Below the pieces are notes generated by a model. It made no database searches. It was not told the origin of the DNA and saw nothing but the letters and a program-made list of their open reading frames with translations. A DNA stretch of 64,000 bases from Podarcis liolepis. Lineage: Eukaryota. Position 1 is the stretch's first letter. Each line of letters begins with the position of its first letter. Of this stretch, positions 1 through 64,000 are shown one piece after another. The DNA lies in the NCBI GenBank assembly GCA_965112155.1, contig OZ218100.1; one strand, written 5' to 3'. The position numbers and the translations under genes were made by a program.

Positions 1-534
1 GTTCAGCTTTCGCGAAAAAAAGGCACACGGTCTCCACTCTGACTCCTCCTTCCCTGGCTGCAGAAGAAGCACCGCCCCTATGGCTCTGTCTGATGCGTCT
101 GTTTCGACTCTCATCTTTTTTTGTAAATCCACATGCAGAAGTTGTTCTTCAGAGGCGAAGGCCCTTTTTAGCTCCTCAAAAGCTCGCTCCACCTCCTCAG
201 TCCAAACAAATTTCTTCTTACTGCTGAGACAGTCCGTTATGGGCGCCGTCAGGTGGGCAAAGTTTCGGATGAACTTACGGTAAAAGTTCCCAAACCCTAG
301 GAACCTCTGCACATCCTTCTTTGTTTTGGGTGTTTTCCATTCCAGCACTGCCTGGACCTTGCCGGGATCCATGGCCAATCCCTTGTCTGACAGGCGGTAC
401 CCCAGGAACTCCACCTCCTTGGTATGAAACTGACACTTCTCCAGTTTCACCCACAGCCGGTTGGCTAGCAGCCTGCGCAACACTTCTCTGACGTCTCTCA
501 CATGCTGCTCCTCATTCTCAGAATACACCAACAC
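1..534 (-). pseudogene. pol: Gypsy Pol, RT C-terminal half and start of RNase H (frame after the lesion; open to window edge)
   Basis: Manual translation from 534: VLVYSENEEQHVRDVREVL...KLEKCQF...EFLGY...VQRFLGFGNFYRKFIRNFA...VETDASDRAIGAVL...CAFFSRKLN, with no stops. Confidence 0.95.
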
Positions 535-557
535 GTGTATTCTGTGTTCCTGTACAA

Positions 558-1670
558 CAGGAAGGCCACACAATTCTTGTAAAGCAAAGGCCCTAGTACG
601 TGGTTCATCAGCGATTGAAAGCACGCCGAGCCTGCTTGTAATCCAAATGGCATAACGAGATATTCAAATGCCCCCAAAGGGGTGAACATGGTGGTTTTCC
701 ATTCATCCCCTTTCCTTATACATATCAGATTGTACGCCCCCCTTAGGTCCAGCTTGGTAAAAATCTTTCCCTTCCGCACCCTGTCCAAAATGTCATCTAT
801 TCTAGGCATGGGAAAGGCCAATGGTTCTGACACTGCGTTTAAAGCCCGAAAGTCACACACAAGTCTCGGCTTGTCCGTGTTTTTTTTATCCACAAAAAAC
901 ACTGGACTACCTCCCACCGCTCTTGACTCTCTGATGAAACCCCTCTTCAGGTTCTTTTCAATGAACTCTCTTAGCTCCTGCATTTCTCTGTCTGACATGG
1001 CATACAACTTGCCTGCGGGGAGCTGCGCCCCAGGCAGTAAATTGATTTGACAATCAAAGGGTCTATGCGGGGGTAGTTGGTCAGCTTCCCTTTCGCTGAA
1101 CACGTCGCTGAGATCTGCGTATTGTCGTGGTACCTTCACCTTCTCCGTTACTTCTGTCCCTGCTAGGGTAGCTTGGGCTCCTGCTGAACCCTTTCCCTCC
1201 TTGCAGTGTTCTGAGCAATGTGCGGAACCAAAGGAAACCACTCTCTGATGCCAGCCCACCAGTGGATCATGTAACGCCAGCCAGCTCATCCCCAAAATAA
1301 TGGGAGCCCCTCCCAAGGTGGCCACATTAAACGCTATCAGTTCTGTGTGCCTTGCCACCTTCATTATCATTGGGACGGTCTGCAAGCTGACTTCCCCTCC
1401 CAACAGCTCCCTGCCATCGATCGTGGTCACCTGCAGGGGGTTGCTTAAAGGGATCGTCTGTATCTGGTGTTCAGCTGCAAACTCTTTGCTCATGAAATTG
1501 CAGGAGCTGCCTGAGTCCAACAGCGCCTTAATCTTCAGAGGGTATCCGTTTTGCAACTCTAGTGACACTTCTATCACTAGGGCAGGTTTGGGAGGTTCTG
1601 GCGTGGGCACTTTCACTGCTCTTTGGCCTGGCTGCTGTGCCCCGACGGTGGCAGCCAGGCGTTGGCTTTT
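558..1670 (-). pseudogene. pol: Gypsy Pol, aspartic protease and RT N-terminal half (-1 frame relative to gag)
   Basis: ORF 498..1616 contains LLDSGS (protease), ILGMSWL, RLVCDFRALN, FTKLDLRGAY and YLVMPFGL. Homology breaks at CVAFL, where DD is expected. Confidence 0.95.
1605..1670 (-). promoter_or_regulatory. Putative -1 ribosomal frameshift signal (A-run plus H-type pseudoknot)
   Basis: Stem 1 is 10 bp (1651-1660 with 1626-1635); stem 2 is 6 bp (1637-1642 with 1605-1610). Pol is in the -1 frame and open through the overlap. Confidence 0.75.
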
Positions 1671-2626
1671 ACTTGCTCCGATATCTCCTCCACTCCTCCC
1701 TCAACAGCTCCCACCATCCCTTGCCATTCCTTCCTCTGGGGGCAGACTCTGGCAAAGTGACCTGGCTGTTGGCAGAGATAGCATTTCCGGGCGCCTTTTC
1801 CCTCCTTCCTACCCCCTTCACTGGGCTTTGAAACTGCGCGCGCGCGCGCTGTTCCGATTTCCATCGGCTCTGCCGGCGGGAAAGCTGGCTCAGGAATGTC
1901 TGGAATGCGGAACTCCTTCCAACGTTCCCCCTTACCTTCCCGCCTCTCCAAGGCTCTCGCCTCCTGGCGCGCTCCTATGGTCAGCGCAGATTTGGTCAGC
2001 TGATCCATAGAAACCGCCCTGGGACTCCGGGAAAGTTCGTCTTTCACAGCCGAAGAAAGACCTTCTTCAAAAAGCATTTGAATGGGTTCCGCCGATAAAT
2101 CCCACCCCAATCTGTGAACCAGCATGGTAAACTCAGTCCAGTACTCACGGACAGATCGGCTCCCCTGCTTGCAAGCCATTAACTGTCTGCGCACCACTCC
2201 CTGCTCAATATCGCTGGAAAACATGAGATCCATTGCACGAAAGAACTTCATTGTGTCCTTTAGGACGTCATTATGCGTTGCCATCAGGGGTCGCACCCAG
2301 TCCCTCGCCCCCTTTTCAAGGTGCCCAATCACGAAAGCCACTCGCGATTCCTCGTCAGGGAATTCATCAAACTGCACATTGAGGGCATATTGCATCTCTG
2401 TTCTAAAGGCATGGTAGTCCTTGGGGTCCCCCCCAAACTTCTGCACCAATCCTGGTACCTTTCTGGTGAACTGGGTGGCTTTCCCCTTCTTGTCTGCATC
2501 CTGAGCCCTTCTCTCCTCAAGCCTCGCCGTCTGCAGCGCCAGTTGGATCTCCAACGCCCGGTACCTTTCTTCCAGGCTTGGCCCTGCTCCAACTCCTGCT
2601 TCTCCGGTTCTGGCTGGGTCACTCAT
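1613..2626 (-). CDS. gag: Gypsy Gag (capsid plus CCHC zinc knuckle), 337 aa, intact
   Basis: QGSRSVREY retrotransposon-gag motif, PEPMEIG motif, CYLCQQPGHFARVC knuckle, N-terminal coiled-coil-like segment. Confidence 0.95.
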   Translation of the reverse strand: MSDPARTGEAGVGAGPSLEERYRALEIQLALQTARLEERRAQDADKKGKATQFTRKVPGLVQKFGGDPKDYHAFRTEMQYALNVQFDEFPDEESRVAFVIGHLEKGARDWVRPLMATHNDVLKDTMKFFRAMDLMFSSDIEQGVVRRQLMACKQGSRSVREYWTEFTMLVHRLGWDLSAEPIQMLFEEGLSSAVKDELSRSPRAVSMDQLTKSALTIGARQEARALERREGKGERWKEFRIPDIPEPAFPPAEPMEIGTARARAVSKPSEGGRKEGKGARKCYLCQQPGHFARVCPQRKEWQGMVGAVEGGVEEISEQVKANAWLPPSGHSSQAKEQ

Positions 2627-2658
2627 GATGCTTTCTCCTGCACAAACAGCTTACAGAG

Positions 2659-2669
2659 ACTGTCGGAAT
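2659..2669 (-). promoter_or_regulatory. Primer-binding site, self-priming type
   Basis: ATTCCGACAGT lies 2 nt after the LTR end, has no TGG, and is the exact complement of ACTGTCGGAAT at 2800-2790 inside the LTR. Confidence 0.8.
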
Positions 2670-2671
2670 GC

Positions 2672-3079
2672 TGTGATGGGATGATGAGCTGCTTGTGCGT
2701 AAAAGCGTAGTCCCTCAGAGTCTGTGCAAGTTCACAAACCTCTGTCTGTGACGGAGCCCCTCAGACATGGCTCCTCTAGTCACTTGCAGATTCCGACAGT
2801 GGTTGTTTTCGGAATCGTTTCCAGCATAAAAGTTCCTTAACGGAAACACGTCTTCTGGACTCACGGCGTGACAGTTTCCGGCGAGGCGTGGGTCTCCCTA
2901 TGGGAACTTCAGATACCTCCCCACTGTTCTCGCTGGAAGTGTCTCTGAGCCCTCCCGCCTGCTCGCATTCCCTCAGAGATCCACTCCTCCCCCTGCTGGT
3001 TCCTGCTTCAGCTGTTGAGTCTCTCCCAGCCTCCCTGAGCCCCTCCACCACCTGTTCCTCTGATGGCAGTTCCCTGACA
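2672..3079 (-). repeat. 5' LTR (~408 bp)
   Basis: Minus strand reads TGTCAGGG...ATCACA; a TTTTAT TATA-like box lies ~26-31 nt upstream of the inferred start at 2800. The partner LTR is outside the window. Confidence 0.8.
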
Positions 3080-4970
3080 ATAGGGAAGGCCATTACTTCT
3101 CCCTCCCCCTCTCAGCTGCATGTTCTCTTTTCATATACTAGCCCCAACCCCATATTCCTGGGATTGCAGAGAACAAAATGGGTGGGGTGGCAGTTACCAG
3201 GCAACATTTGTGGCAGAAAGAGGTGCCTGCCCCTAACAAGTCTCCCCTGAATTTTATTCTCCCTGCCCCCAGAAACTGGATCATTTCTCCTCTGATTCAG
3301 TTTCAGCTCCCAGCTGGAAAAAAAAATTACCTCCTCATGGAGAATTGGGGAAGTAGTAAGCACTCCCTTGCTTCCTGTCAATTCTCCCCTCCCAGTACCC
3401 TAAAATCAAAGGCACTCCAATCATACTATCAATACCAGCTGATGATGCTCCATATGAAAAATGACAGATGTCCTTTCCTCTGCTTTCAGATGGCTGAATG
3501 GTTCAGCACACTCAGAGCTGGGGCCACTTTCTCAAGTACTGTGGGCTGTTTTACTCTCGAATCTGCATTTCAAGAGCCTTTTGGCTTTTGTCCCGTTTTC
3601 TTGCTTTGCTTCCTGGCTTAATTGCTTTTAATAAAGTGAATGGAAATATGACCCTTATCTTAGCGACTTGTCATACTCGATATTAGCAACTGCATCTTAT
3701 ACAGAAAGGGTTCAGAGAGTGATCTTCTGCAGAATGAGGTATGAGCTCAAATATATGCTGTTGGAGCAGGGCAGTAAATGAGGCGAAACCCCAATATTTG
3801 GCCCCTTTTGACAAGGTCAGATCTCAATGGTTTTCCGTAGTTTTAAACAAAATGCTGGCATGCCCATTTCTATAAAGGTTACCTTTCAGAATGACCAAGT
3901 TCTGTAGCATCTTTTTTAGAAATGTAGCTGACACAAAGGAGCTTCTTCTGATTCTATCTTAGTAGTTCATATGTCATGAAAGTTCATGTCCTTCCCATTC
4001 AAAACTGAGAACCTCAGGAGCTCTATCAAGTGAAAAGGCAATCTATTGCAGATACTTCACAGCAAGCTTCCGTCTCTCCACCCCGCTGAGCAATGTGCTA
4101 TTGAAAAGAGCTACATTCTGGGCTTCGTCTGCTTGACTTATCGTTCCAGCTGTTAATGAAGAAACCTTACTGTGTGAACCCACAAAAAATGTTATTAGAA
4201 GATATCCCAAGCTAGTCAAGCTCAGAGTATTTCCACTGAAATCCAGTAAATCCAATTATTTGTGTAGGTCTACTCTCAGCATGACTTTGCTGGACATCCT
4301 CCATTATTATTATTGATATGTATGTCGCTTTCCATAACAAATGAAGCCTCGAAGTGTTGTACAAAAGCACAATACAAAAATATAACGCTCAGCAAACACA
4401 GCTATCAACACAATACCAAACACTACAAGTGATCATCCATAATAGTCAATTATAGAACAGGGATATCCTTCTTAACCAACAGCAGGATGAATACCTAAAA
4501 TAGCCCCCAACCAGAACAGAATTATTGCCCAAATGACTAGGAGAATAAAAGGTAGGGAGGTAAGTGAGGGTAATTTTAGCACTTGACGGTTTTCAGTTGC
4601 TGGATGGCAATTTTGATTTCTTTCGTAGTAGTAATTGCGCTGTATCATGTGAGGATGTAGTTGTCTTACTATGATCCAATTAACTGCATACACATTTATT
4701 TGCACATTGGTATGCCTTCAGGATACAACCAGCCTGTGTGTGTGAACTATTGTAATAAAGAAGCCTAACAGCTCAAGCAAGCAAGATACAAAGGTCTATG
4801 AAACCCAGTATAAGGTTCATAGCATGAATGCAAGCAGACAAATTGACCTACATGGTAGAGACCATGTTGGGTGGATATCAGGTTACTTTGACCCAGGCTA
4901 TGCTGTTTTGCCCCTACCATGGTTTATTATAGGCTCATGAAAGAACGGAATCTAGCTTGAGTATTTTAAA

Positions 4971-5190
4971 GAGGACCAGTGTGGTATAGTGGTTAGAGTG
5001 TTGAACTAGTTGCTGGGAGACCCGAGTTCAAATCCCCACTTGGACATGAAGTTCACTAGTGACCTTGGGCCAGTCACATACTCTCAGCCTAACCTACATG
5101 GGGATGTTGTGGGGATAAAATGGAGAAAGGGAGAACCATAATTGCCACCTTGAGCTCCTTGTAGGAAAGGTGGGCTATAAATTTAATAAA
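4971..5190 (+). mobile_element. tRNA-derived SINE (Squam3-like), old
   Basis: A box tggtatagtgg, B box gagttcaaatcc, gtgaccttgggccagtcac body, A-rich tail. Confidence 0.8.
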
Positions 5191-5309
5191 AATTAAAAAG
5201 AAAAAAAATCAAAAAATAATCTATGCTTGGAATTTCCAAATACCTGAGTTGCAGTATCTCAGTCAACAACTCTTGAACAATGTGCTCTGATTTTGTTGGT
5301 CTATATAGT

Positions 5310-5343
5310 GATAGATAGATAGATACACACACACACACACACA
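5310..5343. repeat. (GATA)n/(CA)n microsatellite
   Basis: Direct inspection. Confidence 0.9.
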
Positions 5344-5997
5344 TATTGCTTATATACAAACTCTACAAAGAGTTTAGTAGTTATCAAGATCACTGTAATC
5401 CTAGTAATCAGTTGTAAGTCTATAGTCAAATGCTAGTTTAATAGTGTTAATGGTTTCAAAGCCTATGAGCTAATCCAACTCATTAAAATACTGCAAAGAG
5501 TGAGGATTAATTCAGCTTCATTCGGCGTATTCAACCATAGATGCATAATTACGCTTGCTCCTACTATGACCTGGTTGATGTCTAATTGAGCTTTTGAACT
5601 TTTAATAATAATAACCAAAAAGCCAGTTAATTTGGGGCTTCCTCTGTAAGAGGTTTACAGCAATCTAATTGCACAGGGCCACTCTGTTTGGGTCATAGGC
5701 AGGAACAACATGTACAAGTATTTTACAATGTGGGCATACTTCCTTCCTAATTGTATTAAAGTGGCAAACTCCAACAATGCATTGTGCTGAACTGTTGTGT
5801 TAATCACAGCTGAAGGCTCTCTCCAAAGTACATCTCTGCCAGAAAAGGGAACAGTCTGTGTTATGCTTATAGAATCATAGAATTGTATGGTTGGAAAGGA
5901 CCCCCAACTTAGCCATATGGTGGAATTGATGTCATCCTATAAGAGAACTCAGTGGTCAACGCTGGAGGACAGATAAATTGATGGTGTTCCTTTAGGA

Positions 5998-6133
5998 CAG
6001 GCATAGGCAACCTTTGGCCCTCCAGATGTTTTGGCCTACAACTCCCATGATCCCTATCTAACAGGACCAGTGGTCAGAGATGATGGGAATTGTAGTGCAA
6101 AACATCTGGAGGGCTGAAGGTTGCCTGTGCCTG
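5998..6133. mobile_element. hAT-type palindromic MITE
   Basis: TIRs caggcataggcaacc/ggttgcctgtgcctg; 8-bp TSD ctttagga/ctttaggg. Related, more decayed copies near 22.3, 28.9, 33.4, 42.9, 44.4, 45.4, 46.3 and 53.5 kb. Confidence 0.88.
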
Positions 6134-6149
6134 CTTTAGGGGTATTGGC

Positions 6150-7480
6150 ATTAATGAAAAGTAAACTTTGATTGTTGAGTTGACTTACTAACCCCTGTGC
6201 ACTCATGCCATTTAGAATACTGGGAAAATGGCAAAGGTTTTAGCACTAGGACTATCACCTATAATACCATATAATCCTTTATTTCAAAATAAAAACAGAT
6301 CATATGATGTGAAGGTATGGAAAGAACACCATTTACATTGCTTGAATGATTATTATAGCAAGGGACAACCTTTTACAGAGGCGCAAGTACATTTAGAAAA
6401 TCATCAAATTTCACTGCCGCTAGGATATCATTTCTTGCAAATATAAAAATTAAAAATGAAGCTACAGGGAAACTAAAAGAATATGAAAAGATAGTGATAA
6501 GAGATAGTATGACTAAGAGACTAATTTCCCTTTTATACAAAAACCCTTACTGATAATCAATTTTACCCCAAACAAAATCTAAAAAGCTGATGGGAACAAA
6601 AATTGAGTTATAAACATTGCAGAGAATGAATGGAACAATTTATGGACAAAAGCACCATATAAATCTCTGTCAGCAACTACTACTGTCCACAACTAGGGAA
6701 AACCCAGTCTGATAGGTGGGGTAAAGATAAAGGTACCCCTGCCCGAGTCTTGACAGACTCTAGGGTTGTGCGCCCATCTCACGCAAGAGGCCGGGGGCCA
6801 GCACTGTTCGCAGACACTTCCAGATCACGTGGCCAGCATGACATCACTGCTCTGGCGAGCCAGAGCCGCACACGGAAACGCTGTTTACCTTCCCGCTAGT
6901 AAGCGGTCCCTATTTATCTACTTGCACCCGGGAGTGCTTTCGAACTGCTAGGTTGGCAGGCGCTGGGACCGAAAAGCGGGAGCGCACCCCACCGTGAGGA
7001 TTCGAACCGCCGACCTTTCGATCGGCAAGCCCTAGGCCCTGAGGCTTTTACCCACAGCGCCACCCGATAGGTGGGGTATAAACAATAAAATTGTTATTCT
7101 TGTTATTACCACCACCACCACTACTACTACTACTGCATAATATTCACTAAAATTTCTGCCTGGATGTTCTTTAACATCAAAGAGATATTTGAGATTACAG
7201 CTCAGACAATGCAAATAACTATGGATTTAGCCTTATTTAATTTATACTTCAGAAATGGACCAATTAAGAGGTAAGGAATTAATAACACATCTATTAACAA
7301 CAGCAGCAGCTAGAACAGTAATAGCCAGAACTTGGTAAACCTTGCAATTAATGAATGTTGATCAGTGGTATAATATATAGTTGTCACACAAATTTAAGGT
7401 GGCAAGGGAAGAGAAACAAACAAGATAATTTTTGGAATGATTTTTATTAAATATACAAATGAAACTATACATGGACGAGG
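6150..7480 (+). mobile_element. Decayed L1-clade LINE ORF2 3' region, interrupted by later insertions
   Basis: Peptides LSPIIPYNPLF...W...LNDY...FLQI (6228..6446) and ELITHLLT-AARTVIARTW (~7275-7335) resemble non-mammalian L1 ORF2 C-termini. Confidence 0.7.
6724..7065 (-). mobile_element. Sauria SINE
   Basis: Reverse complement of gggtggcgctgtggg...gcaagtagataaatagg...tacct; 13-bp TSD gataggtggggta (6711-6723, 7066-7078). Confidence 0.95.
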
Positions 7481-7555
7481 AATACCTACAACACAGACTG
7501 CAAAATGACATAGGTAAGCAGGCACTACTCATTAGCTCACTCCTGTTCTGTGTAG

Positions 7556-8359
7556 GGGACGTGGGTGGTGCCATGGTCTAAATCACTGAGCCTTTTGGGC
7601 CTGCCAATTGTAAGGTTGGCAGTCCAAATCCCCACGACGGAGTGAGCTCCCATTGCTCTGTTCCAGCTTCTGCCCACCAAGCAGTTTGAAAGCACACCAG
7701 CACAAGTAGATAAATAGGTACCGCTGCAGCAGGAAGGCAAATGGCATTTCCATGCGCTCTGGCACTCCAGCATTCTGTGTGCCAAAAGCGGTTTAGTCAT
7801 GCTGGCCACATGACCCAGAAAGCTGTCGGCAGACAAACTTCCCTCAGCCTGAAAGCAGAGATGAGCGCCGTAGCCCATCATCAATTTCAGCTTGACCTAA
7901 CTGTCTAGGGGTCCTTTGTTGTTGTTGTCAATTAGTGTTAGTCAATTAGTGTTAGTCAATTAGTCAATTAGTGGTGTCCGACTCTTTGTGTCCCCATGGA
8001 CCAGAGCACGCCAGGCACTCCTGTCTTCCACTGCCTCCCGCAGTTTGGTCAAACTCATGTTAGTAGCTTTGAGAACACTGTCCAACCATCTCATCCTCTG
8101 TTATCCCCTTCTCCTTGTGCCCTCATTCTTTCCCAACATCAGAGCTGTTTTCAGAGAGTCTTCTCTTCTCATGAGGTGGCCAAAGTGTTGGAGCCTCAGC
8201 TTCAGGATCTGTCCTTCCAGTGAGCACTCAGGGTTGATTTGCTTCAGAATTGATAGGTTTTTGCAGTCCATGGGACTCTTAAGAGTCTCCTTCAGCACCA
8301 TAATTCAAAAGAATCAATTCTCTGGCCATCAGCCTTCTTTGTGGTCCTTTACCTTTACC
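7556..8359 (+). mobile_element. Sauria SINE with its tail split by a BovB insertion
   Basis: gggacgtgggtgg head and Sauria body; the tail resumes at 8343 as ggtcctttacctttacc. Outer TSD cct(g/a)ttctgtgt. Confidence 0.9.
7918..8342 (-). mobile_element. BovB (RTE) LINE, 5'-truncated 3' fragment
   Basis: ORF 8101..8301 SILKQINPECSLEGQILKLRLQHFGHLMRREDSLKTALMLGKNEGTRRRG matches the BovB ORF C-terminus; (CAA)n tail; 8-bp TSD ggtccttt. Confidence 0.95.
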
Positions 8360-8964
8360 CTATTCTGTGTTTTCCAAGTTCCAAGCTAGATGGTGTCCCA
8401 GCTCCCAGGTCTTTCACATCCTTGGCATGATCTGCTGGGTCAAATGCTTCCATAATTTCAATGCTGCTAGACACATTTTCCCACAATGACCCATTCAAAT
8501 TTCAGCTTCTGGGCATACAGGGCACCAGAAGGTCCCATGATTTGTTCACTGCACAAAAGTAGGTCAGAGCAATCTACTCCTAGTAGCAGCAGAATCAGTG
8601 CCTTAGAATCCCAATCAGGAATCTAATTGGTGATCGATCTTAGATGAGGGTGGAAGAGTGTGAAGTCTGATGTGGGAATCTGGCTGCAACTGTCCAGCAA
8701 GCTATCACGCTTCAGTAGGGTTGGTAGGGAAAAATGGGTTCCACCTTCAAGTGGCTCAATCACAAAGCCACTTGCCTTCCTCCCCACCATGCACTGGACT
8801 CCAGCTCACGTCTTGAGGGTGAGCTGTATCTCTTCCCCATCCAAGCTAAAGAGGTCAAAGAACTCTGGACTAGCTAGAGATCGGTTGCTTTCCCCATCCA
8901 AGAAAACATATGTATAGCCTGCTCCGGATGCCCTGCAGGGCAGCATTGTCATTCCTTCTACCTG

Positions 8965-9142
8965 AAGAATCAGACCAATGGCCCATCTGGTTCAGCTTCC
9001 TTTCTCACAGTGTCCACTAGATGCCTGCTGTTAGCCTGCAAGCTGAACCTGAGCACGGGAGCCCTCTTCTCCCTTGTGTTCCCCAGCAACTGGTAGTCAG
9101 GAGGCCTACTGCCTCTGATACTGGAGAAAGAACCCAGCCATC
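8965..9142 (-). mobile_element. CR1-type LINE 3' remnant
   Basis: ggcccatctggttcagc...ttctcacagtg...cccagcaactggta motif; sister copies at ~11.0, ~25.0 and ~53.3 kb. Confidence 0.65.
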
Positions 9143-10177
9143 AATAAAGCCCAATTAATTCCAGCTCTGATATGAAGATGTGCTCTCAGGCAGAGCACAG
9201 TGTGATCCCTGAAGGCAGGCTTAAGGCTTAAAGTAACAAACATGTACAAACAGGTTTACCCCATATGGAAGATAACCTGGGGGACTGCTTGGCTGGCAGC
9301 CAACTGTACAGGAAGTTTACAGGACGAAAGGGAAGACCGAAGAGAGAGAAGGTAGCAGTGTGACTTGGCCTTTTACCAGGTCTACGAAGGTCACACCCAC
9401 CTACTAGTCACATGCAAGGAAGGATGCTCCAGGCCAGGGGGAACAGGAAGTTTCAACTGGCTGGACATTCCCCTTGCATGTCCACTCTAGCAAAACAATG
9501 AATGTTGTACTTGACTGCTCCCAGTGGATTACACCCCACATGGGTCACAGTCAGCCTTTGGTCTTCAAGCAACACCCTGTTCTTTCAGAAGAGAAATGTT
9601 GACAACAAGGAAGAGCAAACCGTGTTGCAGCTTGATAGCTCTTGACAGGCCTGATTTGATTAACCCTCCAGATCTTATAAAGACGCTGTTAGGAAAGGCA
9701 CAGCTCGATAAATTAGAAGTTTAAGATAGAGGACTGTGAGCCTGACATGACAAGAGCTTTTAAATGATTAACTTAGCAAAAATCAAATGTACAAGATGTG
9801 ATTGCAGGGCGGGCATACTAACATATGCTTTCCCTCTCCAGGATCCATGAATATCTATAGCATTCAATTACTGCAAAGTATATCAAAGCCTCTGCCTGTC
9901 TGTTTCAGTTACGGGCTTTTAATTTGGGGGGCAGGGGAGAGAAATTACAACAGGGCACATTCCTACAGTATCCTATGAAACTAACAGTGATTTAGTTAAC
10001 ACATGCTTCATTTCAGAATACCTTTTTCCCAGATAAATCATTTCATTCATCACTTTATGTTCTTATTTCAAAGAGGTGCCTTTAAAGCAGCTGCTCTTTT
10101 TGAATGTATCTATGGCAGTACGGGGCAGTACTGGACAGATCTTTCCAGTTCTATAGGACTAGGTTGCTGAACGCAAA

Positions 10178-10781
10178 TGTCCTGGACACTTGGCCTACCT
10201 GGTGGAAAGTCTGCATGTCAAGCCGCCAGTTGAGGGTCAATCCACATCTCCAAAGTCCAAACTGGGCAGCAGAGCTGACGTACTGCAGAGATCCTGGACC
10301 ATCCAGGTCATAAACAAGGGAAGTTGAGCAGACACAGCACCTCAGCTCTGCTGCCCTTTTATACTTTGCATTCTTTTTGCAGCATCTGGGCTTGACAAGG
10401 CATGTGACCCTCACCTGTTCTGGGCCTACTCCAGCTGAGGAATCACACACCTCCTCCCAGAACTAGCGAGCCCCATCTGGCCAGCTAGGGAGCTGGGCTG
10501 TGGGCCCTTGCCTACCTCAGCCACTTAGAGCACCACTCCTGCTGCTCCCTACGCTTCAGAGTCCACGTGTTCATGGGAACAGGGGCGCCTCTGACTCTGG
10601 TGATGGGTCCAGCTGCTCTGGTTCCTGTACGCTGACCCTCCATCCCCTCATCACCCTCCATTACCCCGTGAGTACTTCCTGCACTACCTCTCCACCCCCA
10701 GCTCACCCTGGTGTATCCCAGCCTCAGCTACACTGCTCAATGGAATCCTCTTCCTCCTCCCCGTTGTCCTGCAAGTTGACA
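10178..10781 (-). mobile_element. Solo Gypsy-type LTR (~604 bp)
   Basis: TGTC...GACA ends, 5-bp TSD gcaaa/gcaca, TATAAAAG on minus strand near 10360, purine-rich U3. Confidence 0.75.
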
Positions 10782-10994
10782 GCACACAATTTGGGGTCAG
10801 ATAAATTAAACTCTGAGAAAGATGTCACAATTGAGCCTTGCTTGAACAACATGGTTTTCCTGGAGCTCTAGTGTGTCCTTGTTTTGTCTTGTCTTCTGCC
10901 TTGTTCCTTGACCCTGCCTCCTGATTTGTCTTTGGTTCTGGCATCTCCCATGGCTTCTGGTCTCTATTTACACTGCTGCCCATGGCCCAGCCTT

Positions 10995-11238
10995 GACCAA
11001 AGGCCCATCTAGTCCAGCATCCTCTTCTCACAGTGGCCAACCAGATGCCTATGGAAGCCCACCTAAGTGCAACAGCATTCTCCCCCTTTGTGATTCCCAG
11101 TAGCTGGTATACAGAGGCCTATTATGCCCAACATGGTGAAACAAAGCCATCGTGGCTAATAGTAACAGATAACCTTTACCTCCATGAACTTGCCAAGTCT
11201 TCTTCAATAACCATCCAAGCCAATGGTCATCACTACAT
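10995..11238 (-). mobile_element. CR1-type LINE 3' remnant
   Basis: ccaaaggcccatctagtccagcatcctcttctcacagtggccaaccagatgcc motif. Confidence 0.7.
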
Positions 11239-12365
11239 AACATTTTTGCCCCCTTCTCAGCCAGCTGCCTCTTTCTACATGCAGTTAATTCATGAAGGGA
11301 GTTTGGGTTCATTAATTTTGTTTATTAAGAAACGAGTTTCATTTGGACCCTACTTCCAGCTCACTGCCATATGCAAGAATAATTAATTCTTTATTATCAA
11401 CAACATCTGAGTTGAATTTCAGTGAAGCCTGAAGTTGAAATGATGACAGTATATCTTAAAAAAGAAGATCCCAAGTGTGAGTTCAAATATGCATGTGCCA
11501 ACATCAAGTGATAACTTGCACACCCAAAAGAACCATTACAGATCAAGCACCATAGGCACAACTTTTCTATCACCCTTTCAGTCAATTGTCCTCTTCCCTA
11601 TTGCTTCATGGCAATACTTTGCTAGTAAGTCAAAGGCAGGAATTTGGGTATAACTTTTGGTGCAGCACTAATGAATCTCATATGTAGTAGCAGCAGCAGT
11701 TATTAAATAACAATAACAGCATATGTTGTCTCAAATCCTGCATATGTGGTGGATGTAGGTCATTCATATATTGTGTACTATATTGCTATATGTATGGTCA
11801 TTGAGGGAGAAAAGCAGCTATACTCTTGGTATATCTTAATTCACTTCCACACTGCAAAAAATCATTGTGCATGTTAACTCCTTCATCCAGATAAATATGT
11901 TGATATAATAGGTTGATATAGCAATGTCCTTGTGTCTCTGATTATCTGGTGATCTTTTGCATCCTTTTTTCTTTTCTTTTCCCTCAGATATTGCCTCAGT
12001 ATTAAAACTGACATTCAGAGCAATGATTGATATACCTCTTAGTAGAGGTATATTGAGTCCTTGTTCTGTCTACCAAACCAATGGTTAATGCTGTCAATTC
12101 TGTGAGCTGTATTTACCTGTTTAGGGAGTAAAGGACTGATTCTAAACTCACCATCCAGAACAGATGATCAGTGCTTTCAGTGCGGACAACACCATCCATC
12201 TGTTTCGCGAAGAGGTTGTTTTGTGGAGCCTGCTATTCTGCCAAAACATCTTCTGGGAATAGACGTAGAAATGTTCTGCAACCTTGTATCCTCCAGATTT
12301 TTTCAACTACAATCCACATCATCCCTGTCTATTGGCCACACTGGCTGGAGCAGAGGAGAATTGTA

Positions 12366-12955
12366 CAGTGGTACATGGGTGGCGCTGTGGATTAAACCAC
12401 AGAGCCTAGGACTTGCCGATCAGAAGGTCGGCGGTTCGAATCCCCACAACGGGGTGAGCTCCCATAGCTTGGTCCCTGTTCCTACCAACCTAGCAGTTCA
12501 AAAGCACGTCAAAGTGCAAGTAGATAAATAGGTACCACTCTGGTGGGAAGGTAAACGGTGTTTCCGTGCGCTGCTCTGGTTCGCCAGAAGCGGCTTAGTC
12601 ATGCTGGCCACATAACCCGGAAGCTGTCTACGGACAAACGCTGGCTCCCTCGGCCAATAAAGTGAGATGAGCGCCGCAACCCCAGAGTCGACCACAACTG
12701 GACCTAATAGTCAGGGGTCCTTTTACCTTTACCTTTACCTCGGGTTAAGTACTTAATTCGTTCCAGAGGTCCATTCTTAACCAGCAACTGTTCTTAACCT
12801 GAAGCACCACTTTAGCTAATGGGGCCTGCTGCTGCCGCTGCGTCGCCGAAGCACCATTTCTGTTCTCATCCTGAAGCAAAGTTCTTAACCCAATGTACTA
12901 TTTCTGGGTTAGCAGAGTCTGTAACCTGAAGCGTATGTAACCCGAGGTATCACTG
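12366..12955. mobile_element. Tc1/mariner (Tigger-like) MITE with a Sauria SINE inserted in its left TIR
   Basis: TA+cagtggtac[SINE]ctcgggtta ... taacccgaggtatcactg; same TIR family as 51113-51333. Confidence 0.85.
12371..12739 (+). mobile_element. Sauria SINE
   Basis: gggtggcgctgtgg head, ggttcgaatccc B box, (ACCTTT)n tail. Confidence 0.95.
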
Positions 12956-15408
12956 CAGTCCCAAACAATTTGAGGGCATCGGGGTGAGGAAGAATATTTA
13001 GAGAAGTTGTGCTGTTCTTCACCTCTATATGCCCAAATAAGACTTTAGCTCTTTGCTTCCATTCCTGTTCAGCATGATCATGAGTGTGGTTGCTGGTGCT
13101 GGGGTGTCACAAAGGCACTGATCTGATGTCTCTCACTTCTTGAAGGAAGAGGCAACTATGGGGTGGGGAGGGGATAGTTATGGCATAAGTTTCCCTGAAT
13201 ACAGTTTTATTTAATCAGCCCCTGTTTCCTCATAATACCTCTCTATAGCCTCATGTACATCAACAAAGCAGTTCATCAGCAACAGTTGGACAGAGACACT
13301 CTCACAGGCATGGCACTAGAGAAAGCTTGATCTGCTGTGTTTTCAAAAAAGTGGGATTTTAGAGTTTTGTGAAAACAACTTCTTAAATGTTCATCCAGTA
13401 TCTGGAACCAACGTTTAACTATCCTTGTGGACCTGCATGTGGGTTTTTTACATTGTTTATCTGAAAATAAATAATGTAGAGGAATTTGATTTGGATTTTC
13501 CAAGAGCAAAACATAAATCCTACCACATTTCTCTGATGCCACTTTATAGGTTTGGTCTTATCATTCATTTCAGAAAAAGGGAATAAGTCTTGGAGTCAAA
13601 ATGATGCCTGGGGTGAAATAAATTGTAAGCCTTTCGGCTAATGGTTCTCAAATGTTTTCCTTGTCTACAAACATATTTGCTAAATGCTCGTCTAATGGTG
13701 GTTCCCACTGAGCTTATTACGTGGCATTAGTACACTACTCGTTAGCAGAGATGGCGGGTAGGAATACAGAGAGAAAGCATCTCATTTAGGAAGCAGACCA
13801 ACAGATTTGAATGTTTTCCTTATCTCCATAATAGCTACTCAGTTGGGATTCTGGGAACAGAATCTATAATCTATGATAACCTGGGGACATTTGTTTTTTA
13901 GGATGAGGGTGCTTTTTAATAACTCTGAATGAAGGCTAAGGCTGCAGTCTTGAGAGTACATCATTCAGCTCACCGAATGAAGTGGGGTCTCTTTCCAAAT
14001 AAACAAGCTTAGGGATATTCTGCACAACAACGCAAAGCAGGTGACATCTGTTCATCTACAGCAAAACAAGCACGTGGAAGGAGCCACAGCTTGGTGGTAC
14101 AGATGGCGCATGAAGAACGGCCATAGTTCCATCTTCAGCATCTTCAGGCAGGGGCAAAGAAATCCCTTGTCTAAAATAGTGTTGCGCCCCAAAAAATATT
14201 CTGCTTCTCCTCACCCCCAACCATTCTCCATAAATTAATGAGAAAAGAAATTGCATTCAGAAATGATCATGAGGTCAGGGAAATTTTGATTATTTTCTCA
14301 GAGGTCAGGTACAGGAGTTTTCATGAGCTTACCTTACTTTTGAAGTGATCGGGGGTGTTTGGGAGTAGGGATGGCAGAGAAATCCAATTCATTTCACATT
14401 CAAAGATGAACCTACCTAATTCAAACTTTCTGACACAATATGAGAGTCAAGTCATAGTTTGAGTTTTAGTTCAGATAAGTAAACTCTGCTGTGAGGCACA
14501 GAAATGTTTATTTGTTAAATTTATGTGCTACATTTCTACCCATTACGGGCCCTTAAAGCAGCTTACATAAAATCAGTAGAACTACTAAAAAACCTCAGAC
14601 AGAAACAGTCTAATTTAAAATGAATGGTGATAATGGGCTTTAAAAATCTATGAAGCAATAAAATTAGTTATTTTAATTCACTGAGCTCAAATTCAAGTCT
14701 TTGGGATCTTTCTCCATCTCCAAAAAACATTGAGGGAAACAAGAATATCATTAATTTTTTACCATGATTTTGCATTAAGGGAAGCTATTCATGGAGTTTT
14801 CCATCAGATTAATGGTTTTCTAACAGACTACATTCCTGCTTGGAAGGGCACAATTATTTTTAAATTAGTTAAAGAAATCAGGAACCGATGCTGTTATTTT
14901 CAGTAACTAATTTTCTTTCAGGAAAAGACATGTGACTGAGATTAGATTTGGGCATACAGACTTTCAGAAATAGACGCAACTGATTAGGACAAGGATTTAC
15001 CCAAATGGGTTATAAGGGGAAGCATGATGAATGTGGTTGCAAGATAATAGAATTTATGTTATGGTCTGACATATTGTAGTTAGGAAAGGGATGCTGAGAT
15101 TAATGGATAGATGGAAATTAGTTATTTTATTGGATTTGATTGTTTAATTTATACTTCTTGCTATCTGTTGCCTGGAGTGATACTAACATCTCTATACCCA
15201 TAGCTGTGAGATGGGAGATAATGATTTCAATCTACTGTACTTTGCATTGGTTGTTGTGATAGTGATTGTGACAAAGTATGCAAATATTTAAATGTACTAT
15301 TTAACGTATTCAATCCAAAGGGGGTGATTAAATCCAAGTCTATATCTTTCCTTCCCTCTCTCCCATACACTGGGCATTGGTGGCCCTTTTGCCAGCTCTC
15401 TTACACAC

Positions 15409-15411
<3 letters not shown>

Positions 15412-15443
<32 letters not shown>
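15412..15443. repeat. (CA)n microsatellite
   Basis: Direct inspection; others at 17452-17475 and (GT)n at 51539-51570. Confidence 0.9.
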
Positions 15444-15445
<2 letters not shown>

Positions 15446-16952
15446 CCAATAATTGCAGATCTGTAGATTTCTACATGTGGGGAACCAACTGAACTGTCCA
15501 CCAGAATGAGATTTTAACGTTAAGAAATGAGACTTTTTCACAAAATGTTCCATTATGATGAGTTTGTCAATAAAATGGCTAATGAATACTTGACTAATTG
15601 CAATCCCCCCCAAAACCAAGGTACACTCAAGTCCCTATCTGTGACAAGCCTGAAGGGTAGAACTGTATGCTTAAGAACAATTGGTTTAATGTGTATTCAA
15701 GCGCACTTAATGTTCTACGGACTGAACACACTGAAAGAAATTACCTTGGATTACTGTGAGAAGGCTGATAGAGAGGTATGAAGGAAGACCCTGTAATCTG
15801 GTTAATATTATTATTATGGGCATCATAATTACAAGATGAATGATGTTCAGTTTTGCCCATTTCATACAGACCCATCACCAGCTAAAGGCAAATAAGCATG
15901 ATAATAGAAAACAGAGAGCGCAGAAGTACCTGTAGAACTCAAACAACAAAAGCTGAATGTATTCTGTGAGCATCAGCCACATCAGTCTGATATGATGCAA
16001 TGAAATTATCTTGCAGAGATTCAGAATGCTGAAACATTATAGAGAAACACCTTATACATCAAATTATGTGGATTCTGTACGTGGAATGTGAAATAGTTTC
16101 AGAATAACTCCAATCTAAATTCATATATTTAGTTAGACCATTATAAAAAAATTATCGAACTTCCAGTAAGGTATTGTATGTTATTTCTTTTGCATCATTG
16201 ACTCCAAAGATCAAATTAATTACATGCTGTCCTGTCCCGTTTCCTTGCATGCTTGAAAATGAGGTTTATGTATGCAGAATATTGCAGCTTCCTTTTGTAC
16301 CAATTATCCCCTTTGTCCTTGTGAAAAGTGTGACAGCTAGTCAAATTCAGTGCCGGTTTATTCAGAAGTAAGCCATGCTGCGTTCAGTGGGACTTGCTGC
16401 CTTGTGAGTGTGTTTGAGATTGCAGCCATAAGAATAAAAGTGATGAGTGCTGAGACTTCCACAACTGGCTACTCTGATTGGCTAGGGGCAAGACAGATGA
16501 TTCTTCTATCCGTGCTGTTGGTGGGAATACTGGTGGGGAGGGGGGTGCCATGAACCTTGCTTCCTCACGGCAGCAACACCAAGATGGTGAGGGGTGTGGA
16601 AGGGTTGGAGCTTTTCAGGCAGACCAGCAGAGCCAATCTGGTCCAGTGCAACTGAATCACCCAACCTTACCACTGCTCTTCCCTTCCAATACTGGGAGGC
16701 CAAGTCAATGGGGCTGCCCCTCCCTGTTGGCCACTCCTGCTTCTGGGATTAAGTGGGGTTATCAGAGACTGAATTTAGGCCCTTAGCACTCCAGAGACTT
16801 AAGTCATTTGTTAGCTTGCAGAGTTGTTAGCTATTCTGCTCACAGAGTTGGTTGCAATCTTCAAACAAAATATCTAAACAGAATTGTTTCTAAAACTGGA
16901 TTAATGTTGGCAGATTATATCTCATGAGCGAGAGAAGAATGCAGGCACTAGC

Positions 16953-17307
16953 CAGGGGCATGAGGTGAGGTCTTGAAGCCATTTGCCTCAGGCAGGAGAT
17001 TTGACCCCCCCTCTTCCTCCTGCCCACTGTTGTGCCACTGCCAGCTCCACTGGGGCTTCCCTCACTGCTAACACGATGCTGTTGCCCTCACTGCTGTGCC
17101 TGCTGCACTGTTGCTGCCGCTGTGTCATGGCAGGAGTGTGAGTGCAGCTGCAGATGGGGGTTCAGTTGCGGTGATGGGACTGGTACCAGTGGTGGTGCAA
17201 CAGTGGGGGCAGAGAGAAAGAAGGGACCCAGATTGGGGGGGGCATTGGGTCATGGGCTGTGTCAAGGCATTTTGCCTACAGCAGCAAAACTTCTCAGGCC
17301 AGCCCTG
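16953..17307. mobile_element. hAT-type non-autonomous element
   Basis: cagg...cctg ends; perfect 8-bp TSD gcactagc (16945-16952, 17308-17315). Confidence 0.8.
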
Positions 17308-17744
17308 GCACTAGCCCTCAGTCAGCTGGGTTAGAGCTGATGGTCCTTTCTTCAGTAACAAGCATGGTCACTTAGTCACTGAAAGGATGGAAGCGGGTTT
17401 TGTGCTTGGAAGATGTGGCATTCATACTTCAAGCCCAAGTCTATGTGTCTCCACACACACACACACACACACACATCCTTTGGCTGCCAAAATTGTGTGC
17501 AATTATTTCACTGGTCCAATTCATTAGCTAAATAGTACTTAATTAAGACTGCCTAATATTTGTCTTGGAGAGCTGCATTGATAGTAGGAGGAGTGTGTGA
17601 CAATCACTTATGCCAGTTAGCATTGCATTACCTTAATTACTTATTTTGTGTACCTGCTCAGTGCCCAATGGGAATGTAGACAGATGCCTTATACTGAGTG
17701 CAAAGTCCCAACCTATCTTATCTTTCCTTTCACCCTTGCTTAGC

Positions 17745-18470
17745 TCAGGGGACCTTTGGAATCACAAGGTCCTGGTGAGTCCCATATTCGTGAACTAGGA
17801 GGTTTAAGGCTCCTCTCATCAAAGGGTTTGCTTGTGCACATATCCAAAGTCTCTAAATATATCTCCTTTGTAACCCTACACCCTATAGAAAGGGGTTGCT
17901 TACCTATATTCAAGATGGGCAGTGGTTGCAGCCCTGGCACAGCTCCCCTGGGATGGGAGAGTCCTTTCACCTTCGCAGCAAATTGGGCCCATTTGGGAGA
18001 TTTGCCTTCCTCAAAGCAATCACAACTTTCGGTGGGTAAGGCATTGGGTGGAATCCTTAGTCTATTCTCGGGTGCAGGGTGACATGGTACACCACCCCAA
18101 CTGCAAGCAGGCGTGATATCTCAGGGTACCCCAGTTAAAGGGGTCGGAGTGGGTGTTCTGTCCTGAAGCCAAGTGGGGAGCAGAGGGACCATAAAAACTT
18201 GCAGCTCAGGGGGGGCCATCTTAGTTGATCCACATCTTGAGGTGGCCCATAACCCAGGCACAACCCTGTCCTAACAGCAGCCTTGTGTCAGGAGGCTGAT
18301 ACAGGATACAGACCCAGTGCCTAGCCAAAGCCTGCTATATCATTCATCAATAAAGTTGTGGTCAAAATTTTCATCCAAGAAAGTTGTTGTGCCAAGATTG
18401 TTCATCCTATCATCACTTCACACTTCCATCCTTGGGGTGGTAGACTGTACGTGGGTTGGTCCGCAACCCA
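17745..18470 (+). mobile_element. LTR-like repeat without TG..CA ends (possibly DIRS/Ngaro-derived), copy 1
   Basis: TATA-like cctatatt, AATAAAgttgtgg signal, and motifs shared with 47.8-48.8 kb. Boundaries approximate. Confidence 0.5.
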
Positions 18471-18501
18471 TTCTCTAATTCATAGGGTTAGCTCTCTTGC
18501 T

Positions 18502-18637
18502 CAGGCATCCCCAACCTGCGGCCCTCCAGATGTTTTGGCCTACAACTTCCATGATCCCTAGCTAACAGGGCCAGTGGTCAGGGATGGTGGGAATTGTAAT
18601 CCAAAACATCTGGAGGGCCGAAGGTTGGGGAAGACTG
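18502..18637. mobile_element. hAT-type palindromic MITE
   Basis: Same family as 5998-6133; perfect 8-bp TSD ctcttgct. Confidence 0.9.
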
Positions 18638-21321
18638 CTCTTGCTGGTATCAGGTAAAGCAAGTTTCAGGTTTTTACATTCGCTTTTTTATTATCCTGTC
18701 ATCTGTCCTTGAGTTCAAATTGCTCTTTGAAGTTGCCTTTTGATGTACAGACTGAGCTATTAAAAGTATGAGTCAGAAAAAACTGGGAGACCTTAAATCA
18801 AATGCTTGCATTGATTATTTGAGGAAATTTTGGATTACTTTTAACATTAGAAAAGAGCTGGGACCAGTAAGTAGGGCCAGCTTCATTAAGATCAAGGTCT
18901 TTAAACAATTCAGGAAAAATATGGGGGGAGGGGTATTTTCTTTTGAACCACAGGCAGTGACACGTTTTTGGCAAAATAACTCTCATTCATTTTATTTTAT
19001 GCTGGGCATATGTAGTTGCAATGGCATTTTTCAGTATTCAAGTTTATTTTTGTTGCAGCCAAAGTAAAAAATAATTTTATTCCTAACATACATGTAAACT
19101 TGCTGTGTAAGGTCATAACACTTCCTTTCTGGCATTATGGAAGTAATTATTTCCTAAATCTGATATTCCTTTTTTCAACCTCTTGTGAATAACCTTTTCA
19201 TCATTATTAAATGGAGATTCTATTTTATGAGTCATTTCATTTTGAATTAAAGAGAGTTTGGAGTTCAGATTCCAGAGGGATATCTGTATTAATCCTGTTA
19301 CAGTAATTGTAAAGTACAAAAAAGAACAAAGAATCTGATGACCCTTGAAAGCAGCCCTCCTCAACCTTGTGCCCTCCAGATGTTGCTGGACTATAGATTT
19401 ATTGTGCCATAAGCTTTTGTGGAATTCACAAAATATATGAATAACAATCCTAAACTGAAAGATACAGAAGTATAGCAGAAATAGAAACAGTGGGGTTATA
19501 GAGACATCATAAACAAGATGGATAAACCATTGCATTTCTAGAAAAAAGCCCAGATATATACAGAAGATAAACACCAGGCGTAGTTTCAAATGGCAGCATC
19601 ATTAGGCAACTGTCAATGGACCACCACTGCTAACACTGTTGCCCTGGGCCCCTTTCTTGAGGGCTGGGTGTGTATGCTGGGTGGATCCTCAATTTTAATT
19701 ACCCACAATGCCCCAGAATGACAAGGAAGCATGACCAATCACAATGGCAACAGCACAAGCCCCGTCGGAGGAGTGCCACAACTGCTCTCACCACCACCCT
19801 TCTCCTCCAAGAGCCTTCTCCTTCTCCTCCACTTATCCTTCTCCTCCACCCACCCACCACATCTAGAAAAAGTAGAAAGAAAGGATCTTTGGAGGGCAGA
19901 AATGATTAGGGTAGATGTATTGGTGTGTTCCTTAGCACATGCAAAGTCTGTCTATGATCCCTAGGCATAATCTAGACCACATAAAACACCCCTAAATGCC
20001 ATGGATTTCTGTCCAAAGGGAACCATTTTTGTATACACACTCCTGCTCCACTGAAATCAATGAAAAGTAGTCATTTGCAACTTTGAGCTGCACTTCCAGG
20101 GCTGGTTTACAAAAATAAGATGAAAAATTAAGCTGAAATATAGCAATACAGTTTAACATACTCGTCTCGATTCTGTTTCAAATGTTTAGCTTCAACATTA
20201 AAAAGACGAAGGAGTATAATAATGCCAGGTCCGGTTTATGTAGTGACTGAATTTGGGTTTCCCTTAATAGAAACAGCACTTTGCTATCTGTATTTGAGGA
20301 AACATTCAGTACCATTGATGCACCCAGGTCTCTACAATGCCAGCTTCTCAGATAGACTTCTCCCCTCAGAGTGTCTAAGTGGAAACTATGTTTCAAGGGC
20401 TGTCAATCCAGCCTCTTAAAGGAGCCACCAAAAAGCTTTGTCAGGGCAAGCAAATGCAGTGCATTTTAAATGCTATACGGAATTGGTAATATTAGTGTTC
20501 ACCTGAATTGTAACCATTTATGTGTTAGCACATGATCACCAAGAGGCAGAAGGGGGAATATTTCCAGTCAACTGCCCAGGAAAGAAATGGTCTGAAGCCA
20601 GTTTCGATAGGAAAACTTTTCTCATCTGGTAAATCTCTTCATGCCTTCGGGCAATAGCTGCTTCATACTATTAAACAAAAAGAGTGTGTACTTAAAAACA
20701 ACAGCACATTTTTGCTCCAGTTTTTGTAGCTCCTGGAAATTCACCACAATCCTAGACTGAAACATTAACTTCTTGGTTTGTTTAGGAATTGGTCATAAAC
20801 ATTTATTTTAGCTGTAGATTATCATTATAGGTGCCATCTTTTATTTTATTTACTGTGTTGGTGAATGAAAGAATTCTAACAGCATATAGGTGAACTCTTT
20901 GCTTTTCAGGTGAAAGTAAATCTGAATTTTGTCTGCCTTATCAGCATGCCTACACAGTTGCCAACAAAAATTTAGAAAAGTGTGTGTTCTCCATGACAGT
21001 CTTTGCCTCTTGCCAGGCCATATACTAACTATTTAGATTACTTTTTTCAAAAAATGTTATATGTTTCCCCGAAAGTACTCCCTCTTCATTGAGCAAGTAG
21101 GTGTTGAGGTTTGGAGATGTGGATTGTCACACTGGGAGGAAGGAAAGGGTTCCAAAAATAAAGGAGGGGACAGCCTCAAGAGCTTGAGGATGGGGAGCAG
21201 CTGCTATTCCAGCACTCGAAGGATATGGCCTCTATCCCTCTCCTCCCCATCTGACACCTGAATTGTTGCTGTCATTTGAAAGGCAATTACCAACCAAAGT
21301 CAGAGCAGGTATAATCAAGAG

Positions 21322-21465
21322 CAAGGATGGGGAGGGAACCTGTGCCTCCCATCAAATGTTGCTGGACTCCAACTCCCATCAGCCCCTGCCAGCATAGCCA
21401 ATGTCCAGGGATGATGGGAACTGTAATTCAACAACACCAAGAGGGCCACAGGTCCCCCATGCCTG
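21322..21465. mobile_element. hAT-type palindromic MITE (older)
   Basis: ggactccaactcccatca/tgatgggaactgta core; TSD atcaagag/gtcaaggg (6 of 8). Confidence 0.75.
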
Positions 21466-21617
21466 GTCAAGGGTGTGGCAGAGTCCATGGGCATACATCC
21501 AATTTTAACGCACAATTGGCTCAGAATAAACTGAGCTGATCTCTGTCGCTCTCTGTGATAGGGGCAAGTCAATTATGACTTAGACTGAGGAGGGCAGGAG
21601 AATGAGTTCAGCCATCA

Positions 21618-21968
21618 TAAAGGACCCCTGGCAATTAAATCCAGTCGCAGACGACTCTGGGGTTGAGGCGCTCATCTCGCTTTACTGGCTGAGGGAGCCG
21701 GCGTACAGCTGTTACAGTTGGTCATATGGCCAACATGACTAAGCCGCTTCTGGCAAACCAGAGCAGCGCACGGAAACTCTGTTTACCTTCCCGCCAGAGT
21801 GGTACCTATTTATCTACTTGCACTTTGACGTGCTTTCGAACTGCTAGGTTGGCAGGAGCTGGGACCGAACAACAGGAGCTCACCCCATTGCAGGGATTCG
21901 AACTGCCAATCTTCCAATCGGCAAGCCCAGAGGCTCAGTGGTGTAAACCACAGCACCACCTATGTCCC
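21618..21968 (-). mobile_element. Sauria SINE
   Basis: Full Sauria body in reverse complement. Confidence 0.95.
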
Positions 21969-22104
21969 TACTAGCTGCAAGAAGAAAGCATAAAAAGAAA
22001 CATGAATTGTTGAGTTAAAAATTAGAGATAGGAATGGAAATCCTTAAAATGTTTATACACTTTTTCTTTGAACCAAGGATGTGGAGTAGGTGGGCTTCTG
22101 GGTG

Positions 22105-22292
22105 TTTATTTTTATTTTATTATTATAATTTTTATCCCACCTTTCCCTCAATAAGCTCAATGTGGTGTACATGGTTCTCCTCCATATTTTATCTTCACAA
22201 CAACCCTATGAGTTAGCTTTATGACTAGTGGGGATTTGCACCCTGATCTCCCAAGGTCCTAGTCTGTCAGTCTAACTACATCACACTGGCTT
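22105..22292 (-). mobile_element. Squam3-like SINE, decayed
   Basis: tttatcccacctttcc...cacaacaaccct...ctacatcacactggc on plus strand; A-rich tail on minus strand. Confidence 0.65.
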
Positions 22293-23690
22293 CCAAAGTT
22301 GTTGAACACCACCTCGCATCAGCCCCATCCAAGGATGATGGGATTTAGGGTTCAACAACATCTGGAGACCACACATTCCCTGCCCCTCCTTCAAACTATA
22401 ACATCCTCCCTTCAGAAAGGAAGAAGCTCACACTTTAGAATATAATTTTGCTCACAGTGTCCTACTTTATTTTTTGAAGCAAATTAATTTCTAAATGGTT
22501 CTACAGTTGACAGATTACTAGCCAGAAGGCATGCAATAAAAACAAACTCCAACATAATTAAGAATGGTCCTAAAAGGGACAGGGGAAAGAAACAAATGGA
22601 TTATCAAAGCTAATGAGAACTTTTGCCGATTATGATATTAATAACATTCTCAATTCATTTAACAAGCTTCATAAGAGCTTTATCTGAAAGCAAAATTACT
22701 AAAGTTTATCCTCTGAACACAGGGATTTAATTGAACAACCAATGTGTGAGAAACTGATATAAGATTGCAGGAACAACCAAGTCCCAGCAAGGAGCAGCTT
22801 CCTATCTGAAGTGTGTTTGGATAGCCAAGCAATGCTGTAACTAACCATAACCACATTGAGCGCAAACCATAGGTTATGCGCCTTCCACCCCCTGGATATT
22901 GCTATATATTGTTACAGATATATATTTAAATTAAAACCACAGATTTAAAATAAAAGTAAATGAAGAAAAGTTACAATTGATTGTGGTTACCAACATTCTG
23001 ACTTAGTAGAGCTGTGATTTTTTAATCTTGCTGTTTTCATCACAATGGGGCTTGTACAGCACTTACTTAGGAAAATGTGCTGTTGTATATGTGCTGAAGG
23101 CAACTGTCTTCTCACTAAAAATAATCAGTTAGTTATCCTCTGTACATTTATGGGCAGGGGAAGAGCTTCTATCTAAGAGAGCCCAAACATGATTTTCAGA
23201 TAAGATTGACTCCATAGCTCTTATTTAGAAATTAAGTCATACCACACAACATAAGCTTTTGAATACCCAGCCAGATGGGTAGGGTATAAATAATAAATTA
23301 TTATTATTACTATTATTATTATTATGAATAAGAATTTATGTATTGATAATGCCTAGACATCTGTTGTTGAAACACACACAGAGACTTTTAAATGTGAGGC
23401 ACACCTGTTTCCAGTTGAACGCAGTTTTCTTGCCCTGCAAAAACCAATTTAAGTTTGCATTATCCAAAACACCTTTTTCTCTAAATTAAAAGAACAAAGT
23501 GTTCCAACCAACAGACAACAAAAATTGTTTCATTTGAACCAAAGCCCAGCAGAGCACAGCAGAACGTATTTGCAATGTATGGCTCAGTCCTGAAAATACG
23601 AAGCAATAATCTCTGCATCACACCACAGAAATCATAACCAGCATTTTATGTCTGAGATTAGAGTTTGGGGAAGGAAATGGAATCAGCCAG

Positions 23691-24073
23691 TGTGACAACC
23701 AGACAGGCGTAGAGCTTCACAGAGCGTCTTTTCTTCTGAGTTCTTCTCCTTTTCCAGCTTCTGGCAGTCTTCCATTAGAGTCTGCCAGTTGCTGGAACAA
23801 CATATGTCATTCAGCTCCCTACTTCTGAACCTTTTATCTTACTTTCTAATGGGTCTCCTCAGTTGTCAGTCCCTAGACGCTTGCTTATTTTTGCTGTCCC
23901 TGGATTATGTTTTGACTTGGACTTCATCTCTTTTGCTCAACCTTCACTTGTTGTTGACCTTGCTTTCCAAAGTGGTATTGTGCTTGGGCCTCTGCCTGAG
24001 GTGAAGGACCTGCCCTGCCTACCTCTAATACTAGCAGTGGATGGTAAGGCAGAGCAGAGACGTTTACCTGACA
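23691..24073 (+). mobile_element. Possible solo LTR (Gypsy-like)
   Basis: TGTGA...TGACA ends and a pyrimidine-rich ggattatgttttgacttggac segment; no clear TSD. Confidence 0.4.
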
Positions 24074-24607
24074 TCCCAGCAGGTGAGTCACCAGGAGAGT
24101 GAGGGGTGAGGTGGTGGCAAGGTAAATCCAACATTCCTGCCAGTCAATGCGTTCTCTCTCTCTCTCGGGGGGGGGGGGAGGTGTCGGTACTTTACAGTAA
24201 ATGCCACACTTTAAACATTTGGTTGTGTTTTTTTAAAGGGTGCTGGTACTGCAGGCCCTTGAGTACCCCCAGAAAAAAAGGGCTGCTGCCAATGCATTTG
24301 CACCACTCTGCCTTCTCCGCCACCTTGTTCCTCCCAAAGGTAAGCAGCAGAACTCACTTGCCAGAAGGTCAGCTAAGAGCTTCTGCCCCACACAGATATG
24401 CTACAGAGTTGGCCTAATCATGACACTTATTTGATCACAAACTGTATTTGAGATTGCACTAACTAGTGCTGACACAAAACATGCTCACCCATTTTGAAGG
24501 GTCACTCACCCCTCACAAACGGCCGGGGTGACAGCGGCTTTTCTTCACCTTTTTCAAGTGCACAGCAAACTCCAAGACAGTTTTCATTCATGACAATTTC
24601 CTGTATG

Positions 24608-24640
24608 AGTTCGTTCGTTCGTTCGTTCGTTCGTTCGTTC
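24608..24640. repeat. (GTTC)8 microsatellite containing CpG
   Basis: Direct inspection. Confidence 0.9.
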
Positions 24641-25156
24641 TGAAAAGCTCTGCACTCTCTTGCCCACAGCTGCATGGAGCAGCCCAGCAGAACATTCTAG
24701 AAGCCATGTAGTCACAAGGAGTTCCAGGAAGAACTGCCGGTCTGGAAGCTGGCACACAGAGAACTCTCCACTGCTGCAACTGCATACAAGGATTTTAGAA
24801 TGGTTTAAGAGCAAATTACTTAGATACATTTTGGATCTTATAGCATTTACTTCTCAAAGCAGAGTTCAGGATCAACGTACAAGATTTAACTTCCGCTTGT
24901 ATTTATCCAAATGCTGTGTGGATTTATACTTGATTTATAAGAACTATAAGAACTGAAGAGTCTAGTCCAATATTCTGTCCTCACAGTGGCCAACCACTGC
25001 CTATGGGAAGCCTGAGTGCAATAGCACTTCTTGTCATTCCCAGCTTCTGGTGTTCAGATGTGTTATTGCTTATGACAGTGGAGGGAGAACACAGCCATTA
25101 TGGCTAGTAGCCATTGATAGCTCCATCTTCTATGAATTTGTCAAATCCTCATAAAA

Positions 25157-25513
25157 GGGATGCAGGTGGCGCTGTAGGTTAAAACACAGAGCCTAGGACT
25201 TGCTGATCAGAAGGTCAGCGGTTCGAATCCCCACGACGTGGTGAGCTCCTGTTCCTCGGTCCCTGCTCCTGCCAACCTAGCAGTTCGAAAGCACATCAAA
25301 GTGCAAGTAGATAAATAGGTACTGCTTCGGCGGGAAGGTAAACGGCGTTTCCATGTGCTGCTGTGGTTCGCCAGAAGCGGCTTAGTCATGCTGGCCACAT
25401 GACCCGGAAGCTGTACGCCGGCTCCCTCAGCCAGTAAAGCGAGATGAGCGCTGCAACCCCAGAGTCGGCCACGACTGGACCTAATGGTCAGGGGTCCCTT
25501 TACCTTTACCTTT
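25157..25513 (+). mobile_element. Sauria SINE inserted into a CR1 remnant (~24960-25535)
   Basis: Full-length Sauria sequence with (ACCTTT)n tail; CR1-like sequence on both sides. Confidence 0.95.
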
Positions 25514-26724
25514 AAGCTGGTAGCCACCATTGTTTCTTATGGGATTCATATATTACCATAACAGTGTGACAATAATTTTCCTTTCGTCCATTCCCATGAC
25601 AGTCCTAGCCATCAGGTGGTCTTCCTGTGGTAAGGGCTCATGTCTTTCACCCCAGCTATTCCATGACTCATTCAGAAGATACCCGGTGAGCACAGAATCA
25701 GACCACAGGGATGCAACCCACTCACCTATGCCATTGTAGCAACAAGTGGATTGAGCTTTAGCTTTGCGGTCCGAAAGTTAAGTCTATGGCCTTGAAGTAA
25801 ATTTTACAAACTTTGTGAAATAGCTCAGGCATTTAAAAGCCAACATCATCAAAGACTGCCTAGAATGAGCATCTACCAATCATATAAGAAAATAGTAGCA
25901 TGAAATGAACAGCCTATCAATCTAGGAACACTTCAGATTCGAAGAGGAAAAAGGACTGTAATGAATGCTTATGTGAAGCTGTCTTGAAAACATCGGTACC
26001 TGAAAGGGTGAGAATTAAGAAAAACTTTTATGAAAAGAGCTTGAATGACTAGTGCAATTTGATGTACTTGTTGGCATTATGTCATGACCGTGGCTGAAAC
26101 TACCAGATGTTTCATCAGTTTATTACAGTTTTTGAGTTTTCATACCTTTCTTAATAATTTTCCCTGTCTTCACAATCCATTTGACATTTCAAAATTCTCT
26201 CTAGCTACTTGCTCATTGACCTTCGATGAACTTGCTGAAATTATAGACAAAGTCGGGGCACAATATTACCTTACTCTGAGCTTCCATATTGGTCCCTAAA
26301 GCTCTCTCAGTGTTTTCAGTTTTTAAATATTTGCTCTGTCACAAATATTGGGCTATATTTGGGGGTAAAGCTTCAGAGATAAATACAAACTGTATCCCCT
26401 TGGTTTCCATACCAGCAGTTCAAGAAATATAAATATAAAGGAAATTACTATTACTCTCTCCCAGTTTTGAAGAGTTTGACATAGGAAGTTATACATAGCA
26501 AAGAAATGTTTATGATATATATGATATTTACTGTTGATGATACATCAGATAATAATTTTAAAATTATATCAGATAGGATAATGGGTTTTATTGGTATATA
26601 TTGATTATTGTCAGATAATTGATTATTGTCAGATTTAGAAGTTGTTTCTATTCTGTGCTTCCTTAAGATATTGTGATGTATTTGCTTAACTTTTTTTATG
26701 GATAACTAGGAACCATATTGCATA

Positions 26725-26931
26725 GAAACAGTGTGGTGTAGTGGTTAAGGTGCTGGACTATGGCCTGGCTTCAAATTCCCACTCAGGCATGAAGTTCACT
26801 GGGTGTCCTTAGGTCATGAAGATTACTCTCAGCCTAACCTACCTCACAGGGGTGTTATTGTGAGAAGGATGTAGACCACCTTGAGTTCCTTGAAAGAAAA
26901 GTGGGATATAAATGAAACAAACAAACAAACA
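26725..26931 (+). mobile_element. Squam3-like SINE
   Basis: cagtgtggtgtagtggttaa A box, ttcaaattcccac B box, (AAAC)n tail. Confidence 0.8.
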
Positions 26932-28417
26932 TAAGGCATCCTCATGTGTCTTCAGGCTGAACTAAGTTCCTTTATCGAGTTGCAGGGCACATCTGCTTAG
27001 AAAAGTTTAAGGATAAATGATAGAAATGATAGAAAAAATAACTGCATAGTGGAAAAAGCATGGAGGTGGGTGTGCTACCACAAACGATTAGCATCTTCCT
27101 CCCTGCCACCATTCCACAACTGTGGTTGCTACTGGATGGTAGGTGGGAAGCAGAGCAGAATTACGCTATGAATTATGCCCACACTTGATATATAGTTGGT
27201 AAGAATATGGCGTGTGGTAATTAAGTGTATGTCTCATCCCGTTAGAGGAATCATAAACTCAGCCATTGAAATTCAAGAGCCACCTCTTTCATTATTTCAT
27301 TTTTAAAATTATGTTCTAGATCCATACCTTGGCTGGCCCGATACATTTTTTTTTTGCCTGAGGCAGAGCAACAAATGATTCCTCCTTCAAGTCAAGGTGC
27401 ACAGGACTCAAAATCTGGTTAATTTTTCATGGCAACTGAGACATAAGGGCCTCTTTCTCCTCTCAGGCAGTAAACAGGGGTCACCCCTGGGCACCAGTGA
27501 ATCTGCCACTATCTCCTATGGCACCCACAAAAGGTCTTATTAAATATCACTTCACAAATTTCACAATACACAAGAAACTCTTTGCTCTTCCTGTTCAGTT
27601 TACAGACCCAGCCTTATCCTACACAGAACATGCTCAAATTTAATGGGATATCAGGACAGAACACTCAACCTTCCATTTTAAGTAGAGAAGTGATTGAAAG
27701 AGCATATTGCACCTCTTGGTACTCATCACTTCAGCTCACAGTTAGAGGGAGTCATGTCATATCTATATGCATGGTCATGTAGATATATGACAAGGAAATG
27801 GTCACATTTTTAGTATCTTCCTATATTTGCAACATTCACCTAATTAAAATGGGAAACTAAGCTGCATTTTGGATTTGTCTCTTTTCCCTGGCATGTTATC
27901 AGGATAAGAGCTATAATGACTTCTTCAAATGTTAACTTTAAAGTACAAGTAGACAGCCATGCTCCATACAAGTATTCTTATGGGTGTGTTTTGTATAAGC
28001 AATCAGTCCTTTGTTTTGGTTGACAGCTTCCATCCCAAGAGGTGTGCAAACCACCAGGGAATAGCTTCCTACAAAAGTGATTACTGCATCTAGTCCCCTG
28101 AGCTGTTGTATTATCTCTGTATTTTTGCCTCTCCCCTTCTCATTTCAATTTTTATTACTGGTCAAATCCCTCTTCCCAAACATATTACAGGAAATGTAAT
28201 TGAAAATAAAATTAATCAAAAGTCCAAAGTCGTCAAGTGTTTCAAAAGGGCATTGCTCATCATAGCTAAAGGCTTCAGTTGTAGTTTCATATTTATGATA
28301 AGCAAAGGCAACAGGAAAATATAACCAATATTGAGGGGTGGGATGGAGTTGTATAGAATAAAAATAAGAGAGCCAACTGCTTTGCTCCTTTAGAATAAGA
28401 AATAAATAAAGAACTAC

Positions 28418-28669
28418 GAGAGCCAGTGTGGTGTAGTGGTTAAGAGCGGTAGACTCGTAATCTGGGGAACCGGGTTCATGTCTCCAATCCTCCACATGCA
28501 GCTGCTGGGTGACCTTGGGCTAGTCACACTTCTCTGAAGTCTCTCAGCCCCACTCACCTCACAGAGTGTTTGTTGTGGGGGAGGAAGGGAAAGGAGAATG
28601 TTAGCCGCTTTGAGACTCCTTCGGGCAGTGATAAAGTGGGATATCAAATCCATGCTCTTCTTCTTCTTC
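28418..28669 (+). mobile_element. Squam3-like SINE, younger subfamily
   Basis: gagccagtgtggtgtagtggttaagagcgg head and (CTT)n tail; closely related to 48468-48715. Confidence 0.9.
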
Positions 28670-29580
28670 AGCCTTATCCAGACTTGCCTGTCTAACAACA
28701 TAATCTTAACCATGTATACCTATGAACTCAGTGGGGCTTACTTCCATGTAAATGAGGTTAGGATTGCAGCCTTAGACCCATGAATTAACTGGAGTTATTT
28801 CAGAGAAATATTTGATTCATTTCTATTCAAAGAGATCCTACGGCTCAGGTATGTCTAGATATGCAATCCTAAAAGTCCTGCTCTTAATCTGTGATCCTCA
28901 CAGATGTTGCTGGACTACAACTCCCCTAATTGCAAACCATTGGCAAAGCTAGCAGGTGATGAGAAGAACTGGACTCTAAACAACATCTGGAGTGTCAGAG
29001 GTTCATCCCTGTCCTAAATAGTGACAGAAGAGAATTTTTTCAGTCTGTATTGAAAGTGAATTCAATGTAATTTTTTGAATTCAGCTATTGGATCGCTGAA
29101 TTTTGTGATTTTGGTTGAAAAATTCTCCCAATTTTGTGATTTTCTCTTGCAAAGATGCATATTATTTCTGGTCAAAATGCATATTTTAATAAAGAAGTCC
29201 ATACAAAATGTGTAGAGGAAATTGCATGCAAAATATATACAAACTATGTATTGGGGGGGAGTGTATTTAAATGTGATTTTTTCATACAGTTTAAAAAATA
29301 ATAATAGACAAGAAGACAACATGGACTTATGAATGAATGCTTGAAAAGCTGACACAGAACAGAAATAACCACCCCTAGTACTAATTCCTGGGGTGTGATA
29401 TGGTTTCTGCCTTTAGCTACTCAGTGGTCATGGAAAGATCCTTCCACTTGCTCAGGGACCCCTTAATCCAGGATAAACCACATCATTCAGCAGGTAGATA
29501 GGTAGCCGTGTTGGTCTGCCATAGTCAAAATAAAAAATTCCTTCCAGTAGCACCTTAAAGACCAACTAAGTTAGTTCTTG

Positions 29581-29618
29581 GTATGAGCTTTCGTGTGCAT
29601 GCACACTTCTTCAGATAC
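29581..29618 (-). ncRNA. Minimal type I hammerhead ribozyme (inverted copy)
   Basis: Reverse complement of 29622-29659. Confidence 0.8.
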
Positions 29619-29621
29619 AGT

Positions 29622-29659
29622 GTATCTGAAGAAGTGTGCATGCACACGAAAGCTCATAC
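29622..29659 (+). ncRNA. Minimal type I hammerhead ribozyme
   Basis: gtat-CTGAAGA-a-gtgtg(catg)cacac-GAAA-gc-TC^atac: core boxes, stem I gtat/atac, stem II, and a vestigial palindromic (AGCT) stem III. Confidence 0.8.
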
Positions 29660-30681
29660 CAAGAACTAACTTAGTTGGTCTTTAAGGTGCTACTGGAAGG
29701 AATTTTTTATTTTGATCATTCAGCAGGGTTAACTTAAGTGACCTACTTCAGATGCTACTATGGGTAGGTGGGGAAATAGATGAATGGCAGGAACTGGGTT
29801 CTGAATGAGGCAGCAAGTTTTTCAAAGTAAGTAAGAGGGAGGCACCATTTGGACTTCATTTCAGACAGCAAAATGTATTGAGCCAACACTGTATTCTTAC
29901 ATCATAGGCTACAGGGTTAAGCCCCAGTATGGAAACTAGATACCAGGGCTGATCCCTTTTGAGCTCAGGCACAGACTAAATCCTGCTTCTCAGTAAAATA
30001 CATTTAGGATCCATCTGCCAGCAAGTTGTGTAAACCGGCAATTAAAATTCACAGTGAACCTTCAGCTCTTCCAAAGTAAATAAACTCTCCACTCCAGTAG
30101 AAAGTAATGATAGCTAAAATTGTTGAAGAACTAGGATGACACCTATGATTAAGGCACAGACAAGTTGCATAATTATACAGATCAATGACTGTAAATTATT
30201 ATTTCAAAGATTGGCTTTGAAAAACACTCGTTTTGCAGCACAATAATCACCGTCTAATCTCAAATGCTGAGGCCTCTGTGCCATGTAAAGGAGTGGGTTG
30301 TTGTTGGCATTCCTTTCAAAGTTCTCTTCTTTCTTTTTCTCCCTCTCTCTCTCTTTCATGCCAGTATATTAAGATTACTGAACAGGCTGCCTCTGAATTT
30401 TGAGGCTTGCCTCAGATAGATTGTGGCGCCATTCAAAGTGAAAAGGTAAGTGATTTATGAAGGCATGAGACCTCAATTCAAAAACAGCACCACATACCCT
30501 TTAAATCCTAATCAAACTGCAATCCAGATCAGTGGTGCAACTAGAAGCAGACAGGTGCACTTCCTGAAGCATCTGCTAAGAAAATGGCTCCAGGTTACCC
30601 AAGCAAGACATACTCCTGCTCCTTTGATATATTTCTCCTTGCACCATGCTGGCAATAATTCAGATTTATCTGAACAAGAGA

Positions 30682-31044
30682 TGTAGTGTTACTTGTGTGT
30701 TGTGGGTTTAACCCTGCATAGGTCTCTATTGTTATGTATTCAGTGGTCTGTGTCTGCCTGAGTTTGAGTATGGACTAAGGATTCTGAGCACTTGTGGTCT
30801 GATTTGATACATGATGTCCAATCATAGAACATTTCAGGATTTGGACCTCTGCCATTGGCCCTTGAACTCTGAGTCATGATTCACAGCTTGGAAGTTTAGA
30901 CAGCCAATTACGTTGGGAGTGGGAGTGGCCCAGGCTTTCAGGAATGTATATAAGCAGTTGCTTTGCCCCTGTTTCCCAGTTATGTAGTTCAATAAAGGTT
31001 CTTACTGTTATCGCTGTGTCTTGCCTCGTGGGAACCTACCTACA
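30682..31044 (+). mobile_element. Probable solo LTR
   Basis: TGTAG...CTACA inverted ends, CCAAT boxes, TATATAA (~30947), AATAAA (30991); TSD not evident. Confidence 0.65.
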
Positions 31045-34000
31045 ATTCATCTATGATGGTCACACAAGGTAAAATAAGGGGATACAGTTGAGGCTGCTCC
31101 ACTAGGGCTACTGGAATACAGGCTTCCCAATAAGAATGTCAAGCAATTTAAAAATCTCAAAACAACACGCTGTTCCTCACACATTTTATACTTCCTTGAA
31201 TTTAAAGAGGCTTGGGAGGTCATTCTCTCCCCCCCCCCCCAAACTGTTGTTCTCTGGCCAATCAGCTCTCTGCAGCACTTCACCAATCCTAATCCAAAAG
31301 TATAGCTATGGCAAAGAGAGCCCTCCCATGGGTCTCTGGCTCAAAAAGCAATGTGAATGATATTTCAATATTAGGAGGGCTGTCTGCTTTTCAACCCTAT
31401 GTGGAAAGCGCCCACTCCATCCATTGTTAGAAGGGCTATCCAACACCTGTTAGGCAGGAAAATTAGATTGTGTTCCGTGCTTGTGCGCCCACTCGCAACC
31501 TGTTTAAACCCTATTTTAATTTTATGTTAAAGTAGGACACATATCGAGTTCACAATAACAGCCCTAATAAATATATATTTAGAACACAGTAGTCAAGTTC
31601 TCATATCCAGTTGATGGCAAATTCTAGCACTGCAATTCTGTACCCACTTCCCTACTGACTCAATGATATTTACATTTGATTAGACATGTATAGGATTGTG
31701 CTATTAAACTGCAAGTCTATGCATTGTGACTTTGAAATAAACCACCTCAAACAGGCTGTAAGGTATTGCATCCCATTAACACAACATACCTGAAAGGAAG
31801 AGAGCTATATTTAAGGAACCTTCAGATCCTGATCTGATTCGGACCTGGGTTTGTAGTTGACAAGAATTTATGAGATTCTTATGGACCTATAAACTTTAAA
31901 AGCCTTCCAATATAAGTTTTTAGAATTGTTACTAATGGGATGTCTGTTCTTCTCTATTGGCCATCAGATGTTCAGCTCAGAACTTCTGAGATATCACTCA
32001 GGGCTTTTTAGCAGTTGTCACTTGGGACTTCACATCAGCCAGGAGATTTGATTCCATGTCTGTTCAAGTGCAACATTTTGTTTGGTACACAGCAAAAAGA
32101 CAAGTATGTGGATGCCATAGCCTGTCCCAGAAATCTCAAGTTCTTGGGTAAGAAACAAAGCAACCATCAGCTCACCTCAGTAAGTTCACCACTGGTGGTT
32201 GGGGCAGTTTCTCTCTCCAGGTTCTACAGCCTGGAATTATGCATGTTTTTTACAAGTAAGTTTTGCTGCATTCAGTGGAACTGCTCACAAGTGAGAGCAG
32301 AATTCTAAGCCCTTGTGCTTCAAAGGGGCTTATATTTCATCTCTCCTGGCTCACTTGACTTCATCACATTCTCACTTAATATTTTGCATACTTTAAAATG
32401 CAGTGTCTGACAAGGCTTTTGGTGCAGAACTGGATCCCTGGGGGGACATTGGGCTTTGAAGTAATCTGGAGTGTTGGGCAGAGATTTTTGCCAGCCTATA
32501 TTGCCAGACATGTCCTAGGGACCTACCATTGCCTAGATAGCACTTATTCATCAGCATATGCACCACATTGGAGACATTATGCCATTTTTATTCTTTTTGT
32601 TTCCAACAGAATCTAATAAAACATATTGAAATATTATACCTAACCTAATTACATAACTGACATTGACATTAGGCAGGTATTCCCACTACATTATGGTAGA
32701 TGCCTGCTGAAACCCCTTTTTATTTCAGCAAGACTGCCAAGAAATATAATTTAGTTACCTGTATTTTTTAAAAAAGTTTTGCTGATTTTATGTGTATTTT
32801 AATTATCATTAGTCAAAGTGCATTTGGGTTGTATTTGGTTGTTGTTTTTTAAAAGGAGTTTTCTGGATTTTAGTTGTATTTCAGCTACAACTGTAGAATG
32901 TACACCACTAAGAGAGCTCTTTGATTAAGAAGTTTATAAATTTTATTTCAAAATAAATAAATAAGTAAATCCCACTGCAATGGATTAGCAGGTATCTTAT
33001 TCTCCAGTAGTGAATATTTGTCTCTCCAGGACCTAATTATTCCATTAAAGCTTTCGAAAGCCCTTTGAATACATATGTTGTTTTAATTAAATCTCACTAG
33101 ACCTCAGAGCTAAGTTACTGTAACACGGACTTGATTAGTTGAATTCCAAGTGTTTAAGATAAAAGCAAATTCCGAAAACAGTATGTTTAGAATAAACAGG
33201 GGGAGAATGGCTTGTCTCCTGCACCACTGATTTCTTGGCCAACCATGGAACTAGGCTCAAGATAAACAAGATAAATTAATGGGAGATCATTCCCCTAAGA
33301 TGCTCTGGACAACAGAAGTGTCCAACAGGATAGATGAGGAAGAAATGCAGAGAGGAGAGTGAAATAACAAGGTGAGGCGAAGCTTCAATCTCTGGAACTT
33401 CCAGCCTCCAATATATATGTCAGGTGCAGCAAACATGGTGCCTTCCAGTTGGACTCCCATCAGTCCTAACCAGGATGGTTAATGGTCAGGGATGATGGGA
33501 AGCGAGTCCAACAACATCTGGAGGAAACCATGTTGGCTACCCACATTGCACACTTTGTGCCGGCAAATTAGAGCAATTTTATACATGCTGCTTGTTTCCA
33601 TAGTACAGCTGGACTACACTTTGGGTTTGAGACACAATCTAGCTAAGAAATAGAAAAGGAAACAAGGATTGCAGACATCAGCAAGGAAGGACCAAAACCA
33701 CAACTCATTACATTTTAATTTGCATTCAGATCTTCTATGAAAACAGCCCGTTTTCTAGAAGCAACCTGTAGCAATAGGATCTTTCATCAATGAATTCTGA
33801 GGAACAAGCTTGCAGCTTGCATCTAACTAAGGTAGCGTGGGTAGAGTGGGAAATACAGTGTAAGTGGTCTTAGCTGGCAGTCTGCCAAGAAACAGCCACA
33901 CTGATACAGATGCTAAAGAGGTAGTTATGTATCTTCTGAGTTTTTCCATTAGGTCAGCTGGCATTAGACTGTTGCTTTCATGCAGGTTAGTGCAGTCAAA

Positions 34001-37000
34001 AAATGGGTAAGTCCTACAGGGGACACCCTATTTGAAGTCATTGGTCCCTGTTTAAAAACCAATGAGATGTTGGATTATTTGACAATGGCTTTTGATTGGT
34101 TACAGGGTTCTGATTGAAGAAAATAAAAAGGCAGGCACTGCACTGTAAGGAGGACTCTGGAGTTGAGGACATAAGAAGCAGTCAGAAGGAGAAGCTGATG
34201 CCCGAACAGGGTGGACAGCTAAAAGGTCCTAGTGGAAATGAGCTGAAATTGTGCTCTCCTTCTCATCAGTTCATTCCAGGTGGTATGGATACTATACCAG
34301 CTGTTGCTACCAGTAAGACATGCTGCACTTGCCCTCCAAGTTAATCTACTTGAATGCTGACGCAAAGGTGATATTTTCTGTGTTTGAATGGCCACACCAG
34401 AGCAAGTGGAGGCATGACTCCAGAAGGTAGAGTGTGGAAAAACAAAAGGAGGCCATGTTATATTAAAGAGGAAAAGCCCAGTTCTGCTTGAATGAGCATC
34501 ATGTTCCCATCACCACCACTTTTAACTTCTAAAGGAGCAGGGCAGTCAGTCAACAGTGGTCTCCTTTTTCCCTTGAGGGAGTTGACCTGTGTCTTTTTTA
34601 CTTCAGGTGGAAATCTTGTTGAAGCAGTCGATGCACGTAGTTTGAATAATCTGACATTTAACAGGCTTATTTCGGTTTTCTTGATTATGCTTGCTTTATC
34701 CAGAACTGTCCCTGAATTCACAGACTGTAGGTGGCTGGGAAACACAGTAGTATGAAAGGTTCTGTGAACTAATAAAATAACCAACATATGAATATTCTCT
34801 CTCTCTCACTAATACTCCAATCTAAAGGATGGAATTAACAAGAAGATATGATGGATGGGAGATGAGTATGTTGTGATGTTGCCACTCCTAACGATGACTT
34901 CTAGAAGGAGTTGTTCAGATTATCATAAAGATGTGTTGATTTTTGAGGGTTTAAAAGGTGTGATAAGAGGGTTGTTTCTGCTTTCTTATTTTGTTTGCTT
35001 TACAAATGGAGGGTTATTCTGAGATCATTTGCAGGTAAAGGAGATGCAGAAGGGACTTTTTATTTATTAAATTGCTAGAACCCACTAGGGGTATATCCGA
35101 TGGTGCCCCTCTGTGAAGAGGATTCCTTCCATTTCTGGAAGGCTCTTTGATCTAGCAGGTGCCTCCATTAATGGAAGGGAGGTTGCAGTTTCACTGATTT
35201 CCCCCTAAAGAGCCCCAAACTACCTTCCATGCTGCTATGGAACGTCCCACAGCTCTCCAGAGCATATTTTCAAGATACACAGGGGACTAGGGAAATATAC
35301 AAAAGTCATCTCCCTATCCCACACCTGACTTTGGTTAGCAAAGGCCTCCACTAGCTAAAAGAACTTTCCATGAATGGGAAAGATGTGGCACCACATAGCC
35401 CTCAACTGTCCTGATTTGGCCAGGCCAGCCCCAGAACATCTAAAGCCATCACAACTTCTGAGTTTATCCTGGGGAGCCCCAATTTCCTCCAGCCAGTGGA
35501 CAGGGACCATGAAAGCAGTTCCTGGAGTGGCAGCAGCATGGGGAAGGAGGTATGAGGGCTCCTTCCCAAAGCCTAGTTAGTGCTTACTAGGCTTTAGGAA
35601 GAACATGGGTGGACTCTAGGACCTTGTCAGAGCCCTCAAGTCTCCTGCCCAAAGCTGTACAAGCCCTTCCTCTTGCTGCTTTCTTCAGATGAGGGGAAAT
35701 AACCCAGCCATCACACCACTCTCATGCCTGAATATTTTAATACTGTGTTGGACAAAATGCTTTTTGTTTGCAATTATATGTGGTGGATGGGGAGGGGAGC
35801 TTTGCCTAGATCCTTCAGTAAATCTAGCAAATTGATTGGACGTCTTCTTGATTTTTCCAATTCTAACAGGGAAACATAATAGGAACTTTATGAAGTTTTG
35901 CTTTGAAACCTCTGAGCGAGTTCCTTCTTTCCGCCCCAAGCCATCCCACTCACCCTAAAATGCTGCAGACAGTTCATAAGACCAGCCTATTGGCCATGAA
36001 TTTTCCCTTTCACTCCTTTTAAAAAGAGGGTCCACTTTATTGCCTTGTATGGGCGCCCTTCCGCTTTGGATATTCACTACCATTAACTTTGAAAACACTG
36101 AAAGAAAGTAGGTGTGGTAATTGACTCTCTCTCTGGGAAGAAAGAATACTTGAAGCTAATGGAGGGTCTTTGTGGGGTCTGCTTTCCTTTGTAGCTTCTA
36201 AAATCACTTTGTAGATGACTTCCTGCAAAATAACTCTAAATGCAACTGCAGTGACGTTTACTCGTGCCCTATAAAAATATTTTGCCTCATTTTGCACATT
36301 CTAGCACCAACCCCCTCTCCCACCCCTCCTGACTTATGGGGGGGGGGCTGTTCCCATCTGGCAAAATGAGCAAATCCAACTCTGTGTTGCTTTAGCGGAC
36401 ATGAAAATTGCAACAGCAATCCCAAATGTATGTTATTTGACCAACACCAGAGGAGTTGTCACCTCCTCTGTCTCAAGCTAGACCCGTTCCCCCATCATGG
36501 GCAGCAAGAAATTTTGCAACACCATCTCCTCTGCCCTCTGCTCTCCTCTTCATTTGAATTTTCTTAGAGCTGCCTGGTCTACAGTGCTTTACTGCCCGCA
36601 CAGCCACACTGCACAGCAGTGACCTCTATGGGGAGTGCCAGGGCTTTGCACGTGTTGATGAAGGAGAGGCAAAGGTGGCCTTTTGCAGAGAAAAGAGGAG
36701 AAAGGAGGCTGTGACTGCTCTCCCTTGGGTCTCCCTTCCCAAGTTCTCCCAAGTTCATTTCTGGGGCTGTGCAATGCCAAGCCTGGCAGCTCAAAGCAAC
36801 CTTTCACCAGAGCCTGCCAGCCAACCAGTCATTTTCAGCCCAGCATGCAGGGGAGTCCCCTGACTGACAAGTTGCTGCTGCCAACCAGTATGCAGAGAGA
36901 GGGAGGCAGAGAGCCGCTGCCACTTCTGGGCCCACCTATGTGCAGCCCCCTAGACCAGGAGTATTTGTCAGTTTGCATTTTTTGGTGTAGGGAGCATTGA

Positions 37001-40000
37001 TCTGATGTGTAGAGATCTTTCCTATTCTAATTGATTCAAGAGGGCTCTGGAAGCTTCTCTATGTGATACAGGCTAGTGCAAGCAGAAAGTTTCTAGCCGC
37101 CAAGCAAGTTTCTATTCTGCCTAGAAAACAGGCAGAAGGTTCCTGATGTTTGGGTTATGCCTTCAGAGAAGCTGAGCAGCTGGTTTGGACTGGTTCTGTT
37201 ACTTCTTTCACTCAAGGTCATGCTTATAATAATAGAAGAAGGAGCCTGAGTTTCAGTTTTCTGTCTTTCTTTCCTTCTGGTGTTCTGTGTATCGTATGCT
37301 TAAGTGCTAGGTTTTAGTCTTGTTCCAAGTTATTGTAAGTTTAGCTTAAGTTTGCTGCAACTGGATTTCTTATGCACAGTGCCAATCCTGAATGTATGGA
37401 TTTGTGACCATTATGCTCACATAATGGTAGCAGCAGTAAATTCTGCTGGATAAAATACAATGGTCTCTGGTTTAGTTTTTGGGAATCCTGCAATGTATTT
37501 AAGTTTTTACTCAGCTAACTATACATTGGAGTTCCACTCTGGGTCAATAGAAGTAGAATTCATAACAGTATTATATACTTGCTTGGTCCCTCCCCTCTAG
37601 CCAGCAAGTACTTGCACAATGCAGCTTCTGGGACTTTACCCCAGACCAAGAGTTCTTACAAGAGCGCTCTCATTTTCCCATTGCCAGCCTGTGCAGTTCC
37701 AAAGCTTGCACAATTTCTGTGCAGCTCCCAAGCTTTGCAGCCACTGCTTCAATAAGGCCCGCTGCACTGCAGGGTCATTCTACAGCTGAATGGGCTGAAA
37801 TGTGTGGCATGGCACCATGGCATACAATCCCAAACTTGATGTTTCATCGCATGCATGAAGGGACCCCTCTCAGAAGGTCACTCAGACCAACTAACAAAAT
37901 CTTATTAAAACCATTTTGAGAGGGGGAGAGAGACAGAATGACAGCTTTAAAATCTGCAGTGTCTGGATGTTCCTATCTCCTTCCAAATGCCTGAACAAAT
38001 AAAAGCGCCTGTAAGTTCAGTCTGTACATGCTCACGGAAGGGAACTGACAGATCTCCCCTGGGAGTCTAAAAGACAGTGGCCTGCCACATCAGTCATAAG
38101 CTCCACTAATTGTTTTCCAAGATGGGAGAAGAAGAATTCTCTGGAGGACTTGTTGATTTTACCTATAATTTGCCGGACTTTTTTAGGTGAGGTAAACATA
38201 AACAAATAAATAACACTTGTAGAAATTATAGCACGGCCTATCTCCCTAAGGTAATGAACCAACTAAATTTCTTAAGCAGCAGGCAAGGCACAGCCACTTA
38301 AAATTCATCACAGCAGACCCAGAAACTATGGGATGTGTCTGATCAGATAGAGCCAAATTAAACACTATGTTTGCCTAAACCCATGATGAAAGGTCTAAAT
38401 AGCTTTCAATCCTGCTGGGAATAAGAGTGTTCAAAGCAGTATGATGGGGGGGAAACCTCTTTATCAGCTTAGGCTGCTGTACCTTTCCTGGACAGAGAAC
38501 GTCTGGCCAACGGTATCATAGCCCTGGTAAAATCCAGAGTTGGATCCTGTAATGTAGCAGTGGAGAACTGGATCCAGTCAACCTATTCTTCATAAGCGGA
38601 TTGGGCCCACCCACCTGTTAATCTTTTAACATCACTATAACATCAAGGGACCCATTTTTTCTTTGTAGTGCAGCAAGCCATACTAGAAAGGGAAACCCAA
38701 GCCCAGCCAAAGAGGGGATGAAGTTACTACCAATCAGCTGACTTTGTCCTTGTGGCTGCCAAAATCAATCCAGAATTGATGTTGACTTTTTTGGCTGCAA
38801 TTAGCTGCTTATAATTTCACTGTAGAGTCCGTTTAGTAGTCTGGCTCTCAGGGTGCGCTGAAACTTGGACTTTCCATTATCGATCTTCTCAATTTTACTT
38901 CTCAATAGTCTGCATTCTTTATCAAAACATTAGCTCTTCACAGGCCCACCTGTGAGGCCTGGTGTAGTGACCACCTCAAGTGGCAGGATCCACAGCGGCA
39001 GCAGATCCCAGTGTAGATCTTTATCCCTCCCTTGTCCCTGATGTAGATCTTCACTCGCCCCTTCTTCCCTGCAGGTGGGGAGACCGTTTGGTAGTTTGTC
39101 TCTTGTACCAAAATGTCCTGGGCTGGGCCTGCGTGCACCTGTGAACTGCTTCTCTCCCAATACTTTTGCATTACTACAGAGAGCCAAGAAACTGGCTGAA
39201 ATCTGAAGGATTCCACTGCATGCATACATTGGTGAATAAAGTTTTAAAAAGAGATCCCATAAACTGCCCCAAATGCAAAAATAGGGGCAATGCTTTAACA
39301 GGTTGGGTAGCAGAGATCAGGTTCTGTCTGTGGTGAGCAGGGACAGTTGACCCATTGGTAGTTCTCCTGTGATTTCCCTTCCCTGAAATAAAATGCTTAA
39401 ATATGTCTACTGCTCTTCATACACAACAGCATGTGTCTCACCTACAGTCAATAGTTTTACTGATGAATCAGGATGTTCATTCAGCATATAGAGAGCAAGT
39501 GGGAAAAATTTCAGAATGACAAATGGTTGTGAATGACTCAGCTTTCCAAAACGGGAGACAGCAGATAACCTCAGCAAAAACCTCAGATAGAGCCAAAATA
39601 TTTGCACACATTGTGCTTGCCTGTATGGGAAATTGAAATGCTGCTGGTCTGGATGGCTTTGTTATTTTGCTTTGTTGCTTGCTCAAAGGCATCATATATT
39701 GGTTTCCAGTGAATGACATGGTTCTTCTAGCCGTACTGTTCCGTGAGATAACACAATTATCAAACTGAAAAAGTTGTCAGTGCTTCTTTCTGGGTCTGTT
39801 TATCTGCGTAAATGAGTGGGCCTGCGCATTACAGGAGAGGAGCTTTGATTGGATCTAGTTCCTGATTCAGTTGGAAATGTACACAGGCACTTCAGCTCAA
39901 AAGTTCTGCCTCTGAAATCAATCTACCTCAGAATTTCTTGCTGAAGTGACTGCCAAAAAACATCTTAGCATGGGCTGATAAATAAGACATGAATATCACT

Positions 40001-40016
40001 TTTTTCTCCTTTACTG

Positions 40017-40108
40017 CATAGCTGTCAACTTTTCCCTTTTCTTGCGAGGAATCCTATTTGGAATAAGGGAATTTCCCTTTTAAAAAAAGGAAAACATTGG
40101 CAGCTATG
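40017..40108. mobile_element. 92-bp hAT-type MITE
   Basis: TIR catagctgtcaa/ttggcagctatg; perfect 8-bp TSD ctttactg. Confidence 0.88.
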
Positions 40109-42929
40109 CTTTACTGTGGTCATCTACAGATAAATCCTGAGGGGGGTATAATTAAGTTAATAATGCTTTTTAATCAGGGTGGCAAAATCTATGATAAATC
40201 ACAGTTTATATATGGTAAATGGGAAGGGAAGAAATTAAAACTCACTCAGTTCAGCCCCACCACAACCTTGAAGGCATTGGGGGGGCAGGGAATTTCTCCC
40301 TGAACCTCCTGCTCATATCCACACTCAAAAAACTATTATAGCTGCCTGATAACAAGAGTTCTTTTGGCAGACCACAAAGCTCTGGGCGGCTGACAAAATA
40401 TTTGCAGGATGGAATCCTTATTCTCAAGAACCTAAGAGGTTCTCTGAAATATAAAGCAGAGTTATATTAACAGTGAGTCTTTTACCTTAAAAAAAAAGTC
40501 AGCCCTCTGGTTTTAAAGTAATTGCTCCTGTTCCACACCCATCAATACTTCCGTTAAGTAAAATTAAGCATTTTCCCATTGGATCAATAGTTCCTATATG
40601 CTCTCTGCCTATGCTTCCAAATCCTTGTAATTACTTCTGCTTAATTTGTAGTGACTTAGAGTGCCATGCTGTATAACAGAGCCAACAGATTCTTGTTGCC
40701 GTAATCTTCAAAACAAGTCAGGATATACGTACGACCTAACTGTTGCTTGTTATTGACCAGCACACAAACAAACATATAGCAGAAGGAAAAGAAAGCTGAC
40801 TGTACTGGCAGTTTTTATCTTAATTCAGCACTGCTGAAGAGATCACATCCTCTATCACACCTGAAGCTGTAAGCTAGTTTAGGGAGCCCAGGATATGCCA
40901 TGTAGCATACACACCTCTGTCCTCTAAAAGGGAAAAATGGCTATGACAGGCTTAGGATGAACAGCCAGGGAGCTGCTATCACTGCCACCCAAGGCGGTTG
41001 CCTCAGTTTGTCTAATAGCAGAGCCAGCTCTGTTAGTGCTGTTAAATTTGTATTATTGCAAATAATTGAGATAAATATAGGGTATATGTGTGATAGATAA
41101 AAATGAATACTTAATTTTATTTCTTGCCCAAAATCTAAATTCCATTCCAGTCAAACGAACAACACTCAGGATTTCTTTTAATAAAAAAAGGTGGTTATAG
41201 GTTTCATGAGCCTATTTAAAATCCTTTCTGAACTATGTCAGCTATTCCCTGTGCAGGTCACTACCTAGATTGATTTTGTGTCTCACTGACACAGTGGTAA
41301 AATCTGCTAGAGAAATGTTTTTTTCCATCCCAGGCCAGTTCCCTTGCTGAATATAAAACACACATTCAGCTGAACTTTACAGCTTCCTTGAAAACACTTA
41401 AGACTTTAAACAAGACTGTTCTCAGAATTTGTGAGACTCTTAAATTATCAAGGGGAAAACTGGCTTACCCATCTCTTGCGCTGCTATATGAGGAAAGTAT
41501 CGAAAGCAGGGGATTACTGAACTATAAAGCCAGGAAGGAAATGAAGTTGATGCAGTCTGTCCTGCAGCATTCTGATGAGCTCCTCTGCACCAAACAGGGC
41601 TAAATGTTCAACAAGTAATACAGAAGTGTGTGCCCTTCACAGGTACATCCCTGCCCATATATTATCAGAGCTCATAGAAAATTCCTTAAATATTCACAAA
41701 GTGATCCAACTCTCTTATTTTCTTTTTTCTTTTAGTATTTTCTGCCCCAACTGTCAGTTCTTTGAATTTTCAAGGCAGCTTATACTTTTAAAAAGGCTTT
41801 GGAACACTCTTAGACAGTGCTATTTTTCTAGAAAAAGAGGGGTCAGACCTCACCCCTCCCCCCCCCCGTTCTTTTAAAATGGCAATGGTGCCTACCTGAG
41901 TTCCAGCAGGTTCCAGCTGAAAATAGCCCAACCCAGCACAGATAAAGTTTGATACCAGTTATTGCCCCCTTAGCATATTTTACAAAAAAAATTAAGCACC
42001 CTTGGTTTTGAGTGGTATTCAAATAATGTGCCCCATTAGCACAAGAATTCCCACTTACCCAAGAGAACTGTCCTCCTCTTTCTTCACATGCTCCCTAAAT
42101 CTGTTCCAAGGGTCCCCCCAACCCTTTGGATAAGTTTTGAGGAGGGCAGGGGAGGAAAGAGAGGGGAAGTTCCATTGTGCAGTTGGAAATCTCTGTCCTG
42201 ACAAGACATATTAATTGGATACCATCCTAAGTTTTGAAATGTGTGGTGCCAGGGTCAAATCACTTAGAAAATAATTAAATCTGCCACGTGAAATTCATGA
42301 GAAACTCCACCTGTTGTTCTAAGCAACATAAGCTGCACTACAGTATAGCAACTGAACAGAATGCAAGCTATATAAACATACCGAGGAAAATGTAATTTTT
42401 AATTTTAAAATACATACATGTTTATCCTGATTTTTTTCTGTCATAGAGTCCAGTGGTCACCCATCCAGGAGCTAGTCAGAACCAGGTCTACTTAGCTTCA
42501 GCCAGATGGTGGCTTCTTTTTAGCCTTTGGAAAATATAACTGGAAGTAGAAAGCTAACCCTTGCACTTTTCCTTTTATCTGATGACTGTAACAATATAAT
42601 TGTATAAGTGGGTGTTATTAATCAGATAATAAGGTTTGTGATCATACTGTGAAAGCTAAAGATAAGTTAATAATGTACTTGAGTTATAGCTATGTAGAAG
42701 GCAGGGCATCATAAACCAGAAAACACAAACATGCCAAAAGAAAGCTCATTATAAATACAAAACAAATAGCTTTATAAAAATAGGACTTGTCAGCTGTTTT
42801 CACTGCTGCATACAACTGAATTCCAAAAAGGACAATACAGTTTATGTGATGAAAGGGGCAGGTTATTGAATATGCAGCAGTTGGACTTTGACTCCACCAT
42901 CATCCTTGTCCATGTCTGGGACTGATGGG

Positions 42930-43065
42930 TAAGGTTGGCATATTTTGAAGAGCAAAAAAAAGGGACACATTTGCCAACTTCAACTTTTAACTTTGGATCT
43001 CTATGGAGATTCTCATCATGAAAAAGAGGACATGTCCTGGGGAAAGAGGACATATGGCAACCCTG
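42930..43065. mobile_element. hAT-type MITE (agggttgcc TIR family) nested in an older palindromic MITE
   Basis: Perfect 8-bp TSD ctgatggg (42922-42929, 43066-43073); host MITE halves on both sides. Confidence 0.8.
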
Positions 43066-43717
43066 CTGATGGGAGTTTGAGTCCACCAACATCTGGGGCC
43101 CCAGCATTCCTCATCCTGCTTTAAGGTGTCCGTTTGAATCACAAAGCTTTAAATTGGATCTCAGCCAAGAACAGAAGCTTACCATGCAGTGACCATTCGT
43201 AAGCTCTACATGGAAATGAACTATTATGAGTGCAGCCAAAGATAAGCAGTTTAAAGTGTCATCTATTCCAGGAGAATAGTTAAGTATGTCAAACAGAACA
43301 AATAGGGTTCCACTTTCCCTGACTGGTTCCTAGCCTAGGTCATCCGTCAATCTGGCCATAGCCATTTCAGTCCGAAATCTAGGCTTGAACCTAGATTCAA
43401 TAGGAAAGATTGGCATTGTGCCTCTCTCACATCCATTCTCTCTCTCTCTCCTTCTCTCTGTGGAAGGAGTGGTAGAAAGAGCTGTTTTGCATCTGGTGTT
43501 TTTTATTTGTAGTTCCACTCAACTCGCTTTAGATTAGTTTGTGTGATCCTTACAACCTGTGAGCACGCTATAATTCATATCTCGGCAAAGAGTGAATATT
43601 ATCAAATGCCAAATACCTTGGTCTGAGAGTTCAGATCTAATGAATACATCAGTGCAGGGGGAGTGAGGCTCCAGAATTTGCACATTCATGGCCAACTGTT
43701 AAATATGTAATGAAAGC

Positions 43718-43840
43718 CACATATCTGAATTATTTATTGTGTATTAGCTCCTAGAGTTTAATTTTAATCTATTTATATTTGTATGCTCTCTGTTGTTGTA
43801 TATGTGCACTCTGGTCAGTGACTGAAATAAATCGCTTCAT
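43718..43840 (+). mobile_element. Short retroposed 3' end (family unassigned)
   Basis: 12-bp TSD tgtaatgaaagc (43706-43717, 43841-43852); AATAAA near the 3' end. Confidence 0.6.
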
Positions 43841-44744
43841 TGTAATGAAAGCAGCTGTAGTTAATTTTAATCAACTAAATCATTTGGATCATCCAACACA
43901 GGTAGGGGAAAACTAACAGAACAGCAGGATTAATCTGACTCCTCATTTACTTATTGAAATCAGAATATAAAATAATAATGGCCAAACCACTAAAGGTCTA
44001 GTAGTAATTCACTCAAAATTTCCTCAGCCTGGAAATTTGTCTCATATAAAAAAGGTTTAAGGTATATCAGTGCCATACTTAAGCTGATACAGAAGTCCCA
44101 TAGAATTCAATTACACTTACTCCCAGGTAAGTATTTTTAAGTAAATGTACAGCCTATGTGTTTTAATGAGATAGGATAGAAATCCATGGAGTTTTTATCT
44201 TCTTGGTTTCAAATAAAGTCCACTGATATATAAAAAAAAAGAGGCATTTAATTTAATCGGAAGGTATTGCTTCCTGTGAAGATTCCTGGCATATCAAGAG
44301 CAGAGATTTTCCCATCTGCTTACACACACACACCCTCAGGGGCCATTCAAACAAATAGATGGAGATACTATGGCCATCCAGATGTTGTTGGACCACAATT
44401 TCCATTAGCCCCAGCCAGCATAGTTAATAACCAGGGATGAAAGAAGTTATAGTCTGGGTATATATCCCTGCCTTAAAGAGAAGCTGCTGCCTGGAAGACA
44501 TGGCCTTTGGTCAGGTGTTGAAGGGACATCAGCCATGGAGATAAAGCCTACCAATGTTGTCTACCTGCTTAGCACTGTCAGTCAAGGGTGAAGGGATCAA
44601 ATTTCACAGGAACCAAAGAGCCAGAAGACTGTCCCTCCCCCAATCCTCCTGCAGACTTGAGAAACTAGGCAGATAGCTTCAAGATGATAATATTCTCTTA
44701 TCCAGGGCAGGTATCCCCTAACTGACCATGTTGCTTCCAAGTTT

Positions 44745-44910
44745 TATTGACTCAGAAATAAATCCCACTGAGTTCAATGGGAAGCACCGGATTGTGTTTG
44801 CATGGGATTGCAGCAGTGCAGCGCAATCCTATTTATCTTTACTCAGAAGTAAGCCACTCTGTATTCAACAGGGCACACTCTCAGGTGACTTTGCACAGAA
44901 TTACAGCCTA
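44745..44910. mobile_element. Two adjacent ~80-bp palindromic MITEs (gctgcaatcc...ggattgcagc family)
   Basis: ctcagaagtaag/gagttcaatggga/ggattgcagc motifs; further decayed copies near 14.0, 16.4, 28.7, 31.6, 44.1, 47.4 and 54.9 kb. Confidence 0.65.
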
Positions 44911-45604
44911 AGAATTTAAAACTTTCATACTCTGCCTTGACTACATACAAGCAAACTTCAGATTCAGCAGCAGCCTCCAGTATTTACAAAGGTGTAAAGA
45001 CTATTTTCTGGTAGATCTTCTATTCTCAGAACGATGTTTTGGACTCCTGCAAATATCTTCTGATATCTGTTGAAATGAGTACTTTGCTGATTTCCTCAAA
45101 GAAATTTCTAAAATGACTGTACTCCACCTGCAGAAACAGTTTACTTTGCAGTAAAAGTAGAAATAGAACAACAACAAAAGCCATTTATGGGGTTCTTAAT
45201 TTTTTTTCTAGGTGCAAGTTTAGAAATGTTTTATTTATAGATGCATGATGGTAGTTTGAGCTAAGTGCAATAAAAATGGCGAAAGTGGCAGGCCAATTTC
45301 TTGCAATGCTGCAAGGATTTCAGTCACCTAGCTGAATCAAGACCACATAGGTGAGATCCTTCCCCAGTGATAGCCAGCATGATACCCCACAGATATTGTA
45401 CACTTCAGCATCCATCATCAGAGACCATTGATCATGCTAACTGAAGCTGCAGGAAGCTGTAGTACACAAAATCTGAAGGACACCTTCTTGACTACCCTAG
45501 ACTTCTTACAAGTATTGCAACTGGAGGATCAATTTATTATAAATATATCTAAATGCCACTCATTCATAAAGAAAATATCAAAGTGGTTCACAACAACTTT
45601 ACAT

Positions 45605-45842
45605 CACTGGCGGAGGAACAGGGGTGCGGGGGGAGCGTACTGCCCCCGGCGGCATGATCCCAGTGGGCTGTCCCCCCCCCCGAGTGTGCTTGGTGCCACC
45701 CCCCTGTGGGTGGCGTGCCATGCCACCAGTATGCCACGCCCCTGCGGGCGGCATACCACGCCCCTGCGGGCGGCATACCACGCCCCTGCGGGATGCACTG
45801 TTCTCCACCACTACCCCTCCGGAGCTTGAAGCTCCACCACTG
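45605..45842. mobile_element. GC-rich hAT-type MITE with an internal 22-bp tandem repeat
   Basis: Perfect 8-bp TSD ctttacat; TIR ca(c)tggcggag/ctccaccactg; about three copies of ccacgcccctgcgggcggcata. Confidence 0.85.
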
Positions 45843-47809
45843 CTTTACATAAAACATATACAATGAAAACCATATTGAAAAGTTAGCTATTCCTTCAGAA
45901 GAAGTGCAACCCCATCCAGAACAGATATGTATCTCCCGAACATGGGACACACCCACCTAAAGAGCCTGTCTTCCCAGGACTCAAGCACAGGACTTATTGA
46001 CTCTCATCCAGTCCGCCACTGCATTCAAACACTGTTCCAGAGCCTTCACAGCCTTTTGCTATTCACATGTCATGGAGAAGTAGAGCTGTGTGTCATCAAC
46101 ATACTGGAGACACCTTGCCCCAAAATTTATAATGGCCGCACCCAATTGTACTTTTACAATGCAGCTCAACCCCTGCTTATTCAGAAGATTGTCTTCTGAT
46201 GTTCAGCAGGTTCACTCCCATGGAAGTTTGGCTGGATGGACACCATATTAGACCACAGGTTGGAAACCTGTGAAGACCCAGCCAGCACTTCCAATTGTTT
46301 GGGTTGATGAGAGTTGCAATTCATCAGCATTTAGAGGTCTACAGGTTTCCCACCCTGCCTTAAACACACAATATCCCCCCTCTTTTCTTTTTCTTGCTTC
46401 TTTTTTGGTAGTAGTGCCAAACATTTTTCCAATAGATACCTCACAAGGTCCACAATATATTTGTGCCAATAAGCGTAATAACTTCTTTCTCATGGAATTA
46501 TGAGAATGTTTTGGATGCCTGCCTGTATCCCCAGATAATTTTATTGGACCACTAGTTTCAATTTCACCCATGACTTTTCTAAAACATATAAAGTCAGCAC
46601 TTGTTATAACCATTAACATACTAGTAAAATGAGGACGGGGGGGGCAGTTCTGGGCATTAGTTTCCTAGACACGGATCATGGCATTTTAAAAGAAATCTCT
46701 AATTTCATTACATTTTCAGTTTTCTTCCCTCTGTTCTAACCAAATTCAGCTCTGCATAGTGATAAGTGAAATGGTTGCAATATTTTCTATGTGCCACCTG
46801 TCCTTGGGCAAACTACTTAAATTTTCCCAATAACTTATTTGGGTCCAATAATATTATTTTGTTCCAAGTCTTGGGACAACAAGACTTTCTTATGATGGTG
46901 ATTCTAAGAGAGACACTGCTGGAGACAGGAACATACTGAGCTCATGAGTTAAATACCACATTTGAGAGGCATACTAAATGAATTTTGCTTTCATGGTTTG
47001 GATTTAAACATTATCTTGTGGCTAACTAGCAACTCTCTTATTTTTCCCCTCCATTTGCATGGGTTTCCTGCATAAGCTATTTCTACTTGCTTCCTATACT
47101 GAGTCTGCCCTGCAACTTCCACCTCTTCTGTAGCTGCCCTGTTCTCAATGGCTAGGAAACAGAAATAAAACTGATTTTAAAAAAAACCTAAGCAGTTATC
47201 CTAGTCTGAAAGATCAGATTTTCAAAAATGTTTCATTTGCTCTGTATAATATCAGACTACTTTTTCACAAGTTTCAAGGTGGCTAACAATCAGATAATGC
47301 AAGAATTCTTTTCATAAGCACAGGTTGCCTAAAACTTTCAGAAGAATGCATGCTTATGTGCAATCTGTGATTGTAACAAAAGGTTCCAATTATCAGGCTG
47401 CATCCCTAGACACATCGACTGGAAAGAAAATCCTAATGAACTCCACTGAAATTTATTCTAAGTAAACTTACCTATTATTTCATTTCACGTCAAGTGCATA
47501 GGGATTATTATTGTAGTTATATTTTAAAACTGCCCTTCAACCAGAGGTTCCTGTATACAAATATATTCCAAGAAAATACATGTGAAAAATACAAGATATC
47601 CAGGATTTGAATTATTGTCTTACTTGAATCCTTATCTCAGCAGAGTAGCTGATACCATACAGGGCAAATCAAGCATTTTTGAAGATGTGTGATTACATGA
47701 TTCATACTATTTGGGATGTATGAAGGGACTGCAGACTTTGAATTAGCCTCTTCTAGGAGTTATGCAGGTTACAACCACATTTGCTTGATTGAGAAACCGG
47801 GTCCTCCCT

Positions 47810-48835
47810 TAAAGAGGGCACATGTTGTGGTGAGACCTGGCAACCAAACCCTGTGTTGTTGGGTGGGTTTGATTGAATAGCCACAACACCCAATTGGTAG
47901 GTCCCTTGATGCTGGGTTTAATTAGGCCAATGGGATGCAAGCTAAATGGATCAAGGGACCTATATATACCCATGCACGTGACCCAGAGCTTCCTCTTTCG
48001 GTGCGTGCATCGAAACACTCACCCACCTCTGCCTATATTTAGGGCTGTGCGCTTGACCTTGCTATTCTGTCATGCGTCATCTGTCGTTGGGACAGGGGCA
48101 CGGCAGGAATTTTCCCCACTTGGCTGATTGGCTGGTGCCATTTGGGTTTCGCCTGCCACATAGCAAATCATCACAACTTGTAAGGTTGCGGATAGGCTCT
48201 GGTTCAGGTGATAGGGATGGGAGAACACTCTTGCCATCCCTATGTGAAGGGTATTCCATTAAAGGAATCCAGGGACTCAATGGTTTGGTCAACCCCTGTG
48301 AGGGGGTTGTGCCTGTGCCTCTGCCTGTGCCTGAGTCCAGGGGGGCATTTGGGTGGCAGAGATTGCCTGTTCCCGGCTTTCCACTTATCCAGGTATTCAC
48401 CCTAGGCTGACCTATGCTGGTGCTCTAGTCAGCGCTACCTGCAACGGTGCAGGGAGGTAGTCGAACCAGAAGAGTTTGGATTTGATATCCCGCCTTTCAC
48501 TCCCCTTCAGGAGACTCAAAGCGGCTAACATTCTCCTTTCCCTTCCTCCCCCACAACAAACACTCTTTGAGGTGAGTGGGGCTGAGAGAATTCAAAGAAG
48601 TGTGACTGGCCCAAGGTCACCCAGCAGCTGCATGTGGAGGAGCGGAGACGCGAACCCAGTTTCCCAGATTAGGAGTCCACCGCTCTTAACCACTACACCA
48701 CTACACCACACTGGCACCACACAGTGGCCTATGCAACCACTCACTTGCTGTAATCAATAGAGTTGTGGCCTAAATTCTGCCAAAAACCAAAACAAAATTT
48801 GAGTCTTGTCTGAATTTATTTAAGGGGCAGGTTTA
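47810..48835 (+). mobile_element. LTR-like repeat without TG..CA ends (possibly DIRS/Ngaro-derived), copy 2, interrupted by a SINE
   Basis: CCAAT, cctatatata, acccacct and aata(g)agttgtggcc motifs. Boundaries approximate. Confidence 0.55.
48468..48715 (-). mobile_element. Squam3-like SINE, younger subfamily
   Basis: Reverse complement of the 28418-28669 type; has an 8-bp tandem duplication (cactacac) in the A box. Confidence 0.9.
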
Positions 48836-50825
48836 AAGGTCAGAACACGCAAACAGAATGGCTGATCCTCGATTTTAAAAGATTAACATTCCAGAAGGGA
48901 CTGGAACTACAAATATCAGTAGCCTGGTGGGAAAGTAATGCTATACACACCACAATCGGTCATGGAAGGCTCTGCTCAGACTGCACTTACGGTAATTATT
49001 GGAACTTGAAAAGGGCAACTCATTTTTTGTGACTGCTCCATTCCATCATGACATCTCTGACCAGAATCAATACACCTTTACTGCAAGATTTTAAAAATAA
49101 TAGATGCCTAAGGCTCTCTTTCTACTGTGATGTACATGGCTTGAGTGAGAAACCTACTCTGAAGTCCTGAGGCAATTTAAACATGATACTAACTCAATTT
49201 ACTGTGGCATAAGATTTCATAGACTTCATCAAGTCTATGAGATGCATGAAATATTACTCTCAATTGGCCACACACACGGTGGGGAGGAAATAAACTGTTG
49301 CAGATAGTGGGCCCCAAAAGCCATGAAATGCAAAAGGTACAATCTGTTGACTTTCGGACATAGCTCAATGTCCATACACAATAGCAAAAATTCTGTTATT
49401 GCCAATCTTCCTGCATGATATAACTAGGAAACCTGTGTTCTTGCCCATTACTACCCTTTAATTAGAAGAATCATAATGTTACAGGGCAAGGTAGAAACTG
49501 AAGGTTACATATTCCAACACCATAGGCTTTGTCTCATGGAGAGCCATTCAAATTTGTAGGATCCCTGTCCTCCTTTGGATTAGGTCATCTGAGAGGGGGG
49601 GAGGTTAAAGGGGGGGAAGTGGGGCATTTTAAAAAAAATAGAATTGCTCCTTATTTTGCAGATTAAAGGGTGCTGGGTCAGAAAAAGCTGGAAGACAATT
49701 TATCTACATTGTAGTGTGTCAGACACAGAAAATGGATGAAACAAAAATAACCCATACCTGTGGTACGTTCAGGGCACGTATTTGCTTTGATAATATGTAT
49801 ATAGCCAAATTGTTCAAGCAAGCAAATTTATCACATGATACAAGGGCAGCTTAAACAGTAGTGGTTTTTGCTCTTCAACTACAGAGAAAATTCCTCATTT
49901 TCTTCCTACTATAAAAATGGATTCCTTTAGTATTTGGTACATAGAAAGTGGGTTTGTACCAAGTCTGGGTTCAGCTGATTCAATATTGTCTGCATTGGCT
50001 TTCAGCATCTTTCCAAGTTTTCGGATAGTGATCTTTCCCAGCCCCGCCTGGAGGTCTTTAGCAGGCAGAAATCATGGCTCTGCCACTAAGCTGTGTTATT
50101 TACAAGTGAAGTACCAGAGTTCTGACCCTATGCATTGTTGTAATGAGACAACAACAGGTTAGAAATAAGAATCTGAAACAAAGCTTTCAGATTTTAAAGA
50201 ACAGGTTTTATTTTGCCACTATCACATCACTGCTTTGTCCTTTTTGTGCAGTCTGAAGATGTACTGAAAGTTCAACTATATTTGCTAGTTAAATCATTCT
50301 AAAATGCTGCAAGTTTGGCTTAAACAAAATTGTCACATGGAGAAAAATGCCACTCAGCTAGAAAAGAAATTGATGATGATGAGACAGGAAATGTATTTCC
50401 TTGCTATTTGCCCACTATTGAAAAGTGAGTAATTTTAAGAATGACATAATGAAGACAGAAAGGAAGAGGAACACATGTTCACTTGACAGTTCGGGGAGGC
50501 ATGCAGATGATTTGGTAGACATTTCTGTCTGAAAGAGTTTGATCATGTTATCAGTGCTAACAGGTCTGTTACAAGAGTGCCAGGCTGCCTTGAAGTGAAA
50601 TTGAAATGATTCGTGAATTTCATCTCATTTGGATTTTATTTTTTATTTTTTTTATTCTTTTTCATTTGTGATTTGTTATATTGCAAGCCTGCAGGGAAGC
50701 CCAGCCACTTGCATAGCAGCCAACATTTGTCAGATTAAGACTGATAGACCCCTCCTATCCTATGTGTGAGAATAGTTCCTCCATATAAAATGGAGAGTAA
50801 GTGGCATGAACACTGCTCTCTCTGG

Positions 50826-51109
50826 CCCCATCTGCACTATGCATTTAACATAGGCCTAGGAACTGAAGTTTGTTAAGGGTGCTGAGGGTCATTAGGAGAC
50901 AACCCTATTCCCCTCACAGAACTACAATTTCCAGAGTTCTCAGAGAAGAGGGATTGTTAAATGGCTCTGGGAATTGTACCTCTGTGAGGGGAATAGGCTC
51001 TCTGCTAATAACCCTCAGCACCCTTAACAAACTTCCCAGGATTCTTTGGGGGTAGCCATAATTGTTTAAAGTAGCATGATACTGCTTTAAATGCATAGTG
51101 CAGATGGGG
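50826..51109. mobile_element. Long palindromic MITE (PIF/Harbinger-like)
   Basis: Perfect 23-bp terminal IR ccccatctgcactatgcatttaa, plus internal IRs (tttgttaagggtgctgaggg/ccctcagcacccttaacaaa; cctattcccctcacag/ctgtgaggggaatagg). Confidence 0.8.
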
Positions 51110-51112
51110 ATA

Positions 51113-51333
51113 CAGTGGTACCTCTGGTTGCGAACGAGATCCATTCCGGACCCCTGTTCGCAACATGAGCAGAACGCAACCCGCGTCTGCGCATGCGTGG
51201 GTCGCGATTCACCACGTCTGCACATGCGCAAGCAGCGAAACCCGGAAGTAACCCTTTCCGGTACTTCCGGGTCGCCGCGAGACGCAACCTGAAATCACAC
51301 AACCTGAAGCAAACGTAACAAGAGGTATGACTG
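51113..51333. mobile_element. Tc1/mariner (Tigger-like) MITE
   Basis: TA-cagtggtacctc...gaggtatgactg-TA; CpG-rich interior. Confidence 0.9.
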
Positions 51334-51534
51334 TATATTAATTTATATGTACATATTTATAAATATATTTCCAATGCCTTGTGGATGTCATCCAGCAATG
51401 ACCTATGCTCGGTTATGGAAAAGTATTCTGTGGTGACATTCTTCTTTTTCCTTCTATGTTTCCAAATATCCAGTGGGCAGACAAGAAAGAAGGGTTTGAT
51501 TGTTGAATGTTATATGCTTACCTATAAACCAATA

Positions 51535-51572
<38 letters not shown>

Positions 51573-51849
51573 TTCTAATACCAAAGCATCACAGATAGCA
51601 AGAGATATGTAGCAGCCTGATGAGGAAATGTGCTTATGGGTTGATCTTGAAGAAACCATTTCAAGTTTCATGTATGCTTTCAGCTGTAGCCTATACACGC
51701 CCAGTCTTAAAATACTGAAATTAATATTAGAGTTTTAAATATGTTGCTGCTGCAGCAGCATGTAAATTAATGGTGAATCAGTAAATTATGCTGCTCATGG
51801 TATGAGAAGTTTGAGAGCAAATGTACAAGTGGCAACACATCAGTTTAAC

Positions 51850-52348
51850 CAGTGCTTTTTTCCTGGGGGTACGCAGGGGTACGCATACCCCTAAACATTT
51901 TGTGAATTTAATGGGAGAAGAATTTTTTTTAAAAAAAATAGTTTCTTCTCTAGCATGGTGAATTGTCAGTACCATTGCTACCCCCGATGGCGGGCTTATT
52001 TCCTGTCACGGTGTTTCCTGAGTCTCAGACGGAAGCGAGCATTTAATGTGTGAAGTAGGAGTTAGAATCTAGCACTGTGATCGATCAGTTTCTCTGTTAA
52101 CACCTCTGATGGTGGCTTCATTTCCTTTCCCTGTGTTTCCTGAGTCTCAGATGGAAGCAAGCGTTTAATGTATGAAGTAGTGTGGAATGTGGGTGTGTGA
52201 TAATATGAGGTAATATAAGGTAATGCATGTTCTTTGTACTTTTGTCCAATTACTGTATTTATTTTTCCCAATTTGAACCATAAAATGGTGATTTTCTTGA
52301 GTCAAAATGAGAGTACCCCTAAACATTTTTTTTAGAAAAGAAGTACTG
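51850..52348. mobile_element. hAT-type non-autonomous element
   Basis: TIR cagtgcttttttt/aaaagaagtactg; perfect 8-bp TSD agtttaac; subterminal tacccctaaacatttt repeats; internal ~48-bp duplication 120 bp apart. Confidence 0.88.
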
Positions 52349-55141
52349 AGTTTAACTGTCACAAAGTACGTGTATCAGCTTCCACAAGCCTGAAGACACC
52401 AACTGTATTTGGCTGTTATGCTGTGCTAATGGAATGGCATGAGAGCACTGCCACAATCTGATATCACCCTGGGTGGTATAACATTTTGTAAACCACTGTA
52501 TAAGGGCCATACCCCCTGAAAAGTGGATTAAGCCTTTTAAAATAAACAAGCTTTCATAATGGGTTTTTGGTTTTTTTACCAAACAGAGAGAATTGTATTT
52601 AATAAGTTCTAACTAATAACTTTCAGGTAACATGGTTTATTCAAACAACAGAAACACATTTTTAAACATTCAGTGATAAAATAAAAGTATGTAAACCTCG
52701 TTCAGGAAAGATTATTGTTTATCTGTTCTTAAGTATGTAAATAAGTCTATCATGAACAAATTTAAATTCTAACACACGTAACAGATTTTCTGTGAAGTAG
52801 GAAGTACACTTATCACTGCAAGGAAAGTGTCGTCCAAATGATAAGATTGTATTTGTTTCACTGGGCTATCTTGCAGCAAATCTAACAGCACAGAGCAAAC
52901 AATCCATTGTGGATGAAAACTCATTACAATCTATATCTAACCCAGGTCCTGAAATAGAAGCAGATGGGTGCTAACTAATATTCAAGAGTCATTTAATCTT
53001 CCATTGCTCTGAAGAAAAGCACCAGCTTCTAACTTACCTGAATTAATAGCATTACTGGAAAGGAAATTCAATACAGACAATGCATTTTAAGAAAACGACA
53101 TCCAACATAAGCATGGTTACTTTTTAAGAACTCCTTTTATACTCTTTAAAATCCTATTTATTTTATGTAAATCTATAATTTCATTTGGCAGAAAAATATG
53201 TAAATGGCATCTGCCTCTGGACCACAGAATGAAGATAGATATGAAAGACAGCTCTAGTTAAAATGAGGTTGCAAGTTTATTCTATTTTGTTTCTCCTACA
53301 AATGGCAACGTTCAGTTCATAAGATGCCCATAGGAAGCCCACAACCAGGGCTTGAGTTCAACAGCATTCTTCCCACTTGCTATTCCCAGCAACTGATGTT
53401 TGCCTCTGACAGTGGAGGTAGAACACAATAATCTAGAATCCACCGACATGCTTCCCAGATTCTAGTGGTCAACAGTAACAAAATCTAGTGATGCCTTAAA
53501 GGAGAGATGTGCTGTGAGTTGTAGTCTAAACATCTGGAGAGTCTTAGGTTGGCAAAGGCTTCCTTAAAGACTAATTTATTATGGCAAGAGCATTCCTGGA
53601 TTCAGCCCTGCTGCTCCTGGCTGGAAGGTGGGATTGGATCCTAAATTTCTGGGAAGAAAACTTTGCTCATGAGTTGCGTACAGAGGCTGAAAGGAGGAGA
53701 GTGTGATTTTCACTGGTTTCTTCTTCCTGCTGAAGCTCTCAGGGCAACAACATTTACCCTAAAACAATACAGCTGATGGATTTTTTAAAATGCCACATTA
53801 TAGCGAGCAGTTCTTAAAATAAAAGCTGCACAAATTCATCTTTCACCTAAGAAGAACTTGGACATGCATTCAAGTAAGCAAGAGTCTATGCATATCAGAG
53901 TACAAAGGTCACGGGAACAACAGAAGCTGGTGATGAATATAAGTTTCTCAGTTATTTGTTTCTGACTCTGCTGTATAATATCTACATTAACCGAGCATGA
54001 ATGAAACCCAAGCAGAATTTCAATTTGGTTTTACAAAATAAAACAGAGACACATTTGATCTGTCTGGAAAGTAGGAAAGCCATTGCAAAAGTTCTTGTTG
54101 CACTCTAAAAAGTGATTTGGGCCGATGGCAATACGTATCTTTGTGTCTTTATGTCAAGAATGAACTAGACCAGAGGCTTCCTTTGTTTCTTATTCCATTT
54201 TGTGATATCAGAGACAAACATACCAATGTGGCTGGGAAAACGCATTTAAGGTCAAATAATTCACACTGCCAGAGGAAGTAACAAGAATACAAATTGAAGC
54301 AGCATAAAACTTTGAAATTATATTTTTGTTCCATGTGTTTGTTCCCCTTCCATATACAACACCCAGGTTAGAAATGCAACAGAGCAGAAATCTATAGCTG
54401 GGAATAGTGGGAGAAGTTTAGCTAATATGAAATTTACATCTGCTGCGATTCAGGAAATAAGCTATTCCAAGTGCTGCCAAAATTATTCCTGACATATTTC
54501 TGAGCACATAACTCCACATATATATGTTGTAGTATAAATATACGTCAATGTGACCCCAGTCAGTCCAGGGTGGTATCCAATGCTAGCCTTACTCGGAGAA
54601 GATCCATTGAAATTAATGAGGAAAACTTTAATAAGCCTTTTCTTAAGTAGAACCAAGTGGAATACAACACATACTTTCCAGTTTGGAAACATATTATTAG
54701 TTCAAATGTACTATTAGATCAGATGGAATATGCATTACCACCATCCAGGCCCAGGCAGAGTTGACGGGGGAGTGAGGGGGATAGCCAGGTACACTTGCCC
54801 TGGGCCTCAGAGGGCTTTGCCAGCTGGGGAGCTTCACCAGGGGCCGACTGTCAGTGGGTCCACATCAATGAAACATGTGAGAAATTGTCACTGCCTGTAC
54901 CTGAGAGTAAGTCCCATTGAACTCAGAGTAACTTACTTCCGAATAGAACAACATTGGATTGCTCTATGAATTATTTAGAAGTTTTCTAACATGCATTCCA
55001 GAAAAAAATTCAATGGCAGCTATCATTTTTTAAAGAAACGACTCAAAATAGGGAACATTAAGGAGAGATGTAGGCCCCGGGGAAGCTACCTCTGCTTAGT
55101 ATGGGTAGCACTATGGCATTCTATATAATATCAATTTATAG

Positions 55142-55462
55142 TGTAGCACCCTGCTTGTGGTTAACGCTTAGCTGGAATGAAATATTCAACGCAGCAATAG
55201 AGAATTTAAAATAATTATTTATTTGTCAGACAAATAAATGAGAGGCACAGTGGTATATGGTTACCAAGCTCTGGCCTGGCTCCTGCCATTATGGCCAGCC
55301 CTTATATTCCCTTAATCCAGCCCCCTTTGCTCCTCCTGTGGCTGCCTCTGTCCAATCAGCCTGGTTGAATTTCCTATTGGCTGATTGCTATATCCAATCC
55401 TAAAAGATACACCCACATCCTCCTGTCCTTATATGGAACACAAACAGCTATATATTGTTACA
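55142..55462 (-). mobile_element. Probable solo LTR (ERV-like)
   Basis: TGTA...TACA ends; minus strand has a CArG box (55427-55436), CCAAT/ATTGG boxes, AATATAAG and AATAAA in promoter order. Confidence 0.65.
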
Positions 55463-56800
55463 TCTATAAATGACAAATAAGTAGTAATATATCTTACATG
55501 TGTCTCAACAAGGAATCTTAATTACCAGCTCACCTCTTGCCCTCCCTGCCCTATTGCCTTCTAAACAAATGGTTAATCTTAAATTTTTATCTTAAACATA
55601 TGTCAAGGATCTTGAGTTTCACATCAACATTGAAAGATATCCTTCATTTGAAGGTTTCTAAACAAATGTCTGACAGCTAATATATCAGGACAGCATTTGA
55701 TGGCGTCTTCCTGTCTGGCAGGGGGGCTAAACTGCTGGCTGACTTAATTCCAGGATAAATACAACTCTTCTAGCATTTGTTAAATCCTTTGCATAATTAC
55801 ATTTAAGCCAATATATTTAAGCTAATATATTTCATACATTATCATAGGTAACCTTTTAAAAGGAATAAGGCCTTTTTAAAGTAGAGAGAGAAAGAAAAAA
55901 AAAAAAAAGAACTCAGTTTAAAACAGTTTCAGAAGAAGCCTCTTCAGTTTACATCCCCCCCCTTCAGCAAGCTGCTTTTCCCATTATCTGTTTAAGGAAG
56001 AAACAGCTTTAAAAAGACTTCCCAGCTAGATGCTTTAAAAAGACTTCCCAAAAAGCCTCTCTTTCTCTGTCAGCTAGATGTTTTTTCTCCCATTTGCCTC
56101 TGGCCTTAGAAAATACAGCTCAAGGTTTAAAAGAGGCCCATGGTATCATTTTACTATTTGCCCATTCCTAATTATATTTATCTCTGCCTTTGTTATCTTC
56201 TGTAACATGTAGGGTCAGTGTCATTACTCAGTCTGTAATTTCAGCTTTTACGACTTTGAGAATTGTTTTCTGCTATAAATCAAGGGGGGGGCCCTTGTCT
56301 TAGGAGAATGGTCAAGGTTTTCTCTGCCTGGCATGAAACATTTGAAAATCTTTTAGGCTCTCTCTAATATACAAGTCCTGATCAAACATTAATAAAATGC
56401 AGGCTTATGCCTGATGCCTCAATAGAGCTCGCCTGGGAGAAGATAGAGCCTAAAGATGGTGGCCACTGTCTGTGTAGTTACATTGGTGGTGGCAGAAACA
56501 ATCAGATAACAGTATTGGTGTCCTACCCCATATAGAGGGCTGCCAGTTAATACATGAATTAACTGACCCATATTTATTTAAAAACTAGCATGAGTTTTGG
56601 ATTCACGGTAAAGCATGATAATAACTGGCAGTGTACCTTTAAGAGAAGACTGCTTGATTAACTCACAAAATGTCCCTACCCCAGGGAACCTCAGGGCTAG
56701 GGAATAAAAGCATCCCCTCTCCCCACTTTGGCTCTCTTTGAGTGCTTTTTCCTGACTGGAATGTGTCTTTAACTCTGATAATGACTCTTATTTATTGCTA

Positions 56801-56862
56801 TCATTCATTCATTCATTCATTCATTCATTCATTCATTCATTCATTCTTGCTTGCTTGCTTGC
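56801..56862. repeat. Compound (TCAT)n(TTGC)n microsatellite
   Basis: Direct inspection. Confidence 0.9.
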
Positions 56863-57293
56863 CAAAATGAAGGACAGGGAGGGCTATGTGAGTGTGCATA
56901 GGTAATAACCACTATACAAAGATAAAATCCAGCTTCATTGCTGTGCTCTCTTTTGCCTTTGATCCCACCCACCACTGTCATGTGACCCCCTAAAATGTTG
57001 CCCAGAAGGAGATGTGGCCCTCAGCAGACCAAAAAATGTTCCCCATCCCTGCCCTGGCTGATAGGGGACAACTGAGCACCAGCACGTATGTAATACTGCG
57101 TAATAAATAAATGTGCATTAACTCTGATATGTTTTCATATAGTGCAAAACCTCTGAAGCACAGAGGTAATGCTTTTCCACCCAATATTCCACCCAGAACA
57201 TATTATGTCCCCTGAGGTATCTGTGCTGTAAAATAAAGCTGTGAAACTAAAGATCTGTTGCTTCCAGGCATCAAAGTGAACTGCTTTCTAAAG

Positions 57294-57420
57294 TGTATCT
57301 GAAGAAGTGTGCATGCACACGAAAGCTCATACCAAGAACTAACTTAGTTGGTCTTTAAGGTGCTACTGGAAGGAATTTTTTATTTTGACTATGGCAGACC
57401 AACACGGCTACCTATCTACT
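57294..57420 (+). mobile_element. Penelope-like terminal-repeat monomer with hammerhead
   Basis: Identical over 125 bp to the reverse complement of 29495-29619; perfect 14-bp TSD actgctttctaaag (57280-57293, 57421-57434). Confidence 0.88.
57295..57332 (+). ncRNA. Minimal type I hammerhead ribozyme
   Basis: CTGAAGA at 57299-57305, GAAA at 57321-57324, predicted cut after C57328. Confidence 0.8.
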
Positions 57421-57863
57421 ACTGCTTTCTAAAGGGCAAAGATGTAATATGCCAAAGAAAAACAGGGAAAAGGTAAGAGATGCTGAGATAAAAAGCAAGC
57501 TCTCTGAGGAATGAAATAGGAATGCTACAGTAGTTCCTGGATAAAATAGTTTACAGAGGGCTGCCCAGGTATGAGAGATTATTATTCGGATGTCAGTGGA
57601 AGGTGGCTGCCAGAAAGCGCCCTAAGCCCCCTGAAAAGCCTCACCTGATGGTCAGGAGACCTTTCTAGATAGGGTAGACTGTGACATAGGGGGTTGAGGG
57701 CTACTGGGGGAAATGGGCATACTTTCAATGAGCAAGCCTCTGGGACTGAGAGGAGAGAGGAGCAAAGTGCTGAAGAGGCACCGTCTGACATCTCCCTTCC
57801 ACCAGAACCTCTCTGGTTCCAAGTCCTGTCCAAGTCTTATTTGTTTCAGAGCCCGACTGAGTG

Positions 57864-57918
57864 TCCTTCCTTCCTTCCTTTCTTTCTTCCTTCCTTCCTT
57901 CCTTTCTTTCTTTCTTTC
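57864..57918. repeat. (TTCC/TTTC)n microsatellite next to a probable minus-strand L1 3' end (~57920-58095)
   Basis: Direct inspection; the adjacent tttttttattaa reads as a minus-strand AATAAA plus A-tail. Confidence 0.8.
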
Positions 57919-58100
57919 ATCAATTTTTTTATTAAAAGTTTTCAACATAAAATACAACAGAAGTCAAAGTAATCTAAAGAGAAGGAAAGAACAAAGAAAG
58001 AGGAGTAGAAAGTATTGAAGAAAAAAGAGGATAAAGGAGGGAAGAACAGAAAAGTGTAAAAGGGACCTCCAACTATCCATCTGTCAATTATATATACATC

Positions 58101-58458
58101 AAACCACTGAGCCTCTTGGGCTTGCCGATCAGAAGGTCGGTGGTTCGAATCCCCGCAACACGGTGAGCTCCTGTTGCTCTGTCCCAGCTCCTGCCAACCT
58201 GGCAGTTCAAAAGCACACCAGTGCAAGTAGATAAATAGATACTGCTGCGGTGGGGATATAGATGGCATTTCTGTGCACTCTGGTTTCTGTCACTGTGTCC
58301 CGTTGTGCCAGAAGCAGTTTAGTCATGCTGGCTACATGACCTGGAAAGCTGTCTATAGACAAACGCCAGCTCCCTTGGCCTGAAAGCAAGATGAGTGTCA
58401 CAACCCCATCGTCGCCTTTGACTGGACTTAACTGTCCAGGGGTCCTTTACCTTTACCT
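58101..58458 (+). mobile_element. Sauria SINE, 5'-truncated
   Basis: Begins at aaaccactgagcc; (ACCTTT)n tail. Confidence 0.93.
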
Positions 58459-58499
58459 AGTTTTTCAGAATAGTCAAATGTTGAATGTACATGGGTTGT

Positions 58500-58875
58500 T
58501 CATGGCATCTCTGGGCAAAGGAGACTCAGAATCCAATTTACTCTTGGGCTCTGCCCTGACAGAAGGTTGCATCAGGAGCTACTTTACAGCAAGAGGTATC
58601 TGACTAGAGATGTCTGATGTCACAGAGGTGGACCATTCCTGCTTGGACCAGCCTCTGGATCCAGGTCTTCATTCCCAAGACTACTGGTCTCTTTTTTGGG
58701 TTCAGACACTTCCTTAGGTCCACCTCCCCCATCCAGCTAGGACCCTCCTCACAGTTTTCCAGCTCCGACTCCCTGAGCTCTTCGCATTCGTCCCAGGAAT
58801 CCAACCATCCCTTCTATGACAGCTCTATGGAACTCATAACATCGCTACCCCACCTTGATTCTGTATCCTGACCAA
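58500..58875 (-). mobile_element. Decayed Gypsy-type LTR fragment (U3)
   Basis: Purine-rich minus strand with an acidic reading frame like the other Gypsy LTRs; ends uncertain. Confidence 0.45.
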
Positions 58876-60552
58876 GCGCTAGGAGGCAAAGAATGAGCTG
58901 TGCATATTTTATATAAACCCAACCAATCAGAGGTTGGAGGAGGCAAACGTGGTGGCCATTCTCATTTTTTTATGATTTCTTTTCTTATTGACTACAAAAG
59001 ATGATATTCATTGGCATTCCTGAAAAAGGCATTTCCTTTACAGTTCTTTGGATAACAACTTCATCTCTAGAACAGCAGAGACCCTGCAGCTCGGAACTCA
59101 AAATGAAAAGCCCGTATAACCGATGCTGTTCACAGATACTGCATTGTTATGAAATTAGATCTACATTTTGTTTGGGGTAAACATGAAATAATCTACCATA
59201 CAGTTCTTCTTTTATTTTAGTATTAATAAAAACAAGGGCTCAAACACTGAACTGCGACAGCTGATTTCCTGATAAAACCTTTGTGGTGTTTCGTTGGAAT
59301 GAAAATGTCCTATCTATAGACATTCAGCAAAGATATTGGTATATTTATCAGGGAACACCATCTCAAAACACTGGCTTATTGGCTGATCGTGCCAATATTC
59401 AGAAGAAGAGACATGAGAGCTGAGGAGTCCTGATGAAGTGGTATGTATCAGTTCTGACTGGGGCTTCCCCATTCACCTCTGTCTCAGGGAATTCTCCATT
59501 TCCCCATTGTGTTCTGCTTGCCAGAGACTGAAATGAATGGGCAAGTGTCTACTGACATAGTGGCATGTGTGAATTGAAGTCTCATGAAGCTTTGGACAGA
59601 ATAGTAGCTTTTGAGTGACTCTTCACACTTGGGGCCAAACCTGTCACTGCTTCAATGTGCCTTTGCATCTAATGTGCATGTTTTAAAAACAGTTATGAAG
59701 CACCCATGGAGGGAGGGCAGGCTGATAACTATCTGGATTGCAGCATCAAAACAGCAGGGATTTAAGCCCTTCCTGCCCCACTGACATCTTGAGGAATTTT
59801 TCTGCTGCTACTTGTATTATAGGATGGAATCCCCCCCCCCATTAGCATCTTATATGCTTGCTACTTGCATTTTCTTAAAGCACATTAAATGCAAAGCCAC
59901 ATTTAATATTGCACCTAGTTTGCCCTCAGGCATTTAGGTATCTAAAGCAGCCAGGTATGTAGTATATTAGTAGAAGGGCAAGTTAGTTAGCCATTGCCTG
60001 GCAAGGAGACTGGATGGTTATCCCATCTGATCCACAAACCAGGAGAATGCAGGGCTGTGGTGATATATCCCAGCTTGAATAGCCTGCACATCTTGAATTG
60101 GATGAGATGTGTCATAGAATGTGTCGTAGATAAAGAAAGAAAAATACACTTGGGAACAGCAATTGCTGGAAAATATAAGCAAACTAGCTTCCCACCATTT
60201 CGGGAGACAGGGGATATACTGACATTTCTATCTCCTTTGCAATTATGACTCTGCTTGGTGAATGTTCCTATGCTGTTCATTCAATACTGCATCAATTTGC
60301 TGAATAGTTTATTTAGGAACAAATTAATTGCATCAGAGATGGTTCCCAACAACTCCCGCTGAATGTCAGGCCGTGTAATTTTCTATCACAACTTAAAATA
60401 TTAAAAGTGACCTCAGTTTACTTATAGTGAAAAGGATTGATTTTCTTTTTAGGTTAGAAAAAAAATTGCAAAACACAGAAATAATTATGTGTATTTTCCT
60501 GAAAATCCGAGACACATCATGTGACCGTCTGTGACTGAATTGCTTGGGGATA

Positions 60553-60818
60553 TCTGAAAAATGTATGTGATGTACAAACAACGCTAGTGGGGTTTCAAGA
60601 GGCACTGTAAAAGTTGAGATGTATTGTTAAAAGAAATAGAAGAGGGAGGGAAGACAAATGGCAATACGAATGAAGGGAATGTGTACTGAAGAGATAAATA
60701 CGGATGATTGCCAGAGAAGCTGAAGGAAGTCCAAAAAGAGATAATTTGTTAAAATTTGGATAAAAATGTACAACTATATTGGAAAATTAATAAAAAAATT
60801 ATTATTATTTTAAAAAAA
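60553..60818 (+). mobile_element. 5'-truncated L1-type 3' UTR insertion
   Basis: Perfect 16-bp TSD gaattgcttggggata (60537-60552, 60819-60834); AATAAA and an A-rich tail. Confidence 0.85.
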
Positions 60819-61486
60819 GAATTGCTTGGGGATAGGACGGGATGGATGGGAGTACAATGACCTGAATTGTGCTTTTCTTATTGCACTTAGGTTGTGGGAC
60901 TCTCTCTCTCTTTTTCTCCCTAGAAAGGTTCTTTTGGCTATCTCCAGGTGAGCAACTTACAGCAGTGCAATCCTGCACTGACAACTGAGGAGCGTGATGG
61001 AATGCCGGGGGGAGTCAGAGGGAGGGACAGGTGTAGAGTGTCTGTTGAGAATTTCATTTAAAAGAGAGAGATGGGCAGTGCAGGGAGAGAGGAAGAAAAG
61101 GATTTTAAAAATAAAATAACTATAAAAAGAGGAGTTGGGTATGGTACGCCAAGAGAGGTTATTAAAGCTATTTCTTACTCTTTGTCAATTGGCTCTTTGT
61201 TCTGATGTTGTTTTCTATAAATTAAAAAAAAGTTTAATGTTATTAAATTAATGAAGGTGTTCTGGATCAATTCTTGAAATGAACCCATGACCCCTTGTGT
61301 TGATATACACATTTGATTATAAAGAGAGAAAGTCCTATGCTCTCTGGAACTTGGTAGGTGCTGATATCAGATTATTGAGCATTGTTCATGGAAATCTGGG
61401 CTCAGTGGAACAGATGAGTGACCAACCTGGTGTCCTCCATGGTCTTTTGGGGTGGTCCTGAAATGCCACACTTATATGTGTCCACT

Positions 61487-61966
61487 CAGAATCACAGAAT
61501 CACAGAATGGTAGAGTTCGAAGGGGCCCTATGAGTTATCTAGTCCAACCCCCTGCAATGCAGGAATCTTAACTAGAACATACATAACAGATGATCATCTA
61601 ACCTCTGCTTAAAAACCTCCAAGGAAGGAGATTCCACCACCTCTCATAGGAGTCTGTTCCACTGTCAAACAGCTCTTACTGTCAGGAAGTTGTTTCTGAT
61701 GTTTAGTCAGAAACTCCTTTCTTGTAACTTGAATCCATTGGTTCAGGTCCTACCCACTGGAGCAGGAGAAAGCAAGCTGTCTCCATATTCCATGTGACAG
61801 ACCTTTAGATATTTGAAGATTGCTATTATATCTCATCTCAGTCTCCTCTTTTCCAGGCTTAACATACCCAACTCCCTTAACCATTCCTCATAAGGCTTGG
61901 TTTCCAGCCCTTGATCATCTTGGTCTTGACCTCCTCTGCACATGTTCCAGCTTGTCAATATCCTTC
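61487..61966 (-). mobile_element. CR1 LINE 3' fragment
   Basis: (ATTCTGTG)n-type terminal repeat; peptide GLETKPYEEWLRELGMLSLEKRRLR matches the CR1 ORF2 C-terminus. Confidence 0.93.
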
Positions 61967-62369
61967 TCTGTCTGAAAAAGCCTCTTTCTGAAATCCTGGA
62001 AAGCTGCCACTTGCCCTGGTCAGTGGATGGATGTTTAGTTTGCTGCTGTCCTTGCATGTCAACTTTCCCAACCTGATGCCCTCCAGACATTGCTGGAGAA
62101 GATTGCTCATCCACCACCCCTCTGTTGGTGCTTAAGGCAGCAAAGACTTTAGTAAGCCATCTGAACCGTCTTCTCTGAACCTTCCAAATGAGATATTAAC
62201 CTCTATTTGCTTTGCCATTTTGCCTACCACCCTTCTCCAGAAATGACCTCCTTCTCGTCTAAACCTGGCTAAGAACATTGCTCTATTCCAAGACTCACAA
62301 ATTTCCAGGAGGGAGAAATTCTCCAGCAGTCTCTCCTAATCTGAATTTGCTTGCAGGAATTTGGCATTG

Positions 62370-62510
62370 GGGAAGGACCATAGGTCAGCGGTGGAGTATC
62401 TGCTTTGCATGCAGAAGCCCTCAGGTTCAATCTCTGATGGCATGTCCAGGTAAGGTTGGGAGAGAGCCCTGTGTCTGAAATCCTGGGGACGTGCTGCCAG
62501 TCAGGGCAAA
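62370..62510 (+). mobile_element. Old tRNA-derived SINE head
   Basis: taggtcagcggtggag A box, tttgcatgcagaag anticodon-like arm, ggttcaatct B box, followed by a SINE body. Confidence 0.65.
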
Positions 62511-63563
62511 CAATCATGAGTGGTCTCACTCAGCCAGTTTAAGACATTAAGAATTATAATGAAAGCAATAGCTCTTGTAGTTGCTGTTTGGGGATTTAAA
62601 TTGGTGAGCCTCCTTGGAAACAATTTTGATGCAAGAGACAGGACGAACACATTTTAATAGCCAAAACTATAACAATTATCCACACAAAATTCTGCAAAAT
62701 CCCACGGTACAGTTCTTCCAGAAAACATGTAAAATCACTGCAGATTTCAGGCAGAGAAATGTTTGCACCCTTTGCTGATCATGTTTTCAGAAATTCTGCC
62801 ATTCTTGCTGCAGAACTGGGGTTACCTTTGCGCAAAACTTTCTTCAGCTCAAAGGCGACCAAGGGCTGAGCCAGGCAGGATGCCAGGCATCCTATTGACC
62901 CTCAAAGGCTTAGTCCCAAGCAAGAGCATAGTAAGGGCTGTAGCCTCTCCCAATGCTGGAGAGAACATGTGTGGCCCCATCATTCACAGGAACTTGTGTC
63001 CTCAGCTGCATCGGAGGATTATTATTAAAAGCTCTCAGTGACAGGAAAAGTGTTGTGTTCTCAAAGCACTGCTGTTATCTAGCATACTCCCAAGCAGATA
63101 CTACTAAATGAAAGGCAGGAAGATATTATTTTTTTAAGTTTATATAAAATTTAATCTTGACAGGAAGGAAAGTGAAACATTTGGTATTCCTCTGTGATGA
63201 GAACTTGTTTGGAATCCAAAAGTAGCTTGTAATTGGTTTTTGAACGTTGCTTTCTTATTCAGGCCACTCCATTTTCCTCCCATCTCCTTTCCTTTCCCCT
63301 CTCAGTGACCTTCTGTCGTCTTGCATCCATTTTCAACCATCTCTGGGAATCTTCAAAGGTTTGAGCCTGGCAGTGCTGGAGCTGTTAATACAGAGACTGT
63401 GTCCTCAATTTATCAAGCGAGCAGAGCTTTGTAGCTCAGGGATAAAAATGTTTCGCTTGACTTTACTTCAACACCAACTACAATAAGGGAGCCCTACCAG
63501 CATAAATCTGAGCAGCTTGTTCAGTAAAAGCTGCAGCCACTGCCCTGTTCTATTACTCTAAGC

Positions 63564-63702
63564 CAGCCTCCTCCAACCTGGTGCTTTCCGGATGTCGCTG
63601 TGCTCCCAGCTCCTATAAGGCCAAGCCAACATGGCCTATGGTCAGGGATGATAGAAGTTGTAGTCCAACAACATCAGGAGGTTTCAGAGTTGGGAAAGGC
63701 TG
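63564..63702. mobile_element. hAT-type palindromic MITE
   Basis: cagcc...ggctg ends; TSD ctctaagc/ctctgagg. Confidence 0.75.
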
Positions 63703-63932
63703 CTCTGAGGATTGCAGAGTGAATAGGCTTTAAGTCTGTAAGTGTAGATTTATTTTTAAGGGTCTGTGTGAAAGGGGAAGAGAGTCAGAAGTAAACTTGG
63801 GGAAGTATCCAAAGATGAAGAACTGTGCAAGACAGCACCAAAACAATTTTCTTCCAGGCTTTTGTGAGTGGTTCCTTTTGGCGATGCTTAAGAATTGCAA
63901 GCACCAGCTTCTTTTGTATGTCTGTAATGAAT

Positions 63933-63965
63933 GGGACGCGAGTGGCGCTGTGGGTTAAACCACAG
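63933..63965 (+). mobile_element. Sauria SINE 5' head only
   Basis: gggacgcgagtggcgctgtgggttaaaccacag, after which homology stops abruptly. Confidence 0.8.
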
Positions 63966-64000
63966 TTTTAGAAAGAGGATTTCTATATTTTGAGTCAATT

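Follow-up and report, generated by a model that had tools for sequence, protein, structure and literature searches.

Anatomy and age of the element

The window analyzed here is a stretch of 64,000 nucleotides from the lizard Podarcis liolepis (G000:C3:64356001-64420000). It holds the 5' end of a chromodomain Ty3/gypsy element of 5,483 bp that lies on the minus strand, as do all the features of the element described below. The 5' LTR (2672..3079; 408 bp, TG...CA) has its outer boundary at 3079, where the matches of 40 other places begin at or near the same position. Its inner end at 2672 is backed by the 3' LTR on the same contig, which differs from the 5' LTR at two of 408 positions, and by a 5-bp target-site duplication, CCTAT (3080..3084), with the identical five bases found after the 3' LTR. 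A purine tract adjoins the 3' LTR. Twelve poly(A)-signal hexamers were sought on the sense strand of the LTR (3079-2672) and none was present.

Gag (1613..2626) is an open frame of 337 amino acids with a Retrotrans_gag domain and a CCHC zinc knuckle, and it gave a weak match (E 1e-4) to the PEG10 capsid structure 7LGA. Pol was found in two pieces, the first (498..1700), which is shifted into the -1 frame with respect to gag, containing the protease and the start of the reverse transcriptase (RT), and the second (1..663) containing, according to its domain matches, the end of RT and RNase H. The integrase, SH3_Tf2-1 and chromodomain of the element sit past the window edge, the chromodomain (PF00385, E 7e-12) being located after the integrase. 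The order gag, protease, RT, RNase H and integrase that characterizes gypsy elements is therefore present between LTRs with a target duplication, and the element is a chromovirus (Ty3/gypsy) because integrase, SH3_Tf2-1 and a chromodomain follow RNase H. A chromodomain was also found in two of the three other families scanned. Gag and pol overlap at 1700-1613 (minus strand, -1 frame), where a 10-bp hairpin (1660-1651/1635-1626) occurs six bases past GTAAAA; we did not find a canonical X XXY YYZ slippery heptamer in this overlap, and its frameshift signal may be atypical.

The family is young and was recently active. Among 63 elements with both LTRs, obtained from 70 whole-element regions after removal of seven without a usable second LTR, the median LTR-LTR difference is 1 and 16 of the 63 show no difference at all. 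A frame of at least 1300 amino acids is intact in 21 of 71 whole-element regions, these having been chosen as best matches, and about 1,340 LTRs match the family pattern genome-wide. The original prediction of a young amniote element is thus correct for the family, but the pol of the window copy itself is broken and split over three frames. A homologue search with gag returned six proteins, the named ones coming only from Zootoca and Podarcis, and no named reference element was among these six. A large share of the chromovirus matches, near-identical groups included, falls on a 40-Mb contig (G000:C20) which may represent a sex-limited chromosome with duplicated segments.

Three other repeats were observed in the window. 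A perfect 95-bp inverted repeat (29525-29715), with a partial copy 27 kb away (57289-57419) that is 98-99% identical, is probably a young non-autonomous DNA transposon. An interspersed palindromic family of about 135 bp occurs at 5998-6133 and 18502-18637, and an interspersed family ending in (TTTACC)n, which we take to be SINE-like, occurs at 12378-12737 and 25165-25514.

Predicted primer and primer-binding site of the window copy

The primer-binding site (PBS; 2659..2669), which reads ATTCCGACAGT from 2669 to 2659 on the minus strand, is the perfect complement of the predicted self-primer (2790..2800), which reads ACTGTCGGAAT from 2800 to 2790 and would form the first 11 nt of the RNA. The 11-nt complement of the original prediction is therefore confirmed at both places, and the pairing is a perfect 11 bp with a mismatch past each end. 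A 2-nt spacer, GC (2670..2671), separates the LTR end from the PBS, which accordingly occupies positions +3 to +13 from the LTR end, and a 2-nt spacer was seen in all five families described below. The PBS is not of the tRNA type; as had been noted for the region past the LTR end, the TGG of such a site is absent, in our count from the whole interval between 2822 and 2600.

The 11-bp stem alone is only moderately unusual and proves little. When the 211-nt region was shuffled 5000 times with its dinucleotides preserved, 29 of the shuffles contained some perfect 11-bp stem. Of 289 tiles of that size taken from other parts of the window, 7 also have one, and the case therefore rests on position and covariation. 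The RNA folded from 2800 is mildly stable (z = -1.87). The nested minimum-energy fold omits the primer/PBS duplex, which is expected because this pair crosses, and in the centroid fold the PBS lies in the loop that the U5-leader stem closes.

Covariation across copies and families

Of fifty 5' copies, 30, 7 and 6 belong to three types in which primer and PBS match, and the other seven each have one unmatched change. In the set of 63 elements, all 11 positions pair fully in 49, one G-U pair occurs in seven and one mismatch in seven. Other families were located through Pfam searches, where 13 of the 20 regions fetched gave a clean LTR pair and seven were left out; L061 and L062, both kept, share flanks and represent one insertion. 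Each of the five families has its own, different 10-11-mer that is complementary to its own LTR and lies 2 nt past the LTR end, and the RT/RNase H identity of these families to the window copy is 50-80%. A perfect match of 10-11 nt between the PBS and the element's own LTR was observed in 11 of the 14 elements examined, the window element included.

An alignment of 84 distinct 5' sequences from three families, enriched for base-11 variants that were fetched deliberately, has the primer/PBS duplex 97.5% paired with two-sided changes at five of the 11 pairs, while the next outward pair is formed in none of the 84. The aligned rows are related and not independent, and the counts are descriptive and give no probabilities. 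The covariation of the two 11-mers that had been proposed as a check was thus observed on two levels, as two-sided changes within the family and as different 10-11-mers in the five families. Complementarity of the PBS to the element's own LTR, over 9-11 nt in the Tf1/sushi group, is thus kept here despite sequence change, and position and covariation together carry the case that the primer/PBS match is real.

One distant and very young chromodomain family (L078, L239-L283) has a 10-nt primer and, about 31 nt upstream of it, a clear GATAAAA box. In this family the U5-leader stem is replaced by a 12-bp stem that joins early R to the LTR end, while some of the copies have one long frame and others a gag of their own.

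Other RNA structures and the promoter box

The 12-bp U5-leader stem (2698-2687/2651-2640, with one G-U pair) is formed by a U5 arm (2687..2698) and a leader arm (2640..2651). As predicted, this stem was found in the window copy, and it covaries across the sister families: 92% of the aligned cells are paired with two-sided changes at three of the 12 pairs, and pairing in the sister families amounts to 93-100%. The stem corresponds to the Tf1-type duplex that the LTR forms with sequence located downstream of the PBS.

The nested complements that had been described in R are all present, with TGCAAGT/ACTTGCA at 2788-2782/2731-2725, GTGAC/GTCAC at 2783-2779/2752-2748 and GGAGCC/GGCTCC at 2774-2769/2758-2753, but two of the three break across copies. 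Over the 84 distinct 5' sequences, pairing amounts to 65% for UGCAAGU/ACUUGCA and 58% for GGAGCC/GGCUCC, and both were rejected as conserved stems. GUGAC/GUCAC is 92% paired overall and is uninformative, being nearly invariant and only 34% paired in the sister families. The alignment fold contains an R/U5 hairpin (2717..2741; 2741-2734 with 2725-2717) that is more conserved than the nested stems within the family and is only 61% paired in the sister families, which keep just two duplexes, the primer/PBS duplex and the U5-leader stem. For a U5-IR-like duplex directly upstream of the PBS, we did not find any ungapped helix of at least 5 bp with 90% pairing that uses 2686-2670, a search that does not extend to shorter or bulged helices.

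A TTTTAT box (2826..2831) is present 26-31 nt upstream of the primer start at 2800, in agreement with the original prediction, but it is kept in only 29 of 104 5' copies, the commonest variant being CTCCTTTG. It was rejected as a conserved TATA box and constitutes weak promoter evidence. Four raw RNA runs were compared with the 5' ends of two copies, the window copy and a copy of the commonest subfamily; each run yielded 39-107 reads, most of them diverged and extending into the flanks. These reads show no start or end peaks, their coverage being too sparse and too diverged to inform the start site. The description of the RNA structure as complete is therefore overstated, as two nested stems break, no third Tf1-type duplex was found and the box is poorly kept.

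A substitution hotspot at base 11 of the predicted primer

Exact genome-wide pattern counts of LTRs were obtained for positions in and next to the predicted primer. Among LTRs with the common bases, 1296 have T at base 11 (2790..2790) and 46 have A, C or G. With bases 3, 5, 11 and 13 freed the count is 1346 LTRs, so that bases 3, 5 and 13 together add 4, and with seven further positions freed it is 1304, so that those seven together add 8. Base 11 is thus a hotspot with 46 variant LTRs versus 12 over ten neighbouring control positions, the control counts being totals by subtraction and not per-position values. The sample of 61 elements, two more having been dropped from the 63, is too small to single out base 11, which ties there with five other sites at two rare variants each.

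The 46 variant LTRs belong to 27 elements, consisting of 19 pairs with the identical base in both LTRs and eight singles, for which a search of about 10 kb did not reveal a partner LTR that includes base 11. By element, the changes are to A in 15, to G in seven and to C in five. The PBS is unaltered in 22 of 23 base-11 variant elements. The exception is L237 (G000:C18, near 6683016), where both LTRs have A at base 11 and the PBS begins with the T that pairs with it; this single case is probably a second-generation copy whose PBS was rewritten from the primer. Among 47 elements of the most distant family none varies at the last primer base, a comparison of low power in which a count of zero has a chance of about 0.15-0.2 at the same rate.

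It is conceivable, but in our assessment unlikely, that the element does prime itself and that the excess at base 11 merely reflects a dispensable last pair together with a few mutated source copies that spread. Some variant copies do have a common U3 background and base, and copies descended from a source mutated in its 3' LTR only would have the variant in both LTRs while their PBS stayed unaltered. Should the variants go back to just three events that recombination then spread, the excess would lose significance (P 0.15). On the other hand, the variants form 11 combinations of U3 background and base, with all three bases found on each of two U3 backgrounds, and for ten independent events versus the 12 control variants P is about 1e-5. 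Bases 12 and 13, which are outside the duplex, show no excess like that of base 11, and the same base-11 change was found in both LTRs of one element of a sister family. What the hotspot at base 11 suggests is a likely cut of the element's own RNA at this base, from which copying would begin.

Proposed mechanism and alternative explanations

Self-priming with the RNA cut between bases 11 and 12, as in Tf1, is the reading that we hold with high confidence. Transcription would start at 2800, and the loop of the U5-leader stem would keep the PBS open for bases 1-11, which would pair with it and would then be cut off, the predicted RNase H cut falling between bases 11 and 12 (2790/2789). Synthesis of minus-strand DNA would run from 2670 as far as 2789, the new end of the template, where RT may at times add an untemplated base. 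After strand transfer this base would stand opposite base 11 and be copied into both LTRs. A change present in both LTRs is one made during or before reverse transcription. A base appended to the minus-strand strong-stop DNA where it ends would, once transferred, replace the base just upstream of the template 5' end, and the hotspot would therefore put that end at 2789. Plus-strand synthesis could copy the primer back into the PBS, as a result of which the two 11-mers would stay matched.

Addition of untemplated bases at template ends is known for reverse transcriptases and is described as strong for Tf1 RT (PMC3185545, PMC3035444). For MMLV RT, PMC6885630 reports that capped ends favour +C and that uncapped ends give a mixture in which +A, +C and +G are listed. 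The mixture of added bases in the lizard family would fit an uncapped template end. Against this, the commonest change, T to A in 15 of the 27 elements, implies an added dT, unlike the +A, +C and +G listed there. An added dA would be invisible, as it would restore T, and such additions may also be the reason for the T at base 11 in four of the five families.

A template end at 2789 would yield the same hotspot if the RNA started there with a cap, the 11-mer being the end of U3 and the primer coming from the 3' repeat copy or from another molecule. The weak promoter box and the lack of a start peak among the sparse reads of the RNA runs are compatible with such a start. Pol II usually starts at a pyrimidine-purine step, however, and 2800 is an A after C whereas 2789 is a C. 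A capped start at 2789 also leaves unexplained why the end of the duplex coincides exactly with the hotspot and why one PBS has the matching change. The added C that a cap favours (PMC6885630) would moreover be read as G, which accounts for only seven of the 27 elements. We consider this explanation improbable.

Priming at the PBS by a host tRNA, a tRNA fragment or another small RNA, with the LTR match being secondary, is very unlikely. A partial host set from an Rfam search and cluster fetches comprised 56 different tRNA-like sequences that represent 25 anticodon classes, and the test covered tRNA only. The three PBS types of the family gave a best match of 6-7 nt to these sequences and none at a CCA end. 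The tRNA search that had been suggested thus yielded a complementarity of at most 7 nt, and of 0 nt at the CCA ends, and the PBS lacks complementarity to tRNA 3' ends of the 25 anticodon classes, as in the Tf1/sushi group. In addition to the missing TGG, five unrelated PBS sequences match their own LTRs and changes in the PBS track those in the LTR.

Equally remote is a chance complement, or a fold serving translation or packaging rather than priming, which the stems in 7 of 289 window tiles and the overall folding z of only -1.87 would allow, but which is largely refuted by the fixed position 2 nt past the LTR end in five families, the sharp length of 10-11 bp and the two-sided changes, there being no other candidate PBS.

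Self-priming with a cut after base 11 therefore remains our preferred reading. We further regard it as likely, with somewhat less assurance, that the genome records self-priming in an amniote, in which base-11 errors of RT map the cut to the Tf1 position and one copy has rewritten its PBS.

Comparison with known systems and significance

Self-priming has been shown experimentally for Tf1 and Tf2 of Schizosaccharomyces pombe (PMC7175516, PMC10085805). In Tf1 the cut in the RNA separates base 11 from base 12 (PMC7175516), and three duplexes are needed (PMC10085805). The lizard element resembles Tf1 and Tf2 in being a chromodomain Ty3/gypsy element with an 11-nt PBS just past the 5' LTR that is complementary to 11 nt of the LTR, in the flanking duplex between the LTR and the sequence past the PBS, and in the predicted cut between bases 11 and 12. 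It differs in that two conserved duplexes were found as opposed to the three of Tf1. Tf1 is described as having a single ORF and no CCHC motif (PMC10085805), while the lizard element has a CCHC Gag with pol in the -1 frame. The primer of the lizard element lies 129 nt upstream of the LTR end, and here both the cut and the start are predicted.

The self-priming, three-duplex structure is presented as common to the Tf1/sushi group in fungi and vertebrates (PMC10085805, PMC6317226, PMC4600332, PMC3601003). For the vertebrate members it had already been predicted by Butler et al. 2001, as cited in PMC10085805, PMC6317226 and PMC4600332. The lizard family shares with these vertebrate elements (sushi-ichi, V-clade chromoviruses) a vertebrate host, a chromodomain, a CCHC Gag, a predicted -1 frameshift, an LTR end in ACA and a predicted self-priming 'pretzel'. 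The vertebrate elements have fish or frog hosts whereas the host here is a lizard, and the lizard family adds copy-level covariation and a base-11 footprint from past replication rounds. Membership in the Tf1/sushi clade is likely, judged by mechanism and chromovirus features. Gypsy elements are reported as abundant in the anole lizard (PMC11011659). Self-priming in a lizard or a base-11 footprint was not found in the literature searched, subscription papers and supplements aside, and Butler et al. 2001 may have included reptile elements already.

Strand-transfer errors at the U3/R junction of MLV were reportedly described by Kulpa et al. 1997. These are similar to the changes observed here, as in both cases a substitution just upstream of the template 5' end would be fixed in the first strand transfer. 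The template end in MLV is, however, the capped RNA start, whereas in the lizard element the affected position is the last base of the predicted primer and the changes are a mix of A, C and G.

Self-priming itself is known from Tf1, and the lizard family provides evidence from real replication rounds for use of the Tf1 cut position in an amniote. These elements are relatives of the ancestors of PEG10-type genes. The footprint offers a cheap, genome-only test for other lineages in which self-priming has been proposed and makes the vertebrate prediction testable. If true, it could be used to map the template ends of any multicopy LTR family from assemblies alone.
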